Virus record (IMG/VR): IMGVR_UViG_3300035703_000022
Coordinates: 64,001-128,000 of that record
Reading direction: 5' to 3' (one strand)
From: a virus
DNA length: 64,000 nucleotides
Made by a program: the position numbers and the translations under genes. This document shows, one piece after another, positions 1 to 64,000 of this stretch; the first letter of the stretch is position 1, and the number at the start of each line of letters is the position of its first letter. The notes below the pieces were generated by a model. The model was given only the letters and a program-made list of their open reading frames with translations. It made no database searches and was not told where the DNA came from.

Positions 1-1026
1 GAACACAAAGTTCTCATGCGGTTGATCTACGGGTGCCATCCAAGCACGGAGACCTTCATTCAACAGAATGTTCTTAGTGTAGAAGGTTTCAAACTCTGGG
101 TCCTCTGCTGCACGAATCTCCTGACTTACAAAGTCGTAAGCACGAAGATTAAGGGCAAGACCAATGATACCAATACTGGAAGTCCACAGACCCATGACAG
201 GAACAAATAGCATGAAGAAATGAAGCCAACGCTTGTTACTAAAAGCAATACCAAATATCTGTGACCAGAAACGGTTTGCAGTAACCATTGAATACGTTTC
301 TTCTTCCTGTGTAGGTTCAAATGCTTTGAAAGTGTTTGCCTTATCGCCATCTTCAAATAGAGTATTTTCTACAGTTGCTCCATGAATTGCACAGAGCAGT
401 GCTCCTCCTAGTATACCAGCAACTCCCATCATATGGAAGGGGTTGAGAGTCCAGTTGTGGAAACCCTGAAGGAATAGAAGGAAGCGAAAGATAGCAGCGA
501 CACCGAAAGAGGGTGCAAAGAACCAACTGGATTGTCCCAGAGGATACATCAGGAACACAGAAACAAATACTGCGATAGGACCAGAGAATGCGATTGCATT
601 ATAAGGACGGATACCCACCAGGCGAGCAATCTCAAACTGGCGAAGCATAAATCCAATCAGAGCGAAAGATCCGTGGAGCGCCACAAAAGGCCAGAGTCCC
701 CCAAGTTGGAACCACCTGACAATATCCCCTTGAGACTCAGGACCCCAAAGTAGAAGAAGAGAATGACCCATAGCATCTGCAGGCGTTGACACAGCTGCTG
801 TAAGGAAATTAGCGCCCTCAAGGTAACTAGACGCCAACCCGTGGGTGTACCAACTTGTAACAAACGTCGTGCCAGTAAGCCAGCCACCAAGGGCAAGATA
901 AGCAGTGGGAAAAAGTAATAGTCCAGACCAACCCACAAATACAAAGCGATCTCGTTTAAGCCAGTCATCCAGGACATCGAACCATCCTCGTTGTGAAATA
1001 GGTTGTGAAAGTGTTGAAGAAGTCAT
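1..1026 (-). CDS. psbD: Photosystem II D2 protein (3' end runs off the window)
   Basis: Manual translation from ATG at 1026: [35 protein letters not shown]...[16 protein letters not shown]...[14 protein letters not shown]; no stop in window, hence missing from the ORF track. Confidence 0.97.
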
Positions 1027-1108
1027 AACCTCCCTAGTGATTTCTCATATTTATGTTAACATAAGTTAACAAAGAGGTCAATGAGTGTTTTTACTCAATC
1101 AAAAGACT

Positions 1109-2143
1109 TTATCTAACGTGATGTCCTCCGAACATGTAACGCATTCCGTTTAAGATTTTTGCTCCGAACGATCCGAGATTGCGTGAGTTAAATCTTTCAA
1201 ATAACGCAGTAGTAATGACAGGAGCGGGAATCCCCAAGTCCACAGCGGCAGAAACAGTCCAACGACCCTCACCACTATCGGAAACTCCTCCAGAGAATTG
1301 TTTAAGGCTACCATCCCTGCGTAACACATCAGCAGTAAGATCGAGTAACCAACTACCAACCACGCTACCACGACGCCATAACTCAGCAACTTCAGCAACG
1401 TCAATATCATAGCAATAACTTTCTGGGTCTGCCATTGGAGCAACCTCAGCATCTCCTTCTCTGACATACTGAGCACCTGCATTAGCATTCTTGAGAATAT
1501 TGAATCCTTCGGCATATGCTTGCATAATGCCATACTCAATACCGTTATGCACCATCTTTACAAAGTGACCTGCACCTGAACCACCGCAATGCAACCAACC
1601 GTGTTCTGCAGAGGTTATGTCTGAGTCAAAGTTAGTTCTCGGGGCACTTGAGATGCCTGGGGCGAGTGCATTAAAAATCCTTGCACAAGTGGCGACCGCA
1701 GTATCTCCGCCACCAACCATAAGACAGTATCCACGATCCAAACCGTAAACACCACCGCTAGTGCCACAATCAATATATTGGATACCCATCTTTGCCAGAC
1801 GTTCTGCTCTCTTCCGACTGTCTTTAAAATTGCTATTGCCATGATCAATAATAATATCTCCCTCACTACAATATCGTAATAACTCATTGATTGTCTCCTC
1901 TACTGTTTCGGCAGGAACAACCATTTGAAAAATTCCCGGTTGAGTGCCACCTTTTTTATTTTGTTTAACTACTTTAACAAGATTTTCAATAGTAGTTGCA
2001 ATTCCATCCACATATCCCTTTTCATATGCTTCGTTTGCTTTCTCATAATTCCTCCGATAACCCCAAACTTCTATTCCTGCTTTCATCATACGACGGGACA
2101 TTCCTTCACCCATTCGCCCTAGTCCAATTAATCCTACTTTCAT
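1109..2143 (-). CDS. gnd: 6-phosphogluconate dehydrogenase (short type)
   Basis: GLIGLGRMG Rossmann motif, IIDHGNS, DCGTSGG, GHFVKMVHNGIEYG. Confidence 0.95.
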   Translation of the reverse strand: MKVGLIGLGRMGEGMSRRMMKAGIEVWGYRRNYEKANEAYEKGYVDGIATTIENLVKVVKQNKKGGTQPGIFQMVVPAETVEETINELLRYCSEGDIIIDHGNSNFKDSRKRAERLAKMGIQYIDCGTSGGVYGLDRGYCLMVGGGDTAVATCARIFNALAPGISSAPRTNFDSDITSAEHGWLHCGGSGAGHFVKMVHNGIEYGIMQAYAEGFNILKNANAGAQYVREGDAEVAPMADPESYCYDIDVAEVAELWRRGSVVGSWLLDLTADVLRRDGSLKQFSGGVSDSGEGRWTVSAAVDLGIPAPVITTALFERFNSRNLGSFGAKILNGMRYMFGGHHVR

Positions 2144-2350
2144 TTAACCCTCCCAAGATTCATATTCTTCTCTAAAATACCTATCAACCTTATTTAAATC
2201 ATCAAGATGAATATCACAAGTATAGTTATGATCATCACACCACTGTAAAGCAAATGCATGAAATCTTTCTTCACTTTTTATTTTATTAACTCCATATATT
2301 CTTGATAATGATGACATTACAAAATGCCAACATTGATGCTCTTTCTTCAT
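2144..2350 (-). CDS. hypothetical protein
   Basis: 68-aa ORF packed between neighbours with coupled start/stop. Confidence 0.7.
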   Translation of the reverse strand: MKKEHQCWHFVMSSLSRIYGVNKIKSEERFHAFALQWCDDHNYTCDIHLDDLNKVDRYFREEYESWEG

Positions 2351-2550
2351 GATCTAGTTGGAATATATTCAATATCTTTAAGTAGTTCCTGAAGAATTTC
2401 TCCATACTCTTTAAATCTTTTATCACCAGCAATAAAACATCTTTGTCTAGTCCAAATAGCATCTGCCATTAATTTAAGTTGATCTTCGGTGAAAGCGAAT
2501 TCTTTCATTTGGTTTCTCCAATTTCTTTTTGCTTTAGAACTTGATCCCAA
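2347..2550 (-). CDS. hypothetical protein (probable start near 2508, MKEFAF)
   Basis: ORF coupled to the talC stop. Confidence 0.65.
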   Translation of the reverse strand: MGSSSKAKRNWRNQMKEFAFTEDQLKLMADAIWTRQRCFIAGDKRFKEYGEILQELLKDIEYIPTRS

Positions 2551-3179
2551 TCTTTTTGGAATAATTCCAATCCTTTTTCAGTCATAATATTCTTATACAT
2601 TCCCCAAAATACAACTGGAGGAATAGTAACTACATCAGCACCTGCAAGAGCAGATTGTTCTACTTGTCTTACATCACGAAGAGATGCTGCAAGGATTTGT
2701 GTAGATGTTCCTGAGTAATCAAATGCCTTACGAATATTTTTGATAAGTTCAATTCCATCAATTGAATTATCCATCCATCTTCCAACGAATGGTGAGATGA
2801 ATGTTGCACCTGCTTTGGATGCAAGAATTGCTTGTGCTACTGAGAACACTAAGGTTACATTAACTTGAATTCCTTTATCAGAAAGAAACTTACATGCCTT
2901 AAGTCCCTCTACAGTACAAGGAACTTTAATTGTAACAGAGGGTGCGATTGAATAATACTTTTGTGCTTGTGAAAGCATTTCTTCTGAAGTGTCAGCAACA
3001 ATTTCTGCGGAAATACTTTGTAAATTTGAAAAGTCTGTTGCAATCTCTTGAATTACTTGTAGTAGTTGTCTTCCGCTTTTGAGAATTAAAGATGGATTTG
3101 TAGTCACTCCATCCAATAATCCAGTATCATATGTTGATTTAATTAATGAGACATCGGCAGTATCTAGAAAAATCTTCAT
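2505..3179 (-). CDS. talC: Transaldolase (TalC/FsaA family)
   Basis: MKIFLDTAD, GVTTNPSL, IKVP, VNVTLVFS, ISPFVGR. Confidence 0.96.
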   Translation of the reverse strand: MKIFLDTADVSLIKSTYDTGLLDGVTTNPSLILKSGRQLLQVIQEIATDFSNLQSISAEIVADTSEEMLSQAQKYYSIAPSVTIKVPCTVEGLKACKFLSDKGIQVNVTLVFSVAQAILASKAGATFISPFVGRWMDNSIDGIELIKNIRKAFDYSGTSTQILAASLRDVRQVEQSALAGADVVTIPPVVFWGMYKNIMTEKGLELFQKDWDQVLKQKEIGETK

Positions 3180-3255
3180 ATAAAAAGATAAAACTCATCA
3201 CTAATTATAATAAGTTCTCACTAAGATGTTAGATTTTGTTATGAATTAAAGACAT

Positions 3256-3282
3256 AAAAAAAGAGGGTTGTCACACCCTCTT
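3256..3282 (-). terminator. Intrinsic terminator after psbA
   Basis: Minus strand AAGAGGGT-loop-ACCCTCTT followed by a T run. Confidence 0.7.
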
Positions 3283-3311
3283 ATTATATCAGTTATTCAG
3301 TTTTTACTTTA

Positions 3312-4394
3312 TCAACCGATGGTAGGAGCAGTGAGAGCAACAGGGGTGCTTTCAGCAGCAGCAAGATCCAACGGAAAATTGTGGGCGTTGCGCTCGTGCA
3401 TTACCTCCATTCCGAGTCCAGCACGGTTCAGGACATCAGCCCAGGTATTCAGAACACGACCCTGACTATCAACGATAGACTGGTTGAAGTTGAAACCGTT
3501 GAGGTTAAATGCCATGGTGCTAACACCAAGAGCAGTGAACCAGATACCAACTACAGGCCAGGCAGCAAGGAAGAAGTGAAGTGAACGAGAGTTGTTGAAC
3601 GAAGCGTATTGGAAGATCAGACGACCAAAGTAACCGTGTGCAGCAACAATGTTGTAGGTCTCTTCTTCTTGACCGAACTTGTAACCATAGTTCTGTGACT
3701 CGTTCTCAGTGGTTTCACGAACCAGTGAGGAAGTAACCAGAGAACCGTGCATAGCACTGAACAGAGAACCACCGAAGACACCAGCAACTCCAAGCATGTG
3801 GAAGGGGTGCATCAGGATGTTGTGTTCTGCCTGGAACACAAGCATATAGTTGAAAGTACCAGAGATACCCAAAGGCATCGCATCAGAGAAAGAACCTTGA
3901 CCGAAAGGATAGACCAAGAACACTGCAGAAGCAGCAGCAACAGGTGCGCTATAAGCAACACAGATCCAAGGACGCATACCTAGACGGTAAGAGAGTTCCC
4001 ACTCGCGGCCCATGTAGGCGTAGATGCCAATCAGGAAGTGGAAGACAACAAGTTGGAAAGGACCACCGTTGTAAAGCCACTCATCTAGGGAAGCAGCTTC
4101 CCAGATAGGATAAAAGTGCAGTCCAATTGCGTTGGACGAAGGAATAACAGCACCAGAGATGATGTTGTTTCCGTACATGAGTGAACCAGCAACGGGTTCA
4201 CGGATACCATCAATGTCCACAGGAGGAGCACCGATGAATGCGATAATGAAACAAGTTGTAGCAGCAAGTAGGCAAGGAATCATCAGAACTCCGAACCAAC
4301 CCACATAAAGGCGGTTGTCGGTTGACGTAACCCAGTTGCAGAACTGTTCCCAAATATTCGATTGTGATTGTTGACGTGAAAGTGTAGCAGTCAT
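3312..4394 (-). CDS. psbA: Photosystem II D1 protein
   Basis: 360 aa; [34 protein letters not shown]; uninterrupted. Confidence 0.99.
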
Positions 4395-4408
4395 TTGTTT
4401 AAAACGTT

Positions 4409-4516
4409 AGTAAGACCATCAGGGAAATGGTGGAGTTACTATGTTCCCGCCACCCTCAGGCGGGATATGAGAGACGTAATTTATACACCCTAGAGGTCCC
4501 GGTTTGCGGGGTGTTT
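4409..4516 (-). ncRNA. Structured psbA 5' leader, PhotoRC-II-like motif
   Basis: Minus-strand hairpins ACACCC/GGGTGT, TCCCGCC/GGCGGGA and CCAT/ATGG directly upstream of psbA; resembles the cyanophage PhotoRC-II motif as recalled. Confidence 0.75.
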
Positions 4517-4632
4517 ATCAATGTTAAGATTTATGAGAAATCCGTAACATTTGTTTACCTATTTATCATACTACGGTTTCCAGAAAGAGTCAAGAGCCTA
4601 GACAAAAAAAAATCCCCTTGCGGGAGAAGAGA

Positions 4633-5169
4633 TCAAACTGACAATGCAGGGGTAGAAGTTTTTACATATTCCAGAAGTTTTTCGGGAGTAGACCATACAT
4701 AAGGATCTTCAGAAGCATTATCTTGTTTACCATCTTCCATGAAGATTTGTTCGATCACACCGTCATTAATGACAGCAGCATAACGCCAAGAACGAGATGC
4801 GAAACCAAGATTAAACTTCTTTACGAGCATACCCATAGCACTAGTGAATTCACCGTTACCATCGGGAATGAGTTTTACATTCTCAATATTCTGGTCTTTA
4901 GCCCATGCGTTCATCACAAAGGCATCATTAACAGACAGACAATAGATTTCATCAATGCCTGATTCTTTAAATTCGTTGTAGTTCTCCTCATAACCAGGGA
5001 GTTGATAAGCACTACAAGTAGGAGTGAATGCTCCAGGAAGTGCAAAGAGAACTACTTTCTTTCCGTTGAAAAGTTCTTCACTAGATCGAGTTACGAACTC
5101 ACCATTTTCACGGAACATAAAGTCCACTGAAGGGACTATAGATTTTTCTTCAGGTGTTAGTTGAGGCAT
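4633..5169 (-). CDS. Peroxiredoxin (Prx5/type II)
   Basis: LPGAFTPTCS, SVNDAFVMNAW, RSWRYA. Confidence 0.93.
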   Translation of the reverse strand: MPQLTPEEKSIVPSVDFMFRENGEFVTRSSEELFNGKKVVLFALPGAFTPTCSAYQLPGYEENYNEFKESGIDEIYCLSVNDAFVMNAWAKDQNIENVKLIPDGNGEFTSAMGMLVKKFNLGFASRSWRYAAVINDGVIEQIFMEDGKQDNASEDPYVWSTPEKLLEYVKTSTPALSV

Positions 5170-5356
5170 GTTTTTGTTTTAATTCAGGATTAGGGGTACA
5201 AATAAGTTTTTCTTTAACAGGTTTAATAACGATAAACTTATCATTTTTAAGAGTGCCTGCGATCTTGACTTCTAGTTTTACATCTCGATCCCAAGCACCC
5301 GATTCTATAAGTTCTTGGAGGGCAAGATTGAATTGCCCAATCATTCCCGCACTCAC
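5150..5356 (-). CDS. hypothetical protein
   Basis: 68-aa ORF overlapping both neighbours. Confidence 0.65.
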
Positions 5357-5646
5357 AGGTTTTCTTCCTGTTCAGTAAGAATTACACAATCAGATTTGGG
5401 ATAAGCAACACAAGTGAGCACCCAACCATCTGTTAGTTGATCATCATCGAGGAACGATTGCTCCTCGTTATCAACTTCACCTTCAATCAGTTTACCAGCA
5501 CAAGCAGAGCAAGCACCAGCTTTACATGACGAAGGAAGGTCTACGCCTGCTTCTTCAGCAGCTTCAAGAATGTATTGATCCTCAGCACACTGAATAGTTT
5601 GCTCAGTGCCATCGGGGGAACGAAGGGTAATGTTATAAACAGTCAT
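5353..5646 (-). CDS. petF: Plant-type [2Fe-2S] ferredoxin
   Basis: [15 protein letters not shown]...VLTCVAYP. Confidence 0.97.
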
Positions 5647-5713
5647 ATTTAAAAAATAAATTTCAAAAATAGTTTATCAAGAAATTATTAAAGAGTCAAC
5701 CTGTCGTTAAGAA

Positions 5714-5833
5714 TCACCAAACACCAGGAATGATCTGTCCAGTGGTGAAGTAAGTACCAACAGCAATGACGAAACCGAGCATTGCCAGACGAGCGTTGAG
5801 GATCTCTGCCTCGGGGGTAAATCCAAATTTCAT
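5714..5833 (-). CDS. hli: High-light inducible protein (39 aa, not in ORF track)
   Basis: MKFGFTPEAEILNARLAMLGF... with ExxNxRxAM chlorophyll-binding motif; SD AAGGAG upstream. Confidence 0.92.
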   Translation of the reverse strand: MKFGFTPEAEILNARLAMLGFVIAVGTYFTTGQIIPGVW

Positions 5834-5844
5834 TTTAGTTCTCC

Positions 5845-5931
5845 TTAGTAAGTTTCAGAAAGTTTTTCTACAGAAATTGCCAACAAAACAAAGAAGGCAA
5901 TACTAGTAATTGTAAAGATTACTTCAGTCAT
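5845..5931 (-). CDS. 28-aa single-TM peptide
   Basis: MTEVIFTITSIAFFVLLAISVEKLSETY fills the gap between the two hli genes. Confidence 0.6.
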   Translation of the reverse strand: MTEVIFTITSIAFFVLLAISVEKLSETY

Positions 5932-5939
5932 CGTCCGTC

Positions 5940-6143
5940 TCAGAAGATACCGAAGAAGAGTTTATTGGTGAATAGATAAGAAATTGCACCAGCAATAATA
6001 CCCATCATAGCCCAACGACCATTATACATTTCAGTGGTCTGCATAGGAGTCAAAAGGCCTTTACGGTTATACTCCTGATAAACCATTTGAGGTTCTACTG
6101 CCCACATGTTTTGTTGACCACGATCATTAGTTGTTACAGTCAT
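5940..6143 (-). CDS. hli: High-light inducible protein
   Basis: EMYNGRWAMMG motif plus TM helix. Confidence 0.9.
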   Translation of the reverse strand: MTVTTNDRGQQNMWAVEPQMVYQEYNRKGLLTPMQTTEMYNGRWAMMGIIAGAISYLFTNKLFFGIF

Positions 6144-6259
6144 GTTACTTTTGTAAAGATTTACAACAATATTATATAGGAAATCTAAAGAAAAAACAAG
6201 GGGGGAAACCCACCCTTGTTAGAGAATTGTGACTTTAGTAAGTATAAATGATTACTATA

Positions 6260-7753
6260 TCAGAAACGGAAAGTAGTCTGAATCACACCACCAAAGTTAG
6301 AAGAGGTATCAGCAAGTGCCTGATTGTTCGACACATAGAACACCGCAGGAGTAACGGTAATGTTATCACTCACACGATACTTGTAGAACAATTCCCACAT
6401 CGTTGCTTCCTTAGTAAGACCTTCTGCATTACCAGGTTGACCGATAGCGAAACCAGCGGAGTTACCCTTAGCAAACACATCAGACCACTGGAGACCAGCG
6501 TACCAGGTTTGAGAATCGGTAGCACCATTAGGAGTTGATTTGCCTTCTGCATTCAGACTTACGGTGTTCCAACCATAACCACCGCTCACAGAAGGAATGA
6601 TGCCAGACTTAGAAGGTTGCCAGTAAGCACTCAGAGCATAACCATTAGAGGTTTGTCCAGGAGCAAGAGCACCAGAAGAACCCAGAACGCCATTGAAGGT
6701 ACGAACACGAGTGCCTTCAGTACCATAACGATAACCAAATGCAACACCGTAGTTAGGAGCACGATAACCAATCTGGGCAAGAGTGTTCAGAGAACCCTTT
6801 TCATTGAACTCACCTTTGGTAGAATCAGAACCACCTTGGGCAACATAGTTCACACCAGCAACGAATCCTTTCTTACCCTGAACCCACTGAGCACCGAAAC
6901 CAGAACCAGTTGCCTTGTTATAGACGCCAGGGGCCCCAGCAAGTTGGAAGAAGTCCAGAACATCCGACTTATAAACAGAAGGAATCCAGGTCATTTCAGT
7001 ATTACGAACCAGAGCACCAGCAGTCAGAGTCACACCCTTAGTAAGTGCAGGGAAACTATAGTAGAGACGATCCAGTTTAACGGCATCGGCAGTGCTCTCT
7101 GCCTTATCCAGTTTAAACAAAGACGAAGAGGAACCAAAGGGTTGTGAGGAGAAGTTACCCGAACGCAGACGAGTGCGAAGCAGATCTTTACCAGTGAACG
7201 AGGTATCAAAGTTCAGGCGAAGATCATAGTTGAATGCAGTGTTGCCAACATTCGTACTAGCAGTTTTTCCAGGAGTCCAAGCATTACTCACACCACCAAG
7301 AACGAAAGATGCTTCACCCTTGAGTTTGGTGGTGGTGGAGAACTGAGTTGCTTCCAGAGCACCAACCTTTGTTTCCAGTTTAGTAACACGACCTTGAATA
7401 ACAGTAAGTTCATCACGGAACTCGTTAGCAAGACGTTGAAGTTCATCAGTAACTTCAGTCACACGGTCAAGGCAAGCATTCAGAAGTGCTGCTGCCTCAT
7501 AACGAGTCATTGCACGACCACCACCAAAAGTGCCGTTGGGATAACCAGCAACACAACCATAACGATCTACAAGGTTGCTGAGTGCTTGGTATGCCCAATC
7601 GGTGGGTTGCACATCAGAAAGTTGCGAAACACTTGTAACCTGTTCCGAGGAATATTGGTTGACTGCTGCCATATTGAGGTCTGCGGCATTCGCAGCAACA
7701 GGAGAAACCATTCCCAGAGCAACAGGTGCAAGCATCAGTTGTTTGAGTTTCAT
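6260..7753 (-). CDS. Cyanobacterial-type outer membrane porin (SLH domain + OprB-like barrel)
   Basis: Signal peptide MKLKQLML...ANA, SDVQPTDWAYQAL, TRYEAAA, FSTTTKLKG, C-terminal TTFRF; start set at the ATG at 7753. Confidence 0.92.
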   Translation of the reverse strand: MKLKQLMLAPVALGMVSPVAANAADLNMAAVNQYSSEQVTSVSQLSDVQPTDWAYQALSNLVDRYGCVAGYPNGTFGGGRAMTRYEAAALLNACLDRVTEVTDELQRLANEFRDELTVIQGRVTKLETKVGALEATQFSTTTKLKGEASFVLGGVSNAWTPGKTASTNVGNTAFNYDLRLNFDTSFTGKDLLRTRLRSGNFSSQPFGSSSSLFKLDKAESTADAVKLDRLYYSFPALTKGVTLTAGALVRNTEMTWIPSVYKSDVLDFFQLAGAPGVYNKATGSGFGAQWVQGKKGFVAGVNYVAQGGSDSTKGEFNEKGSLNTLAQIGYRAPNYGVAFGYRYGTEGTRVRTFNGVLGSSGALAPGQTSNGYALSAYWQPSKSGIIPSVSGGYGWNTVSLNAEGKSTPNGATDSQTWYAGLQWSDVFAKGNSAGFAIGQPGNAEGLTKEATMWELFYKYRVSDNITVTPAVFYVSNNQALADTSSNFGGVIQTTFRF

Positions 7754-7864
7754 AAAAATTTGTTTTGTTCTATAGGACATAGTGGTTAACCGTGCAAGTA
7801 GTTGCGGCACGGTTAAGTCTGACAATCTTAACAGTTTCTTTGGATTCTGTCAACTAAGAAAAGG

Positions 7865-8686
7865 TTAAGAAGTTTGTTGTTGAGCCTCAGAGGTTCTTCC
7901 TAGATATGGATCAAAGTCCATAAGTTTTTCAATTTCTAAGTCAGAACCGCGAGTTTCCCAAAGATTTCGGAGTCCATCGTGAGATCCTCTATGAAAAATT
8001 TCAATGTGTTCTGGATGAATTGAAGAGCCCAGTTCAATTCTATACAAGAACAAAGGAATAGCAAAAGTGTTTCCAGAATTATAAATCAAATCATCAGCAA
8101 CAGCACGAGGTTTAATTGCGTGATCTAATTTATATTTGTCGCCACGGCAGTGAAGTCGAACAACTTTCTCTGCATGATGTCGAGTAATGATATAACAAGC
8201 TGTGGAAAAATCATTAACAAACCTACGGTGTAGGTTTACATGAAGAGTTCCAGGACAAATAATTGCAAGTTGAACTACATCATAATCATAAGGAAGTCTT
8301 GCAACAAATTGATTCCAAGTAAAGTTCCAATATTTTGCAGTACTAATATCCACATCGTCTTCCATGACAATGCAATACGGAGAATCGGAAGTTTCCAGAT
8401 AATGTTTGAGAAGTTTAAGATGAGAAGTAACACAACCAACTTCACCGGAACTCATATTTGCCGGATATCTTCCGTGAATAATATCACTTAGATCATCTTC
8501 ACGACCATCATATGCAGAGATTCGTTCATAGTTTTCAATGTCCCAATAAGAAAACATCGATTCCATGTAATCTTGCCTCTCAGGTTGACCATCTAGATTA
8601 ATATAATAGATGGGTCCAATACCTTTCAATTTATATGCAGATTTGTTTTTGTCCATTACAACGGATTCCATCAGATAACTTCCCAT
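7865..8686 (-). CDS. Glycosyltransferase family 25
   Basis: YYINLD..ER, GEVGCVTSH, VMEDDV. Confidence 0.85.
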   Translation of the reverse strand: MGSYLMESVVMDKNKSAYKLKGIGPIYYINLDGQPERQDYMESMFSYWDIENYERISAYDGREDDLSDIIHGRYPANMSSGEVGCVTSHLKLLKHYLETSDSPYCIVMEDDVDISTAKYWNFTWNQFVARLPYDYDVVQLAIICPGTLHVNLHRRFVNDFSTACYIITRHHAEKVVRLHCRGDKYKLDHAIKPRAVADDLIYNSGNTFAIPLFLYRIELGSSIHPEHIEIFHRGSHDGLRNLWETRGSDLEIEKLMDFDPYLGRTSEAQQQTS

Positions 8687-9525
8687 CCCTCACAATAAAG
8701 ATCGTCGGTCTTATTATGTGCGTATGCAGGCCCAAACCAATTCTTAGGTGCTACAATTTTACCAGCACCATTTTGTAACCATGCGCCCCACCATGAGAGT
8801 GTAGAGTTTGCAATGATTCCACCTTTACAATTAGCCATAATGCAAAGATCAACATAAGGAGTATAGGATCCATCAGGATACTTTTCTTCTGGAGTGGAAA
8901 CATAAAAACGATCCGGTTTAAAAAGTTCTTGTTCCATTACCCATTCTGGAGAATCGGAAACAACTACTACTTCTTGGTCTTCTGGGAAGAGTTTAAGAGC
9001 TTTCTCATAATATTCAAGGGATTGTGGCGGATGTTGATCGGAACATTCAGTATAAGCCCATTTAAATCCTCTAGCATCTACCAGATTAGGATCTCCACGA
9101 CGGACATGAAGGAAGATAGGATCTTTCAGATCACTCAAAAATCCTTTAACAGGTTCGCTTAAATCAGTATGAAATCTAAAGTCATTGCGAATTTCATCTT
9201 TGATGTGTGCAAAATACTTTTCTGTCTGAAAAAATCCATGTATAGACACATCATTAGGACAAAGTTGAAGAAGTTCTTCATCAAAATGAAAATATTTTTC
9301 AGCAACTATCGGGGCAAATCCACGATCAAGAATATAGAGATTAGTTGATTTTACACTTTCCAATACAAAACAATTAGATAAACTATAATTATCAACCCTT
9401 TTTGTATTATAGGGTGGAATACACCAATCATATCCTTTTGCAGCTGCGATTCCTCGTAAAGCTGCATATTGGAACATCTGGTTTCCCAAACGGCCAATAT
9501 TACCCAATTCATTAAAAGCTAACAT
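8671..9525 (-). CDS. GT11 alpha-1,2-fucosyltransferase-like
   Basis: GRLGNQMFQYA, HVRRGD, IIANSTLSWWGAWL. Confidence 0.92.
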   Translation of the reverse strand: MLAFNELGNIGRLGNQMFQYAALRGIAAAKGYDWCIPPYNTKRVDNYSLSNCFVLESVKSTNLYILDRGFAPIVAEKYFHFDEELLQLCPNDVSIHGFFQTEKYFAHIKDEIRNDFRFHTDLSEPVKGFLSDLKDPIFLHVRRGDPNLVDARGFKWAYTECSDQHPPQSLEYYEKALKLFPEDQEVVVVSDSPEWVMEQELFKPDRFYVSTPEEKYPDGSYTPYVDLCIMANCKGGIIANSTLSWWGAWLQNGAGKIVAPKNWFGPAYAHNKTDDLYCEGWEVI

Positions 9526-10333
9526 TTAATTGTTCTCCTCTTTTTTTAATATATTCTTGTTGTTGATAATAAGATTGTAATTTTGGTGCATCCCAAGTTC
9601 TAATATTTTGCCAAAGATTATGATTGTCCATGAATTTGGGATTATGATAGTGTGAATTAAAAGTTCTACCATGTTCAAAATGATAGATGTCTTCATTAAC
9701 TCTTGCTATTTTAAGTCCAAAACAATTCAATCTGTAATAAAACTCACAGTCCTCTGCTCCCCAGGAAATAAAATTTTCATTCCATAAACCAACTTTAATT
9801 TCGGATTCTTTTTTTATCATTTGCCCCCAACCTATTGAGGAAGCTACTCTAAATTTGGAGTCAGTAAGAATTGAAAAGTCAAAATTAGAATCCAAAAATT
9901 GATTAAAAGTTGATTCGGAATAATTTACAGCCCACTGATAAACTCCACATCCAAATGGATAAACTGCATCAATTCCATCATTTTTAATTGCATTATAAGC
10001 AATTACATAACTTTGTATTGGTAAAACTATATCTACATCATGATTATAAACGATTTCAGTTTCAGAAGCAACTAAAAGATCATTGAGAATACGAGTCTTG
10101 TGGAAGAATTTTTCATCACTTTCTTCGTATATATGAGTTAATTGATCAGTACTAATATACTTACGAATTACAGGAAGAGCTCTAAATTTAAAATGAGAGT
10201 GAGAATCAACTTCCTTCAAAATAACTTTTGATTCTGGAAAATTTTTAAGTAAATATGTTACTGAAGTAATAACATTTTTTAGTCTATCTTCAGACTCAAT
10301 TCTACAAGGCAATAAAAAAGTTAAATCTTTCAT
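9512..10333 (-). CDS. Glycosyltransferase (GT2/GT7 C-terminal type)
   Basis: HDVD, WNENFISWGAEDCEF, YHFEH. Confidence 0.8.
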   Translation of the reverse strand: MKDLTFLLPCRIESEDRLKNVITSVTYLLKNFPESKVILKEVDSHSHFKFRALPVIRKYISTDQLTHIYEESDEKFFHKTRILNDLLVASETEIVYNHDVDIVLPIQSYVIAYNAIKNDGIDAVYPFGCGVYQWAVNYSESTFNQFLDSNFDFSILTDSKFRVASSIGWGQMIKKESEIKVGLWNENFISWGAEDCEFYYRLNCFGLKIARVNEDIYHFEHGRTFNSHYHNPKFMDNHNLWQNIRTWDAPKLQSYYQQQEYIKKRGEQLNVSF

Positions 10334-11226
10334 TCTTCTGCGGCAATGGGGGAAGGATCATTATAAAGTTTAACCCATCGTTGTGGGATCATATCTTTCA
10401 TATTATAGTGGGAATAAGCAGACCCAAACCAAGGATCTGGTACAACAACTTTACCAGTATCATTTTGTAACCATGCGCCCCACCAACTTAAAGAAGAGTT
10501 AGCAATAATTGCACCACCACACAAACTCATGAGACAAAGATCGATGTAGGGGACGGCAGCACCGTCTCCGAAAGTCTCATAAGAAGAGTCTGAGAAATGG
10601 AAACGATCTCCTTGCAACCAATCTTGGCGCTTACACCAATCAATAAGATCGGAAACAACAATAATATTCTTATCTTCTGGAAACTCTTTTAGAGCTTCAA
10701 TATAATATTCCTTCTTACAGAGGGGATGATACTCCTGAACCATTTGATAAGACCACTTCTCTCCTCTGCGACCAGTTAAATTTGGTGATCCACGACGAAC
10801 ATGAAGGAAGATACAATTCTCTCTACCACCAAGAGAATCAATATATTCTTGGCAAGGTTCCATATAATAACTCTTGAAAGTAAAATCTTCTCGGATACTA
10901 TCTGAAATGGATTCAAAATATCTTTCTGTCTGGAAGTTACCAGAGAAATTAGTGTTGTCTTCACACTTATTGAAGATTTCTTCATTAAAGTGCATATCAC
11001 GATACTCTACAGTTTTGTAGAAAGGTTCCCCAGTGTTCTTCTCTATATTACAATTGGTTAGTTCAAATGCATCAAACAACCCATAGTTGTCTAAACGATC
11101 TGCATCTGGGCCAGGAACTACCCAATCAAATCCGCGATTTGCAGAAAGACCACGAATAAATGCATATTGAAACATTTGGTTTCCAAGGCGACCCTCGTTA
11201 CCAAGTCCTTTAAATGATACGGCCAT
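10330..11226 (-). CDS. GT11 alpha-1,2-fucosyltransferase-like
   Basis: GRLGNQMFQYA, HVRRG, IIANSSLSWWGAWL. Confidence 0.92.
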   Translation of the reverse strand: MAVSFKGLGNEGRLGNQMFQYAFIRGLSANRGFDWVVPGPDADRLDNYGLFDAFELTNCNIEKNTGEPFYKTVEYRDMHFNEEIFNKCEDNTNFSGNFQTERYFESISDSIREDFTFKSYYMEPCQEYIDSLGGRENCIFLHVRRGSPNLTGRRGEKWSYQMVQEYHPLCKKEYYIEALKEFPEDKNIIVVSDLIDWCKRQDWLQGDRFHFSDSSYETFGDGAAVPYIDLCLMSLCGGAIIANSSLSWWGAWLQNDTGKVVVPDPWFGSAYSHYNMKDMIPQRWVKLYNDPSPIAAEE

Positions 11227-12086
11227 TACTTACTCCACTCTTGAATAATCCAACGATCAGGAACAATATCCGAAGTATCTAGGTTAGACATTGCAGTGCC
11301 AAACCACTTCTTGGGATCTGGAGCAACTACTTTACCACGATCATTTTGTAACCATGCACCCCACCAAGAGAATGATGAGTTTGCAATAATAGCACCAGAA
11401 CAAAGAGTCATCAGACACAGATCAACCTGTGGTAGAAGAGTATTTTGCATTTTTCCAGTACCATCAATAGTACGATAAGTATATCTACCATTACTTTCAT
11501 TAAACAAGAAACGATCCTGTTTGAAAAACTCCTGAGACTTGCACCACTCAATGTCATCAGTAAATACGAAACATGGAGTATCTTCTGGAAATTGCTTTAA
11601 CGCATCCTCAAAAAATTTAATCGGTAGGATGGGATGGTATTGTTCTCTTCCAATGTTGTCACTCTGTCGAATATGCAAGAAAATAGGGCTAGAAGGTAGA
11701 CTATCAATATACTCCTTACAAGGATTGAGATAATCTTTTCTAAACGTGAAGTCTTCACGAATTTCCTGTGCGATGTGACTAAAATATTTTTCAGTCTGGA
11801 AATATCCATCAAGACTTACATTATCAGGACATTCATCAAAAAACTCCGGAATAAAACAATGATCATTCTCTTGTATGTATTCTCCATTGACAAATCCAAT
11901 GTTTGATTCATTAACATTTGTCAACTCAAATGTCTCAAATAAACCATAATTATCTTTATGATCATATGTATCTGGAGGAATGCACCAATCATAACCTCGT
12001 TTTGCAGCAATACCTCTAAGTGCTGCATACTGAAACATTTGATTACCTAGACGACCATTACTTCCTAGTCTGTTATATCCGATCAT
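11226..12086 (-). CDS. GT11 alpha-1,2-fucosyltransferase-like
   Basis: GRLGNQMFQYA, HIRQSD, IIANSSFSWWGAWL. Confidence 0.92.
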   Translation of the reverse strand: MIGYNRLGSNGRLGNQMFQYAALRGIAAKRGYDWCIPPDTYDHKDNYGLFETFELTNVNESNIGFVNGEYIQENDHCFIPEFFDECPDNVSLDGYFQTEKYFSHIAQEIREDFTFRKDYLNPCKEYIDSLPSSPIFLHIRQSDNIGREQYHPILPIKFFEDALKQFPEDTPCFVFTDDIEWCKSQEFFKQDRFLFNESNGRYTYRTIDGTGKMQNTLLPQVDLCLMTLCSGAIIANSSFSWWGAWLQNDRGKVVAPDPKKWFGTAMSNLDTSDIVPDRWIIQEWSK

Positions 12087-13228
12087 AATTTAATTACAAA
12101 TGTATTAATTTTTTCTGGCGGTTTCCCAAAATGTATTCTATCACCATATTGACTCGTTAACAAGACTTCCACTTGTTTAATAATATGGGGATTATCGGAA
12201 ACATAGACTTCATGACCAGCATCTAAAAGATCTAGACAAAGTTTATATTGTTGACTTTCGGTTAGAATATCAGTACCCCTCTTATATGAAATATATTCAA
12301 AATGAAAAGGGAGATTTTTAGTGTTCTTATTAATGAAATAATTTTTTAAAAAAATAGAATGTTCATTATTAAAATCATCAGTGGTTGTGCCAAGATTATA
12401 CTTCAATCCAAGTTTCTCTGCATACCTACCAAAAGATCTATTATCTCTAGGCAGACATGGGCCACCAAATCCAAATCCAAATTTTAGATACTTACTTCCA
12501 ATTCTAGAATCACTTGCAATAGAAGAAAGGACGGATTCGATTTCACTCTCAAGTCCGGAAAGAATAAGAACCTCTCCGATCATATTTGCAAAACTAATTT
12601 TAGTTGTCATGAAACAATTGACTGCGATCTTAACTATTTCTGCAGCCGTAGATGACATAATAGAAATGACTGGTTTTGTAACCTGAATTTTCTTGTAAAT
12701 TTCAGAAAGAGTTTCTAGAACTTCTGCATTATCCCCACCAAGTAAAACCATGTCAGCATGGGTTAAGTCCTTAATAATAGATCCTTGTGCAATAAATTCT
12801 GGATTATATACAACACTTACTCCATAAGACTTAAGTTGTTCCTGGAATCTTACACAATCTCCTGGATTTGTAGTGCAACCAACAACCAATGTTTTACCTT
12901 CAACATTAGGGGATTCTTGGAAGTCACGAACAACATTCCATACAGAACTTACATCATAAGAACCATCATCTAAAGATGGAGTTGCAACCAAAGTAAAGAT
13001 AATATCACATTCTGCAATCACTTTTTTATTATCAGTGGTTGCTTCAAGATACTTAGCTTGTCTTAGATGTTCTTGCACAAACGGTTCTGTACTAGAAATA
13101 ATTTTTTTATTGAGGTTCTCTACATAATCCTCACGAATATCGGAAACCAGAACATCATATCCTGCATTTTCCATGAGAAGTGCAAGACAAATACCTAGTC
13201 TTCCTGCGCCTATTAATCCAATTTTCAT
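12083..13228 (-). CDS. UDP-glucose/GDP-mannose dehydrogenase family
   Basis: GAGRLG, YNPEFIAQG, KISFAN, GFGGPCLPRD. Confidence 0.9.
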   Translation of the reverse strand: MKIGLIGAGRLGICLALLMENAGYDVLVSDIREDYVENLNKKIISSTEPFVQEHLRQAKYLEATTDNKKVIAECDIIFTLVATPSLDDGSYDVSSVWNVVRDFQESPNVEGKTLVVGCTTNPGDCVRFQEQLKSYGVSVVYNPEFIAQGSIIKDLTHADMVLLGGDNAEVLETLSEIYKKIQVTKPVISIMSSTAAEIVKIAVNCFMTTKISFANMIGEVLILSGLESEIESVLSSIASDSRIGSKYLKFGFGFGGPCLPRDNRSFGRYAEKLGLKYNLGTTTDDFNNEHSIFLKNYFINKNTKNLPFHFEYISYKRGTDILTESQQYKLCLDLLDAGHEVYVSDNPHIIKQVEVLLTSQYGDRIHFGKPPEKINTFVIKL

Positions 13229-14016
13229 AGCTTAAATGTGGGAATTTCTGTCATCTTATGTTTGTTTTGCATGTGGAACTTCTGGTACACATTGATTGCA
13301 TTAGTTTGTTCTTCATTCAAGAACAATGGATCTTCAGAAAGTCCTTTTTCCATAACCCATTCTAACATTGCATAGGAAGTTCCAATCTGATCTTCATCAG
13401 TTCTACCATCATCCCAAAGTCCATCAGTAGGTGGTGCAGAAACAATTCTATCATCTACACCTAGATGTTCACCAAGCATCCATACTTCGGTCTTATAGAG
13501 GTCTGCAATAGGAGCAATATCAATACCACCATCACCATACTTGGTATAGAATCCTACACCATAATCCTCAACCTTATTACCAGTTCCAACAACAATACCA
13601 TTTACTGAAGTTGCAATCTGGTAAAGGGTTACCATGCGAAGTCTTGATCGAGTATTTGCTTGTGCCAGTTTATTCGTTGCAAAGTTCTCCCCAATATCAT
13701 TAGAAATAGTTTGAAGGAAATCATCATAGACTGAGCTCATATCAGTCTTAACAAAAGTTACATTATTAAATTTTGACTCCAACCACTTACCATGAGCATC
13801 AGAAAGAGACTCCTGATTCTCAAGTTGATTGATAGGCATTCCAACCACATAAGTTGGCATACCAGTCAAAGCACAAAGGGTAGAAACCACAGAGGAATCA
13901 ATTCCCCCAGAAATTCCTACTACAAGACTTTTAAGTTTAGGATGAGTAATGCAATAATTAGAAATCCATTTTACGATCCTATCTTCCAACTCATCATAAT
14001 CTTTAATTCGATTCAT
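13225..14016 (-). CDS. nadE: NH3-dependent NAD+ synthetase
   Basis: SGGIDS PP-loop, NTRSRLRM, GFYTKYGDG, PTDGLW, DEDQIG. Confidence 0.9.
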   Translation of the reverse strand: MNRIKDYDELEDRIVKWISNYCITHPKLKSLVVGISGGIDSSVVSTLCALTGMPTYVVGMPINQLENQESLSDAHGKWLESKFNNVTFVKTDMSSVYDDFLQTISNDIGENFATNKLAQANTRSRLRMVTLYQIATSVNGIVVGTGNKVEDYGVGFYTKYGDGGIDIAPIADLYKTEVWMLGEHLGVDDRIVSAPPTDGLWDDGRTDEDQIGTSYAMLEWVMEKGLSEDPLFLNEEQTNAINVYQKFHMQNKHKMTEIPTFKL

Positions 14017-14792
14017 GATTCTTTTACCTTAGCTAAAATTACAGTGTTTTCGTAATCTTTGTTCGTGGTGAATTCAAAACGTTCACTCATCCTTTCAGTA
14101 AACTTATTATAGTAGAAATCATTAAAGTTGACAAGGTTATAAATGATGTAAGCATACTTAGCATCTGATACTAGATTATCATAGTATTTTGCTTGAGTAT
14201 CATAATCACATTCAGAAAGGGCGTAATTACTAATGAACAGGTCTACATCTTTAATTTCTTCTACGTTATCACAACTTACAAACTTACACTTTGCATAAAG
14301 TTCTGGGAAGTTCTTAAGATACTTTTCTTGAACCGCAACAGCCTCAGGAAGATCCACTAAAACATATTCATCAAAATCACAGACAACACTCAAGGTCTTA
14401 CATAATCCACCATACCCGCCACCAACTTCTACTACACGACTGATAGGTGCATCTCCTAAGAGAGTCGCCATCTCAAATACATTCTTAATATATCGGATTG
14501 TAGTGGGAGAGATTTTACCCGTTTCTGGATAAGAGAATTTATCGGGTTTACCGATAACATCATTCTCTTTAAACGCCTCAAGATTTTCAAGTAGAGCATC
14601 TCCAGCCATTTCCATGGCAATTTGAAGATACTCCGTACCTTGACGAGGAGTTACATGTTCAAGAATATTTTTATATCCTTGAATTGATTTAAATTTTGCA
14701 AATACTTCATCATCTGCAACTGCACTACGACAAGTTTCAAGATAATCAACTGCAATCTGTTCTTCTGCTTCCCAGCCTTTATAAGTACTCAT
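14013..14792 (-). CDS. Putative sugar O-methyltransferase
   Basis: VVEVGGGYGG SAM motif, DLFISNYALSE. Confidence 0.75.
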   Translation of the reverse strand: MSTYKGWEAEEQIAVDYLETCRSAVADDEVFAKFKSIQGYKNILEHVTPRQGTEYLQIAMEMAGDALLENLEAFKENDVIGKPDKFSYPETGKISPTTIRYIKNVFEMATLLGDAPISRVVEVGGGYGGLCKTLSVVCDFDEYVLVDLPEAVAVQEKYLKNFPELYAKCKFVSCDNVEEIKDVDLFISNYALSECDYDTQAKYYDNLVSDAKYAYIIYNLVNFNDFYYNKFTERMSERFEFTTNKDYENTVILAKVKES

Positions 14793-15589
14793 TTCCAGTA
14801 AGTTTCGTAGAGGTAATCTTCTGCCACTGGCAGATTGTTAGCACGTTCAAAGTTATCCTTGATCGCATCCATTTTAGAATAATAAAGTTCTTCTGTCAAA
14901 ATAGAAACATCAAAGTCATCATCCAAGAATATAATACCATCCTCGTTGAAATACTCTGTGACTCCTTTACATCCGTAGAAGATGGGAATCGTTCCTGTGG
15001 CGAAACAATCTGTAAGTTTCTCCGTAAAGTATGTATCATAGACGGCATTCTCTACGGCCACAGAGAACATATAATCTCGGATACCTTCTTCCTTTCTAGG
15101 AAGATCACGAAACCCACGACCATAAAGATCAAGTTGATCTTTAAACTTATTCACGAATTCAAGTCTCTTGCGATGTCCAGGAACCATAGACTTGTTTGAA
15201 GAGATCATAGAAACAAGTTTAGTCTTGTCATAAATCTGGCGTTCTTCAATCCATGGAGCTGCATTGCTTAATGCATATTGAAACTTTGGATACTTCTCAC
15301 ATAGTTCTTTATCTGGAGACAAAATACCATCCACTCTAGAAGCAACAAAATCATAGTTTGCAAGAATCCAATCATAAACATTTTGAATGACTTGTTTTGA
15401 TTCAAGTAACCAGATATACTTTGGTGTAGAAGAAACATCCTGAAGTACATCTAGGGATCTTTGATTTACATAAAGACTTACTGCACCGGAACCATCATAA
15501 ACCCACTCAGTAAAACTAGAAGTATTTTTATCTGAGGTTGACGGGAGAAGAGAGTCGTTACAATAAAGATTAATTTGAAACTTGTTCAT
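14789..15589 (-). CDS. GT10 alpha-1,3-fucosyltransferase-like
   Basis: YMFSVAVEN...YFTEKLTDCF..GTIPIFYG. Confidence 0.8.
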   Translation of the reverse strand: MNKFQINLYCNDSLLPSTSDKNTSSFTEWVYDGSGAVSLYVNQRSLDVLQDVSSTPKYIWLLESKQVIQNVYDWILANYDFVASRVDGILSPDKELCEKYPKFQYALSNAAPWIEERQIYDKTKLVSMISSNKSMVPGHRKRLEFVNKFKDQLDLYGRGFRDLPRKEEGIRDYMFSVAVENAVYDTYFTEKLTDCFATGTIPIFYGCKGVTEYFNEDGIIFLDDDFDVSILTEELYYSKMDAIKDNFERANNLPVAEDYLYETYWK

Positions 15590-16427
15590 TCTTCATAGCC
15601 TCAAATACCTTAGCAATACCCTGTTCAATTGTTGTTTTGGGAGTCCACCACTTCATCAAATAAGTATCTGGTCGATTTCTTTTGTCAAGTTGAACACTAT
15701 CCTTTTCAGTTGACGGTTGTACTTTAACATCGTACTTGCCCATCAAATTGAATTGGCCACAAATTATACTCGCAATATCAATGACCTTTGTAGAGTGGAA
15801 GCTGGTAATGTGAAGATTATCTTCAGAAGTAAAGTCATCGTAGTTTTCCATAATTGACTCAAGTGCTTCACAACAATCTTCAGCATATAGAAACTCACGT
15901 TCTTCCTGACCATCAGTAAGCATGTCAATCACACCAGTTTCAAAACCTTTACGAATAAAGTCTGTGATTACGTGTGCTTTATCGTGATCTTTTTCCACTC
16001 CATAAACATTCCAGAACTTAACAATAAGTCCATTCAAAGATTTAGTATAAAGTTCTCCAACATTCTTAAGAACACCATATGGAGAATAACTCATATTACT
16101 CATCTGAGATGAAGCAAATACAAATCTCTTATTGTATTTTTTAAGAAGTCCAAATGCATTTGCCATCAAACGGGCATTGTTGTCAATGAATTGGAATGTG
16201 TGTTGATATTTTTTGAGATAACGAGAACCACCTACATCAAATGCAAGGAAGAACACAAAGTCACTATCCATAATTACCCGATGGAGTTCGGGATTGGGGA
16301 TAATTGTCATGTCTTGATGTTCACCATTAACAACATCAAACTCATAAACGGTGTGGCCTTTACCACGCAGATATTCTGTTAAGTAGGCACCGATTTGCCC
16401 ACTAGATCCTAGTACTGTAATTTTCAT
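15570..16427 (-). CDS. NAD-dependent epimerase/dehydratase
   Basis: GSSGQIG, YGVLK, NVYG, REFLYAED. Confidence 0.88.
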   Translation of the reverse strand: MKITVLGSSGQIGAYLTEYLRGKGHTVYEFDVVNGEHQDMTIIPNPELHRVIMDSDFVFFLAFDVGGSRYLKKYQHTFQFIDNNARLMANAFGLLKKYNKRFVFASSQMSNMSYSPYGVLKNVGELYTKSLNGLIVKFWNVYGVEKDHDKAHVITDFIRKGFETGVIDMLTDGQEEREFLYAEDCCEALESIMENYDDFTSEDNLHITSFHSTKVIDIASIICGQFNLMGKYDVKVQPSTEKDSVQLDKRNRPDTYLMKWWTPKTTIEQGIAKVFEAMKNEQVSN

Positions 16428-17023
16428 CAGACAATAGTAATTTCGTGTGCATTTCCAAAGTTGACAATACCAGTACCACTCATATGAGCAATCTCAGTTA
16501 CATCAAACTTCTCTTCGGGAATCTCATCCCACATTAGTTGAATATCAGGCCAACCAGGGCCAATATCATCATGAATCAAAATACCTTTCCAACCTTTGTC
16601 ACGCAACCAATCCATCATGACACGTTCTTGAGCTCCATCATGTGGATCAACATCAATCATAACGATGGGAATATTATCCCAATCAAGAGTTTCATCTTCC
16701 ATGAAATTCATGATCTTCCAAGTGATGTTTTCTTTTTGAATAGAGCTGGCGCCCTGTTCCACAAGATCATAACTAATCACTTTATTAGTCGGATTATAAG
16801 AAAGAGCGAGAGCGGATCCACCAGTGCGAGTACCAACATCCAGAATAGTGGATTTGTTAAAGAAAGTGGAGAGATATGCATAAAGCCTATACTCGCTTTG
16901 ACCTGCGGGAAGCCAGTCATTTTGATTGAGAGACATATCTCTTAGATGACTAACATCTAAATCTTTTACATGTTTTTTAATAATCTCAATTTTCATTATT
17001 CTTCTTATCAATTTGTGCAACAA
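16427..17023 (-). CDS. Class I SAM methyltransferase-like
   Basis: ILDVGTRTGGSA, IDVDPH, LIHDD. Confidence 0.75.
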   Translation of the reverse strand: MLHKLIRRIMKIEIIKKHVKDLDVSHLRDMSLNQNDWLPAGQSEYRLYAYLSTFFNKSTILDVGTRTGGSALALSYNPTNKVISYDLVEQGASSIQKENITWKIMNFMEDETLDWDNIPIVMIDVDPHDGAQERVMMDWLRDKGWKGILIHDDIGPGWPDIQLMWDEIPEEKFDVTEIAHMSGTGIVNFGNAHEITIV

Positions 17024-18047
17024 TCCATGCGTATGTCTTACGAATACCTTCTTCTAGAGTTTGAGAATAATCCCAACCGAGTTCTCTGCGGACTACATCA
17101 TTGTTGGAATTACGACCACGAACACCGAGAGGTGCATCTAATTTATGTTTTCTATTCACAACCTTACCAGAAACCCTAGCAGCAGTCTCTACGAGTTGAT
17201 TGATCGTAACCATTTCCTCAGATCCAATATTCACTGGACCTTGGAAATCAGACTCCATTAAACGACGGGTTGCTTCAAGACACTCATCAATGTAAAGGAA
17301 TGAACGAGTTTGTAAACCATCGCCCCAAACTTCAATAGTTCCACCTACTTCTGGAAGTTCTGCAACTTTGCGGCAGATTGCTGCGGGGGCTTTTTCTCTG
17401 CCGCCCGTCCAAGTTCCTTCTGGCCCGAATATATTGTGGTATCTAGCAACACGTACAGGAATACCATAGTTGCGATGATAAGCAAAATATAGACGTTCTG
17501 AAAACAGTTTTTCCCATCCGTATTCTGAGTCTGGATTTGCTGGATATGCGGATTCTTCACGACAATCAGGATTATCAGGATCGAGTTGGTTATGTTCTGG
17601 GTACATGCAAGCAGAACCAGAATAGAAAATCTTAGTTGTATTTTTACCAGTGCGTTCGTTCATTTGACGCTGCATCTCAAGTACATTCAGATTAATTGAT
17701 ACTGAATTATGCATAATATCTGCATCGTTCTCACCAGTAAACACAAATCCAGCTCCACCCATATCGGCAGCGAACTGATAGATTTCATCAAACGATTGGA
17801 TATAACGATAGGGAACTGACTGATAAAAGTTACCGCGATCACCCTTATATTCAAGTACACGACGAACAAAATCTACATCACGAAGATCCCCAAGAACAAA
17901 TTCGTTTGCTTCGTGTTTGGAGAACTCTGGATACTTAAGGTCTACACCACGAACCCAGTATCCTTCAGATCGCAATCTACGAACCATATGACTTCCAATA
18001 AAGCCACCGGCACCAAGCACAAGTGCCTTCTTAATGTATTGACTCAT
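16986..18047 (-). CDS. GDP-mannose 3,5-epimerase-like extended SDR
   Basis: GAGGFIG, AADMGG, SACMYP, YGWEK, GGREKAPAAICRK, GVRGRNS match the GME family. Confidence 0.85.
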   Translation of the reverse strand: MSQYIKKALVLGAGGFIGSHMVRRLRSEGYWVRGVDLKYPEFSKHEANEFVLGDLRDVDFVRRVLEYKGDRGNFYQSVPYRYIQSFDEIYQFAADMGGAGFVFTGENDADIMHNSVSINLNVLEMQRQMNERTGKNTTKIFYSGSACMYPEHNQLDPDNPDCREESAYPANPDSEYGWEKLFSERLYFAYHRNYGIPVRVARYHNIFGPEGTWTGGREKAPAAICRKVAELPEVGGTIEVWGDGLQTRSFLYIDECLEATRRLMESDFQGPVNIGSEEMVTINQLVETAARVSGKVVNRKHKLDAPLGVRGRNSNNDVVRRELGWDYSQTLEEGIRKTYAWIVAQIDKKNNEN

Positions 18048-18080
18048 TTTTTGATCAAAAATAATAATCTCATACTATAT

Positions 18081-18109
18081 ATTATACCAATTAGAGTAGA
18101 TATTTGCAA
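18081..18109 (-). promoter_or_regulatory. sigma70-type promoter of the sugar operon
   Basis: TTGCAA-17-TATAAT. Confidence 0.7.
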
Positions 18110-18718
18110 GGAACTTTGAACAAACTATTTTATTTTGATGAAAAATATTTTTATAAATCTTATAATACTATTTCAAAAGAAGATAGAATAAATCTCATAA
18201 AAGAATCTGAACAGTACTTGAAAACTCACAGAAAGTTTGAAGAGTTACATCCTCCAATAATGGCAGAAAATTTCTTTGATAAACAAATTCTAGAGAAAAA
18301 GTGTTGGAAAAATCTTACAGATAAAGTAACTGATGAAGTAAACAATTATAGTAAGACTTATTTAAATACTAATGTAACATTTGAATCTTGTTGGATAAAC
18401 AAAGTAGATTACTACGAAGATAAAGATATAGAAAACACGTTATACTTTGATGAGGACGTACAATCCTACACAGATAATCACTATCATGCTCACCATGAAG
18501 GTCAACTCATAGGTTGTATTTTTTACTTGCAGAATCCAAATAAAAAATATGGCACTCTTGTCAGAACTAACAACGGATCCATAGTTCTCGATGGGACAGA
18601 AAATTCGTTAACTATTTTTGATCCAAGATTATATCACACTGCACTCGTACCAAATCCAGAAGTGTGTTCGATATATCCAAGATATGTAATTTTAATGTCC
18701 TTCATAAGTTCCAACTAA
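18104..18718 (+). CDS. 2OG-Fe(II) oxygenase-like protein
   Basis: WIN..HAH..CIFYL..IFDPRLYH..RY layout; start uncertain. Confidence 0.7.
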   Translation: MQGTLNKLFYFDEKYFYKSYNTISKEDRINLIKESEQYLKTHRKFEELHPPIMAENFFDKQILEKKCWKNLTDKVTDEVNNYSKTYLNTNVTFESCWINKVDYYEDKDIENTLYFDEDVQSYTDNHYHAHHEGQLIGCIFYLQNPNKKYGTLVRTNNGSIVLDGTENSLTIFDPRLYHTALVPNPEVCSIYPRYVILMSFISSN

Positions 18719-18741
18719 AAAAGGTGGGATTTCTCCCACCT
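18718..18741 (-). terminator. Intrinsic terminator after the wcaG-like RNA
   Basis: GGTGGGA-GAAA-TCCCACC followed by TTTTT. Confidence 0.75.
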
Positions 18742-18747
18742 CTAAAG

Positions 18748-18817
18748 CTCAGGCTCGCCACTTGTTTTGAGTACGAGAAAACAAGAAACTCGGCGGGGTT
18801 AACCCCATCCGCACCAG
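18748..18817 (-). ncRNA. wcaG-like RNA motif
   Basis: TGGTGCGGATGGGG..CCCCGCC..TTTCTTG..CAAGTGGCGAGCC resembles the cyanophage wcaG motif as recalled; lies upstream of an epimerase operon. Confidence 0.65.
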
Positions 18818-18868
18818 GGCACGATTAACGTCTGTCCGAGACGGGCATATTGGGGATGACTCCACCAC

Positions 18869-19102
18869 TTAGTTTTGAGAAACTAAGAAAAGTTGGATGA
18901 GTTTAGGTATCTCAATAGCAGCATAGAAAGCACACAAGAAGAGAATATCCCAAAACTTATATTTGATTGCAAAGGGAACAACAAAGATGTTCCCAATACA
19001 TTTTACAAATAATCCAAGTTTCATATCTCCCCAAAGCAGAAAAAAGTATCCTGATAAGAGAAGTGCATTACCAATGTATCTGAATACATTAGATTTTATC
19101 AT
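18869..19102 (-). CDS. Small membrane protein
   Basis: 77 aa, hydrophobic helices. Confidence 0.7.
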   Translation of the reverse strand: MIKSNVFRYIGNALLLSGYFFLLWGDMKLGLFVKCIGNIFVVPFAIKYKFWDILFLCAFYAAIEIPKLIQLFLVSQN

Positions 19103-19128
19103 AAGGGGTTTGCTCCCGACCAGTTCTG

Positions 19129-19392
19129 TTATAGACCATCCGTGTCTTCATCATCTTCCCGTATATAACAGGGAACACGATCCGGATCTAACCATTTCGC
19201 ATATTCAATGTCTTCCATTGCAGTAGTGCATTGTAGACCATTATCAAAAAGATAAATGTCATTCCAACGTTTAGTGTAGTGATCTTTCTTTTGCATTCTA
19301 TAGTCAGGCATACCATTTAATTCAATGATACCCTTTTGAACAAACCTATATCCCTCTCGTTCGAAAAGGACTTTAGGAAGTGTTTCAATCAC
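19129..19392 (-). CDS. hypothetical protein
   Basis: ORF coupled to the upstream gene. Confidence 0.7.
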   Translation of the reverse strand: MIETLPKVLFEREGYRFVQKGIIELNGMPDYRMQKKDHYTKRWNDIYLFDNGLQCTTAMEDIEYAKWLDPDRVPCYIREDDEDTDGL

Positions 19393-19610
19393 GATACAAG
19401 AGCTCCTTCAGCTTCAAGATCAGCATAGATATAATCAATCAACATCTCATAGTCATCCAGAGGATCTCCGGAGAAAATTACACCATTAGATTCATAAAAC
19501 TTACGAACTTTTTTAAAGAGTTTTGGATTTTTTACATCCAGATAAGATTCTCCGTTCGCAGCAGACTTCAGAGTTTGAATGTCTTTTTTGAATTTATCAG
19601 TGAGTGACAT
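19389..19610 (-). CDS. hypothetical protein
   Basis: 73 aa, downstream of a promoter. Confidence 0.75.
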   Translation of the reverse strand: MSLTDKFKKDIQTLKSAANGESYLDVKNPKLFKKVRKFYESNGVIFSGDPLDDYEMLIDYIYADLEAEGALVS

Positions 19611-19634
19611 TTGTTTGAATTTGTTTACCTTGTT

Positions 19635-19686
19635 ATTATAGGGGATTGACTTGGAGAAGTCAAGACGGACAGTTCGGTTTCTGTCC
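19635..19686 (-). promoter_or_regulatory. Promoter TTGACT-17-TATAAT with upstream GGACAG/CTGTCC palindrome
   Basis: Read directly from sequence. Confidence 0.7.
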
Positions 19687-19688
19687 TA

Positions 19689-19761
19689 TGCTCCTTGCGT
19701 GGATCGAACACGCCTCAGGCGAATTATGAGTTCGCTGCATTCACCAGATTGCTAAAGGAGC
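19689..19761 (-). tRNA. tRNA-Met or Ile2 (CAT)
   Basis: Cloverleaf; anticodon arm GCGAA-CTCATAA-TTCGC. Confidence 0.88.
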
Positions 19762-19765
19762 AAAG

Positions 19766-19837
19766 TAGGACTGGAGGGAATTGAACCCTCTTCACACCGT
19801 TATAAGCAGTGGGCCTTAACCAATAGGCGACAGTCCC
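19766..19837 (-). tRNA. tRNA-Ile (TAT)
   Basis: Cloverleaf; CACTG-CTTATAA-CGGTG. Confidence 0.9.
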
Positions 19838-19852
19838 GCAAAATACAAGTCA

Positions 19853-19881
19853 ATTATAGAGGACTTGGAACTCTTTGTCAA
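19853..19881 (-). promoter_or_regulatory. Consensus sigma70 promoter for the Ile/Met tRNA pair
   Basis: TTGACA-17-TATAAT. Confidence 0.8.
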
Positions 19882-20051
19882 GAGGCTTCGTTATTTAACT
19901 CTGTGTATATGCGTATAAGTTCGTCATCTGCAGGGATCATAACTGCCGTTTGTCCTTTTTCGTTAATTATACCTATACTCTCTCCATTTTCAACTCTATC
20001 AATCATTTCTTCCCAGCGTTTTTGGAACTCTTGCACTGTGTAGATTTTCAT
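19878..20051 (-). CDS. Phd/YefM antitoxin-like small protein
   Basis: MKIYTVQEFQKRWEEMIDRVENGESIGII..GQTAVMIP pattern; TATAAATA at 20060-20067. Confidence 0.55.
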   Translation of the reverse strand: MKIYTVQEFQKRWEEMIDRVENGESIGIINEKGQTAVMIPADDELIRIYTELNNEAS

Positions 20052-20069
20052 AGTTTTTATATTTATAAA

Positions 20070-20143
20070 TCGGGCATGAGGGATTTGAACCCCCGACATC
20101 CTGCTCCCAAAGCAGGCGCGCTACCAAACTGCGCTAATGCCCG
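20070..20143 (-). tRNA. tRNA-Pro (TGG)
   Basis: Cloverleaf; CCTGC-TTTGGGA-GCAGG. Confidence 0.93.
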
Positions 20144-20163
20144 ATTACTAGTATATAGTAACA

Positions 20164-21122
20164 CTAATGATCCTTTTTGTCAAATGGCTGCCAATGTTGC
20201 CAGTTATACTTGTGAATTGCCCAGATACCCATGATAGGCAAAACAACTAAGAGATATCCAATAATACCTAATGTATAAGGATTTTCAAGTACCCATCGTG
20301 CAAAATGTGTCATCAGTTTCATTGTGGATATGCGTTATGAAGACCCCAGTAAATAAAGGTCGCAATAGAACTAAAAAGTAAAAGTGAAGATATAAGTGTG
20401 TGCATTACATTCCTCCGTTTCTAAATCCGACTATGTAACCGATAATGAGCCCACACATAAAGGAAACAAACATATACAAAATGTGAGAAACAAATTCAAT
20501 AAAAATTAACCAATCAGTCGTCGTCATCGTCTTCATAAGTAGATGGTTCTTCAAAGAGTTCTTCCATTTTTTGATGCAAAACTCTTTCTTGCAGTTCTTT
20601 TAAATCGTCCTCTGTGATCATTTGTCCTTTAAAAGTTCTTCGATTCTTTTACGCATATTTGTACTATCTTGTTTCATATAGTCACGAATAGAATAACCAC
20701 GTTGATTTCTCAGAATGCATGTTCCTTGATAAAACATTGTGGCAGCAAATACTAACAACAACACAATACCAATTATTTCAGGGTAATGTTGAGCCATGGT
20801 AGTACAGGTGGAATAACGCCTATAAGTCTCAACAATCCTTCAGCAAATAAAGCAAGGACAACCCAACCAACGCACATACTAATAATGGAAGCATTCCGAT
20901 TGTGCCTTCGTATAGCAGCATCAATCATCTCCTGAACTTCAGAACGTGTAATAAATTCTTCCTGTTCGTGCATCATTTCTCATCTCCAAGAAATTTTGCT
21001 AAAGGATCTCTCCTTGTTTTTACAATTTCAACTGCTCTTTTATAGAACATATTATCAGTGTTACCAGAGGTTTCAAAAGTTGCCTTGATCTTCACCCAAT
21101 TATCATAGGTACGATCGTCCAT
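20164..21122 (-). other. Run of seven overlapping small ORFs, mostly membrane peptides (20164-20322, 20319-20405, 20405-20527, 20514-20621, 20618-20797, 20773-20976, 20973-21122)
   Basis: Manual translation; ATGA/TAATG coupling; hydrophobic helices. Confidence 0.65.
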
Positions 21123-21236
21123 ACTGCCATTGAATTGTACATAATTATATACTAATCACGGAAGCTCTAAAGGCAACCTTATGTGTTCAACTCGTAACAC
21201 TCATTAAGTAATAATTAAATTTGTAGTAATTTTAAA

Positions 21237-21321
21237 CGGAAAGGAGAGGATTCGAACCTCCGGATGCTTTCACATCGACTGTTTTCAAGACAGTTGCCTT
21301 AAACCACTCGGCCACCTTTCC
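21237..21321 (-). tRNA. tRNA-Ser (TGA)
   Basis: Cloverleaf with long variable arm. Confidence 0.93.
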
Positions 21322-21324
21322 ATA

Positions 21325-21413
21325 CGGAGAATGTTGGATTCGAACCAACGGAGAAGTGTAAACTCCTCAAGAACTTAGCAGGTTCCCGCCTTAAACCACT
21401 CGGCCAATTCTCC
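21325..21413 (-). tRNA. tRNA-Ser (GCT)
   Basis: Cloverleaf with long variable arm. Confidence 0.93.
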
Positions 21414-21664
21414 TATCGGATTTCAAAATCCAGTTTACGAACTTTACGGGCTCGTCTGGACTCTTGGAAAGCAAGTTCAGATGGACTGAATAGACTATCT
21501 TTCTTATTTTCCTTTATTGAGTTTAACATAACAACTTGATTTAGGTCAACAGCAGTGATAGTGTCTCCCTTTACAAGTGTCATATTATCACATCCACAAC
21601 ATACTGATTTTGTTGGATGCGACTCCAACTCGGTGTTACACACCTTACATCTTACTTTTAACAT
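21413..21664 (-). CDS. Small Cys-rich (Zn-ribbon-like) hypothetical protein
   Basis: CKVC...CCGC. Confidence 0.7.
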   Translation of the reverse strand: MLKVRCKVCNTELESHPTKSVCCGCDNMTLVKGDTITAVDLNQVVMLNSIKENKKDSLFSPSELAFQESRRARKVRKLDFEIR

Positions 21665-21680
21665 TGTTCAATACCGTAAA

Positions 21681-22202
21681 TTAATCTTCAGTTGTTTCTT
21701 CTATTTGAATTTCAGGTTCTTCTTGTTCTAGAGTTTCTTCAACTTCTTCTTTTGCGAGTCCTGGAGAGGATTCAAGATAAGATCTTAACATCCAAACAAA
21801 TTTTCCGTGAGACTCATTTAGATCATCTGCAAGATTTGAAGTTGCTCTGGACTTCTGAGCATCTGCTTCCTCAGCAACTTCAGTAAATAAATTACACAGA
21901 TCTTGATTTGATTTTAACAGATCTCTAGCCATTTTATGACAATCTGTTGTACTTTGTCCAGTTTTTACTTTGGAAACTTCTACAATTCTCTCTAAACTAT
22001 TAAGTGGTTTTACATTTAAAAATCTCATGTGTTCGGAGATACGATCAATCTCTTCAAACATGGTTTCATACTGATCACCAAAGAGAGTATGAAGTTGTGG
22101 AAAATCTTCCCCTACTACATTCCAATGATAAGCCCAAGTCTTATGAAATAAGACAAAGAGAGACGCTTGTGCATCACTTAGTAGTTTAAAAAGTTTTTCC
22201 AT
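21681..22202 (-). CDS. dps: Dps family ferritin-like protein
   Basis: HWNVVG.DFPQLH.LF.DQY...IDRISE...HGKFVWML; acidic tail. Confidence 0.9.
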   Translation of the reverse strand: MEKLFKLLSDAQASLFVLFHKTWAYHWNVVGEDFPQLHTLFGDQYETMFEEIDRISEHMRFLNVKPLNSLERIVEVSKVKTGQSTTDCHKMARDLLKSNQDLCNLFTEVAEEADAQKSRATSNLADDLNESHGKFVWMLRSYLESSPGLAKEEVEETLEQEEPEIQIEETTED

Positions 22203-22233
22203 TATACCAAAATACTTTAGAAGTATTTATTAA

Positions 22234-22305
22234 TGGGAAATATCGGATTCGAACCAATGACTTACTGCTTGTAAGGCAGTCACTCTACCGCTGAGTTAAT
22301 CTCCC
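22234..22305 (-). tRNA. tRNA-Val (TAC)
   Basis: Cloverleaf; ACTGC-CTTACAA-GCAGT. Confidence 0.93.
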
Positions 22306-22308
22306 GAG

Positions 22309-22379
22309 AGCGGGTAACCGGATTTGAACCGGTGAGAACAACTTGGAAGGATGTCATGTTACCGCTACATCATACCCGC
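22309..22379 (-). tRNA. tRNA-Gly (TCC)
   Basis: Cloverleaf; loop CTTCCAA. Confidence 0.9.
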
Positions 22380-22419
22380 TTATATACCAATCATAAACTA
22401 TTTAAGTTTGATTGGCAAG

Positions 22420-22502
22420 TGCTCCAGAGAAGATTTGAACTTCCACGCTTTTTAAGGCGGCGGATTCTAAGTCCGCTGTGTCTACCGTTCCACCACTGAA
22501 GC
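22420..22502 (-). tRNA. tRNA-Leu (TAG)
   Basis: Cloverleaf with long variable arm. Confidence 0.92.
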
Positions 22503-22504
22503 TA

Positions 22505-22655
22505 ATGAGTAGTGAGTGCCCACCACTCGCGGAAGACACTCTCCGCAACTAACGGGGGTGATCAAATCCCCGACCTAAGAAAACTTAGGATTTAGTGAGT
22601 CGGATATGATGATCCCGACTCGTATGAAAGACCCGAACATTTCCAGACCTTTCAA
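22505..22655 (-). ncRNA. Multi-hairpin ncRNA between tRNAs, possibly the manA motif
   Basis: Six consecutive hairpins, e.g. GAGTCGG/CCGACTC, CCTAAG/CTTAGG, GCGGA/TCCGC; the family call is from memory. Confidence 0.55.
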
Positions 22656-22728
22656 CTCCCCCACCTGGACTCGAACCAGGAACCCCAGAGTTAACAGCTC
22701 CGTGCTCTGCCAATTGAGCTATAAGGGA
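22656..22728 (-). tRNA. tRNA-Asn (GTT)
   Basis: Cloverleaf; loop CTGTTAA. Confidence 0.92.
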
Positions 22729-22731
22729 ATG

Positions 22732-22806
22732 TGGTGGCGGGGGGAGGAATTGAACCTCCTTCCTGAAGCTTATGAGACTTCTGTGCAACCGTTACACTTC
22801 CCCACG
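22732..22806 (-). tRNA. tRNA-Met (CAT), initiator-like 1:72 mismatch, CCA encoded
   Basis: Cloverleaf; GAAGT-CTCATAA-GCTTC. Confidence 0.85.
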
Positions 22807-22870
22807 ATGATGGATTAAGTGTGATACACCTCATAAGGATGTAACAGGGACTTAACCTCTATCAATGTAT

Positions 22871-22899
22871 ATAGTAACAAACTTTTGTAAGTTTGTCAA
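22871..22899 (-). promoter_or_regulatory. sigma70 promoter starting a new unit after the 15-tRNA array
   Basis: TTGACA-17-TACTAT. Confidence 0.75.
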
Positions 22900-22900
22900 G

Positions 22901-22974
22901 CGTCCTCTGCAAGATTCGAACTTGCGACTTCTTGGTTCGTAGCCAAGCACTCTGGTCCACTGAGTTAAGAGGAC
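22901..22974 (-). tRNA. tRNA-Arg (ACG)
   Basis: Cloverleaf; CTTGG-CTACGAA-CCAAG. Confidence 0.93.
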
Positions 22975-22978
22975 AAGG

Positions 22979-23049
22979 CGAAGGATGAGGGACTTGAACC
23001 CCCACTAACGGTTTTGGAGACCGTCGTGCTACCATTACACCAATCCAAC
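22979..23049 (-). tRNA. tRNA-Trp (CCA)
   Basis: ACGGT-CTCCAAA-ACCGT; two U-U mismatches in the acceptor stem. Confidence 0.82.
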
Positions 23050-23053
23050 AAGG

Positions 23054-23126
23054 TGTCCGTGAGAGGATTCGAACCTCTAACACCTACCCCCTCAAGATAG
23101 TGCCTCTTCCATTGGGCTACACGGAC
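23054..23126 (-). tRNA. tRNA-Leu (GAG), short variable loop
   Basis: CTATC-TTGAGGG-GGTAG; A73. Confidence 0.82.
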
Positions 23127-23129
23127 TGG

Positions 23130-23200
23130 CTGAGAAACTAGGACTCGAACCTAGATAAACTCCTTCAAAGGGAGGTGTCCTACCATTAGACGATTTCTCA
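23130..23200 (-). tRNA. tRNA-Gln (TTG)
   Basis: Cloverleaf; U1-A72, loop CTTTGAA. Confidence 0.9.
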
Positions 23201-23205
23201 ATAGG

Positions 23206-23281
23206 AGTTCAGGGTGGGATTCGAACCCACGGTGATAGAAGTTTTGCAGACTTCTGCATTCGACCACTCTGCCACCTGAAC
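23206..23281 (-). tRNA. tRNA-Cys (GCA)
   Basis: GAAGT-CTGCAAA-ACTTC; U73. Confidence 0.92.
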
Positions 23282-23285
23282 TAAG

Positions 23286-23357
23286 AGCCCTCAGTCGGAT
23301 TTGAACCAACGACCTACTCATTACTAGTGAGTTGCTCTACCTCTGAGCTATAAGGGC
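23286..23357 (-). tRNA. tRNA-Thr (AGT)
   Basis: ACTCA-CTAGTAA-TGAGT. Confidence 0.9.
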
Positions 23358-23359
23358 GG

Positions 23360-23430
23360 GGTGTCGTGAGGGAATCGAACCCTCATATAGAGAACCACAA
23401 TCTCCTGTCTTACCATTAGACTAACGACAC
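23360..23430 (-). tRNA. tRNA-His (GTG)
   Basis: GGAGA-TTGTGGT-TCTCT; C73. Confidence 0.9.
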
Positions 23431-23431
23431 A

Positions 23432-23503
23432 AGGCAGTGGGTAGAATTGAACTACCGACATAGAGGGTATGAATCTCTTGTTCTACCACTGAACTACACT
23501 GCC
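23432..23503 (-). tRNA. tRNA-Met (CAT)
   Basis: Cloverleaf; loop TTCATAC. Confidence 0.88.
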
Positions 23504-23507
23504 AAAG

Positions 23508-23579
23508 TGGAACCGACAAGATTTGAACTTGTGACCGCTCGGTTATCAGCCGAGTGCTCTACCGCTGAGCTACGATTCC
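23508..23579 (-). tRNA. tRNA-Ile (GAT)
   Basis: CTCGG-CTGATAA-CCGAG. Confidence 0.93.
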
Positions 23580-23583
23580 AGAG

Positions 23584-23657
23584 AGGGAACAATCGGATTT
23601 GAACCGATAACACCATGATCTTCAATCATGTGCTCTACCAATTGGAGCTATGTTCCC
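23584..23657 (-). tRNA. tRNA-Phe (GAA)
   Basis: CATGA-TTGAAGA-TCATG. Confidence 0.92.
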
Positions 23658-23660
23658 AAG

Positions 23661-23734
23661 TCCAGATGAAAGGATTTGAACCTCCGACAACTCCGCCCCA
23701 AACGGAGGGCTCTACCAAACTGAGCTACATCTGG
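23661..23734 (-). tRNA. tRNA-Pro (TGG), second divergent copy
   Basis: CTCCG-TTTGGGG-CGGAG. Confidence 0.9.
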
Positions 23735-23735
23735 T

Positions 23736-23810
23736 TGGTATTCCTAACGGGATTCGAACCCGTGCTGCCACCTTGAAAGGGTGGTGACCTAACCGCTAGT
23801 CGATAGGAAC
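23736..23810 (-). tRNA. tRNA-Glu (TTC), CCA encoded
   Basis: CCACC-CTTTCAA-GGTGG. Confidence 0.93.
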
Positions 23811-23815
23811 TTGAT

Positions 23816-24007
23816 GGGAGGGGTATCCCACACGAAGTCACTTATGGATTACGCTTCGTAGCCTTATGAATCCTGCCATCATCCGATGGTGGTTAGAAAT
23901 CCCTCCCCAATTCCAGTTCTTGCTACGTCATTCCTTACCTAACTGGCAACATTCAGGATGACGTGCTACAACCGCCAAGGAGGGACACTCCATCAGCAGC
24001 GTAGCAA
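23816..24007 (-). ncRNA. Two unassigned structured RNAs inside the tRNA array
   Basis: Closing stems TTGCTACG/CGTAGCAA (23920-24007) and GGGAGGG/CCCTCCC (23816-23908) with internal hairpins. Confidence 0.5.
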
Positions 24008-24081
24008 CGACCCATACGGGATTCGAACCCGTGATCTCCACCGTGACAGGGTGGCGTGATAATCCTCTACACTAATGGGTC
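24008..24081 (-). tRNA. tRNA-Asp (GTC)
   Basis: CCACC-CTGTCAC-GGTGG. Confidence 0.93.
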
Positions 24082-24085
24082 AAGG

Positions 24086-24167
24086 TGGGAGGAACAGGAT
24101 TTGAACCTGTGAAGGCAGAGCCGTCTGATTTACAGTCAGATTCCTTTAACCACTCGGAAATCCTCCC
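24086..24167 (-). tRNA. tRNA-Tyr (GTA)
   Basis: TCTGA-CTGTAAA-TCAGA; long variable arm. Confidence 0.93.
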
Positions 24168-24171
24168 ACGA

Positions 24172-24243
24172 TGGGACATCTCGGATTCGAACCGAGGACT
24201 AACCGGTTAAAAGCCGGATACTCTACCGCTGAGTTAATGTCCC
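24172..24243 (-). tRNA. tRNA-Lys (TTT)
   Basis: Cloverleaf; loop CTTTTAA. Confidence 0.92.
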
Positions 24244-24254
24244 AAAGAATTAAA

Positions 24255-24289
24255 TTTTCAAGGTTCGGAGTGTGGTCTCTCTCGACCAC
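24255..24289 (-). promoter_or_regulatory. boxB hairpin + boxA (rrn-type antitermination signal)
   Basis: GTGGTC-GAGAGA-GACCAC followed by GAACCTTGAAAA. Confidence 0.65.
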
Positions 24290-24359
24290 TTGGCTAGAAT
24301 ACCACCGTTTGATCTCTGGAGGGAGGTTGGTGGACACTTAGAAAACTGTCACAGACAAC

Positions 24360-24396
24360 AAAAAAGGGGAGGAAACTTTTTGGTTTCTCTCCCCTT
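24360..24396 (-). terminator. Intrinsic terminator (attenuator 3:4 stem)
   Basis: AAGGGGAGAGAAAC-CAAAAA-GTTTCCTCCCCTTTTTT. Confidence 0.85.
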
Positions 24397-24421
24397 CTTT
24401 TGCTTTTATGAATTAAACATC

Positions 24422-24520
24422 TTACATATGTCTATCCATATCCGCAAACAGGGGAGTACCCTCAATATGCCAATAGCGGCAATCGAGAATAGTAAACTGT
24501 TTGGGCATTGGATAAGACAT
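24422..24520 (-). CDS. Putative leader peptide of the tRNA array (32 aa, MSYPMPKQFTILDCRYWHIEGTPLFADMDRHM)
   Basis: Manual translation; AGG SD-like site; between a promoter and a terminator. Confidence 0.75.
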   Translation of the reverse strand: MSYPMPKQFTILDCRYWHIEGTPLFADMDRHM

Positions 24521-24541
24521 TGTTTTCGACCTAAGTGTTTT

Positions 24542-24572
24542 TATTTATAAGACTTTTTTGTTTAAAAGTCAA
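24542..24572 (-). promoter_or_regulatory. Composite promoter TTGACT-17-TATAAA overlapping a T4 late TATAAATA
   Basis: Read directly from sequence. Confidence 0.75.
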
Positions 24573-24645
24573 CAGGCACGGCTGGACTCGAACCAGCAAT
24601 CGGCAGCTTAGAAGGCTGATGCATTATCCATTATGCTACGTGCCC
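24573..24645 (-). tRNA. tRNA-Arg (TCT)
   Basis: Loop CTTCTAA; own TTGACA-17-TATGAT promoter. Confidence 0.9.
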
Positions 24646-24682
24646 ACAAGACAATCATACCATTAAAAGGTCGGATTGTCAA

Positions 24683-24769
24683 CGGAGAAAGAGGGATTCG
24701 AACCCTCGGTGAAGTTACCCCCACACAGACTTTCCAGGTCTGCTCCTTAAACCACTCGGACACCTCTCC
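24683..24769 (-). tRNA. tRNA-Ser (GGA)
   Basis: CAGAC-CTGGAAA-GTCTG; long arm; own TTGACA-17-TATAGT promoter. Confidence 0.93.
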
Positions 24770-24829
24770 ATATTTAGACTATAGAATGGGGGAGGAATAT
24801 TGTCAACCCCTCCCTCCTATTCTATTGTA

Positions 24830-25495
24830 TCAAACTTCTACCGTGATCAGTCGGTTAGCATATTCATGAGCATATGATGTACGGGCACCATGAATGCCCC
24901 AACCAATCCAACTATACGCATAGTTCATGTAACGGTCGATAGACTTACCAGGAGTTTTCATCCTATCTTCGATACGTTTCCATTGAACTTCAGTTGTTAG
25001 ATAACGAAGTTGCGTTGGAAGTGTTGATGGAGAACCACCAAACTTCTTAGCAAATTCACCCAATCCATAATAACGATCGGCAGATGTCCATTGGATCAGA
25101 CCATAACCACGTCCGCAGTGATGGTACTGAGTCCTACTACCACCTTCACAAATATTAGGCACGAACATAGATTCCTGCTTAATATTGCCCAGGATAGTAG
25201 CAAGGGCGTTTCTGTCTTTAATACCACGATCCTGGAAATAATCCAAGGTAGCATTCTCATATTCATTACACCCTTTACAAATAAGCCTTTTCTCTTTTGG
25301 CTTTGGTAGTGCAACCTCGCGGATTGCTGTCTTCTGATCATTAACAAGATCAAATTCCTTAATAACGGAAAAGGGCGCTTGTCCTGAAACAGGAGGTGGC
25401 GGCCCTTGCATCTTGTAATTCTGGAATGGCAGTGATGCCGTATTGGTTGTAACCATCGCTACAAGAGGAACGGCTACAGTAAAGAAGTTTAGCAT
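24830..25495 (-). CDS. Phage tail lysozyme-like protein with hydrophobic N-terminus
   Basis: ALATILGNIKQES...GYGLIQWT; start set at MLNFF. Confidence 0.75.
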   Translation of the reverse strand: MLNFFTVAVPLVAMVTTNTASLPFQNYKMQGPPPPVSGQAPFSVIKEFDLVNDQKTAIREVALPKPKEKRLICKGCNEYENATLDYFQDRGIKDRNALATILGNIKQESMFVPNICEGGSRTQYHHCGRGYGLIQWTSADRYYGLGEFAKKFGGSPSTLPTQLRYLTTEVQWKRIEDRMKTPGKSIDRYMNYAYSWIGWGIHGARTSYAHEYANRLITVEV

Positions 25496-25922
25496 TAAAT
25501 TTAATTGAACTCTACATCCGTATAGAAAGGGGGTACACCCTTTTCTCAAAGGGCACTTTCCACGGCTCTAAATGTCACCTCAAAATCTCATTATAAGAAA
25601 ACCCACATAAGTGGGCTTTTTTCATTATAAGTTTTTATTTAGGTTTTGTCAATTATTCGGTCAACATGGCTTCACGAAACTCCTCATAAACCGCACAGGC
25701 ATTAAGATAATCACCCATCTCTGCGAGATAATGAAGGCGATCAATAATACTATCTTTGAGGTTTTCAGCTTGATCAATCATTTGATGTTCCATGAAAGTA
25801 ATCCTTCCTGTAGTGACGACCGAGTACTTTTTTATTCTAGTATCTGGGTTTCAAAATGTCAAGTGTTACATTTTAAAACCAACATTCATAAATAACTGTG
25901 GTCATTAAATACCAAAAGAACA

Positions 25923-26384
25923 ATGAAAAGATTACTTCTAATCTCTTCGTTATTCTTTATCACTCCTGTAAGTGCTGCTGAAATTACATCAAGAATTACT
26001 GATTCTGTTCAATTGGGTGTACAGGGCGCAGCGGTCCAATCAACAAGAATTGGGGCATCATATTCTGCCTCAGGAACAAATATTCAAGCAACATCATTTG
26101 GCGGTGTAAATGGTGCTGGAACTTATGATATCAATACAGCAGGTCAAGCATTTACTTTCTCAGAAAGTTTCAATGCTGCTGATACACCAGTCACCACTCA
26201 GTCGGTCAGTGGTGGAGTTATTGCTTCTCCCAACCTTTATGGGGATAGTGTTACTCAGTTAGCAGGAGACAAAGGTTCTCTCGCTGGTACATTATCACCT
26301 ACTGGTGTTCCTACCGTAACTGCTGGTGGTCCTGGTACTACAGCAACTGCACAACGTAGCATTGAGTTGAGCGTATTCAAATGA
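25923..26384 (+). CDS. Secreted/structural hypothetical protein
   Basis: Signal peptide; Gly/Thr/Ser-rich. Confidence 0.8.
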   Translation: MKRLLLISSLFFITPVSAAEITSRITDSVQLGVQGAAVQSTRIGASYSASGTNIQATSFGGVNGAGTYDINTAGQAFTFSESFNAADTPVTTQSVSGGVIASPNLYGDSVTQLAGDKGSLAGTLSPTGVPTVTAGGPGTTATAQRSIELSVFK

Positions 26385-26740
26385 GACATATCCTAGCAGG
26401 GTTATTCCTGCTAGGGTTTTCTTGTCCTGCCCTAGCAGAAAGTGTTGTACCCAATTTTACAAGGGGTACAATCAATGCGACTACAGAATCTGTCACAAAA
26501 GTGATAGAAACAATTCGCCAAGTTGAATACACAACTGGCACATCTTATACTGTATCTGGAACTAATATCAACATTCCTGGAAGACCAACTCAGGATTCAA
26601 ATTATAGTATCATGACTCAGGGTGCTCCATTCCAGTTCAGTGAAACCTATCTTGGCCCTGGAGTGGCAAAAGAAACATGGATAGATCGCACTACAGAAAC
26701 TCAATCAACCACTACATCAATCTCTGTCTTTACGCAGTGA
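26381..26740 (+). CDS. Secreted hypothetical protein
   Basis: Signal peptide ending ALA; coupled start. Confidence 0.8.
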   Translation: MRHILAGLFLLGFSCPALAESVVPNFTRGTINATTESVTKVIETIRQVEYTTGTSYTVSGTNINIPGRPTQDSNYSIMTQGAPFQFSETYLGPGVAKETWIDRTTETQSTTTSISVFTQ

Positions 26741-27267
26741 TTAGTTGTGGAACATTACCAGTTCTCGCGCAAAGTACTCCCGCTCCTTCTAATACTAACA
26801 TTGCTGGTCCTAGCGCCTCTGCCACTGGCAATGTTACTAATCAAGCAGTACAAGTACTACAAGGACCATATGCAGTCAACACATATGGTGGAGGAGTTAG
26901 TTGTCAAGGAGCAACATTCAGTGTCTCCCCATTTTTAATGAACAGTGGAAATAACAGTGATGACCCAGAAACATTCGCTTCACGAAATGGCAGTTGGGGC
27001 ATCTCTGCTGGTTTGAATATTCCGTTAGATGGAAGTTTAATGAACTTGTGTAGAAAAAGAGCAGAAACTGAAATTGCTAGACAGCAAGCAGAAACTGATA
27101 AGGCAAGATTAGATTTTGAACTCGTAAGATTATTAAAATGTGGTGAAGCATATAAGAATGGAGTAATGTTCCATCCAGAAAGTCCTTACTATAAGATCTG
27201 TGCAGATATTGTTGTGAAATACCCAAAGGTTGAGGACGTGGTAAATGGAACCAATAAAACCAATTGA
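26677..27267 (+). CDS. Secreted hypothetical protein
   Basis: ORF in plus-strand operon; several Cys; start uncertain. Confidence 0.75.
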   Translation: MDRSHYRNSINHYINLCLYAVISCGTLPVLAQSTPAPSNTNIAGPSASATGNVTNQAVQVLQGPYAVNTYGGGVSCQGATFSVSPFLMNSGNNSDDPETFASRNGSWGISAGLNIPLDGSLMNLCRKRAETEIARQQAETDKARLDFELVRLLKCGEAYKNGVMFHPESPYYKICADIVVKYPKVEDVVNGTNKTN

Positions 27268-28111
27268 TACTTCTAGTTTAAGACCTATAATCGGAAATAA
27301 TCCGATTAACGTTCCAAATTCAAACATCAATAAAATTGCTGGTCCTTCTGTAATTTCCACCATAGAGAAACCAGCAATTCGTGATGTTGATGCACCAGTA
27401 GTTCGTGGATTAGAAGTTCCTATTGTCGATGTACCAAATACAGGAATACCATATCCAGTCATTAATGTTCCAACTCAAGCAGAGTTTGATGCTGCAGTAA
27501 AAGCAGAAAGAGAAAAGCAAGCAGCAGAACAGCAAGAAAAAACAAGAGGATTACCAGATACTACCCCTCCACCTCAACTGCCTCAGGTTGCTCAAACCCC
27601 TCCCATTCCTGAGGTAAAAACAGAGATCCCTGCAGACAAACCCAGCATAACGATAGCAGGATTAAATATAGATCTACCAGATCCATCTCTGGTAGCGACA
27701 GCAGGTTCTGTGGCAGTTGTTACTACTGCTGCGACAATGGTGGCTACAACGGCATTCAATACTCTCAAGAACGCTGCCGAACCACTCATCAAAGAAGCAA
27801 CCAAAAAGAAATTTAAACTCAAGATCAAACAAGTCAAACCCGTGTTACACTATGTACTAGCGGAAGGAGGGCATATCGATGTATTTGAATACTCAGCTGA
27901 AGGCACAAGACTAGTAGAACAAGTCGATAACGTAGAACAATATATTCGAGATCAAGTTGAAATAAACTCTCTCTATGAGATTGATAATAAAATAATTATT
28001 GATGATGTTATTGCGGACAAATTTACAAAAGAGGGGCAAAAGAGATTCAAACCTCTATTTGCCCCTGCTAAAAAGATTGCGAAGAAATTATCTGCTAAGT
28101 TCTCAATCTGA
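27245..28111 (+). CDS. Pro-rich hypothetical protein with a TM segment
   Basis: 288-aa ORF. Confidence 0.78.
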   Translation: MEPIKPIDTSSLRPIIGNNPINVPNSNINKIAGPSVISTIEKPAIRDVDAPVVRGLEVPIVDVPNTGIPYPVINVPTQAEFDAAVKAEREKQAAEQQEKTRGLPDTTPPPQLPQVAQTPPIPEVKTEIPADKPSITIAGLNIDLPDPSLVATAGSVAVVTTAATMVATTAFNTLKNAAEPLIKEATKKKFKLKIKQVKPVLHYVLAEGGHIDVFEYSAEGTRLVEQVDNVEQYIRDQVEINSLYEIDNKIIIDDVIADKFTKEGQKRFKPLFAPAKKIAKKLSAKFSI

Positions 28112-28234
28112 AAATTTATCTACAATCCAAGAGATTACCAAAACTGGAATATAAACCACAATATTATAGAGAATGTCTACAAAGATGTTATCTTTCTCTT
28201 CTTTACGTTTGTCCTTTGATGGTACTGTTGTCAT
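28103..28234 (-). CDS. Small membrane peptide
   Basis: MTTVPSKDKRKEEKDNIFVDILYNIVVYIPVLVISWIVDKFSD. Confidence 0.5.
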   Translation of the reverse strand: MTTVPSKDKRKEEKDNIFVDILYNIVVYIPVLVISWIVDKFSD

Positions 28235-28334
28235 TTTGTAACACCTTAAACAAATTTTTACTATTTAACAAAATAAAATAATATTGTAAATATTTTTTAA
28301 GTTTTTGTATCGATCTCCTGATATAATCAATCCA

Positions 28335-29081
28335 TCAATACTTACCTTCGGTGCAGTACTGAAGTTTCTTATTTGGATAATAAGGGTACAAACCATCTTG
28401 TGGTTTCATCCATCCACAACCAATCAACCACTCTTTAGTCATTGGCGTTGGTATAACTTGTTCCCACAATGGACCTTGTGCTGCCATTTCAAGATACCTA
28501 GCAGTCTGGTTAAGTTGCTCTTCTGCCCAGTTGGCATCTGCTTCCCAAGGAATAGCACGACTCTGCATCATTGACTCATAGGTTAATCTTGTATTTTTCA
28601 TTAACCAATCTGGAATTTCACTGTCCTGATGAACTTGTGCCATAAATGCAGTATTTAATCCACCACCCATAGCATCTTGAACAACATGCCAACCTTCGTG
28701 TCTTAGAGTGCCAAGAAACTCTCTTTCATCTTTTAATAGAGTTTCATTGATAAAGAAACGATTATAATTTGGTTTATAAAGTCCTACTGTTCTTGGAGTA
28801 AAATATCTTTCTGGAGCAACATAAACAGGGACTTCAAGTTTATTAAGAACAGTTATAATTCTAACTATTTCTTCTCGGAAAGGATCAAAGTCTGGATCTT
28901 TTAAGAATTCTGTTTCTGCTGATAATTTTTCTACACCTTCAGTACATTCTAAAAGTATCATGCAACCCATTGCCTCTGCACTATAAGGTCTTACTGTAGG
29001 TTGTTTTGGTTCAAGTGAATTTGCTAATACCGGAAATGTTAAAGTTAAAGATAATCCGATTGTTGCAATGAATTTTTTCAT
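28335..29081 (-). CDS. Secreted zincin-like metallopeptidase
   Basis: Signal peptide; TLRHEGWHVVQD (HExxH) and downstream WEADA. Confidence 0.7.
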   Translation of the reverse strand: MKKFIATIGLSLTLTFPVLANSLEPKQPTVRPYSAEAMGCMILLECTEGVEKLSAETEFLKDPDFDPFREEIVRIITVLNKLEVPVYVAPERYFTPRTVGLYKPNYNRFFINETLLKDEREFLGTLRHEGWHVVQDAMGGGLNTAFMAQVHQDSEIPDWLMKNTRLTYESMMQSRAIPWEADANWAEEQLNQTARYLEMAAQGPLWEQVIPTPMTKEWLIGCGWMKPQDGLYPYYPNKKLQYCTEGKY

Positions 29082-29278
29082 TCATCCCACCATCCTTCTT
29101 GTTTATGAATCCAGACTTTCAAATCTTTTACATATTTTCTCAAGATCTGGGCCTGTTCTTCATGCCAAAAATCACCCGTCTCCATAAAAAGACGGGTGTG
29201 ATTGTCTATTGCTTGTAGTATTTTATGGATCGGTCCATTCCAACACTCCCTCTTTGGAGTGTTCCATTCTCTTGGCAT
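29078..29278 (-). CDS. hypothetical protein
   Basis: 66-aa coupled ORF. Confidence 0.7.
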   Translation of the reverse strand: MPREWNTPKRECWNGPIHKILQAIDNHTRLFMETGDFWHEEQAQILRKYVKDLKVWIHKQEGWWDE

Positions 29279-29378
29279 TTGTATTCAACTGTATAAAGTT
29301 GTCCGTTGTGGATATAATCAACTTGACATAAATTAGGTCCAATCATAACATTACCAGCTATTAAAATTTCTAGTAACA

Positions 29379-29486
29379 TTATTTCTTTTTACCTCCATTC
29401 TTTGCCTTTTTGGCAGTAGCGTTACCTTGATTTTGTTTTTTATTTCCAGAAGAACCTTTTTTACCTTTGTTAGCAGACTTTGACAT
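29379..29486 (-). CDS. Lys/Gly-rich 35-aa basic peptide
   Basis: MSKSANKGKKGSSGNKKQNQGNATAKKAKNGGKKK, coupled to the upstream stop. Confidence 0.55.
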   Translation of the reverse strand: MSKSANKGKKGSSGNKKQNQGNATAKKAKNGGKKK

Positions 29487-29908
29487 CAGAGGTCTCCTCT
29501 TTGGAATGGTTTTTCTTCATCAACTTTCGCTTCAAGAGCTTCCACTCTTTCCTCAAGTGAGGTATCACCATATCCAGTATCAACTAAAGGCAATTCTTCA
29601 GTTGCTTCCTGAGCTGGTTCTTCCCAAAGTGGCATTCTTTCTGTAGTTGGAGGTTCTGGAGGTGATTCTACAAACTCTTCTCTCTTTGGTTCTGATTTTT
29701 TATCATCATCATCATCACCTTTCTTCATGGTATTAATACCAAAAGTGGCAGCAGACGCGGTAAAAACCGTCGCAATGAATGTTGGGTCCATCTTAGATAA
29801 CATACCAGCATAACTTGCAGTAAGTAGTGCAGCAGCCCAACCAAGAATAGCAACACGGATCACAGTGTTCATACATGCCTCTCTTTTTTTAGTCTTGTTG
29901 TTGTCCAT
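29486..29908 (-). CDS. Two-TM membrane protein (holin candidate)
   Basis: Two hydrophobic helices, acidic tail, next to the lysozyme. Confidence 0.6.
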   Translation of the reverse strand: MDNNKTKKREACMNTVIRVAILGWAAALLTASYAGMLSKMDPTFIATVFTASAATFGINTMKKGDDDDDKKSEPKREEFVESPPEPPTTERMPLWEEPAQEATEELPLVDTGYGDTSLEERVEALEAKVDEEKPFQRGDL

Positions 29909-29929
29909 TGTAGGTTTTAGTGAGTAAGG

Positions 29930-30475
29930 TTAACCTTTTTTCCAAGCTTCACCTTCTGCTTTTCTCCTACGTGCAAGTCCTGCTTCTACATTTGAACCAG
30001 GATTTCTATAGAGATAAAGCGCATCGGGAACTAGATCCCACTCTTTATTCTTCAGGCGTTTAGTAATAGTATTAAAGTTATCGCCACCGTAAAAACCGGC
30101 ACCAAGATTATAAGCAAAGCTGAGCAAAGCGCCTCTTTTTCCATCTGACATTTCATTCCAGTGTGGGATCTTACGAAGTGCAGGAAGGAATTGATTCTTG
30201 CACTGACTGATTAACAGTTCATCCGCTTCTTGCTGGGTGATATTATCACCCATTTGAAATGGTTGGCCATTCTTATTTCTAGTAGAACCCCAACCAATTG
30301 TGATTGGCAGACCACCAGTTAAAGGATCAGGATATGCCGATAAATGACATCCTTCAAATTCCTTGATTAACTTAATGCCCATCATTGGGACATCATCACT
30401 ACCACTTGCGACAGCAGGAGCAGAAGCACCACTGCCGCTATTTACTTTCCCAAAGATTTGCCACAGTGAGGGCAT
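29930..30475 (-). CDS. GH24 lysozyme/endolysin domain
   Basis: LIKEFEG...YPDP...TIGWG, ALLSFAYNLG, GLARRRKAE. Confidence 0.92.
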   Translation of the reverse strand: MPSLWQIFGKVNSGSGASAPAVASGSDDVPMMGIKLIKEFEGCHLSAYPDPLTGGLPITIGWGSTRNKNGQPFQMGDNITQQEADELLISQCKNQFLPALRKIPHWNEMSDGKRGALLSFAYNLGAGFYGGDNFNTITKRLKNKEWDLVPDALYLYRNPGSNVEAGLARRRKAEGEAWKKG

Positions 30476-30672
30476 ACATCACCGGAAGGTGCCGCAGAAG
30501 GACTAGATGAACCAGAAGAAGACTTCTTACCTCTGTAAATTTCAGCCCATTCAGCACTATCATTAAGTACATCATTTGGAAAATTATCTTCCATCCATTG
30601 TACTGCTTTCACATGATTTGGATTTCTATCGTCGTAGAACTTAAAAAAGTTGTGTAGATCTACTCTTGCCAT
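30442..30672 (-). CDS. Endolysin-associated N-terminal domain (frameshift partner of the lysozyme)
   Basis: MARVDLHNFFKFYDDRNPNHVKAVQWMEDN, paralogous to the N-terminus of the adjacent peptidase; SD GGAG. Confidence 0.8.
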   Translation of the reverse strand: MARVDLHNFFKFYDDRNPNHVKAVQWMEDNFPNDVLNDSAEWAEIYRGKKSSSGSSSPSAAPSGDVCPHCGKSLGK

Positions 30673-30686
30673 TTGTTGTTCTCCTA

Positions 30687-31358
30687 TCAATCGAAAATAC
30701 GACCCCAACCATCGTTACCGCCTGGGTTCCAACGATGCTTAAGAACTGCTTTGGTGTAAATGGTCTTCTTACCATTCGTAACTGGACCACTATAGTTATC
30801 GTTTAGAGAACCATATGGGTCATTAACATAGTATCCTTTGCCATCTGGTGTCTTACCAATCACTACACACATGTGACCACCAGTAGGATTAGATAAAGAG
30901 CCGCGATGTAGGATGCCGATAACGACAGGTTTCCCAGCATCAAGACTCTTATCAATGTCAGCAAAAGAAAGATTGTAACTAAAGTGTGACTTAACACCAT
31001 AACCTGCCAGAACTTTCGTCTGTACGGCATGATCAGTTGTATCACCGATTGCAAATACTTTCTTAACATACTCATCATCGCCTTTAATGCTTCCTGGTTT
31101 AAGGAATGCAAGACACATAGCACATGAAGAACTGTTACAAGTTCTATGTGCATCTCTGTAATTATCTACTTGATTGAAGTATGGAACATCTAAAACTGCT
31201 GGTACAGGAGGAGCAGTTCTAAAAATACTTACCCAATCAGATTGAGAATCATCTAAAAATTTTTCTGGAAGATTATCTTCTAGCCACTGTACTGCCGCTA
31301 CATGATTGGCATTTTTATCATCATAATACTTAAAAAAGTTATGAAGATCTAGTGTCAT
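30687..31358 (-). CDS. Peptidase C39-like protein
   Basis: VPYFNQ, CNSSSCAM, GHMCVVIG, VNDPYG. Confidence 0.85.
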   Translation of the reverse strand: MTLDLHNFFKYYDDKNANHVAAVQWLEDNLPEKFLDDSQSDWVSIFRTAPPVPAVLDVPYFNQVDNYRDAHRTCNSSSCAMCLAFLKPGSIKGDDEYVKKVFAIGDTTDHAVQTKVLAGYGVKSHFSYNLSFADIDKSLDAGKPVVIGILHRGSLSNPTGGHMCVVIGKTPDGKGYYVNDPYGSLNDNYSGPVTNGKKTIYTKAVLKHRWNPGGNDGWGRIFD

Positions 31359-31407
31359 CTTCTTCTCCTATAAAGTTTGAAAAAATATAATATTTTCAAT
31401 CACTATT

Positions 31408-31836
31408 TTAATTAAAATTGCCATAATCTGCTCTCATATATCGTCCTAAAATATTACTATTGTAGTATAATGGGATTCCATCTCCAAGAGATTCTTTCAA
31501 TACATTATTTAGAAAAAGTTGTCTAGTTTCTTCATAATTACAGCTCATTTTTGTATCATGAAGACTCAAAATAACTCTATTAAAAATTTCTTTTCCAAAT
31601 TTCTTTACATCATCTTTCAATTCAAAACAGGAACCGTAATATTTTTTCCAATCAGATTCTTGCTTTACTTTTCTTTTCTTACCCGGTGGTTTTCTATAAG
31701 ACCAAAAATACTTTCTACCAATATACTTTCTACCGTTGGACTGATTGGTAATAAGATAAACAAACCCAAAGTTGTTTTCTATATTATCAGAATCAAAAAT
31801 TTGGCCATTAAATGTCCAAGGGTTCTCATAACTCAT
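31408..31836 (-). CDS. GIY-YIG nuclease (T4 endonuclease II-like)
   Basis: GFVYLITN..GRKYIGRK, YYGS, YYNSNI. Confidence 0.75.
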   Translation of the reverse strand: MSYENPWTFNGQIFDSDNIENNFGFVYLITNQSNGRKYIGRKYFWSYRKPPGKKRKVKQESDWKKYYGSCFELKDDVKKFGKEIFNRVILSLHDTKMSCNYEETRQLFLNNVLKESLGDGIPLYYNSNILGRYMRADYGNFN

Positions 31837-31901
31837 AAAGCCTTTAGAATCACTAAGCCTTATTTATCCTTTGAACCCGGACAGAGTTATTTTATTATAA
31901 G

Positions 31902-32663
31902 TCAAGAGGCTATGTCAAGTATTTTTTGTTCATCTATAAAATTAATTAAAGTTTCTGCCCAAAATTTATGAAAAGGTTCTGGTAGATGCTTTGACCATCT
32001 AGGATCTTTTATGATATTTCTCCAATCTTCATGATGACTGGCAACCCCCCAATAAGAATATGAAGAATATACATCATTTGATTTTGATTGATCATATAGA
32101 TTAGTTTTAGTACTATGATGACCAAAAAAGTTTTTCTTATGAATTAGATTCCAATTTCCAAGATACCAATAACTACTTGCGTGAAATACGTATGGTATGT
32201 TATACTGATCACATATAGTTTGTATAATAAAAATTTGAGATAAGGCTTTATAATTCAAAAAATCATCGGTATTCGATTTTATATAATCTTCATATGGTCT
32301 AATGAAATCAGTATCAACCAATAATTGTTTTTCAGTATGTTCATTTTGAAATAATATGGAAGGACAACAGTGATAAATTTTTTCCGGTAACTTAATATAA
32401 GTTCTAGCAGGATCACAAAAATTACAAAGAACAAATACATTCTGATTTTTTATTATTGCATGTTGAATTCTTATCATAAACTGACGAATTATCCAATCAT
32501 TACTGCCACCAGAGACAGCAAAATTTTCATAATCAAATCCATAATGTTTGGCAATATATGCGGGATAAGCTTTATCAAAAGATTTTGGTGAATATTGCTC
32601 CTCTATTTCTGCACCTGCAGTATGACTATCTCCAAAAGCAAGTAATATCCTTTTCATGTCCAT
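31902..32663 (-). CDS. SGNH/GDSL-like protein
   Basis: AFGDSHTAG, NFAVSGGSN, C-terminal His. Confidence 0.7.
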   Translation of the reverse strand: MDMKRILLAFGDSHTAGAEIEEQYSPKSFDKAYPAYIAKHYGFDYENFAVSGGSNDWIIRQFMIRIQHAIIKNQNVFVLCNFCDPARTYIKLPEKIYHCCPSILFQNEHTEKQLLVDTDFIRPYEDYIKSNTDDFLNYKALSQIFIIQTICDQYNIPYVFHASSYWYLGNWNLIHKKNFFGHHSTKTNLYDQSKSNDVYSSYSYWGVASHHEDWRNIIKDPRWSKHLPEPFHKFWAETLINFIDEQKILDIAS

Positions 32664-34123
32664 ATCTTAATTTGATGAATTTCTTCCCATGTATATACCT
32701 GATTTATATCATTAATAATGGGTTCTCCCTTTATATTTAAACTAGTATTCAGAATCATAGGACATCCAGTTTTTTCATACCATATTTCCAAAAGTTCTCT
32801 AAACTGTGGATTATTTTTCTTTGATAATGTTTGAACTCGACTTGTATTGTCAAGGTGAACTATCGCTGGATATAAATCTGGCCTTTTACATTTAGCAGTA
32901 AATTGCATATATGGAGTTTTGTTAGTAGGCATTTCAAAATATTGATTAGCCATCTCCTCCAAAATTACAGGAGCAAATGGTCTAAATGATTCTCTTTTTT
33001 TAATTGAATTTACCAAATTCTTAATATCATCTCCTCTCGGATCTGCTATTAAACTTCTATTACCTAAAGATCTTGGACCAAACTCTGCACGACCTCTAGC
33101 TATTCCACATATTTTGTTTTCTATGAGATGATTAACTATTTCATGGTTAGATGATTTGTAACCCAAATCAAATCCCAAATAGGGTCCAGACCACTCTATA
33201 TGTTTTTTACTATGTGATAACACCGATCCAATAGAACTACCATCATCTCCTGGTGCAGGCATAATCCATACGTTATCAAAATATTTGTAACAAATAGAAT
33301 TAGCCACACAATTTAAAGCGCATCCCCCCATCAACACTAAATTTTTATTTCTAGATATTGATAGTGATTTGATTAGAACTCTTTCAAATAAAAATTCATA
33401 TACGCTTTGAGTAGCTGCAGCAATATCAAAAATATCTCTTTGAGAATTAAGATCCGGTCTCCACCATCGACATCCTCTGTGGAGATTATATTTAATTTTA
33501 AAAGGGTCTTCTTCTGAGAGATCTATAAAGTCTTCGAGGATGTCTGAAAATAGTCTAGAAGGGTCTCCAAAGGCGGACATGCCCATAAGGATGTATTCCT
33601 CTTCATTAGGCTTTAATCCACATCTCTGGGTCATTGCGGAGTACCATAGACCCAAACTGGAGGGATATAAGTGCGAATATAGTTTTTTAAGTTCTTTTCC
33701 CTTTCCCTCCCATATGGTAAAAGTATCAAACTCACCGATAGCATCCAATACAATTACCGTAGCGTCAGTAAATGGACTGGTATAATATCCAGCAGCAGCA
33801 TGACTGCGATGATGATTTGAGTATTTAATAGGAACTTTCAGTGAAGTTTTATCAAAAATATATTTTGGTATATTATTTTCATTTAAACAATATCCTTGTC
33901 CAGAAAATATTTGTCTTAATGTTTTTAATCTAGGACTTTCATACCAATAAATCTGATTTGGTTCACCAAAACTTAATGCATAATCAACCAAACACCTGTT
34001 GATATGTGGATCATTTTTTATTTTACTAAATCTCTCACTAGAACTAGCAAAGACCAAACAGTCATCTTGAAAGATACTTAAAGCAGCGTTATGACTATTT
34101 GATGATATTCCCCATTTAATCAC
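32654..34123 (-). CDS. Carbamoyltransferase (NodU/CmcH family)
   Basis: HNAA, ERFSKIK, HHRSHAA, GGCALN, EFGPRSLGNRS, RESFRPFAP, LNTSLN. Confidence 0.95.
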   Translation of the reverse strand: MIKWGISSNSHNAALSIFQDDCLVFASSSERFSKIKNDPHINRCLVDYALSFGEPNQIYWYESPRLKTLRQIFSGQGYCLNENNIPKYIFDKTSLKVPIKYSNHHRSHAAAGYYTSPFTDATVIVLDAIGEFDTFTIWEGKGKELKKLYSHLYPSSLGLWYSAMTQRCGLKPNEEEYILMGMSAFGDPSRLFSDILEDFIDLSEEDPFKIKYNLHRGCRWWRPDLNSQRDIFDIAAATQSVYEFLFERVLIKSLSISRNKNLVLMGGCALNCVANSICYKYFDNVWIMPAPGDDGSSIGSVLSHSKKHIEWSGPYLGFDLGYKSSNHEIVNHLIENKICGIARGRAEFGPRSLGNRSLIADPRGDDIKNLVNSIKKRESFRPFAPVILEEMANQYFEMPTNKTPYMQFTAKCKRPDLYPAIVHLDNTSRVQTLSKKNNPQFRELLEIWYEKTGCPMILNTSLNIKGEPIINDINQVYTWEEIHQIKIWT

Positions 34124-34224
34124 TTGTATATAAAAGGATCACGTTTTTGTAAATTTTTTAATCTCTTTTTAAAATTTATTTCTTTTTTCCAATTAGAAAT
34201 AAGATTCCAAAGTTTCTTAATCAT
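34120..34224 (-). CDS. 34-aa basic peptide ending DPFIYK (copy 1)
   Basis: MIKKLWNLISNWKKEINFKKRLKNLQKRDPFIYK; GTGA overlap with the carbamoyltransferase start. Confidence 0.8.
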   Translation of the reverse strand: MIKKLWNLISNWKKEINFKKRLKNLQKRDPFIYK

Positions 34225-34304
34225 TGAAAATTTATATCACTAAAATTTATTTAGATACAAAAAAGGAGGTCGGTTGACCTCCAGGAGTCATATTTTAATT
34301 GTTC

Positions 34305-35219
34305 TCAACGAACATTCTTTGCGTACCACTTTTCAAAATCTTCTCTACGCTTGTCACCTCTTGGTGGCATAGGAGTCTTTTCACCACGGACTTTGCCGTA
34401 CTTCTTTTCGTTTTCCTTCTCTTCATCTTCTTCATGTTTCTCTGGATTTTCACGAGCTTCTTGAGCCTCATCCAGAATTTCAACTCCATAAGATTCTAGA
34501 ATGGAAGATCTCCAATCTTCACTCATGTTTGCCATCATTACGAGCGCATTCTCTTCAGTCTCTGCATAACCCTCACCAAGTAAATGTCCTTTGATAAGAT
34601 CAAAGATATCTACACCTGCTTTTACAACAGTAGGAGTTTTTTCTGCGGCTGCAGTCCCCTTGTTATAGAGAACTTTATTAACTTCAGCTCTAGAACCACC
34701 TTCTTTTCTGATTTTTTGAGCTTGAGCAAGTTTTGGATTTGCTTTTGCCCATGCATCCATTGCAGATCCTGCTGGTTTCGCTGGTGCTGATGGAGCGGTT
34801 GGTTTTGGTGCAGCAGATGCAGCAGGTTTTGCAACAGGGGCAGCGGCAGGTTTAGGAGATGTAGCAGGAGCTGGAGCAGGTTTTGCAGCAGGGGCAGCGG
34901 CAGGTTTAGGAGATGCAGCAGGTTTTGTAGCAGGAGTAGTTGGTTTGATTACTCCACCACCTCTAACATTTCTGTTTCTTGTTATTGGCGCCTCTGGTTT
35001 TTTTCCTGCTGCATTTCCATAAAGAAGAGTATTACCTAAAGCAACTCTATTTTTAGAGACAGTGGCATCATAAGCCGCTCTAGCTTTTGGATCTGTGGGA
35101 GCACCACGTTCCATAAGTTGTTCTACACCCTCTTCTACAATTTCTTCATTAAGAACCTCAGTGGTCTCATAAACTTTCGAATAGGCCTCAAAGAGACCTC
35201 TGATGTCTTGTCCTTCCAT
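34305..35219 (-). CDS. Hypothetical protein with Pro/Ala/Lys repeats (possible internal head protein)
   Basis: PAAKPA repeats between acidic segments. Confidence 0.75.
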   Translation of the reverse strand: MEGQDIRGLFEAYSKVYETTEVLNEEIVEEGVEQLMERGAPTDPKARAAYDATVSKNRVALGNTLLYGNAAGKKPEAPITRNRNVRGGGVIKPTTPATKPAASPKPAAAPAAKPAPAPATSPKPAAAPVAKPAASAAPKPTAPSAPAKPAGSAMDAWAKANPKLAQAQKIRKEGGSRAEVNKVLYNKGTAAAEKTPTVVKAGVDIFDLIKGHLLGEGYAETEENALVMMANMSEDWRSSILESYGVEILDEAQEARENPEKHEEDEEKENEKKYGKVRGEKTPMPPRGDKRREDFEKWYAKNVR

Positions 35220-35316
35220 TTTTATGCAATAAAAAGTACTTTTATAATGTTATTTATTATTCTTACCAATTTATCAATCAATAAATATAAAAATAGGGAA
35301 AGACTGAGGAAAATTA

Positions 35317-36267
35317 ATGTCTAGACTCGGGATCAACACTGGTAGTAATCCTAATGATGGTCAAGGTGATCCATTAAGAGTTGCAATGGGCAAAATTAAT
35401 AGTAATTTTGCAGAAATTTATAATTCTTTTGGTGATGGATTTAGTCTAATTAGCTATGCAAGTACTGCTGGAATTTCATCAGTTGCAAGAAATTTAACTG
35501 GAAGTCCAAGAATAAACGTTAGTGGTATTTTAAATACCGGCATCACAACAACAGAACATATAGAAGTAACAAATATAACCTCCACAGGAATAATTACTGC
35601 AACTCAATTTGTGGGAGATGGATCTCAACTTACAAATGTTACTGCTCTTGTTGGTGGATTGGAAGTATTAGATGATAATGTAAGAAAGGGAGTTGCAAGA
35701 GAACTTAATTTTGGCGATAATATAATTTCTTCCGGACCAAATAATGTAGGAAGAGTTACTATTTCTGTAACATCAACACCATTTTCAGAAGCTTCTGGAT
35801 TTGCTGACTCTGCAAATTATGCAGAAAATTCTGGACTTGCTGATGTTGCAAATTATGCAGAAGTGTCAGGCATATCCACAAACTCTCTTTTTGCGACAAC
35901 TTCTGGTTCACTCACAGGAAGTCCAGATATTACGGTAGGAGTTGTTACCGCAAATCTATTTGTTGGTGATGGTTCTGGTATATTCAATCTTAATACTACC
36001 AATGTATCATATTGGATTCTCAACAACTCTGGAATTCATACATTTTCAAACGTCGGAATAGGCACGACAAATCCAACAATAAAATTAGATGTTGTTGGAG
36101 ACGGCAAGTTTAGTGGTATAGTTACCGCCACAAATTTTGATAGTCTACAAGATATTAGAGTTGGATTTAATACTTCTTATGGATTAATTTTAACTTCTCC
36201 AAATGGCACCAAGTATCGTCTGGTTGTTGATGACATTGGAGTTTTAAGTACAGTTCTTGTTGAATAA
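35317..36267 (+). CDS. Virion structural protein with T4 gp9/gp10-like N-terminus
   Basis: INTGSNPNDGQGDPLRVAMGKINSNF; GIGTTNP fibre motif. Confidence 0.75.
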   Translation: MSRLGINTGSNPNDGQGDPLRVAMGKINSNFAEIYNSFGDGFSLISYASTAGISSVARNLTGSPRINVSGILNTGITTTEHIEVTNITSTGIITATQFVGDGSQLTNVTALVGGLEVLDDNVRKGVARELNFGDNIISSGPNNVGRVTISVTSTPFSEASGFADSANYAENSGLADVANYAEVSGISTNSLFATTSGSLTGSPDITVGVVTANLFVGDGSGIFNLNTTNVSYWILNNSGIHTFSNVGIGTTNPTIKLDVVGDGKFSGIVTATNFDSLQDIRVGFNTSYGLILTSPNGTKYRLVVDDIGVLSTVLVE

Positions 36268-36285
36268 TTAATTATAAATTAATCT

Positions 36286-37542
36286 TCATTCAGGTTTTGG
36301 TTTAGTTTTAATGACACTCCAAATCCTTTGAAGCTCTGGGAATGTTTCAATAACATTTTCATTTCTAATTTTATCAAACTTTCTCATAGAATCTAAAAAT
36401 TGAGGAATCAATCGTTGTTCTTGATATAAGTCAATATACGTTATTAAACTCTCATAAAAAACTACAGATCTTTTTGATTTATTTGGAATTAAAAAATTAT
36501 CAATGTGATTTCTTATATTTTGTTTTGCAGCTTCTTTTGTTTTTTTATCCAAAATCCAAACAGACATTTCTCTTGGAGTTTGCATAAAATTTAAAAAGAA
36601 AAAATCTATATCTTTCATAAGACCACTATTATACAAATATTGGTGTAAATCAACTATTTCAAAAATATTCAATGCCTGAACTGTACAATCAAAATGTAAT
36701 CTATGTGTAATTGATTTATTTTTAAATGTTTCAATAAATTGTTCGGCATGAGACACAAATTTATCCCATTTGAATCCCTTTCGAATTAATTCACCTTTAG
36801 CTCCCATTCCATCAACACTAATGTGAACCTCTACACTTCTATTAAATTTATCCCAGACATCAAAAATGTGTCTACCCTTGTAAACAAGATTACTGAAGTT
36901 GCTATTATAGGCTAGAGTTACTTCATTATTTCTACGTAGTTCAATTAGTTTATCCAATATTTTCCAGTGTTCATCTATAATTAGAGATTCACCTCCAGAA
37001 AAATATAAATGTTTTACCATTTTTAAATATGGTTCGGATTCTTCGTAAGTTTTTTCCGAAGCATTCCATCTACCAGAAATTACGCCATTTTGTTCTAATT
37101 CAAAACTGGAACTAGAAGTCCAACTACACATTCTACATTTGAAATTACACTTATTACTTAGTTTTAAATCCCACCAAATAAATCCCGGTCTATTGACAGT
37201 ATAATCAGCATTCGTATCGTATATAATTCTTTTATTATCCGAAAACAAATTATTAATAAAGTCTTGTCTTAACGAACTTTTTCCAGCGGCTTGGTTATTA
37301 TAACACACTTTACAGTGTTCACTCGGAATGTCATTCAACATATTTTCCCGAAGTTTTTTTATTGGATCATCATTCCAGATCTCCCATAAAGATTTTTTTT
37401 TAATATCTCCATAAGTATATTCAGAAACGCAACATGGTTTGACTTCACCATCTTGTCTAATATCCAAAGCCATCCAAGGAGCAACGCAGAAAACTTTTCC
37501 GTTTATATTGACTTTATTTTTATCAATCTTCTTATTAAACAT
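36286..37542 (-). CDS. Radical SAM protein with N-terminal twitch/SPASM-like domain
   Basis: CVAPW..VKPCC..IWN..CKVC, then CNFKCRMC and SGGE. Confidence 0.9.
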   Translation of the reverse strand: MFNKKIDKNKVNINGKVFCVAPWMALDIRQDGEVKPCCVSEYTYGDIKKKSLWEIWNDDPIKKLRENMLNDIPSEHCKVCYNNQAAGKSSLRQDFINNLFSDNKRIIYDTNADYTVNRPGFIWWDLKLSNKCNFKCRMCSWTSSSSFELEQNGVISGRWNASEKTYEESEPYLKMVKHLYFSGGESLIIDEHWKILDKLIELRRNNEVTLAYNSNFSNLVYKGRHIFDVWDKFNRSVEVHISVDGMGAKGELIRKGFKWDKFVSHAEQFIETFKNKSITHRLHFDCTVQALNIFEIVDLHQYLYNSGLMKDIDFFFLNFMQTPREMSVWILDKKTKEAAKQNIRNHIDNFLIPNKSKRSVVFYESLITYIDLYQEQRLIPQFLDSMRKFDKIRNENVIETFPELQRIWSVIKTKPKPE

Positions 37543-38872
37543 TATCCCAAATCCCCTTTAGTTCAGGAAATACTTCCAAATAATTTTCATTTCTTATACA
37601 ATCCAAAGCAGACATATAAGACTTGTAATGTGGAACCAGGTGGTTCGCCTCTTCACCAGATAGAAGTTTTAGAACAGATATGTATTGTTTAATAGATTCC
37701 TTGGCTTTTGCTGGTATGAGATAATTTTCAATATGATATTTAATCTTCTGAGCTAATAATCTTCTCGACTCGGTATTAAGAATCAAGACTGACATATAAT
37801 CAGGATTATGTAAAATACATAAAGAGAAATCATCCCAACTATTGATTATACCTCTTAGATAAAGTTCTTTATGTGCATCCATAGTATGGAAACAATTTGT
37901 TACCTGGAAAACATAATTAATTTTTACACTTGTATGAGGAAATTTGCTTCTAAACATTTTAAAATTATCTAGAAACTTCTGCCAATCGAATCCTTTACGA
38001 ATCAATTCTCCACGTTTACCAGTTCCATCAAAACTTACAGACAAGTATAGGTTTGGAAACTTTTTCCACAAATCCAAAACATTTTCATCTTTATACTTTA
38101 AAGTACTAAAATTTGTATTATAGGACAACCTGACCTTAGTATTTCTATTTTTTTCTATTAATTTTTTAAGAATTCTATAATGATGATCAGAAATTAAAGG
38201 TTCTCCGCCAGCAAAGTATACTTCTTCAACTATATCATATAGGGGTTCAATATCTTGATGTACCATATCTACATCAATTTTTGGATATTCACCTTCAATA
38301 TTAAACTCTTTCCTCATCTCTTGTTCCCAGGAACTACTATACCCAGGACTACACATTCTACATTTAAAATTACAGATATTATTTAATCTAAAATCCCAAT
38401 AAACAAGATTAAATCTATCGAAAGTTCCGTCTTCTTTAGTTTCTTGTACATGTTCAAAATGTTTTGCATAAGTCTCATTCATACTGAGTCTTAAAGAACC
38501 ATGTCCTATTTCTTCTTCTTTATAACATGATGTGCAGTAACTAGATTTTTTTCCATTCATCATGTTTCTGCGGAGTTCTTTCATTTTATCATTATTCCAA
38601 ATCTCCTTAAGAGACTCATTCATCAAAGAACCCATTTTAAAATCCCTTGGATCGCCAGAACATTCCGTAGCAACGATCTCTAATGGATTTTTTACTTCAT
38701 TATTATTTTCATTTGTTTCATCAGATTCTTCGTTTGAATCTTGTAAATCATCATCAAGACCTTCTGTGCCGCATATAGGCATCATGCAACAAGGATAAAC
38801 ATCTCCATTTGGTCCAATGTTCATATGAACCCAAGGAGCCATACAAAAAGTTTTAGTTGATTTTATACTCAT
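37535..38872 (-). CDS. Radical SAM protein with N-terminal twitch/SPASM-like domain
   Basis: CMAPW..YPCC..IWN..CTSC, then CNFKCRMC and AGGEP. Confidence 0.9.
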   Translation of the reverse strand: MSIKSTKTFCMAPWVHMNIGPNGDVYPCCMMPICGTEGLDDDLQDSNEESDETNENNNEVKNPLEIVATECSGDPRDFKMGSLMNESLKEIWNNDKMKELRRNMMNGKKSSYCTSCYKEEEIGHGSLRLSMNETYAKHFEHVQETKEDGTFDRFNLVYWDFRLNNICNFKCRMCSPGYSSSWEQEMRKEFNIEGEYPKIDVDMVHQDIEPLYDIVEEVYFAGGEPLISDHHYRILKKLIEKNRNTKVRLSYNTNFSTLKYKDENVLDLWKKFPNLYLSVSFDGTGKRGELIRKGFDWQKFLDNFKMFRSKFPHTSVKINYVFQVTNCFHTMDAHKELYLRGIINSWDDFSLCILHNPDYMSVLILNTESRRLLAQKIKYHIENYLIPAKAKESIKQYISVLKLLSGEEANHLVPHYKSYMSALDCIRNENYLEVFPELKGIWDNV

Positions 38873-38916
38873 AACTAATTTATTAATAACAGGTGGATAA
38901 CGACGATCAATACTAA

Positions 38917-39174
38917 CTATATATGCGATTGTTTAGAAATGTAATCTGCATATTCTTTATTTGGATGATTAATTAATCTTTTATGATAAAAATATATAAT
39001 CATTTTTGCAGCAGTTCCTGTAAAAAATCCAGGAACAATACCATGTATTATACTAGAAATACCAACTAAAATCATCTTAACTCCAGCATAAGAAGCCCAT
39101 AACAAATGACTTATATAAGTTTCTCTACTAGATTCCAAGTGACTTGAACTTTTCTTTAATATGTTCATTATCAT
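38917..39174 (-). CDS. Small protein, DUF6356-like
   Basis: HLESSRETYISHL..A..IIHGIVPGFF pattern. Confidence 0.6.
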   Translation of the reverse strand: MIMNILKKSSSHLESSRETYISHLLWASYAGVKMILVGISSIIHGIVPGFFTGTAAKMIIYFYHKRLINHPNKEYADYISKQSHI

Positions 39175-39198
39175 AAATGCGATTTTATAAGTTAAATT

Positions 39199-40740
39199 TT
39201 ATATTTCTAAACCTTCAAATTTTCGTAAGTACTCATCCCTACGTTTCAAAATGAATGTTGAAGGATTGGATTTTATTTCAACATGAGATCTGAAATAATC
39301 ACGTAATAATTGATTATCTATTTTGACTCCCGTAAAAAATAATTTCGGATCTAAAATTTCATATTTACTTATATGATGAGCCCAACATATGTTGCCAATA
39401 TTTGTATTAATTCCTCTTATTAGAATGTCTAAGTTAGATAGATCCAATTCATCGGAAACTCCTATTATAGATGTTTTCCATATAGCCAAGTATATTTCAT
39501 TTACTGCCGGATCATAGACAAACTTTGCATCTATGATTGGTTTAAATAATTCTAATATTTTATTATGACCGGCCACATCTACTACATGTTCATTTATTCT
39601 TATTAGATCTGTTCTGCCATTATGATAAAAATTATCACAATCTATTAAAAACTCATCATTTGTACAAACTTTTTGATTATAAGTTGGAATATTTACTTCC
39701 AAAAGATTTTTTTCAGTAAAAGAAATTTGATAGTAATCGTCTATTAAGGTGAATTTATTTTGAACAAAATTATCATCACTTGCTTGGTTTATGAATATTG
39801 GTCCACTAGTTTCTGATGTTCCAAATAAACTTATGATATTTTTTATTTTATTTTCTTTTACATATGATACCCATTCTTTTTTTATTGTAGATAGTGTATA
39901 AATTATTGTCTTCGATGGTGGGTTATTATGATCAATACCATTTAAATAACCATCAATATCATAAGTATATGGAATCATAATGTGGTCAAAAATATTTTTA
40001 TTTCTCATAAAATATTTTTCGTCATTAAAATCTGAACAATCTCCCCAATAATTAAATATATTTTTTACATCTTTGGACATCAATGTTGGAATAAAATAAG
40101 TAGCTGGACCACTACCGTGACCTAAACACTTTTCATTAACAACGTTCCCATAAAACATTTTAGAATTTCTCTGACATAAATCGAATAAAAATTCATGACT
40201 ATGTTCTATTATTTTTGGTGTTCCAGTAGTTCCACTTGAAGTGCATCTCATTGCAATAGATTTTGGATCTACTTTTATATTCTGAGTAATATTTTCATTA
40301 TATTCGTGACTTTCAATATCAGTGGAATAAATTGTATTTAAACAATGTTTAGTAAGAATAGCGTATTTACTTCTAGGGTGTTCTTTTGCAGCGGTATCAT
40401 CTTCACAAATGAAGTAGTGTATTGGTGATAGTAATTGTGTTTTAGTAGCAGAGTCTGGAGAAATTACTGTAATATTATAATCAATTATTGAAATAGAAAG
40501 TCCTAATTCCAAACAAGCAAAAACACTTGCCATTTTTCTTAAACAAGTTCCATAGTACCCAATAAGAACTGTTTCTCCTGGGTGTATTTCATAATTTGAT
40601 AGAAAATAATTTTTAGTCTGATCTACTATTTTTTCAAAATCATCGAAAGTATATTTTACAAGTTTACCTTCATCAGTAATATCATAAAATGTTATACTCT
40701 TATTGATAATATTTCTGTCTATTACATGTAAACAATTCAT
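39199..40740 (-). CDS. Adenylate-forming (ANL/AMP-binding) enzyme-like
   Basis: TSSGTTGTPK, FGTSET, GRTD. Confidence 0.75.
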   Translation of the reverse strand: MNCLHVIDRNIINKSITFYDITDEGKLVKYTFDDFEKIVDQTKNYFLSNYEIHPGETVLIGYYGTCLRKMASVFACLELGLSISIIDYNITVISPDSATKTQLLSPIHYFICEDDTAAKEHPRSKYAILTKHCLNTIYSTDIESHEYNENITQNIKVDPKSIAMRCTSSGTTGTPKIIEHSHEFLFDLCQRNSKMFYGNVVNEKCLGHGSGPATYFIPTLMSKDVKNIFNYWGDCSDFNDEKYFMRNKNIFDHIMIPYTYDIDGYLNGIDHNNPPSKTIIYTLSTIKKEWVSYVKENKIKNIISLFGTSETSGPIFINQASDDNFVQNKFTLIDDYYQISFTEKNLLEVNIPTYNQKVCTNDEFLIDCDNFYHNGRTDLIRINEHVVDVAGHNKILELFKPIIDAKFVYDPAVNEIYLAIWKTSIIGVSDELDLSNLDILIRGINTNIGNICWAHHISKYEILDPKLFFTGVKIDNQLLRDYFRSHVEIKSNPSTFILKRRDEYLRKFEGLEI

Positions 40741-40776
40741 AATAAATTGATTTATATAGAAGTATTTATAGCTTGA

Positions 40777-41493
40777 TCAAATGGATAAATTATAAAGATA
40801 ATAATCCATTTCATATAGATCCAAGAAGTTTTTATTATTTGCACAATACTTATTAAAAATATCATTACAAAATTCATAGTTTTTTAATTTAAATTCAAAT
40901 TGCTGCATAGAATTACTATGCATTATTTGGACAGGTCTGTTCAAAATATTTGAAATTTTTTCATTGATATTTTTATCAAGTTTCAAAAAAGATATATCAA
41001 TATCATATTTAAAACAAAATTTTATAGTTGATAATTGAGGTTCAGTATGTCCATCGAATATAAATTTATTATTTTTTAATTCAGACAGGAATTTATTACG
41101 AGATCCTTTTTCATCGCCATCAAAATCAATTCCTTGATAATCATAGATATTTAAAAATTCATTTATTCCAGATATCCACCTTTCATTTGGGTCTCTAGTA
41201 ACAATAAAAAATTTATATTGACTTCTATATTTTTTTGGAATATCTAAGTCAAAATAACAGTTTGGTTGTAGAACAACCTTTACTGGAGTAAATTCTAAAG
41301 AATTTTCTATTGATGTGGAAGCATTCTTTGCGATTGGTACATATATTATTTTTTCTTTTTCTAATTCGAGAAAAGCTTGTATTTCTCTCCCACATGAAAA
41401 ATCCAGTTCTTGTTTTGGAAAATACTCATATGAAACTGAATTAAAAACAAGATCATTATATTTTTGCCAATCTAAACTATAAATTTTTTGCAT
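40777..41493 (-). CDS. Sulfotransferase family 2-like
   Basis: PIAKNASTS and RDPNERWIS PAPS-binding motifs. Confidence 0.75.
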   Translation of the reverse strand: MQKIYSLDWQKYNDLVFNSVSYEYFPKQELDFSCGREIQAFLELEKEKIIYVPIAKNASTSIENSLEFTPVKVVLQPNCYFDLDIPKKYRSQYKFFIVTRDPNERWISGINEFLNIYDYQGIDFDGDEKGSRNKFLSELKNNKFIFDGHTEPQLSTIKFCFKYDIDISFLKLDKNINEKISNILNRPVQIMHSNSMQQFEFKLKNYEFCNDIFNKYCANNKNFLDLYEMDYYLYNLSI

Positions 41494-42340
41494 TTTTTAA
41501 ATTACTATAAATTTTTTCAGCAAATAATTTATTTGAATGTCTTCCATAATGAGCCAAATCTCTTGCATAGTCATTTGGAATTGGTTGATATAATTCACAC
41601 CCCAATAACTTTGATGTTGTTGGGAATGTGGAGAATTCATATAGTGGACACTTATCTTTCCATAAATTTTTAATTAACTCCACATTTACCATATTAAATG
41701 GAATTAGGTGATCCAAAACTTTCGGAGCATGAACGGATTTTAAAACCGATCCCGTTGATTCTTCAACTGCTGCAATTGCTTCTGGAGGATGTTCGTAAAT
41801 ATCTTCAAATTTTGTATTCATCAAAACAAAGTCTTTTTGATAGATAAGATGTCTGGTAATACCCGTCCAACAATAAATGACTAATTTTGGTGGCCCATAT
41901 TTTTTATACAACATCAGAGAATTATGGAGACAAAATTGTATTGAAGATCCACCTGCTCCAAGATTTATCACTGGAATTCCACTTTTTTGTTCTAAAAAAT
42001 ATGGAATAGTATGATTATCATCATTACCAGTTCCAAATATATGAGAACAACCAAACATTACTATCGAATTTTTCCAATCTATATCTTCAAATTCTTTTGT
42101 TCTGTATCCATAACTATTTAAAGTATACTTGATCTTATTATTTCTATAATACCAGTCTTTGGGTTGTCTCTTTAAGTTTTTTTTATAAAACTCATATGTG
42201 TCTATACCAAAAAAATCCCAAGACCCAACAACGGAATCTCTTTGAATCACTTCAGATTCTCCGTAATTATGTACAAATACGCCTGGAAAGGGGAGAAAAT
42301 TATTATTTTTTATAGAATCGACCGTATTTAAATTGATCAT
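41477..42340 (-). CDS. SGNH-like protein
   Basis: NSYGYR, FGCSHIFG, NLGAGGSS, DLAH. Confidence 0.7.
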   Translation of the reverse strand: MINLNTVDSIKNNNFLPFPGVFVHNYGESEVIQRDSVVGSWDFFGIDTYEFYKKNLKRQPKDWYYRNNKIKYTLNSYGYRTKEFEDIDWKNSIVMFGCSHIFGTGNDDNHTIPYFLEQKSGIPVINLGAGGSSIQFCLHNSLMLYKKYGPPKLVIYCWTGITRHLIYQKDFVLMNTKFEDIYEHPPEAIAAVEESTGSVLKSVHAPKVLDHLIPFNMVNVELIKNLWKDKCPLYEFSTFPTTSKLLGCELYQPIPNDYARDLAHYGRHSNKLFAEKIYSNLKNAKNL

Positions 42341-42358
42341 ATAGTAATTAAATTCAAT

Positions 42359-42463
42359 TTATTTGTATATAAAAGGGTCTTCTCGTTGCAGGTCTTTGAT
42401 AAGTTTTTTGGTTTTAAAGTATTGGATAATCTTATTATAAATCTTCTTAAAATTAATTATCAT
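42359..42463 (-). CDS. 34-aa basic peptide ending DPFIYK (copy 2)
   Basis: MIINFKKIYNKIIQYFKTKKLIKDLQREDPFIYK; TATAAATA at 42493-42500. Confidence 0.8.
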   Translation of the reverse strand: MIINFKKIYNKIIQYFKTKKLIKDLQREDPFIYK

Positions 42464-42516
42464 TTTAAAATATTATCAATATTGTATCAAAATATTTATA
42501 GGTTATATCATCATAG

Positions 42517-45500
42517 TTATTTTAATATAGTATTATAAACTTTTACTTCATCTTGATTTTGATCGAGAACATACAAATAATTTCCATTCAAACTCAAATG
42601 AATATCCTTTGGAGTAACTGCACCACCAGCAGATGAACCAACATAAAGAGATTTTTGGCTATAAGTAGTATTATTTATCGATAAATTGGAAATCTCATAT
42701 TGAAGTATGACATTAACATCATTGACAAAAAGTTTTGTGGAATCTTGAGACTTTGTAATGGAAATCGGAGCAGTCGTCTCAGAACTTATATCTAAAAGAT
42801 GTCTATCGTATCCTACTAAAGTATTGCTAGTAGTTAAATCAAATCTTAGTATAGAGTCGTACTGTTGTCCAGTTAAGTATAAGTAATTACCATTACTAGA
42901 TAAAAATACATCATTAGGAACATTATCAATTCTACTTATATCTATATTCGTAGTTTGAGTAAATGATCCCAGTGATCCGGAAGAACCAGAATTTGAAATT
43001 TGATATATTCTATCATTACCTGGACCAGTTATCCAAAAAGTAGATCCAGTTGAGTCACATGTAAATCCAGTAGCAGCACTATCTGTTGAATGCGATACGG
43101 CATTCACATAAGTAGCAGTATTTATTTTATTTGCTGGGGATAAAGTATATCTACTAATATCATTTCCAGTATCTCCTAACATGTATAAATTTAATCCATC
43201 AGAAGTTTTGCATAATGATACTGGAGCAGAATCTTCACCAGAAAGCGAAATTACTCCAGTGTATGCAGTTTCTGGAGACCATGCGGTTTCTAGAGGAACT
43301 TCAACAACTTGAGTACCTGATAAAATATACATAGTTAATCCATCAGAGCTAAACGCTAGCCCATCAGAATCTATTCTGTGTATTAAATTATATGATTTAC
43401 CAGAATTAGTCCAACTAGAAAAATTCCAAGGTGAAGAAGTGGTATACTTATAAATTTTTTCTCCAGATTGACCTAACATCAATATAGTTTGTCCGTCGTC
43501 AGAAACCCAAACTCCAACAATATTGATATCTGGTACACTAGTTTGGAAATTAAATGAAGTATAATTATTGGCATTATATGGTGTCGCCAATGAATAAACT
43601 CTTATATCATCACCAGTATTTCCAAAATATGTTAATTTTGATCCATTGTCTCCAATATGAAGTCCTTGTGGAGAAGTGTCTTCTGCTATTGACATACTAG
43701 CTACATAGATACTCCCCACATCATATGCAGTATCCAGTATCATTTCATAAACTATTCCACCTGCCAAGGCATACATTTTAGTTCCATCAGTACTAATATC
43801 AATACCAGTTGGATCTACAAATATAGGACTAACGACAGTTTTAGCAGTTATTGTTGGACTATCTGATGCGTAATCTGTAGCATTATGTTGAGTTATTTGA
43901 TCAGAATCTCCAGTCAGATAGATCCTTGATCCATTTGCATTAAATGCCAATCCTCTAGTAGCAGAATCCATTGCAACTCCCGTTGCAGTAGAGGAAACTG
44001 AGCTAACATTCCATGCATAAGCACAAGTATAAGTTCTAACTGTATTGTTGGTAGAACCAAATACTGCAAATTTAGTTCCATTTCCAGTTCCACCAATAGT
44101 ATTATCAGATTTAAATTTGATACATTCAGGAGCAGTATCTGGAGATGCAAAATATTGAGTATTGATAGCAACAGTATCGTATGGATTATCAACTTCAAAT
44201 TCCCAAATTGAGGTACTGTTAATTACAAATAATTTAGTTCCATCATTATTAAATTTCAGTGATCTTGGATCTGGCACAAAATAAGCTATGTCTTTTGTAT
44301 TGCCTGTTGTTAATGTAGTATTGTAATTTACTGAAGGTGTATATTCACGAATAATATCTGTTGAGCCCACAATCCAATATCTTGATCCATCCTCTTTTAC
44401 CTCAAGACCATATGGTATAGTGTCTGCAAGTGATCCTGAATTACTAATAAATGTTCCGCTTGAAACTAGCCATGGAATTGATAAAGTATAACGATTTATA
44501 TCATCTCCGGATTGTCCATATACATACAATTCAGTTCCATTATTTGCAAATCTAGATACCATAGGAGTAGTTTCTTGAGTGGCTACATATAAAGATCCTT
44601 TATTTGCAGATAATAAGTTATGCGAGACTTCCATTGGAAATCCATAGACTTCATCTCCATCTAATACATAAATCCAGCCTCCATTTTTAGAAACTGCTAA
44701 ATCTGTTGCTGCTGTAATATTAACAAGATCGTTTGCGCCGATGGTTAATGATCTTTCTAGTGTCCATGTAATTGTTCCAGAAGCCCATGGAGTAAGAACT
44801 CCACTTTGTTTCAGACTGTATTCACGAATAGTATCTGAAGTGTCTCCCACAACATAGAATACTGTACCTTCTGTTACACCAGAACCATATGCAACTGCAA
44901 CCCCAGTTGGAGTTCCTTCAGCAGAAACATCTTTAGTTCCAGTCATTAAAGTAGCAGTTGATAAATCATATGCAGTACCCATAGTGTAGAAAAATACGTC
45001 ATCAGCTGTCTGTCCAACTAATGTAATATATTTTCCTGCATTAGCTCCATCTCTACTTACTTTTATACTATGTTGAACTCCGTCTGAGCCAGATACTAAT
45101 AAACTAGTAGCTTCTACAGTACCAAATTGAGTAATATCCCAAAACTTTGCATCTGTTGATGTAGTCGCTGTAATTGTATAACGATAAATTCTATCATTAC
45201 CAGTTCCAACTGCATATAAATGTTGTTTCCAGTTTCCTCCACCCGCATCATAAACATCTGTAATATCAAATCCAGTGTGTATTGTTTCTGTTTGAAGAGT
45301 GAATGATTTAGATTCATAAGTTGCTGTACTAACATCCCATGCAGTACTCAATGAATATTGATATACGATATCAGATGTTGTGCTGGACATTACATACATT
45401 TTAGTGCCATCTGACTTAAATGTAAGAGCTGCGGCAGTCGATAATTGAGCAGAAACTGATTTTACTTTATATGGAAGTCTTGCGCTAGTTATATCCCAAG

Positions 45501-48500
45501 GAGTGTCGAGAATTAATTCTACAACTCTATCTGAACTAGATCCAGTAATATAAAGTTTAGTTCCATCACTTTTTATCTCTACTCCCTGAGCAGTTCCATC
45601 ATAAGATAAAGTAGAAAAAGTTTTATATCCGGGAACTCCATTAACAGTAGAAATTGATGTGTTTATTGTAGTAACAGAATATGCAGTTTCTAAATCATAT
45701 TGATAAATTAAATCATCTAATTCATCACAAATATATAATCTCTTCCCTAAAGTGCCAGATGATCCATCTTTACCCCATGTCATTCCCGATGCATTAGCAT
45801 TAGCAGCAGGAAACGTTTTAGTAGGTATTCCACGTAAAGTAGTAATATCCCATGGAGTGTCTAAATTAAATTGTAGAATTCTATTGTTGGCGTCCTCAGT
45901 TAAATATACTCTTGTTCCAGTATCATTAAAATCTAATCCAGTCCAAGTTGCTCCACCAGAAGCCCCAGAGTTGCTTAATCCGTTAAGTACAGGAGATTGT
46001 GTACGACCAGGAACTGAAATGCCATTTATAGTAGTGGGAGTACTAGAATTATTCATAGTACTTATATCATATGCAGCACCAAGATAAAATTGATATATTC
46101 TATCATTATTATCACCAACAATGTACAACAATTTTCCAGCATTTGTTCCATATTTACAGAATGCCAAATCATAGGGTAAAGAATCCGATCCGCTGACACT
46201 CACATTCCTATATCTATATGCGGTAGATATATCCCATGGAGTTGAAAGAGTGAATTGTCTGAATGAATTATCATCATCAGCAACGCAGATCATTCTTGTT
46301 CCTTCTGGATTAAAAAATAATCCTGTTATTGCTCCAGCAAGTGTATTAAATGATTGAACATATGTTGCACTATTTAAAGTCCATGGAGTAGATAAAGTGT
46401 ATTCATATACACGGTCTTCAGTACTATTAGTTCCACCAATATACATTTTTGATCCTGCAGTAACTCCAGAAACAGTTTCTGGAGGACCAATATAAACTGA
46501 AGCAGGTGCAGCATCTTGCCCAGATACACTAACTGTTCTTTCAAACCATGCAGTACTAATATCCCAGGGAGTTTGTAAGTAAAATTGATATATTCTAGTT
46601 GTTCCAACATTACCATCAAGAACTGCCATGGATTTTCCATCATCCCCAAGAATTACAATACTTCTTGGATCTGTTGCAAAACTACTTACACTGAAAGATT
46701 TACTTTCATAAGTTGCAGTAACAAGGTCAAAAGCAGTAGAAAGAGAATACTGATATATTGTAGTTCCTATAAGAACATATATTTTTGTTCCATCTGGTCT
46801 CAAAACACTACTTTTTGGATTAACTCCTTGAGTTGATACATTAAGATTATTAAAATAATATGCAGTTGTTATGTCTCCCGGTGTCTTAACCGTATATTCA
46901 AAAATACTATTTAATTCATCGCCCAGAATATAAAATTTAGATTCATCGGTAGATACTTCAAATGATACGGGAGTAGTATCTAATGCAAATGGAACGGATT
47001 TATTATTATTAACTGCCGTTCTTAAATCAAATGGAGTACTCAGATCAAGTTGATGAATGTTGGTTAATGTCATTACATATAATCTAGTTCCATCTTGATT
47101 GAATCTAATAGTGTGTTGATTTGTTCCAAGAAGTCCCGTGAGAGAATAGTCACCATACCATAATGTATTGAAATCATATGGTGTACTTAAATCATATTTA
47201 AATATATCATGAGATGGAGAGGTTGGTAATGTCCATAAATTAGATCCATCTGAACTCAAGTAAATTTGATTCCACAATCTTCCGATAGATCTATCATATT
47301 GATCAACTGTATTAACAAATGTTGATGTTGAAAAAGTATTAAAATTGTAATTAGTTGATAATGGATATTTGTATATTCTTGGAGTACCACTAGCATTAAT
47401 TGTTAAATACAATTCACTACCATCATCTTTCATTAATATTGAAGATCCATTACCAAGAGCACTCATATTGTAAGTATCGTTTGAAATACTGGTTATATCA
47501 TATGGAGTAGACATATTAAAAGTATATAACCAAGAATCCGAAACCATTGCAATGTAAGAGCCAACACTAGAAATTCCTAATGAATTTATACTATTATCAT
47601 ATGGCCTAAAGTTTTTTGACGTATTCGTTCCGCCACTTGTAATAATACCAGCAGTTGTTAAATCTCTTTGATACAAAGTATTAAGTGTATTCGTAAACCA
47701 ATATAACTTATTGTCACCATCTCCAATAGCAATACCAGAAGAAACCGTTGGAGTTGAAAGTGAATACCCATCATATTGCCATGAACTAATATCCCAAGGA
47801 GTTTTTAATCTATATGCTACTATTAGATCTCTGAAATTTCCACAAACATAAACCAGTGTTCCATCACTACTAAAATCAATACCTGTTACATCACCATCAT
47901 AACTTGTGGGTATACTGGATGTTTGTAATGTTACTGTACTATTAATATCATACGCTACAGACAAATTGAATTGTCGAATAGTATCAGAATTATTTCCCAC
48001 AATATACATTTTATTTCCACTATCACCAAATACAATCCCAGTAGGATTTGAATCTGGAGCAGTTACTGTATATCCAGCAGTTGGAGCAAGTAGAACTACT
48101 GTTCCCAAATCCCATGCAGTGCCTAATTGATATTGGTAAACAGCATTTGTCGCTTCGTCACCAAGAATAAACATTTTGGTGCCAGTATCATTGAATGCCA
48201 ACCCCGAAGGTACGTCTGCCAAAGCTATTTCGGTAGTTCCAATAGTAAATTCTTTGGAATATGTTGATGTACTTACATCCCAAGCAGTGCTTAATGAATA
48301 TTGATATACTTTGTTGTTTTGATTTCCTAAAACAAACATTCTTGTCCCATCACTTGAGAAACGTACTGATCTAGGATCAGTATCTCTAGAAACCCCTGTG
48401 TTTATATTGAATGTTTTATCTGCCGTGGCGGTAACTGCACTAGAAGTAATATCCCATGCCGTAGTTAAATTATATTGATAAACTTGTTTTGTTGCACCAG

Positions 48501-49887
48501 CACTACCGATTGTATAAAACTTTGTTCCGCTGTCCCCAAAAGTGACCTCTTGCATTGCAGTGTCAGCTGAAATAACAAATTGCGATATGGTAATACTAAA
48601 AGGTTTATAACTAGTTATATCCCATGCAGTAGACAACTCCAATTCGTAAATAAGATCGCCAGTATTTCCTAAAATATAAAGTTTTGTCCCTGAACTATTA
48701 AAACAGAATCCACCAACATCATTTTCTGGGGAAAGATTCGATAGACCAACAGTTGGTATAATTTTTTTAATATTAATAGATTTATTATTATAAACTGCAT
48801 ATGAAATGTCCCAAGCTTCTGGAGCACTATCCAAAGTATACTCATATAAATCATCCGTAAGTACATTATAGGCCCAATATCTTCTACCTACATTGCTACC
48901 ACTAGTTTGAAATGTAATTCCTTTAAATCCCGTTGTTGGTCCACCAGAAATTGTTGGTGAAGTTTTGTTAACATAACTTAATATATTATTAGCTCTATAT
49001 GATGATCCAAGATTTAGTTGCGTAACATCTCCATTATCTCTTAAAATATATGCCTTATTTCCATTATCCCCATAAAAAACACCTTCAGCACTAGAAGTAT
49101 TTGAAACACTAAGGTCATATACATCAACATTATCTAAAGTCCCTGTAGATGGGTTCCACGGAGTTGATAAGTTATACTTGAAAAATCCACCACCACTACA
49201 ATTAAGTACTAACTTCGTTCCAGTAGAATCTATCCAAAAACAATTAATACTATTAAAGTGTTTTAGTCCGGATCCAGAATCATAAGTTACTGTTCCACCA
49301 ATATCCCACGGTGAATCTAAATTATAAACACTTATAAAGTTACTACTGACTCCAGAAGTAATCATCCTCCGACCATTACTGGAAAACGCTATTCCAACAC
49401 TAGATGTACCAGGTAGAGTAAAGTAAGTTGAATCTAGTGTAATATTTTTAGCATCATATGGAGATTGACAAGAATATTGATAAATGGTGCTTCCTACTGA
49501 TGCAGTTGTAGTACTAGAAGTATATAATTTATTTCCAGAATCTGCGAAAGTAAAAGTTCGACTAATATTACCACTACTAATCCCAACCCTTGGAGTTATT
49601 ATTGGACCATCTAGTGACAAAGTACCTGGATCATATGGATCCTCTGCAGAAAATTGAGTGATCTTATCTGCAGTTTGTCCCATGATAAAAGCTTTTGTTC
49701 CATCAGTATTAAAGACAAAAGAAGATTCGAGAACTTCACCAGATGGCCAAAATTTTGAAACGTCTTTTAACGATCTGTAATTTTGAATTTGATTAGTAGT
49801 TTTTTTCCATTCTATTTGATCTTCCAGAGAATATATCCCAGAAGTTTTTGTGTATGTTAAATCACCACCTATTTGTCTTAAAGTCAT
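42517..49887 (-). CDS. Giant beta-propeller repeat protein (2456 aa), probably virion-associated
   Basis: Dozens of ~50-aa F.SDGTKMY...YQY.LSTPWDIST repeats. Confidence 0.85.
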   Translation of the reverse strand: MTLRQIGGDLTYTKTSGIYSLEDQIEWKKTTNQIQNYRSLKDVSKFWPSGEVLESSFVFNTDGTKAFIMGQTADKITQFSAEDPYDPGTLSLDGPIITPRVGISSGNISRTFTFADSGNKLYTSSTTTASVGSTIYQYSCQSPYDAKNITLDSTYFTLPGTSSVGIAFSSNGRRMITSGVSSNFISVYNLDSPWDIGGTVTYDSGSGLKHFNSINCFWIDSTGTKLVLNCSGGGFFKYNLSTPWNPSTGTLDNVDVYDLSVSNTSSAEGVFYGDNGNKAYILRDNGDVTQLNLGSSYRANNILSYVNKTSPTISGGPTTGFKGITFQTSGSNVGRRYWAYNVLTDDLYEYTLDSAPEAWDISYAVYNNKSINIKKIIPTVGLSNLSPENDVGGFCFNSSGTKLYILGNTGDLIYELELSTAWDITSYKPFSITISQFVISADTAMQEVTFGDSGTKFYTIGSAGATKQVYQYNLTTAWDITSSAVTATADKTFNINTGVSRDTDPRSVRFSSDGTRMFVLGNQNNKVYQYSLSTAWDVSTSTYSKEFTIGTTEIALADVPSGLAFNDTGTKMFILGDEATNAVYQYQLGTAWDLGTVVLLAPTAGYTVTAPDSNPTGIVFGDSGNKMYIVGNNSDTIRQFNLSVAYDINSTVTLQTSSIPTSYDGDVTGIDFSSDGTLVYVCGNFRDLIVAYRLKTPWDISSWQYDGYSLSTPTVSSGIAIGDGDNKLYWFTNTLNTLYQRDLTTAGIITSGGTNTSKNFRPYDNSINSLGISSVGSYIAMVSDSWLYTFNMSTPYDITSISNDTYNMSALGNGSSILMKDDGSELYLTINASGTPRIYKYPLSTNYNFNTFSTSTFVNTVDQYDRSIGRLWNQIYLSSDGSNLWTLPTSPSHDIFKYDLSTPYDFNTLWYGDYSLTGLLGTNQHTIRFNQDGTRLYVMTLTNIHQLDLSTPFDLRTAVNNNKSVPFALDTTPVSFEVSTDESKFYILGDELNSIFEYTVKTPGDITTAYYFNNLNVSTQGVNPKSSVLRPDGTKIYVLIGTTIYQYSLSTAFDLVTATYESKSFSVSSFATDPRSIVILGDDGKSMAVLDGNVGTTRIYQFYLQTPWDISTAWFERTVSVSGQDAAPASVYIGPPETVSGVTAGSKMYIGGTNSTEDRVYEYTLSTPWTLNSATYVQSFNTLAGAITGLFFNPEGTRMICVADDDNSFRQFTLSTPWDISTAYRYRNVSVSGSDSLPYDLAFCKYGTNAGKLLYIVGDNNDRIYQFYLGAAYDISTMNNSSTPTTINGISVPGRTQSPVLNGLSNSGASGGATWTGLDFNDTGTRVYLTEDANNRILQFNLDTPWDITTLRGIPTKTFPAANANASGMTWGKDGSSGTLGKRLYICDELDDLIYQYDLETAYSVTTINTSISTVNGVPGYKTFSTLSYDGTAQGVEIKSDGTKLYITGSSSDRVVELILDTPWDITSARLPYKVKSVSAQLSTAAALTFKSDGTKMYVMSSTTSDIVYQYSLSTAWDVSTATYESKSFTLQTETIHTGFDITDVYDAGGGNWKQHLYAVGTGNDRIYRYTITATTSTDAKFWDITQFGTVEATSLLVSGSDGVQHSIKVSRDGANAGKYITLVGQTADDVFFYTMGTAYDLSTATLMTGTKDVSAEGTPTGVAVAYGSGVTEGTVFYVVGDTSDTIREYSLKQSGVLTPWASGTITWTLERSLTIGANDLVNITAATDLAVSKNGGWIYVLDGDEVYGFPMEVSHNLLSANKGSLYVATQETTPMVSRFANNGTELYVYGQSGDDINRYTLSIPWLVSSGTFISNSGSLADTIPYGLEVKEDGSRYWIVGSTDIIREYTPSVNYNTTLTTGNTKDIAYFVPDPRSLKFNNDGTKLFVINSTSIWEFEVDNPYDTVAINTQYFASPDTAPECIKFKSDNTIGGTGNGTKFAVFGSTNNTVRTYTCAYAWNVSSVSSTATGVAMDSATRGLAFNANGSRIYLTGDSDQITQHNATDYASDSPTITAKTVVSPIFVDPTGIDISTDGTKMYALAGGIVYEMILDTAYDVGSIYVASMSIAEDTSPQGLHIGDNGSKLTYFGNTGDDIRVYSLATPYNANNYTSFNFQTSVPDINIVGVWVSDDGQTILMLGQSGEKIYKYTTSSPWNFSSWTNSGKSYNLIHRIDSDGLAFSSDGLTMYILSGTQVVEVPLETAWSPETAYTGVISLSGEDSAPVSLCKTSDGLNLYMLGDTGNDISRYTLSPANKINTATYVNAVSHSTDSAATGFTCDSTGSTFWITGPGNDRIYQISNSGSSGSLGSFTQTTNIDISRIDNVPNDVFLSSNGNYLYLTGQQYDSILRFDLTTSNTLVGYDRHLLDISSETTAPISITKSQDSTKLFVNDVNVILQYEISNLSINNTTYSQKSLYVGSSAGGAVTPKDIHLSLNGNYLYVLDQNQDEVKVYNTILK

Positions 49888-50246
49888 GAGATCTCCTCAT
49901 ATCCGATTAAAATATGAATACGATTAGCGGAACTAGCTTGCGCTCTAATTGATACGTTTTCTTCCAAATATAAGTAATTTTCTTTTGACAACACAATTTG
50001 TGTAGCATCTGCCGGAACAGTAACTGTTTTTACGATATAGTAATCATTAGATCCATCATAAAAACTAACAGAAATATCTGATGCTGAAGTTCCGTCTACA
50101 TTTGCAGCAAGAATTGAATTTATTTTTAAAACTTTATTACTACCACTTGAATTTTGTATACAAGTTGTTATACCAGTACTCGACAATATAGTACCGTTTG
50201 TTTTTCCAACAAGTGATGTAGCTACCGCAAGATTAGGAGCAGTCAT
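49884..50246 (-). CDS. Hypothetical beta-rich structural protein
   Basis: 120 aa, coupled to the giant gene; TATAAATA at 50272-50279. Confidence 0.8.
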   Translation of the reverse strand: MTAPNLAVATSLVGKTNGTILSSTGITTCIQNSSGSNKVLKINSILAANVDGTSASDISVSFYDGSNDYYIVKTVTVPADATQIVLSKENYLYLEENVSIRAQASSANRIHILIGYEEIS

Positions 50247-50287
50247 GTATAAATTATCTTATTCTTAATTGTATTTATATTTAATAA

Positions 50288-51712
50288 TCAAAATATTAAA
50301 CTCATTATAATAGATCTTGAATTAGTCGTGTTAACTGTGGCAATTCCTGATGGAGAAAGGTTCACGGAAAGATCCGATCCAAAATTAATTGTTCTTGCAG
50401 CCCCAACATTAACATTATTACTTTGAAGATAAACTCCAGTTCCAACTCCAACAATTCCTGTTAATCCAGATCCACTACCAACAAAATTTGAAGCAGTTAT
50501 GACACCAGAAACATTAACTTGTTTAGCAAATAATGTAGTTCCTGTTACTGTAGTGATACCAGCAAATGTAGAAACACCAGAAACACTAAGTTGTTTAGTA
50601 AATAAAGATACTCCTGTTACTGTAGTGATACCAGCAAATGTAGAAACACCAGAAACACTAAGTTGTTTAGTAAATAAAGATACTCCTGTTACTGTAGTAA
50701 TACCAGCAAACGTAGAGATTCCAGTAAATGAAGAATTACCAGAAACATTTAGTTGTCCTAATGTTCCAACAGAAGTTAGTGAAGAATTAACAACACCACT
50801 TCCAAGTGAATTGGAAGATACAAGAATATTACTTGAACTGTCTCTATAAGAAGTTGCATTTATTGTTCCGGTAACAAGAGCACTTCCATTTACAGTAAAC
50901 TCATAAGATGAGTTTGCATTACCCTTTATGCCAACAAGCCCAGTTTGTGTGATAGTAATAGCAGTAACATCTATTATTCCATCACTGCCATCAGCACATT
51001 GAATTTTGAATAAATTATTTGGAGAAGCACCTGCAGAACCTTCATGATAAATACGAAAATAATCCTGACCTGTGGATCCACCTTCTCTAAATACAATACT
51101 ATTATTGAGTCCAGTACCCCCAGTCAATCTTATTACGGCACCATTTGTATCAAAAACTGTAAGCTTAGCTTCTGAGTTTGTAGTGCCTATTCCAACAGAG
51201 CCATTAAGAGTACTAATACCAGAAATAGATAATGATGTACCTACGATATTAGTACCACTTATAGAACCACCCGTAAATTCACCATAGATAGAACTAAAAA
51301 TTCTATTAGCCGTTAATATTCCTGTAAAGTATCCATCACCATCAACCCAAAGTTTTGATGTTGGATTTGTAGTGCCTATTCCAACAGAGCCATTAAGAGT
51401 ACTAATACCAGAAATAGATAATGATGTACCTACGATATTAGTACCACTTATAGAACCACCCGTAAATTCACCATAAAGACCACTGATAATTCTATTAGCC
51501 GTTAATATTCCGGTAATATAAGTATCACCTACAATATGAAGCTTTGATGTTGGATTTGTGGTTCCTATTCCAGTATTACCAGAAACATAAGCACCACCAG
51601 TTACTTGGAGACTTTGTGAACTAGTACCGGTGGAAGACGATGACCCAACTGTTAAAGTACTATCAATTGTAGAAGTACCATATATCCTTGTACCAGATTT
51701 GAGTTTTGCCAT
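50288..51712 (-). CDS. Tail-fibre-like protein
   Basis: GIGTTNP and VSGVST repeats. Confidence 0.8.
   Translation of the reverse strand: MAKLKSGTRIYGTSTIDSTLTVGSSSSTGTSSQSLQVTGGAYVSGNTGIGTTNPTSKLHIVGDTYITGILTANRIISGLYGEFTGGSISGTNIVGTSLSISGISTLNGSVGIGTTNPTSKLWVDGDGYFTGILTANRIFSSIYGEFTGGSISGTNIVGTSLSISGISTLNGSVGIGTTNSEAKLTVFDTNGAVIRLTGGTGLNNSIVFREGGSTGQDYFRIYHEGSAGASPNNLFKIQCADGSDGIIDVTAITITQTGLVGIKGNANSSYEFTVNGSALVTGTINATSYRDSSSNILVSSNSLGSGVVNSSLTSVGTLGQLNVSGNSSFTGISTFAGITTVTGVSLFTKQLSVSGVSTFAGITTVTGVSLFTKQLSVSGVSTFAGITTVTGTTLFAKQVNVSGVITASNFVGSGSGLTGIVGVGTGVYLQSNNVNVGAARTINFGSDLSVNLSPSGIATVNTTNSRSIIMSLIF
50500..50715. repeat. About three 72-bp tandem repeats (FAGITTVTGVSLFTKQLSVSGVST)
   Basis: Near-identical DNA units. 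Confidence 0.85.
51180..51570. repeat. Two ~189-bp tandem repeats; a third copy near 55930-56085
   Basis: GEFTGGSISGTNIVGTSLSISGISTL block repeated. Confidence 0.85.
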
Positions 51713-51715
51713 TTC

Positions 51716-54700
51716 TTATGCTTGTGCCTCCGTCCAAGAAATGCGACATGCCAAATTTTTGCTTCCAGTTGATTCTAAAAGTGTTGCAGTAATTAAAAGA
51801 ATGTCAGGACCAACTGGATATCCTGGGTTAATTGCTCCAGTATCACCGTTTCCACTAATAATAGAAGTTCCAAGGTCACGAACTTTTCCTAAATCAAATG
51901 ATGTTGCCGAAAAGTTATTACCACCAGAGTTTTCAGTATAGAAGCCAAAGATTCTATCTCCACCAGTAAATGTGCCAGTTGCAGTTGCTGCTGTTCCACT
52001 ATAAGTTTGGGTTCCGTCCCAATAAACCACCTGTGCAAGAGAACCAGAACCTACAGGAACAGTTTCCCAATTTGTTGGGAATGTTAGTCCAGTACCTGTT
52101 AGTGTTTGAGGATTCAAAATACCTTGAATAAGAAACTGTCCTTGTGAATAGACACCCATACTGGTAAGTGTCAACTGCATTCGGTTGACAATTTCACGAA
52201 TGCCAAAGTTTTTACCGATACCAGAATCGACAGATGGGGCAATACGAATAGCAATAAGTGGTCTTGTAGCACCAGCAGCAACACTAAGGTATCTGTTCAT
52301 ACCTGCAGTAAAAATGATAGATTTATCATCATCATATCTACCATCCATAATCGCAGAAACACCCCAGTGACTTACAACTGGAGCACAATCATTATAAACA
52401 TATTGAACAGATACCTGAGGGGTTCCACTACCACCAACAGAAGAATCTGGACTAAATGTTACCGAGGAAGAAGTTCCTGATAGTGTATACGCCGTAGAAC
52501 TAAATGAACCTGCAGCATTAATACCAGCAATACTGTAATTTGTCCTTCTAGTGAGGCCAGTCAAAGGATAACCACGCACTGTTGAATTATATGCGCCGAT
52601 TCCAGTGTAACGAATCATCTCACTGTTTGTACCATCAGATATCACTACATAACCATCAGTAGGCCAACCAACTGTATTTTCTACATATAATGTTGTATCC
52701 GTGCTTGCTAAGTTGGATCCTCTTGTTGCCGTTGCCCCTGCAAGAAGTCTTGAATATGGTCCGAAGTTGATTGCCTCAAATCTACCTGGTAGGTTACCAG
52801 AACGCATATATGCAGCAGTATTTACGTTATTGTTTGGCATCTTGTGGCAGTAAACAATATCACCATTGACTGCACGGAAACCAAAACGAATGAAACCAGC
52901 ACCATACCAAGTATAATCAATGTATGCCATCTGCATCTTAGAAATATCTAAGTTATATCCAGATGGTCCAGTGCCGTCCATTTTATCCATGTTCCACTGG
53001 TTCTGTGGAATACGGTGGGTTTGGGTTTTGAGGTATTTAACGTTAGATCTTGTTGGTCCTCGATATGAGGGGTTAATTCTCAATGAAGTGTCCGACAAAA
53101 TCTGGGCAATCTCATATGACTGTCCTTTAATTACAATTTTATCTCCAACTACCAACTGTTCTCTAAATCTTGTATTTGTACCAGTTATTGCACCACTATC
53201 TGCAGTCACAGCAAGTGTACCAAATAATTCTTTTACAGAGTCTCTACGACAAGAATATAATTGTTGTCCATCATATTCGAAGAAAAATCCATTTTGTTCA
53301 TCAAATAATCCAGTTCTAACAGAAGCACCTTTCCATTGAATAGCAGTAATAAAAGCATTAGTACCACCAGGAGCAGTATCAGAAACTGCAGATGTTGTGG
53401 AATAAGTAAATGACTTTGTTCCTGTGACCGAAACCACAGTTGTTGATGATCTATTGTACAATGCACTATCAGCATCACCAGAAGCAGATACAACCCCCTC
53501 AATTTTAATAACAGCACCGACCTGAAGATTATGATCTTGTGCAGTATTTACAGTGACTGTAGTGCCAGATGCAGTAATCGTTGTAACATCAAATGTTGGT
53601 GTTAGTTTTGCACCAGTTGAGAACTGCATTCCTTTACCAGACTGATAACGGAAATATCTACGGGTTTGACGAATTTGTTGAGAACCCGTAAAGTTTCCAC
53701 CACTTGTTAGTAATACACCACCATCAGTTGATCTATGCTGTTGATATCCTTCTGGTCTTGTGTATAGAAGTGCGTTTGCAAAATTAGTTCCTGAGGCAAG
53801 TGTTCCTGTTGGAGTCGCAGCAGCAGTAAAGGTAAATGTAGTTGGTGTCGCTACAGTAACAATAACCCAGTTACCATTTGGTGGGTTTGTTGTTGCAGTT
53901 ATACCACGAACCATAATAGGAGTTCCTGGATATAATCCATGATCATTCGCTGTTGTAACAGTGATTGTAGTACCACTATAAGTCATTGCAGATGCAGAAA
54001 CTGCAAGAGGAATTCTTGCTCCTGGATAAATTCCCCCTCCAGAAACAGTTGTATATCCGGTATCAAGGATTGAACCATTTACTTGACCTTTTGCAGTATA
54101 CGTAAATGAAGTTGTACCAGTTACACCATCAACAATAAATGTTCCATCTGCCAATTGGTTTGTAGTATCTTGAACCGTTACCACATCACCGACTGCTAAT
54201 GCGTGTGTTGCAGTAACTGTTATCGTAGATCTTGGTGTTTGATTTCCTCCAGAAATTGCAGTGGCATCAAGAGCAACTCCAGAAGTTCCTTTTGCATAAA
54301 AAGAAGGATAATTTTGAACTAAAGCTAGTGATTCCCACTTAGATGGTTGCACCGAATATTCGAAATCAGTATCAATGAGTGACTGAGGTGTAGAAACCCT
54401 CATTTTTGATACTGGATCCTGAAAAGTTTCTGAGGGAGTAAACTTTTCATCATACTCATCAATAATAATTTGAAGTTTATCAGTACTGTTCATTGAAGCA
54501 GTATTGTAATTTAATACAACAGTAGTTGTATCTTTTGCTCCCGTAACAACTCCTGTCCCAGATGCTACTGTTGCGCCTTGTTGATAATTGGTAGCATTTG
54601 TAGTATAAGTAATAATACCAAGATTGGGATCCGAAAAATTATAAATTACGGTATTTGTGGTTACATTTGTAATTAATATTAATCGTTCTCTAGGTATTGC

Positions 54701-54772
54701 TTTGTTAAAAACAATAGTTTTAGTAGATGGTGTAAATGTATATCCGGTTTCTAATAATGTTTTTCTTGCCAT
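51716..54772 (-). CDS. Virion structural protein (1018 aa)
   Basis: Thr/Gly-rich beta repeats (TVTT..H.L..G); located in the fibre region. Confidence 0.8.
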   Translation of the reverse strand: MARKTLLETGYTFTPSTKTIVFNKAIPRERLILITNVTTNTVIYNFSDPNLGIITYTTNATNYQQGATVASGTGVVTGAKDTTTVVLNYNTASMNSTDKLQIIIDEYDEKFTPSETFQDPVSKMRVSTPQSLIDTDFEYSVQPSKWESLALVQNYPSFYAKGTSGVALDATAISGGNQTPRSTITVTATHALAVGDVVTVQDTTNQLADGTFIVDGVTGTTSFTYTAKGQVNGSILDTGYTTVSGGGIYPGARIPLAVSASAMTYSGTTITVTTANDHGLYPGTPIMVRGITATTNPPNGNWVIVTVATPTTFTFTAAATPTGTLASGTNFANALLYTRPEGYQQHRSTDGGVLLTSGGNFTGSQQIRQTRRYFRYQSGKGMQFSTGAKLTPTFDVTTITASGTTVTVNTAQDHNLQVGAVIKIEGVVSASGDADSALYNRSSTTVVSVTGTKSFTYSTTSAVSDTAPGGTNAFITAIQWKGASVRTGLFDEQNGFFFEYDGQQLYSCRRDSVKELFGTLAVTADSGAITGTNTRFREQLVVGDKIVIKGQSYEIAQILSDTSLRINPSYRGPTRSNVKYLKTQTHRIPQNQWNMDKMDGTGPSGYNLDISKMQMAYIDYTWYGAGFIRFGFRAVNGDIVYCHKMPNNNVNTAAYMRSGNLPGRFEAINFGPYSRLLAGATATRGSNLASTDTTLYVENTVGWPTDGYVVISDGTNSEMIRYTGIGAYNSTVRGYPLTGLTRRTNYSIAGINAAGSFSSTAYTLSGTSSSVTFSPDSSVGGSGTPQVSVQYVYNDCAPVVSHWGVSAIMDGRYDDDKSIIFTAGMNRYLSVAAGATRPLIAIRIAPSVDSGIGKNFGIREIVNRMQLTLTSMGVYSQGQFLIQGILNPQTLTGTGLTFPTNWETVPVGSGSLAQVVYWDGTQTYSGTAATATGTFTGGDRIFGFYTENSGGNNFSATSFDLGKVRDLGTSIISGNGDTGAINPGYPVGPDILLITATLLESTGSKNLACRISWTEAQA

Positions 54773-54799
54773 GAAAGTTCTCCTTTGTTTTTTTATTTA

Positions 54800-55192
54800 T
54801 TAGTTAATAGTAGAAACTTCATCTATTTCATTATAGATGATACAGTCATTGTTCACAGTATACCTCATATAGGTTCCTGTTCCTGCTCCATATGAAGGCA
54901 TTGCAAATTCTGATGTTATTGGATCATATGCGGGATAAGTATTTGCAACTAATTGACCAGATATGTAAGTATTTTGATTTGTAATGGAAGGTTCTGCATA
55001 TAAATCATTTACTATATCATATGCATCATATGAATAATCTAAATTTATATTTTCTATAAACTCTGAAGCATAAAAACTTCCAGTAGATACTTGACTAATA
55101 CTTACATTATTTGATGTAGTTTCATCAAACTCTCCAACAAAAAGTATCGAACCATATTGATCCAATCTTCCAAGTACTCCAGCTACTGGCAT
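54800..55192 (-). CDS. hypothetical protein
   Basis: 130-aa acidic ORF. Confidence 0.7.
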   Translation of the reverse strand: MPVAGVLGRLDQYGSILFVGEFDETTSNNVSISQVSTGSFYASEFIENINLDYSYDAYDIVNDLYAEPSITNQNTYISGQLVANTYPAYDPITSEFAMPSYGAGTGTYMRYTVNNDCIIYNEIDEVSTIN

Positions 55193-55196
55193 AATC

Positions 55197-56708
55197 CTAT
55201 CCTGCTACAAAATCTAAACTACTAGTAGTTGAGTTATACTGTATATAGAAGTTTGTGGTTCCTGCAGTTCCACCGAATCTCATTTTGTTTGCGGAAGTTA
55301 TTCTTACATCACCTGCAATGTCTGTTTTGAATGAAGGATTTGTGACACCAACTCCAAGATTACCAGAAACATTTGCACCACCAACTACATCAAGTGCTGC
55401 TGTTGGTATTGCAGAACCAATACCAAGTTTAGTTCCAGTATTAATGAGAACTGTACTAACACCAGAAGTGGATCCTACATTGATTTGAGTAAAAGAACCA
55501 GAAAGACCACCAGTACCAAAGTTAATTGTCTTGGTTGTTCCAATACCCGATATACCTGTAGCAATACCTATTGTTTGTGAAGCGGTTGATAATCCTAATG
55601 TAATCGTACCTGTTTGTGTCGATCTTCCAATTATTATTGTTTGTGATGGAACTCCACTATCAGATTGTATAACTGTATTCGCATTAATAGTGACATTATT
55701 ATTAAATGTATTTGCATTTCCCCAGGTATTTCCAGTATTTAAAAATGCAAATGTATCATTAGCTCCAAGAGTTGGAATAGCAAGTGTTCTACTCGATCCA
55801 TTGTTAGTAACAATAGTAAGATCGCCGGCATTATTAAGAGTTCTGATTTTTAATCCAGAAGATAAGAAAGTTCCAACACCAGTTACATTCAGGTTTTGTG
55901 TTGTTAAGTCAGTGGTACTAGTAATACCCAAAGTACTAATACCAGAAATAGATAATGATGTACCTACGATATTAGTACCACTTATAGAACCACCAACAAA
56001 TTCTCCATAAAGACTGCTAATAATTCTATTAGCCGTCAGTATTCCTGTAATATAAGTATCACCAACTACATGGAGTTTTGATGTCGGTAGTGTAGTTCCT
56101 AAGCCAACATTTCTTGTTAATCCATCAATTCTTAATGCTTCTGCAGCAAATGTACCTAAAATTAATGGTGTTTGTCCATTGGTATAAATTAGTGCATTTT
56201 CAGTATTTTGAAATAATAATGATCCAAGGTTTGCTGATGAAATACCAACAAATCCAGTAGTACCTGTATAATTTGGACCATATTTTCTTAATAAAACACC
56301 TTTATATGAGGGTCCTAAATCATAATCATAATCTACTGCACCAACTTCAACAGAAGATGTGTTATTAGCATTTCTTGCATGAATACCAGATCCATCTGGA
56401 GAAAGAACATCCAAAACTTTCTGCGGATTAGTAGTTCCAATTCCAGTATATCCATCACTCCTAATAACAAAAGGAGTTGAATCTGGATTTGTGGAATCTT
56501 CTACAACAAATGCATTTCCAGTTCCAGCTTGAGTAATTCTTAAAGCATTAGTAGAGTTATTAACTGATATTGTTGATGCACCAGAAATATTAACACCTGA
56601 AGAGGTTATGATGCCACTAAAATTTCCGTTCGTTGCTGTAACAATACCGGCGTTTATAATATTTCTACTATCATCAATAATAGTAGAATTTTGAATCTTA
56701 ATTGCCAT
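55197..56708 (-). CDS. Tail-fibre-like protein
   Basis: GIGTTNP repeats; shares modules with neighbours. Confidence 0.8.
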   Translation of the reverse strand: MAIKIQNSTIIDDSRNIINAGIVTATNGNFSGIITSSGVNISGASTISVNNSTNALRITQAGTGNAFVVEDSTNPDSTPFVIRSDGYTGIGTTNPQKVLDVLSPDGSGIHARNANNTSSVEVGAVDYDYDLGPSYKGVLLRKYGPNYTGTTGFVGISSANLGSLLFQNTENALIYTNGQTPLILGTFAAEALRIDGLTRNVGLGTTLPTSKLHVVGDTYITGILTANRIISSLYGEFVGGSISGTNIVGTSLSISGISTLGITSTTDLTTQNLNVTGVGTFLSSGLKIRTLNNAGDLTIVTNNGSSRTLAIPTLGANDTFAFLNTGNTWGNANTFNNNVTINANTVIQSDSGVPSQTIIIGRSTQTGTITLGLSTASQTIGIATGISGIGTTKTINFGTGGLSGSFTQINVGSTSGVSTVLINTGTKLGIGSAIPTAALDVVGGANVSGNLGVGVTNPSFKTDIAGDVRITSANKMRFGGTAGTTNFYIQYNSTTSSLDFVAG

Positions 56709-56741
56709 CTACCGTCCTCGTATTACACTAGGTAGTCTTTA

Positions 56742-59700
56742 TTATTTATTTAAAAATTCTTTAAGTAATTCAATTTCTTTCTGTTGTTCCTTAACACATT
56801 CAATTAATAATCCAATCAAACCATTATAATTAACAGTTTTTGTATCCTCACCATTAACAAGTTCAGGAAGAACTTTTTCAACTTCTTGTGCGATTACACC
56901 CATTGACTTTTTGCCGTTTCCTTTCCAGGTAAAATTAACACCACTAATTTGAATAACTTTATCTAATGGATTTTTAATTTTTTCTATATTAGTTTTGAGA
57001 TTGATGTCGGAAGCGGAGTTATAGTCTGTAGATGTTATAACACCAGTAAACTTAGCATCACCAATTACATCTAATGATACTGTTGGAATTGCGGAACCAA
57101 TACCCAAATTGGTTCCAGTATTAACTAAAACAGTACCAACACCAGCAGTTGGTCCAATGTTGATTCTGGTAAATGAACCGGATAAACCACCAGTACCAAA
57201 GTTAATTGTTTTGGATGTTCCTATACCTGATGCACCTGCTTGAATATCAGTTTGTTGAGATACAAGAGAACGACCTAATGAAATTGTGCCAGTACCACCA
57301 GTTCCACCAATTAGTATAACTGCTGTTGTTTGAGTTGTTCCAAAGAAAAGACTTCCTGTTGCAGAACCAGTTAATGAAATTGAACCAATAGCAGATAATG
57401 TCCCTGAAAATGTTTGTATTCCACTAAAAGTTTGATTTGTTCCAAGAGTTGCAACAGTATCATCACTAGTAATTAAAGGTAATGTAAGGTTTCTGTTTGC
57501 AGCAATTGCAGAACCAACGATTGAATATTCAAAAGTGTTTGCTGGATTTCTAATTTTTAAGTTACTTGATTGGAACGTGGAAATTCCAGAAACATTAAAT
57601 TGCTGTGTTGTTAAGTTGGTTGTTGAAGTAACCCCTAATGTACTAATACCAGAAGAATTAATATTCGTTAGAGTGGCATTAGTGCTTGTTAGGGTAGTTA
57701 CAACACCAGTTACTATGTTTCCTGTGGTAAAGTTTCCTGTAGTATAAGTTGCTGTAGTACCACTTAGAGTTGTTATAGTACCAACACCAGCATTTATTTG
57801 ACCATTAAATGTTACAGCAGTAACTACTCCAGAGACATTCAGTTGTCCTAATGTTCCAACAGAAGTTAGTGAAGAATTTACAACACCAGAACCAAGAGTG
57901 GTCGCATTTAATACTGAAGTACCATTAATCTTATAATCATTTCCTGTAGTGGCATTAAATCCATTTGTAGTAACGACACCCGAAATAACAGCACCAGAAG
58001 AAGTTATAATCCCACTAAAGTTACCAGAAGTTGCTGTTAAGACTCCAACAGAAATGCCATTAGTTGTAGTATTACCTCTATTAGTAACAGTATCGAGTGT
58101 ATCAGTTTCAGTATAAGAAGTTAAATAAGTACTTGAGTCTACAGAACCGTCTGCCTTTAAGAACTGACTTGAGGTTCCTCCAGACTTAACAAATGATGAT
58201 GCTGTTATAATTCCAGTAGTATTAACAGATGCTGACTCAGTTAATGCGGATGCTATGCCAGCAGTGGTGGCATATCCAGAAGTAGTAGAATTACCATTAA
58301 TATCAATAGTATAAGTTCCACTTAATCTTGCGGAATTGATAGTACCTGTCGTAATATTTGCAGCATTTGCAAGATTAGTTGCAGTAGTGGCAGTTCCACT
58401 TAAGGTTGCAGTAATTATTCCTGCATTGAAATTTCCAGATACATCACGAGCAACAATAGTTGATACAGTATTAGCACTAGTTGCATTAGAAGTGACAGTA
58501 AATGTTGAGTTTCCAGATTGGTTTGCAGTAAATGAAGCAGAACCAGATAAACCAGTTCCGGAAACAGCAAGAGTTAAAGTTCCATTGTTTGGTGCAACTG
58601 TTGAAACACCAGTTACAAGACCTTTAGCATTTACAGTAACAACAGGAATTGCACCAGTTCCTCCATAAGTTCCAACATTACTATTAACCGTTGCTAATGT
58701 TGTTACAGTGTTATTAGATGATACATCACCGGAAAGATTTGGTATGTTTGTAGTTGATGTTGCAGTACCAGTAAGAGCACCTATGAATGTAGTTGCTGTA
58801 ACTACTCCAGAAGAATTAATATTTCTTACGACTGATAAATCTCTTTCGGTAAATTGAACACTACCAGCAGCAAGTCTTACTCCATTGGGTACTTGAGTGC
58901 TTCCAATACCAATTGCATAGTTACTTAACCAAGCATCTGTTCCTAGTCCGGAGAAAGTTCCAGACTTAAACCACATAAACTTTTTATATGTTGCTGGATT
59001 AGTTTCTCCAACACCAACATCGTAAAGTGAAATTAATGGTGTTCCTTCAGTTGATGCAATAGCAATACCACCATGATTTGCAGTATTGTCATTGGAAACG
59101 TCATTACCACTTCCATCAGTTCTTACACCTAAAACAATATCTGGGTCATAAATGTTTAGTGTTGATGAGAAAATTGTAGAAGTTGTTCCACCAATTGTAA
59201 TGTTTCCAGTTACATTTAAATTGCGATTGACTTGCAGATCTCTTGTAACTGTTACATCTTGTGGTGCAGTAAATTGTGATGGAATACTTAATGTGGGTGT
59301 AGAACCCTCACCAGTTCCACTTGTTACAGTAATCTGGTTTGACGTTCCAGAAATTGACTGAACATAATCACCCGTGGTATCAGTACCAAGAGCAACACTA
59401 TTAGGTTGAATAGTTGCTGCAAGAGATACATTGCCAGTGCCGTCAAAACTAATTGCAGATGCAACAACGTCACCAGTGATTTCGAAGGTTCTTGAATTTT
59501 GAAGTGCTGTTGATACTCCTGCAGTTGATGCATAAGTGGCACTAGAAGCATTACCCGTCAAAGAACCCTCAAATGTTGTTGCTTTGACTGTTAAAAATGT
59601 ACTTACACCCGAAGTAATATTAATATTAGATGTAATTAAATCTGGTAATCTATTGTCACTTATGGTTCCAGTAGTGATATTTGCAGCATCAGAAAGGTTG

Positions 59701-61421
59701 GTAGCAGTGGTTGCAGTACCAGTAAGATCACCTATGAATGTAGTTGCTGTAACTACACCAGTAAACTTAGCATCACCAATTACATCTAATGATACTGTTG
59801 GATTTGTAACACCAACTCCAAGATTACCAGAAACATAAGCACCACCAGAAACTTGAAGTGGTTGTGATGCTGTTCCTGTAGTTGTAGCAGTACCAATAAG
59901 AAGATTAGTTGGTGAAGGAATAGTAACAGTGCTAATCGCACCAGCAGTCGCAGAACCAACTGTAATAAGTGTTCTGGAACCAGAAGCACCACCAGTTCCA
60001 AGGTTGATTGTCTTTTGGTTTCCTGAACCACTAACAGCAGAAGCAATATCTAATGTATGAGTTTGTGTAGAACGATCAATAGTCATCGTTCCAGTTTGAT
60101 TCGTTCCACCTACAACTAATCCTCCGGATGTTAATTGAGTACCAAATGAAATAGTTGTTGACGTATTGCCAGTAAGAAGTGATGCAGTAACGTTTCCTGC
60201 GGTGATGGTTCCACCGGAAACTGTAAGGTTACTGTTTGTCGTAACAGAACCATCAACTTGTAGTGTTTGTTTTAAGGTTACTGGACTACTAAAGTGTGCG
60301 TCATTAGTTACATAAAGACGATTATTCAGTCTTGCTTCATTGTTAAGAATGATTGAAGACCTTGTGGAAATACCAGAAGAAGCAAGTTCAAGTGAAGGAA
60401 CATCAGTATTATATTGAAAAACTGTATCTGCACTAGAACCAACAATATATGCCTTTGATTGGTCTTCTTGATAAAATATTCCATTCGGCGTAAGTTCTTG
60501 GAAACCAACATAAACATTATCAAAGAATGTTGCGGTACTTAAGTCCCAAGGAGTTGTTAAATCAAATCTGGATACTACATCACGGGTTGAATCCGTAATA
60601 TACATCTTGGTTCCCGTGGTATTAAAATTGATACCAACTGGTACAACAAGAGTCAGTGGAAGATTTTGAGTGTTTGTGGCACCAATTAAAAGTGTGTAAT
60701 TAAGAGTTACGGTTGAATCAATTTCCCAAGCAGTAGAAACCGTATATTCATAAACAGCATCACCTGTGGCACCAACCACATACATCTTGGTTCCATCATC
60801 CTTAAAATAAACTCCTCCTGGTATTGTATCATTTGCACCAGAGTTAAAGTTTTTAAATGTAGTTCCAGCACCAGCAACAGTATCAGTAGTAACTCCAACA
60901 AGAGACCAAGGAGTGCTTAATGTATAAGAATAAACTCTATCACCAGTTAATGGAGAAACACCAGTTGTACCACAGATATACATTCTGGTTCCATCTGGTT
61001 TAAAATATAGACCAGCAGGGTTAGTATCTTGTGCGGCAACACTAAAATTAGTTGTAAATCCAGCACTACTAACTTCCCAAGGTGTAGATAGTTCATACTC
61101 ATTTACATCATTACCAGTATCACCAAGAATATACATCTTGGTTCCATCATCTTTGAAGAATATATCTTGTGGAGAAGTTTCTTCTCCCGATACTAATTTG
61201 AATGCCCCACCATACTCCCAAGAGTTTATGTCAACAACAGAACGAATGGAATTTATACCAGCAGCATCTGATCTACCGATTGATATGCTTCCACGAACAT
61301 CAAGTGCTGATTGTGGATCTGTAGTTTTTATACCTATTCTACCTGCATTAGTTGCAACTAATACTGTTGCACCAAGACCTACTTCTAGCCCGTTTTTTAC
61401 TCTGAAATTTTGATCAGCCAA
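56742..61421 (-). CDS. Tail fibre with N-terminal beta-propeller and C-terminal intramolecular chaperone (S74)
   Basis: SDINLKTNI...GVIAQEVEKVLPELV...VNYNGLIGLLIECVKE. Confidence 0.88.
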   Translation of the reverse strand: MADQNFRVKNGLEVGLGATVLVATNAGRIGIKTTDPQSALDVRGSISIGRSDAAGINSIRSVVDINSWEYGGAFKLVSGEETSPQDIFFKDDGTKMYILGDTGNDVNEYELSTPWEVSSAGFTTNFSVAAQDTNPAGLYFKPDGTRMYICGTTGVSPLTGDRVYSYTLSTPWSLVGVTTDTVAGAGTTFKNFNSGANDTIPGGVYFKDDGTKMYVVGATGDAVYEYTVSTAWEIDSTVTLNYTLLIGATNTQNLPLTLVVPVGINFNTTGTKMYITDSTRDVVSRFDLTTPWDLSTATFFDNVYVGFQELTPNGIFYQEDQSKAYIVGSSADTVFQYNTDVPSLELASSGISTRSSIILNNEARLNNRLYVTNDAHFSSPVTLKQTLQVDGSVTTNSNLTVSGGTITAGNVTASLLTGNTSTTISFGTQLTSGGLVVGGTNQTGTMTIDRSTQTHTLDIASAVSGSGNQKTINLGTGGASGSRTLITVGSATAGAISTVTIPSPTNLLIGTATTTGTASQPLQVSGGAYVSGNLGVGVTNPTVSLDVIGDAKFTGVVTATTFIGDLTGTATTATNLSDAANITTGTISDNRLPDLITSNINITSGVSTFLTVKATTFEGSLTGNASSATYASTAGVSTALQNSRTFEITGDVVASAISFDGTGNVSLAATIQPNSVALGTDTTGDYVQSISGTSNQITVTSGTGEGSTPTLSIPSQFTAPQDVTVTRDLQVNRNLNVTGNITIGGTTSTIFSSTLNIYDPDIVLGVRTDGSGNDVSNDNTANHGGIAIASTEGTPLISLYDVGVGETNPATYKKFMWFKSGTFSGLGTDAWLSNYAIGIGSTQVPNGVRLAAGSVQFTERDLSVVRNINSSGVVTATTFIGALTGTATSTTNIPNLSGDVSSNNTVTTLATVNSNVGTYGGTGAIPVVTVNAKGLVTGVSTVAPNNGTLTLAVSGTGLSGSASFTANQSGNSTFTVTSNATSANTVSTIVARDVSGNFNAGIITATLSGTATTATNLANAANITTGTINSARLSGTYTIDINGNSTTSGYATTAGIASALTESASVNTTGIITASSFVKSGGTSSQFLKADGSVDSSTYLTSYTETDTLDTVTNRGNTTTNGISVGVLTATSGNFSGIITSSGAVISGVVTTNGFNATTGNDYKINGTSVLNATTLGSGVVNSSLTSVGTLGQLNVSGVVTAVTFNGQINAGVGTITTLSGTTATYTTGNFTTGNIVTGVVTTLTSTNATLTNINSSGISTLGVTSTTNLTTQQFNVSGISTFQSSNLKIRNPANTFEYSIVGSAIAANRNLTLPLITSDDTVATLGTNQTFSGIQTFSGTLSAIGSISLTGSATGSLFFGTTQTTAVILIGGTGGTGTISLGRSLVSQQTDIQAGASGIGTSKTINFGTGGLSGSFTRINIGPTAGVGTVLVNTGTNLGIGSAIPTVSLDVIGDAKFTGVITSTDYNSASDINLKTNIEKIKNPLDKVIQISGVNFTWKGNGKKSMGVIAQEVEKVLPELVNGEDTKTVNYNGLIGLLIECVKEQQKEIELLKEFLNK

Positions 61422-61455
61422 GGTTCACTATCCCCTATGGTTTCTTTTATATTAT

Positions 61456-63999
61456 TTAGGCCTTAGTTGCAGTAAAACTAATCATGTAAGTGGTTATACC
61501 AGAACTTGCGGGTGTTGAAAGTAATCTAATATTTCCCCCAGAAATATCAACATCATAAGTTGACAATATTGAATCGTTATAAATCGTTCCATATTCAGTC
61601 AGATATGATGTAGTTCCATCATGAATAACAAGAATTTTTGTAGTATGGAACTTGGATCCCTCAGTTGCCTGAATCATATATTCAACAGATCTATATGTAG
61701 TTGAAGAAATTGCAGAATGAATCCCTACTTGTGACGTTGAAGAAGTACTCGAAGTACTTGAACCTTGCAAAGTATATGGAGTACTATAAGAAGTAAATGT
61801 AGGAGTATCCGTTAATCTAATTGATGCAATTCCGGAAATTGGTTGGGTGCCGGTTATATTACTACTATAAAAGTCAATAGTAGTATTAGTTGCACCAAAT
61901 CCAACATCACTGCCATTGACTTTTACATTAATAGCATCAAGTATACCAGCACCAGTCTCTGTAACTATTTTCCAAGACCAAGGAGATCCTGGACCATTTG
62001 ATGATAAAACGTAATTAGAAGATCCAGGATTATTGTTAGAATCATAGATTATATTACCAAGTTTTACCGATTCGAAAGTAGAAATACCAGAAACATTAAC
62101 TTGTTTAGCAAATAATGTCGTTCCTGTTACTGTAGTGATACCAGCAAATGTGGATACCCCAGAGACATTAAGTTGTTGTGATGTTAAGTTGGTTGTTGAA
62201 GTAACACCTAAGGTTGAAATTCCACTAGAATTAATATTCGTTAAAGTGACATTAGTACTCGTTAAGGTAGTTACAACACCAGTTACTATGTTGCCTGTAG
62301 TGACATTTAAAGTTGTTAGATTAGCATTAGTATAAGTTGCTGTAGTACCGCTTAGAGTTGTTATAGTACCAACACCAGCATTCACTTGACCATTAAATGT
62401 TACAGCAGTAACTACTCCAGAAACATTAACACCAGAAGAAGTTATAATCCCACTAAAGTTACCAGAAGTTGCTGTTAAGACTCCAACAGAAATGCCATTA
62501 GTTGTAGTATTACCTCTTGTAGTTACGGTATTAAGTGTATCAGTTTCTGAAAAAGCAGTTAAATAAGTGTTTGAATCAACAGAACCATCAGCCTTTAAGA
62601 ATTGACTTGAGGTTCCTCCAATCTTAACAAATGCTGATGATGTAGTTACACCCGAATTCCATATACCTGTTGCTGTTAAGAAACCGACTGTTGAGATACC
62701 GGAGACATTCAGTTGTCCTAATGTTCCAACAGAAGTTAGTGAAGAGTTAACAACACCAGAACCAAGAGTGGTCGCATTTAATACTGAAGTACCATTAATC
62801 TCATATTGCTTACCAGAAACAAGATTCCAATCTTCACTTGAAGTTAATGCGGATGCAGCATTATTCCAAGTGATGGTTTTTCTTATACCAGTAGATCCAA
62901 TACCAATTCCAGCACCATCAAGAAGTGCATTAGTTCCTACTGTGGTGGCAATACCAACATTAAAATCAGCTAATTCAATCGTGGAAGAATTAATAATAGT
63001 TTGAGTGCCATCTACATAAAGATCACCTCTAATTCTTACAAGTCCAGTATTATTTCCAACTGCTGCTGGATCAATGATAAGTTCTGCAGGGCCTGAAATA
63101 GTATTGGTTGTAATACCAATAAATCCAGAACCAGTTGTGAATTGAGATGCTGTTATAATTCCAGTAGTATTAACAGATGCTGACGCAGTTAATGCGGATG
63201 CTATGCCAGCAGTGGTGGCATAAGTAGCAATACCACTTGAAGTTGCATAAGTAGCAATACCACTTGAAGTTGCATAAGTTGCGGATGATGCATTTCCACT
63301 TAGGGTTGCAGTAATTATTCCTGCATTAAAATTCCCAGATGCATCACGAGCAACAATAGTTGATACAGTATTAACACTAGTTGCGTTAGAAGTAACAGTA
63401 AATGTTGAGTTTCCAGATTGGTTTGCTGTAAATGTAGCAGAGCCAGAAAGTCCAGTTCCGGAAACAGCAAGAGAGAGTTGTCCGTTATTTGGTGCAACTG
63501 TAGATACTCCAGTTACAAGACCTTTAGCATTTACAGTTACTCTAGGAATTGCTCCTGCATCACCATAAGTTCCTACATTACCATTAACTGTTGCTAGTGT
63601 TGTAACTGTGTTATTTGAAGAAACATCTCCAGATAGATTTGGTATGTTTGTAGTTGATGTAGCAGTACCAGTAAGAGCACCTATGAATGTAGTTGCTGTA
63701 ACTACTCCAGAAACATTAACTTGTTTAGCAAATAATGTAGTTCCTGTTACTGTAGTAATTCCAGAAAATGTAGAAACACCAGAGACATTAAGTTGCTGTG
63801 TTGTTAGATTAGTGGTCGATGTAACCCCTAAAGTACTGATACCACTAGAATTAATATTCGTTAAAGTGGCATTAGTACTCGTTAAGGTAGTAACAACACC
63901 AGTTACTATGTTACCTGTAGTGAAGTTTCCTGTATCAGAAATTATTGTAGTGCCTAATAAGGTTGTTATAGTGGCAAGACCGGAAACAACTTGTCCATC
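61456..63999 (-). CDS. Tail-fibre-like protein (5' end outside the window)
   Basis: Frame checked open from 62385 to the window edge; shares modules with 56742-61421. Confidence 0.85.
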   Translation of the reverse strand, partial: DGQVVSGLATITTLLGTTIISDTGNFTTGNIVTGVVTTLTSTNATLTNINSSGISTLGVTSTTNLTTQQLNVSGVSTFSGITTVTGTTLFAKQVNVSGVVTATTFIGALTGTATSTTNIPNLSGDVSSNNTVTTLATVNGNVGTYGDAGAIPRVTVNAKGLVTGVSTVAPNNGQLSLAVSGTGLSGSATFTANQSGNSTFTVTSNATSVNTVSTIVARDASGNFNAGIITATLSGNASSATYATSSGIATYATSSGIATYATTAGIASALTASASVNTTGIITASQFTTGSGFIGITTNTISGPAELIIDPAAVGNNTGLVRIRGDLYVDGTQTIINSSTIELADFNVGIATTVGTNALLDGAGIGIGSTGIRKTITWNNAASALTSSEDWNLVSGKQYEINGTSVLNATTLGSGVVNSSLTSVGTLGQLNVSGISTVGFLTATGIWNSGVTTSSAFVKIGGTSSQFLKADGSVDSNTYLTAFSETDTLNTVTTRGNTTTNGISVGVLTATSGNFSGIITSSGVNVSGVVTAVTFNGQVNAGVGTITTLSGTTATYTNANLTTLNVTTGNIVTGVVTTLTSTNVTLTNINSSGISTLGVTSTTNLTSQQLNVSGVSTFAGITTVTGTTLFAKQVNVSGISTFESVKLGNIIYDSNNNPGSSNYVLSSNGPGSPWSWKIVTETGAGILDAINVKVNGSDVGFGATNTTIDFYSSNITGTQPISGIASIRLTDTPTFTSYSTPYTLQGSSTSSTSSTSQVGIHSAISSTTYRSVEYMIQATEGSKFHTTKILVIHDGTTSYLTEYGTIYNDSILSTYDVDISGGNIRLLSTPASSGITTYMISFTATKA

Positions 64000-64000
64000 A

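Follow-up and report, generated by a model that had tools for sequence, protein, structure and literature searches.

What does a 32-codon open reading frame do between a promoter and an array of 15 tRNA genes in a cyanophage genome? In the window, that is the whole stretch of 64,000 nucleotides analysed here, inspection of the minus strand gives, in order, a promoter, this ORF, an intrinsic terminator and the 15 tRNA genes, with a further promoter beyond them (Table 1), as an earlier note on this DNA had described. The leader promoter was passed over by a consensus promoter scan because the final base of its -10 element is A, and the terminator was absent from the output of the same scan because of the bulge in its stem. 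Within the array, a 196-nt gap separates the Asp and Glu tRNA genes identified with ARAGORN.

Table 1. Coordinates of the features of the leader and tRNA array, in window positions
Feature	Position	Strand	Description	Basis or remark
tRNA-Arg(tct)	24646-24572	-		Ends at start of leader promoter
Leader promoter	24544-24572	-	-35 TTGACT 24572-24567; 17-nt spacer; -10 TATAAA 24549-24544	Sequence inspection
Shine-Dalgarno-like sequence	24529-24532	-	AGGT, within conserved AGGTCGAA	8 nt 5' of ATG
Leader ORF	24422-24520	-	32 codons + TAA; reads MSYPMPKQFTILDCRYWHIEGTPLFADMDRHM	Translation; homologous ORFs in 158 loci
P1 5' arm	24509-24520	-	ATGTC-T-TATCCA; pairs with 24438-24428, burying the start codon	Alignment and MFE fold
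Sensor codons 2-21	24458-24517	-	A ribosome stalled here would leave region 2 free	Masked-ribosome folds and codon-tRNA co-variation
Region 1 (P2 5' arm)	24497-24503	-	CAAACAG; pairs with 24451-24445	Alignment
P3 apex hairpin	24457-24491	-	14 bp here; core TGCC/GGCA; spans codons Ile11-Gly21	Alignment, RNAalifold, MFE fold
Region 2	24444-24456	-	CTCCCCT-G-TTTGC; partner is region 1 (via CTGTTTG) or region 3	Alignment
P1 3' arm	24428-24438	-	TGGATA-GACAT, at ORF end	Alignment and MFE fold
Region 3	24389-24403	-	GCAAA...AGGGGAG; pairs with region 2 as antiterminator, also terminator 5' arm	Alignment
Intrinsic terminator	24360-24394	-	GGGGAG-A-GAAAC / loop CAAAAA / GTTTC-CTCCCC + T6; 11-bp bulged stem, 6-nt loop	
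Candidate internal extended -10 promoter	24296-24304	-	TGGTATTCT	Conserved in relatives' spacers
boxB-like hairpin and boxA	24255-24289	-	Hairpin 24289-24272; boxA 12-mer GAACCTTGAAAA 24266-24255, 10 nt before tRNA-Lys	Sequence
15-tRNA array	22900-24244	-	K(ttt) Y(gta) D(gtc) E(ttc) P(tgg) F(gaa) I(gat) M(cat) H(gtg) T(agt) C(gca) Q(ttg) L(gag) W(cca) R(acg)	ARAGORN; Rfam tRNA model
Next promoter	22899		TTGACA	Consensus scan

The claim that first drew attention to this locus, that codons 5 to 20 of the ORF specify 15 different amino acids which are exactly those of the array, is borne out in this genome, and Asn and Val, said to be absent from the leader, have no codon anywhere in the 32-codon ORF. 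The segment was trimmed post hoc: Ser is specified by codon 2, Gly by codon 21 and Ala by codon 26. The leader is still unusual without trimming. Among 20-residue windows of the long ORFs of the same 64-kb stretch, none of 15,435 includes all 15 array amino acids, and 7 of 14,984 windows of full leader-ORF length do. The array anticodons can read every one of codons 5 to 20 under standard wobble or I34 rules, with the proviso that a UGG anticodon reads CCC only if U34 is modified. Runs or tandems of regulatory codons, which mark known attenuators, were not found in the leader ORF; codons 2 to 21 specify 17 different amino acids, Tyr, Pro and Ile being the only ones used twice. The leader is tied to the genes under its putative control by breadth of codons, not by repetition.

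We found the module, with a homologous ORF, at 158 loci in the cultured phages S-PM2 and S-CREM1 and in IMG/VR contigs; 107 of these have a complete array and 86 are unique, and the counts of sensor against array given below use 84 unique loci. The start and stop codons are conserved in the relatives, as is the Shine-Dalgarno-like sequence, which gives the predicted ORF the start codon and ribosome-binding site of a short 5'-leader ORF. AGGT is missing in one subgroup (L180-L182, L186 and L188) which retains the ORF, and L187 has a degraded AGATTA. Gap runs come in multiples of three in 7 of 9 cases within the ORF columns, versus 3 of 29 outside them. The N-terminal half of the peptide is variable among the 158 loci, as is to be expected if it is the act of translation, and not the peptide, that matters. 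In relatives with other upstream neighbours, the -35 element, the spacer and the CTTATAAATA block again stand 5' of the ORF, a recurrence which is partly forced by the search pattern and which is also seen at loci found with the core pattern. The S-PM2 annotation has a CDS on the opposite strand in place of the leader ORF, and in S-CREM1 the ORF was called a hypothetical protein; the present analysis corrects both annotations.

The three pairings proposed for the leader RNA, 1:2, 2:3 and 3:4, are present and are kept at 92-96% in the relatives, while slid controls are 32-65% paired. P2 (1:2) is 94.2% paired, and 10 sequences carry a double change from AU to GC. The two 2:3 helices are 94.6% and 91.8% paired, with UA to CG double changes in 8 sequences, and the lower helix has passed from CG through UG to UA. 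The terminator (3:4) is 96.4% paired, with double changes in 7 of 11 pairs. Covariation in the 2:3 and 3:4 stems, which the earlier note had suggested as a check, is thus seen as compensatory double changes in both. Of the remaining helices, P1 is paired in 79% of cells, has double changes in 4 of 11 pairs and is seen in the MFE fold, and P3 is 98.5% paired, with double changes from TGCC:GGCA to TACC:GGTA and, judged by eye, to TATC:GATA. RNAalifold, run unaided, predicted the terminator and, as the sole leader helix, P3; it did not predict P1, P2 or the 2:3 antiterminator. Although the CUCCC of region 2 falls in an internal loop of the P1-P3 fold, its conservation is at least 90%, and the C-rich part of this region co-changes with both terminator arms. 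Two further hallmarks of attenuators are found here: an intrinsic terminator between leader ORF and putatively controlled genes and, with the structures named above, 1:2, 2:3 and 3:4 helices that compete with one another, 2:3 being incompatible with the terminator.

When the transcript is cut off after region 3, the antiterminator and P1-P3 folds are about equal in energy (-42.5 versus -44.0 kcal/mol). When a ribosome was masked out in the folding, another of the suggested checks, the 2:3 pairing persisted for stalls at codons 1-18 and was lost at codons 20-28 under a simple footprint model, which thus predicts regulatory codons whose stall would free region 2. The full-length RNA at equilibrium always adopts the terminator fold; any switch must therefore be kinetic. 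Taken across the alignment, these features support the view that the unit is built like a leader-peptide attenuator and that the relatives have kept this build.

The earlier note had also flagged a possible promoter 3' of the terminator, and a conserved extended -10 element is found there, together with boxB- and boxA-like sequences. T-A-n-n-n-T is retained in 82 of 97 anchored unique spacers, along with the upstream TG, and the middle of the element varies (TATTCT, TATATT, TACATT, TATTTT, TATCTT, TATTGT). On this pattern of conservation, the internal promoter near 24290 is very probably real. Because it lies 3' of the terminator, attenuation can govern part of array transcription only, and the leader could be a separate small transcription unit. 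Variants of the boxA 12-mer are conserved in relatives, and a passage of 10.1101/2021.01.08.426015 names the identical 12-mer as the boxA found in the 16S-23S spacers of cyanobacteria. As in rrn-type leaders, the hairpin and then the boxA consensus follow soon after a promoter and precede a long, highly structured untranslated RNA; unlike in those leaders, the phage copy, a predicted element only, precedes tRNAs and not rRNA, and it is a neighbour of the attenuator and not a component of it. A contig of one relative, from a metatranscriptome library in which DNA carry-over is possible, bridges positions 24270-24451.

Does leader composition track gain and loss of tRNA genes? Among the 84 unique loci, the sensor contains 919 of 979 array amino acids versus 421 of 701 non-array amino acids; the corresponding figures for post-sensor codons are 472 of 979 and 307 of 701. 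In phylogenetically independent pairs of loci of which only one has a given tRNA, the sensor codon for that tRNA changed in the same way 20.5 times versus 5.2 on the flank tree, and 25.1 versus 4.3 on the tRNA tree; the trees comprise about 370-550 columns of recombining DNA, and the cells of different amino acids within one locus pair are not fully independent. Deranged amino-acid labels reached the observed value in 3 of 7,390 and 0 of 7,390 cases on the two trees, and without Pro the matched labelling was still ahead of the derangements (P = 0.018 and 0.00035). Core codons alone gave same-way changes of 4.2 versus 0.7 and 7.8 versus 1.1, and the post-sensor codons gave no signal in the same pair test (4.2 versus 5.7 and 7.2 versus 7.4). 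Presence of a Pro codon predicts tRNA-Pro with r2 = 0.63, the best of 1,617 other regional alleles reaching 0.40; for Ser AGY and tRNA-Ser(gct), r2 is 0.33, equalled or beaten by 1 of 1,491 alleles. These comparisons indicate that leader codons co-vary significantly, and in an amino-acid-specific manner, with array content, the signal being confined to codons 5' of region 2.

The tracking is far from tight: in about 80% of the independent cases of tRNA gain or loss, the sensor did not change. The full leader is retained before arrays shrunk to K-Y-W-R, K-R or R. The correlation between codon and tRNA lies between -0.03 and 0.15 for Thr, Met, Tyr, Cys and Trp, and Phe at codon 3 is negatively correlated with tRNA-Phe (r = -0.48). 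Cys and Trp codons are near-constant with or without their cognate tRNA because they are located in the conserved P3 hairpin; as P3 constrains the core DCRYWHIEG, part of the amino-acid diversity of the leader may be a by-product of RNA structure. Asn codons occur in 52 of 84 sensors and Gly codons in 74 of 84, with cognate tRNAs almost never in the array. The idea that the leader faithfully mirrors the whole array fails: an exact set match was found at only 4 of 84 unique loci, two of them trivial, with Arg alone in the array, so the match is largely particular to this genome.

Anatomy, conservation, preservation of frame, helix covariation and codon-array co-variation are the basis on which we read this unit as a ribosome-dependent (leader-peptide) transcription attenuator heading a phage tRNA array, with a probability of roughly 0.6. 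From these observations we infer that the ORF is translated, that stalling modulates termination and that the unit responds physiologically to the supply of phage tRNAs. The leader promoter would yield a short RNA with its 32-codon ORF sitting in the long P1-P2-P3 hairpin. With the ORF untranslated, or quickly translated to its stop, region 2 would be out of reach, either bound to region 1 or lying under the ribosome, and the terminator would form and end the RNA at 24360. If a ribosome lingered at any codon from 2 to about 19, region 2 could form the antiterminator with region 3, and RNA polymerase would continue through boxB/boxA into the 15 tRNA genes. The sensor consists mostly of single codons for many amino acids, biased to those with downstream tRNAs, and slow decoding by any such tRNA would be reported as increased array transcription: a feedback on the phage's own tRNA supply, added to the basal activity of the internal promoter. 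Classical attenuators have codon runs, and next to these a sensor with one codon per amino acid would be weak.

The evidence bears differently on three other accounts. The unit might be a stand-alone small gene, producing an RNA of about 175 nt (a small peptide or a structured sRNA) that ends at the terminator; the terminator would in addition keep transcription from upstream out of the array, the internal promoter and its boxB/boxA leader would drive the tRNA genes, and the match between codons and tRNAs would reflect coincidence and shared ancestry. The bracketing of the unit by its own strong promoter and strong terminator fits this account, as do the extended -10 promoter immediately beyond, the unaltered leader before arrays cut to 1-4 tRNAs, the nucleotide-level conservation of the ORF core as a hairpin, and associations with Phe, positive (KQF) and negative (codon 3), that resemble haplotype structure. 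A functional peptide is, however, unlikely given its variable N-terminal half, a pure sRNA would have no need of frame-preserving indels, and the complementarity of region 2 to the terminator 5' arm, with its compensatory changes, is not required by an sRNA. Haplotype linkage, moreover, cannot account for the lead of matched over deranged labels or for a signal in the sensor only. We consider a stand-alone gene unlikely.

A true attenuator might instead sense the general status of translation (ribosome availability, transcription-translation coupling or global slowing) and not the tRNAs of the array, its codons having been shaped mostly by RNA helices and phage codon usage. In favour of such a sensor, the leader has one codon per amino acid and no runs; the Cys, Trp, His and Tyr core codons, which lie in P3, do not vary with the content of the array, Asn and Gly codons are common in the absence of matching tRNAs from it, and most tRNA gains and losses have left the leader as it was. 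Against this stand the amino-acid-specific co-variation, significant on two trees and also without Pro, its presence in core codons alone, and the position of Pro and Ser AGY codon presence as outliers among linked polymorphisms, which together make a general sensor quite improbable. It is very improbable that the long hairpin is an element of RNA processing or stability, a nuclease entry site of RNase III or RNase E type maturing the up- and downstream tRNA transcripts, with the ORF incidental: the hairpin is indeed long and nearly continuous (-44 kcal/mol), lies between tRNA genes and has a promoter that starts where tRNA-Arg(tct) ends, but this leaves unexplained the frame-preserving indels, the conserved start codon, stop codon and Shine-Dalgarno-like sequence, the antiterminator complementarity and the codon-tRNA co-variation.

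Ribosome-mediated attenuation, the reading that we prefer, is established for the enterobacterial trp, his, leu and pheA operons and for the multivalent thr and ilvGMEDA leaders. The logic of pheA attenuation is described in a passage of PMC3082878. The phage unit resembles these amino-acid-operon attenuators in its short leader ORF, which has a ribosome-binding site of its own, in its four RNA segments, whose 1:2, 2:3 and 3:4 helices exclude one another, and in a predicted default state of termination from which a stall 5' of region 2 would favour the antiterminator. It differs from them in that the genes under its putative control are viral tRNA genes and not biosynthetic enzymes, in a sensor of mostly single codons for about 15-17 amino acids where they have runs of one to three amino acids, in an ORF lying wholly within one long hairpin that buries the start codon, and in a second promoter 3' of the terminator. 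Reports from the 1980s are said to describe an attenuator-like arrangement of tandem promoters, Phe-rich leader and terminator at the E. coli pheU/pheV tRNA-Phe genes; this would be a precedent for attenuation before a tRNA gene, though one of a cellular gene with one tRNA and one amino acid, unlike the phage array.

T-box elements are likewise transcriptional terminator/antiterminator switches that sense the charging or supply of specific tRNAs. They bind an uncharged tRNA directly, without translation, respond to one tRNA and control aminoacyl-tRNA synthetase or amino-acid genes; tRNA-responsive attenuation through competing helices is what they would share with the phage unit as proposed here. 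The specifier loop, T-box sequence and Rfam model match of a T-box riboswitch were not found here, nor was a match to another Rfam regulatory family: an Rfam cmscan of positions 22800-24800 (E up to 1) returned only tRNAs and weak chance matches. We found no published description of such an attenuator before a phage tRNA array in the literature searched, and this is a probable new variant of ribosome-mediated attenuation.

Phage tRNA genes have long been discussed as compensation for codon usage, and to our knowledge the control of their expression is hardly known. More recently they have also been seen as substitutes for tRNAs that host defences destroy (PMC10264068). More tentatively than for the attenuator as such, and at somewhat less than even odds, we propose that the leader is a polyvalent, self-referential sensor with about one test codon per type of tRNA encoded behind it, in which any shortfall would stall the ribosome, open the terminator and make more of the whole set, and whose test codons selection would adjust as the phage acquires or loses tRNA genes. 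Such shortfalls might arise early in infection, from codon mismatch with a GC-rich host or from cleavage of tRNAs by host defence. The cultured pair of S-PM2 and Synechococcus WH7803 carries the element, which makes the idea directly testable, and the locus offers a rare case in which the codon content of a leader is seen to evolve together with the regulated genes. If the proposal is true, the tRNA array would stand behind a translation-coupled switch that provides feedback by gauging decoding itself, with a leader peptide polling many tRNAs at once and governing tRNA genes, not enzymes.

Codons 5-20 of the leader ORF that precedes the 15-tRNA array read M P K Q F T I L D C R Y W H I E, and their 15 amino acids are identical to the array's set, as the earlier note had stated; every one of these codons is decodable by an array anticodon. 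The segment was chosen post hoc, as Ser at codon 2, Gly at codon 21 and Ala at codon 26 fall outside it. The leader is nonetheless exceptional even without trimming: all 15 array amino acids occurred together in none of 15,435 20-residue segments of the phage's own long ORFs and in only 7 of 14,984 segments of whole-ORF length from the same ORFs, and 17 distinct residues were reached by only 11 of the 15,435 shorter segments.

The source record is a 138.5-kb IMG/VR virus record, ~67% complete, with one copy of the leader element; among cultured phages, S-PM2 of Synechococcus is the closest to it, with ~80% identity across the tRNAs. Each element of the layout previously described (promoter, ORF, terminator, 15 tRNAs and next promoter) is present in the sequence. 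Near-consensus TTGACA-17-TATAAT sites number 26 in window 19600-25900 on the minus strand, against 15.3 +/- 3.1 in shuffles; the tRNA region is rich in promoters of this kind, and its tRNAs are thus divided among several short transcription units. Some of the S-PM2-like relatives (L073, L080, L115) have, ahead of their leader promoter, the motif CTGTTACATCCTT..GAGGTGTAT that in the window follows the 22899 promoter (window 22800-22899); a hairpin element that moves within such tRNA regions may explain this.

Features of the leader and tRNA array in the window, in order of transcription
Feature	Position	Strand	Remark
tRNA-Arg(tct)	24646-24572	minus	first in order
Leader promoter	24572-24567 and 24549-24544	minus	TTGACT, 17-nt spacer, TATAAA
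Shine-Dalgarno-like AGGT		minus	between leader promoter and ORF
Leader ORF	24520-24422	minus	32 codons
Intrinsic terminator	24394-24360	minus
Spacer		minus	115 nt, terminator to first array tRNA
Extended -10 promoter-like element	24304-24296	minus	TGGTATTCT
boxB-like hairpin	24289-24272	minus	starts ~7 nt downstream of TGGTATTCT
boxA 12-mer	24266-24255	minus	GAACCTTGAAAA; after hairpin, just before tRNA-Lys
15 tRNA genes	24244-22900	minus	K Y D E P F I M H T C Q L W R
Next TTGACA promoter	22899	minus	after array

The same layout is found at the matching position in S-PM2 and S-CREM1, where the leader ORF (34 and 32 codons, respectively; annotated as a hypothetical protein in S-CREM1) is likewise followed by a terminator and then tRNA-Lys. 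In the S-PM2 record (LN828717, our locus L001) the leader ORF is unannotated, and a 118-codon CDS, S-PM2d160 (2442-2798), runs antisense to tRNA-Arg and the leader; this CDS is probably a mis-annotation. Pattern scans of IMG/VR brought the loci with a homologous ORF to 158 in total, so the ORF is conserved, contrary to one outcome that the earlier note had named as refuting its proposal. When the leader region was compared by distant-mode blastn to 50,697 phage records, only three S-PM2 records were recovered, the other 24 matches being short with E-values of 1-4; tblastn with the leader peptide gave the same three records (E = 0.6) and no further isolate. The leader peptide matched 0 PHROGs families and the leader had no match in Rfam. 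A scan for cores of the Asp-Tyr-Arg type yielded 71 stretches; 68 were new, but a leader ORF with tRNAs behind it was absent from all 68.

The leader-region alignment comprises 101 of 103 unique leader regions; L011, in which the frame is lost past the core, and L100, with a 9-nt insertion, were omitted. Indels in the ORF keep the frame: seven of nine distinct gap runs in ORF columns are divisible by three, against three of 29 outside, and the two frame-breaking runs lie at or past early stops. The C-terminal two-thirds of the ORF are almost invariant in nucleotides; the N-terminal third varies freely, at amino acids and synonymous sites alike. Selection thus acts on the frame and not on the peptide N-terminus, a pattern that marks a regulatory ORF, not a functional protein. 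In some leaders the Shine-Dalgarno block AGGTCGAA is altered, being lost in L180-L182, L186 and L188 (TCATCA, TTGTTA or similar instead) and degraded to AGATTA in L187; promoter, ORF, frame and all helices are retained in every one of them.

For comparison of leaders with arrays, 107 of the 158 loci reach tRNA-Arg(acg), the conserved last tRNA by which we defined the array end; 86 of these are unique in DNA, and the 84 with at least 70 nt upstream were used, arrays being called by ARAGORN only. Across these 84 loci, array amino acids are represented among the sensor codons (2 to ~21) in 919 of 979 cases and non-array amino acids in 421 of 701, compared with 472 of 979 and 307 of 701 for post-sensor codons. 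Coverage of the array amino acids is full at 53 loci, and an exact contiguous match is found at only four (the window, L038 and two with Arg-only arrays).

Because all loci share common ancestry, we used phylogenetically independent pairs, on a tree of the leader flanks minus the sensor (84 rows) and on one of seven concatenated shared tRNAs (80 rows; four loci with <300 nt of shared tRNAs were left out); the shortness of both trees and the mosaic make-up of the region count against tracking. Among pairs whose members differ in a given tRNA species, the sensor codon cognate to it changed in the same versus the opposite direction in 20.5 versus 5.2 pairs on the flank tree and 25.1 versus 4.3 on the tRNA tree, and was unchanged in 93.3 and 80.7. 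With deranged amino-acid labels as a control for haplotype structure, and same minus opposite as the score, the matched sum was 15.3 against 3.3 +/- 3.4 deranged (flank tree; reached by 3 of 7,390) and 20.8 against 2.5 +/- 3.8 (tRNA tree; reached by 0 of 7,390); without Pro, the label test gave P = 0.018 and P = 0.00035, respectively. Same versus opposite changes were 18.0 versus 6.8 (flank tree) and 21.0 versus 9.7 (tRNA tree) for N-terminal codons, 4.2 versus 0.7 and 7.8 versus 1.1 for core codons, and 4.2 versus 5.7 and 7.2 versus 7.4 for post-sensor codons.

The strongest single cases are Pro codons with tRNA-Pro (r = 0.79; r2 = 0.63, above all 1,617 other regional alleles, maximum 0.40) and Ser AGY with tRNA-Ser(gct) (r = 0.57). 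Individual loci agree with tracking: one leader has core Tyr replaced by Ala, and its array is among the few with tRNA-Ala; in L038 and L033 the core no longer contains codons for Cys, Trp and His (L038 has also lost the internal Met codon), and both arrays are without tRNA-Met, -His and -Trp. Counting against tracking are Thr, Met, Tyr, Cys and Trp, with r from -0.03 to 0.15, the Asn and Gly sensor codons common without cognate array tRNAs, and the full leader retained before arrays reduced to K-Y-W-R, K-R or R. Phe (KQF versus KQI), a presence/absence correlation that was striking by eye, was downgraded, since a Phe codon at position 3 shows a negative association. The expectation that leader composition tracks tRNA gain and loss is therefore partly borne out, as amino-acid-specific co-variation on both trees, but most tRNA differences leave the sensor unchanged.

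In the window the entire ORF lies within one long hairpin (-44 kcal/mol). The helices scored on the alignment were ones that we had named, and sliding partners by 1-3 columns as a control gave 32-48% pairing. P1, joining the start-codon region to the last codons, is paired in 79% of cells, with four of 11 pairs changed on both sides; P2 (CAAACAG with CTGTTTG) is 94.2% paired, the core of P3, the apex hairpin of 14 bp that spans codons 11-21, 98.5%, and the terminator 96.4%, with double changes in seven of 11 pairs. The stem of P3 varies from TGCC/GGCA to TACC/GGTA in S-CREM1-type leaders and TATC/GATA in two others, keeping the pairs and altering the amino acids; the Cys, Trp and His codons are fixed because they form the TGCC/GGCA stem. 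The antiterminator, which would pair region 2 just after the sensor with region 3 in and before the terminator, is paired in 94.6% (CTCCCCT/AGGGGAG) and 91.8% (TTTGC/GCAAA). Eight sequences have a UA pair changed on both sides to CG, and the lower helix shows the series CG, UG, UA. Although the P1-P3 fold leaves the C-rich run of region 2 unpaired, this run is at least 90% conserved, and in S-PM2-like lineages it changes in step with both terminator arms. Covariation of the antiterminator and terminator stems was thus found in both, but RNAalifold unaided recovered P3 and the terminator only; for P1, P2 and the antiterminator the basis is the structures that we named.

Equilibrium folding of the full leader under a ribosome mask gave the terminator in every case and was judged uninformative as a switch test; any switch must be kinetic, and folding was therefore redone on a transcript truncated at region 3. 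Here the antiterminator fold, at -42.5 kcal/mol, competes with the P1-P3 fold; a ribosome footprint on any of codons 1-18 leaves it intact, whereas one on codons 20-28 abolishes it. The masked-folding check proposed earlier accordingly holds for the truncated transcript.

Conservation is high in the spacer that follows the terminator, and the earlier caveat about a possible internal promoter proved well founded: T-A-n-n-n-T with a variable middle and an upstream TG, an extended -10 pattern, is kept in 82 of 97 anchored unique spacers. A small hairpin overlaps TGGTATTCT, and inspection by eye showed a single compensatory change in it. According to a Thermoleptolyngbya preprint (10.1101/2021.01.08.426015), the 12-mer GAACCTTGAAAA is the boxA of cyanobacterial rRNA spacers. 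Judged by sequence, a promoter of the array's own, together with an antitermination leader of rrn-like type, is very probable, the likeness lying in promoter-like element, boxB-like hairpin and exact boxA, here placed before a tRNA array.

Within the arrays, the 196-nt tRNA-Asp to tRNA-Glu spacer (window 23811-24006, minus) had no Rfam match; this gap is 0 to 232 nt in relatives, and in the window is partly covered by RNA-library contigs. tRNA-Arg(gcg) replaces tRNA-Tyr(gta) (K-R-D instead of K-Y-D) in 11 of 84 arrays (e.g. L017, L077, L079, L113, L143), and further arrays have a 94-208-nt gap at that position with no tRNA detected. In L009, L021, L059, L079 and L172, ~214 nt after tRNA-Ile, ARAGORN also called an odd gene that resembles a tRNA but whose anticodon has just two letters (gc); an unusual tRNA, or one that has degenerated, could account for it. 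The tRNA-Thr anticodon is AGT (A34; window 23285-23357, minus), with GGT at that place in some relatives.

Lake-metatranscriptome data consist of contigs with small shares (0.05-0.10), which show no starts, ends or levels; among them a 230-nt contig of a relative covers 24270-24451, crossing the terminator and internal promoter, with library DNA a possible source. Small ORFs in a tRNA operon are reported as differentially expressed in an S-PM2d RNA-seq study (PMC10976474); as they lie at ~155 kb in another tRNA cluster, they have no bearing on the leader and were set aside as evidence of its expression. In the literature searched, neither a leader ORF nor an attenuator is described ahead of tRNA genes in cyanophages. 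A precedent is reportedly provided by pheV and pheU, where an attenuator-like leader is said to lie ahead of E. coli tRNA-Phe genes.

Taken on sequence evidence, the leader would be an attenuator reporting on tRNA supply, with a probability that we put at about 0.6: a ribosome stalled in the sensor would free region 2 for antiterminator pairing and allow read-through into the array. With its own promoter and terminator, and kept in full before reduced arrays, the leader could be read as a stand-alone small transcription unit, set against which are the conserved antiterminator pairing and the co-variation with array content; we regard this as unlikely. A general sensor of translation, favoured by the many unchanged sensors and opposed by the label tests, is slightly less likely still, and an RNA processing element, suggested by the long hairpin but at odds with a frame under selection, is very improbable. 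As an attenuator, the leader shares the structural criteria of trp/his/leu-type attenuators and is proposed to work alike; it differs from them in having no codon runs and in sitting before viral tRNA genes, where, given the array's own promoter downstream of the terminator, read-through from the leader promoter could only add to array transcription.
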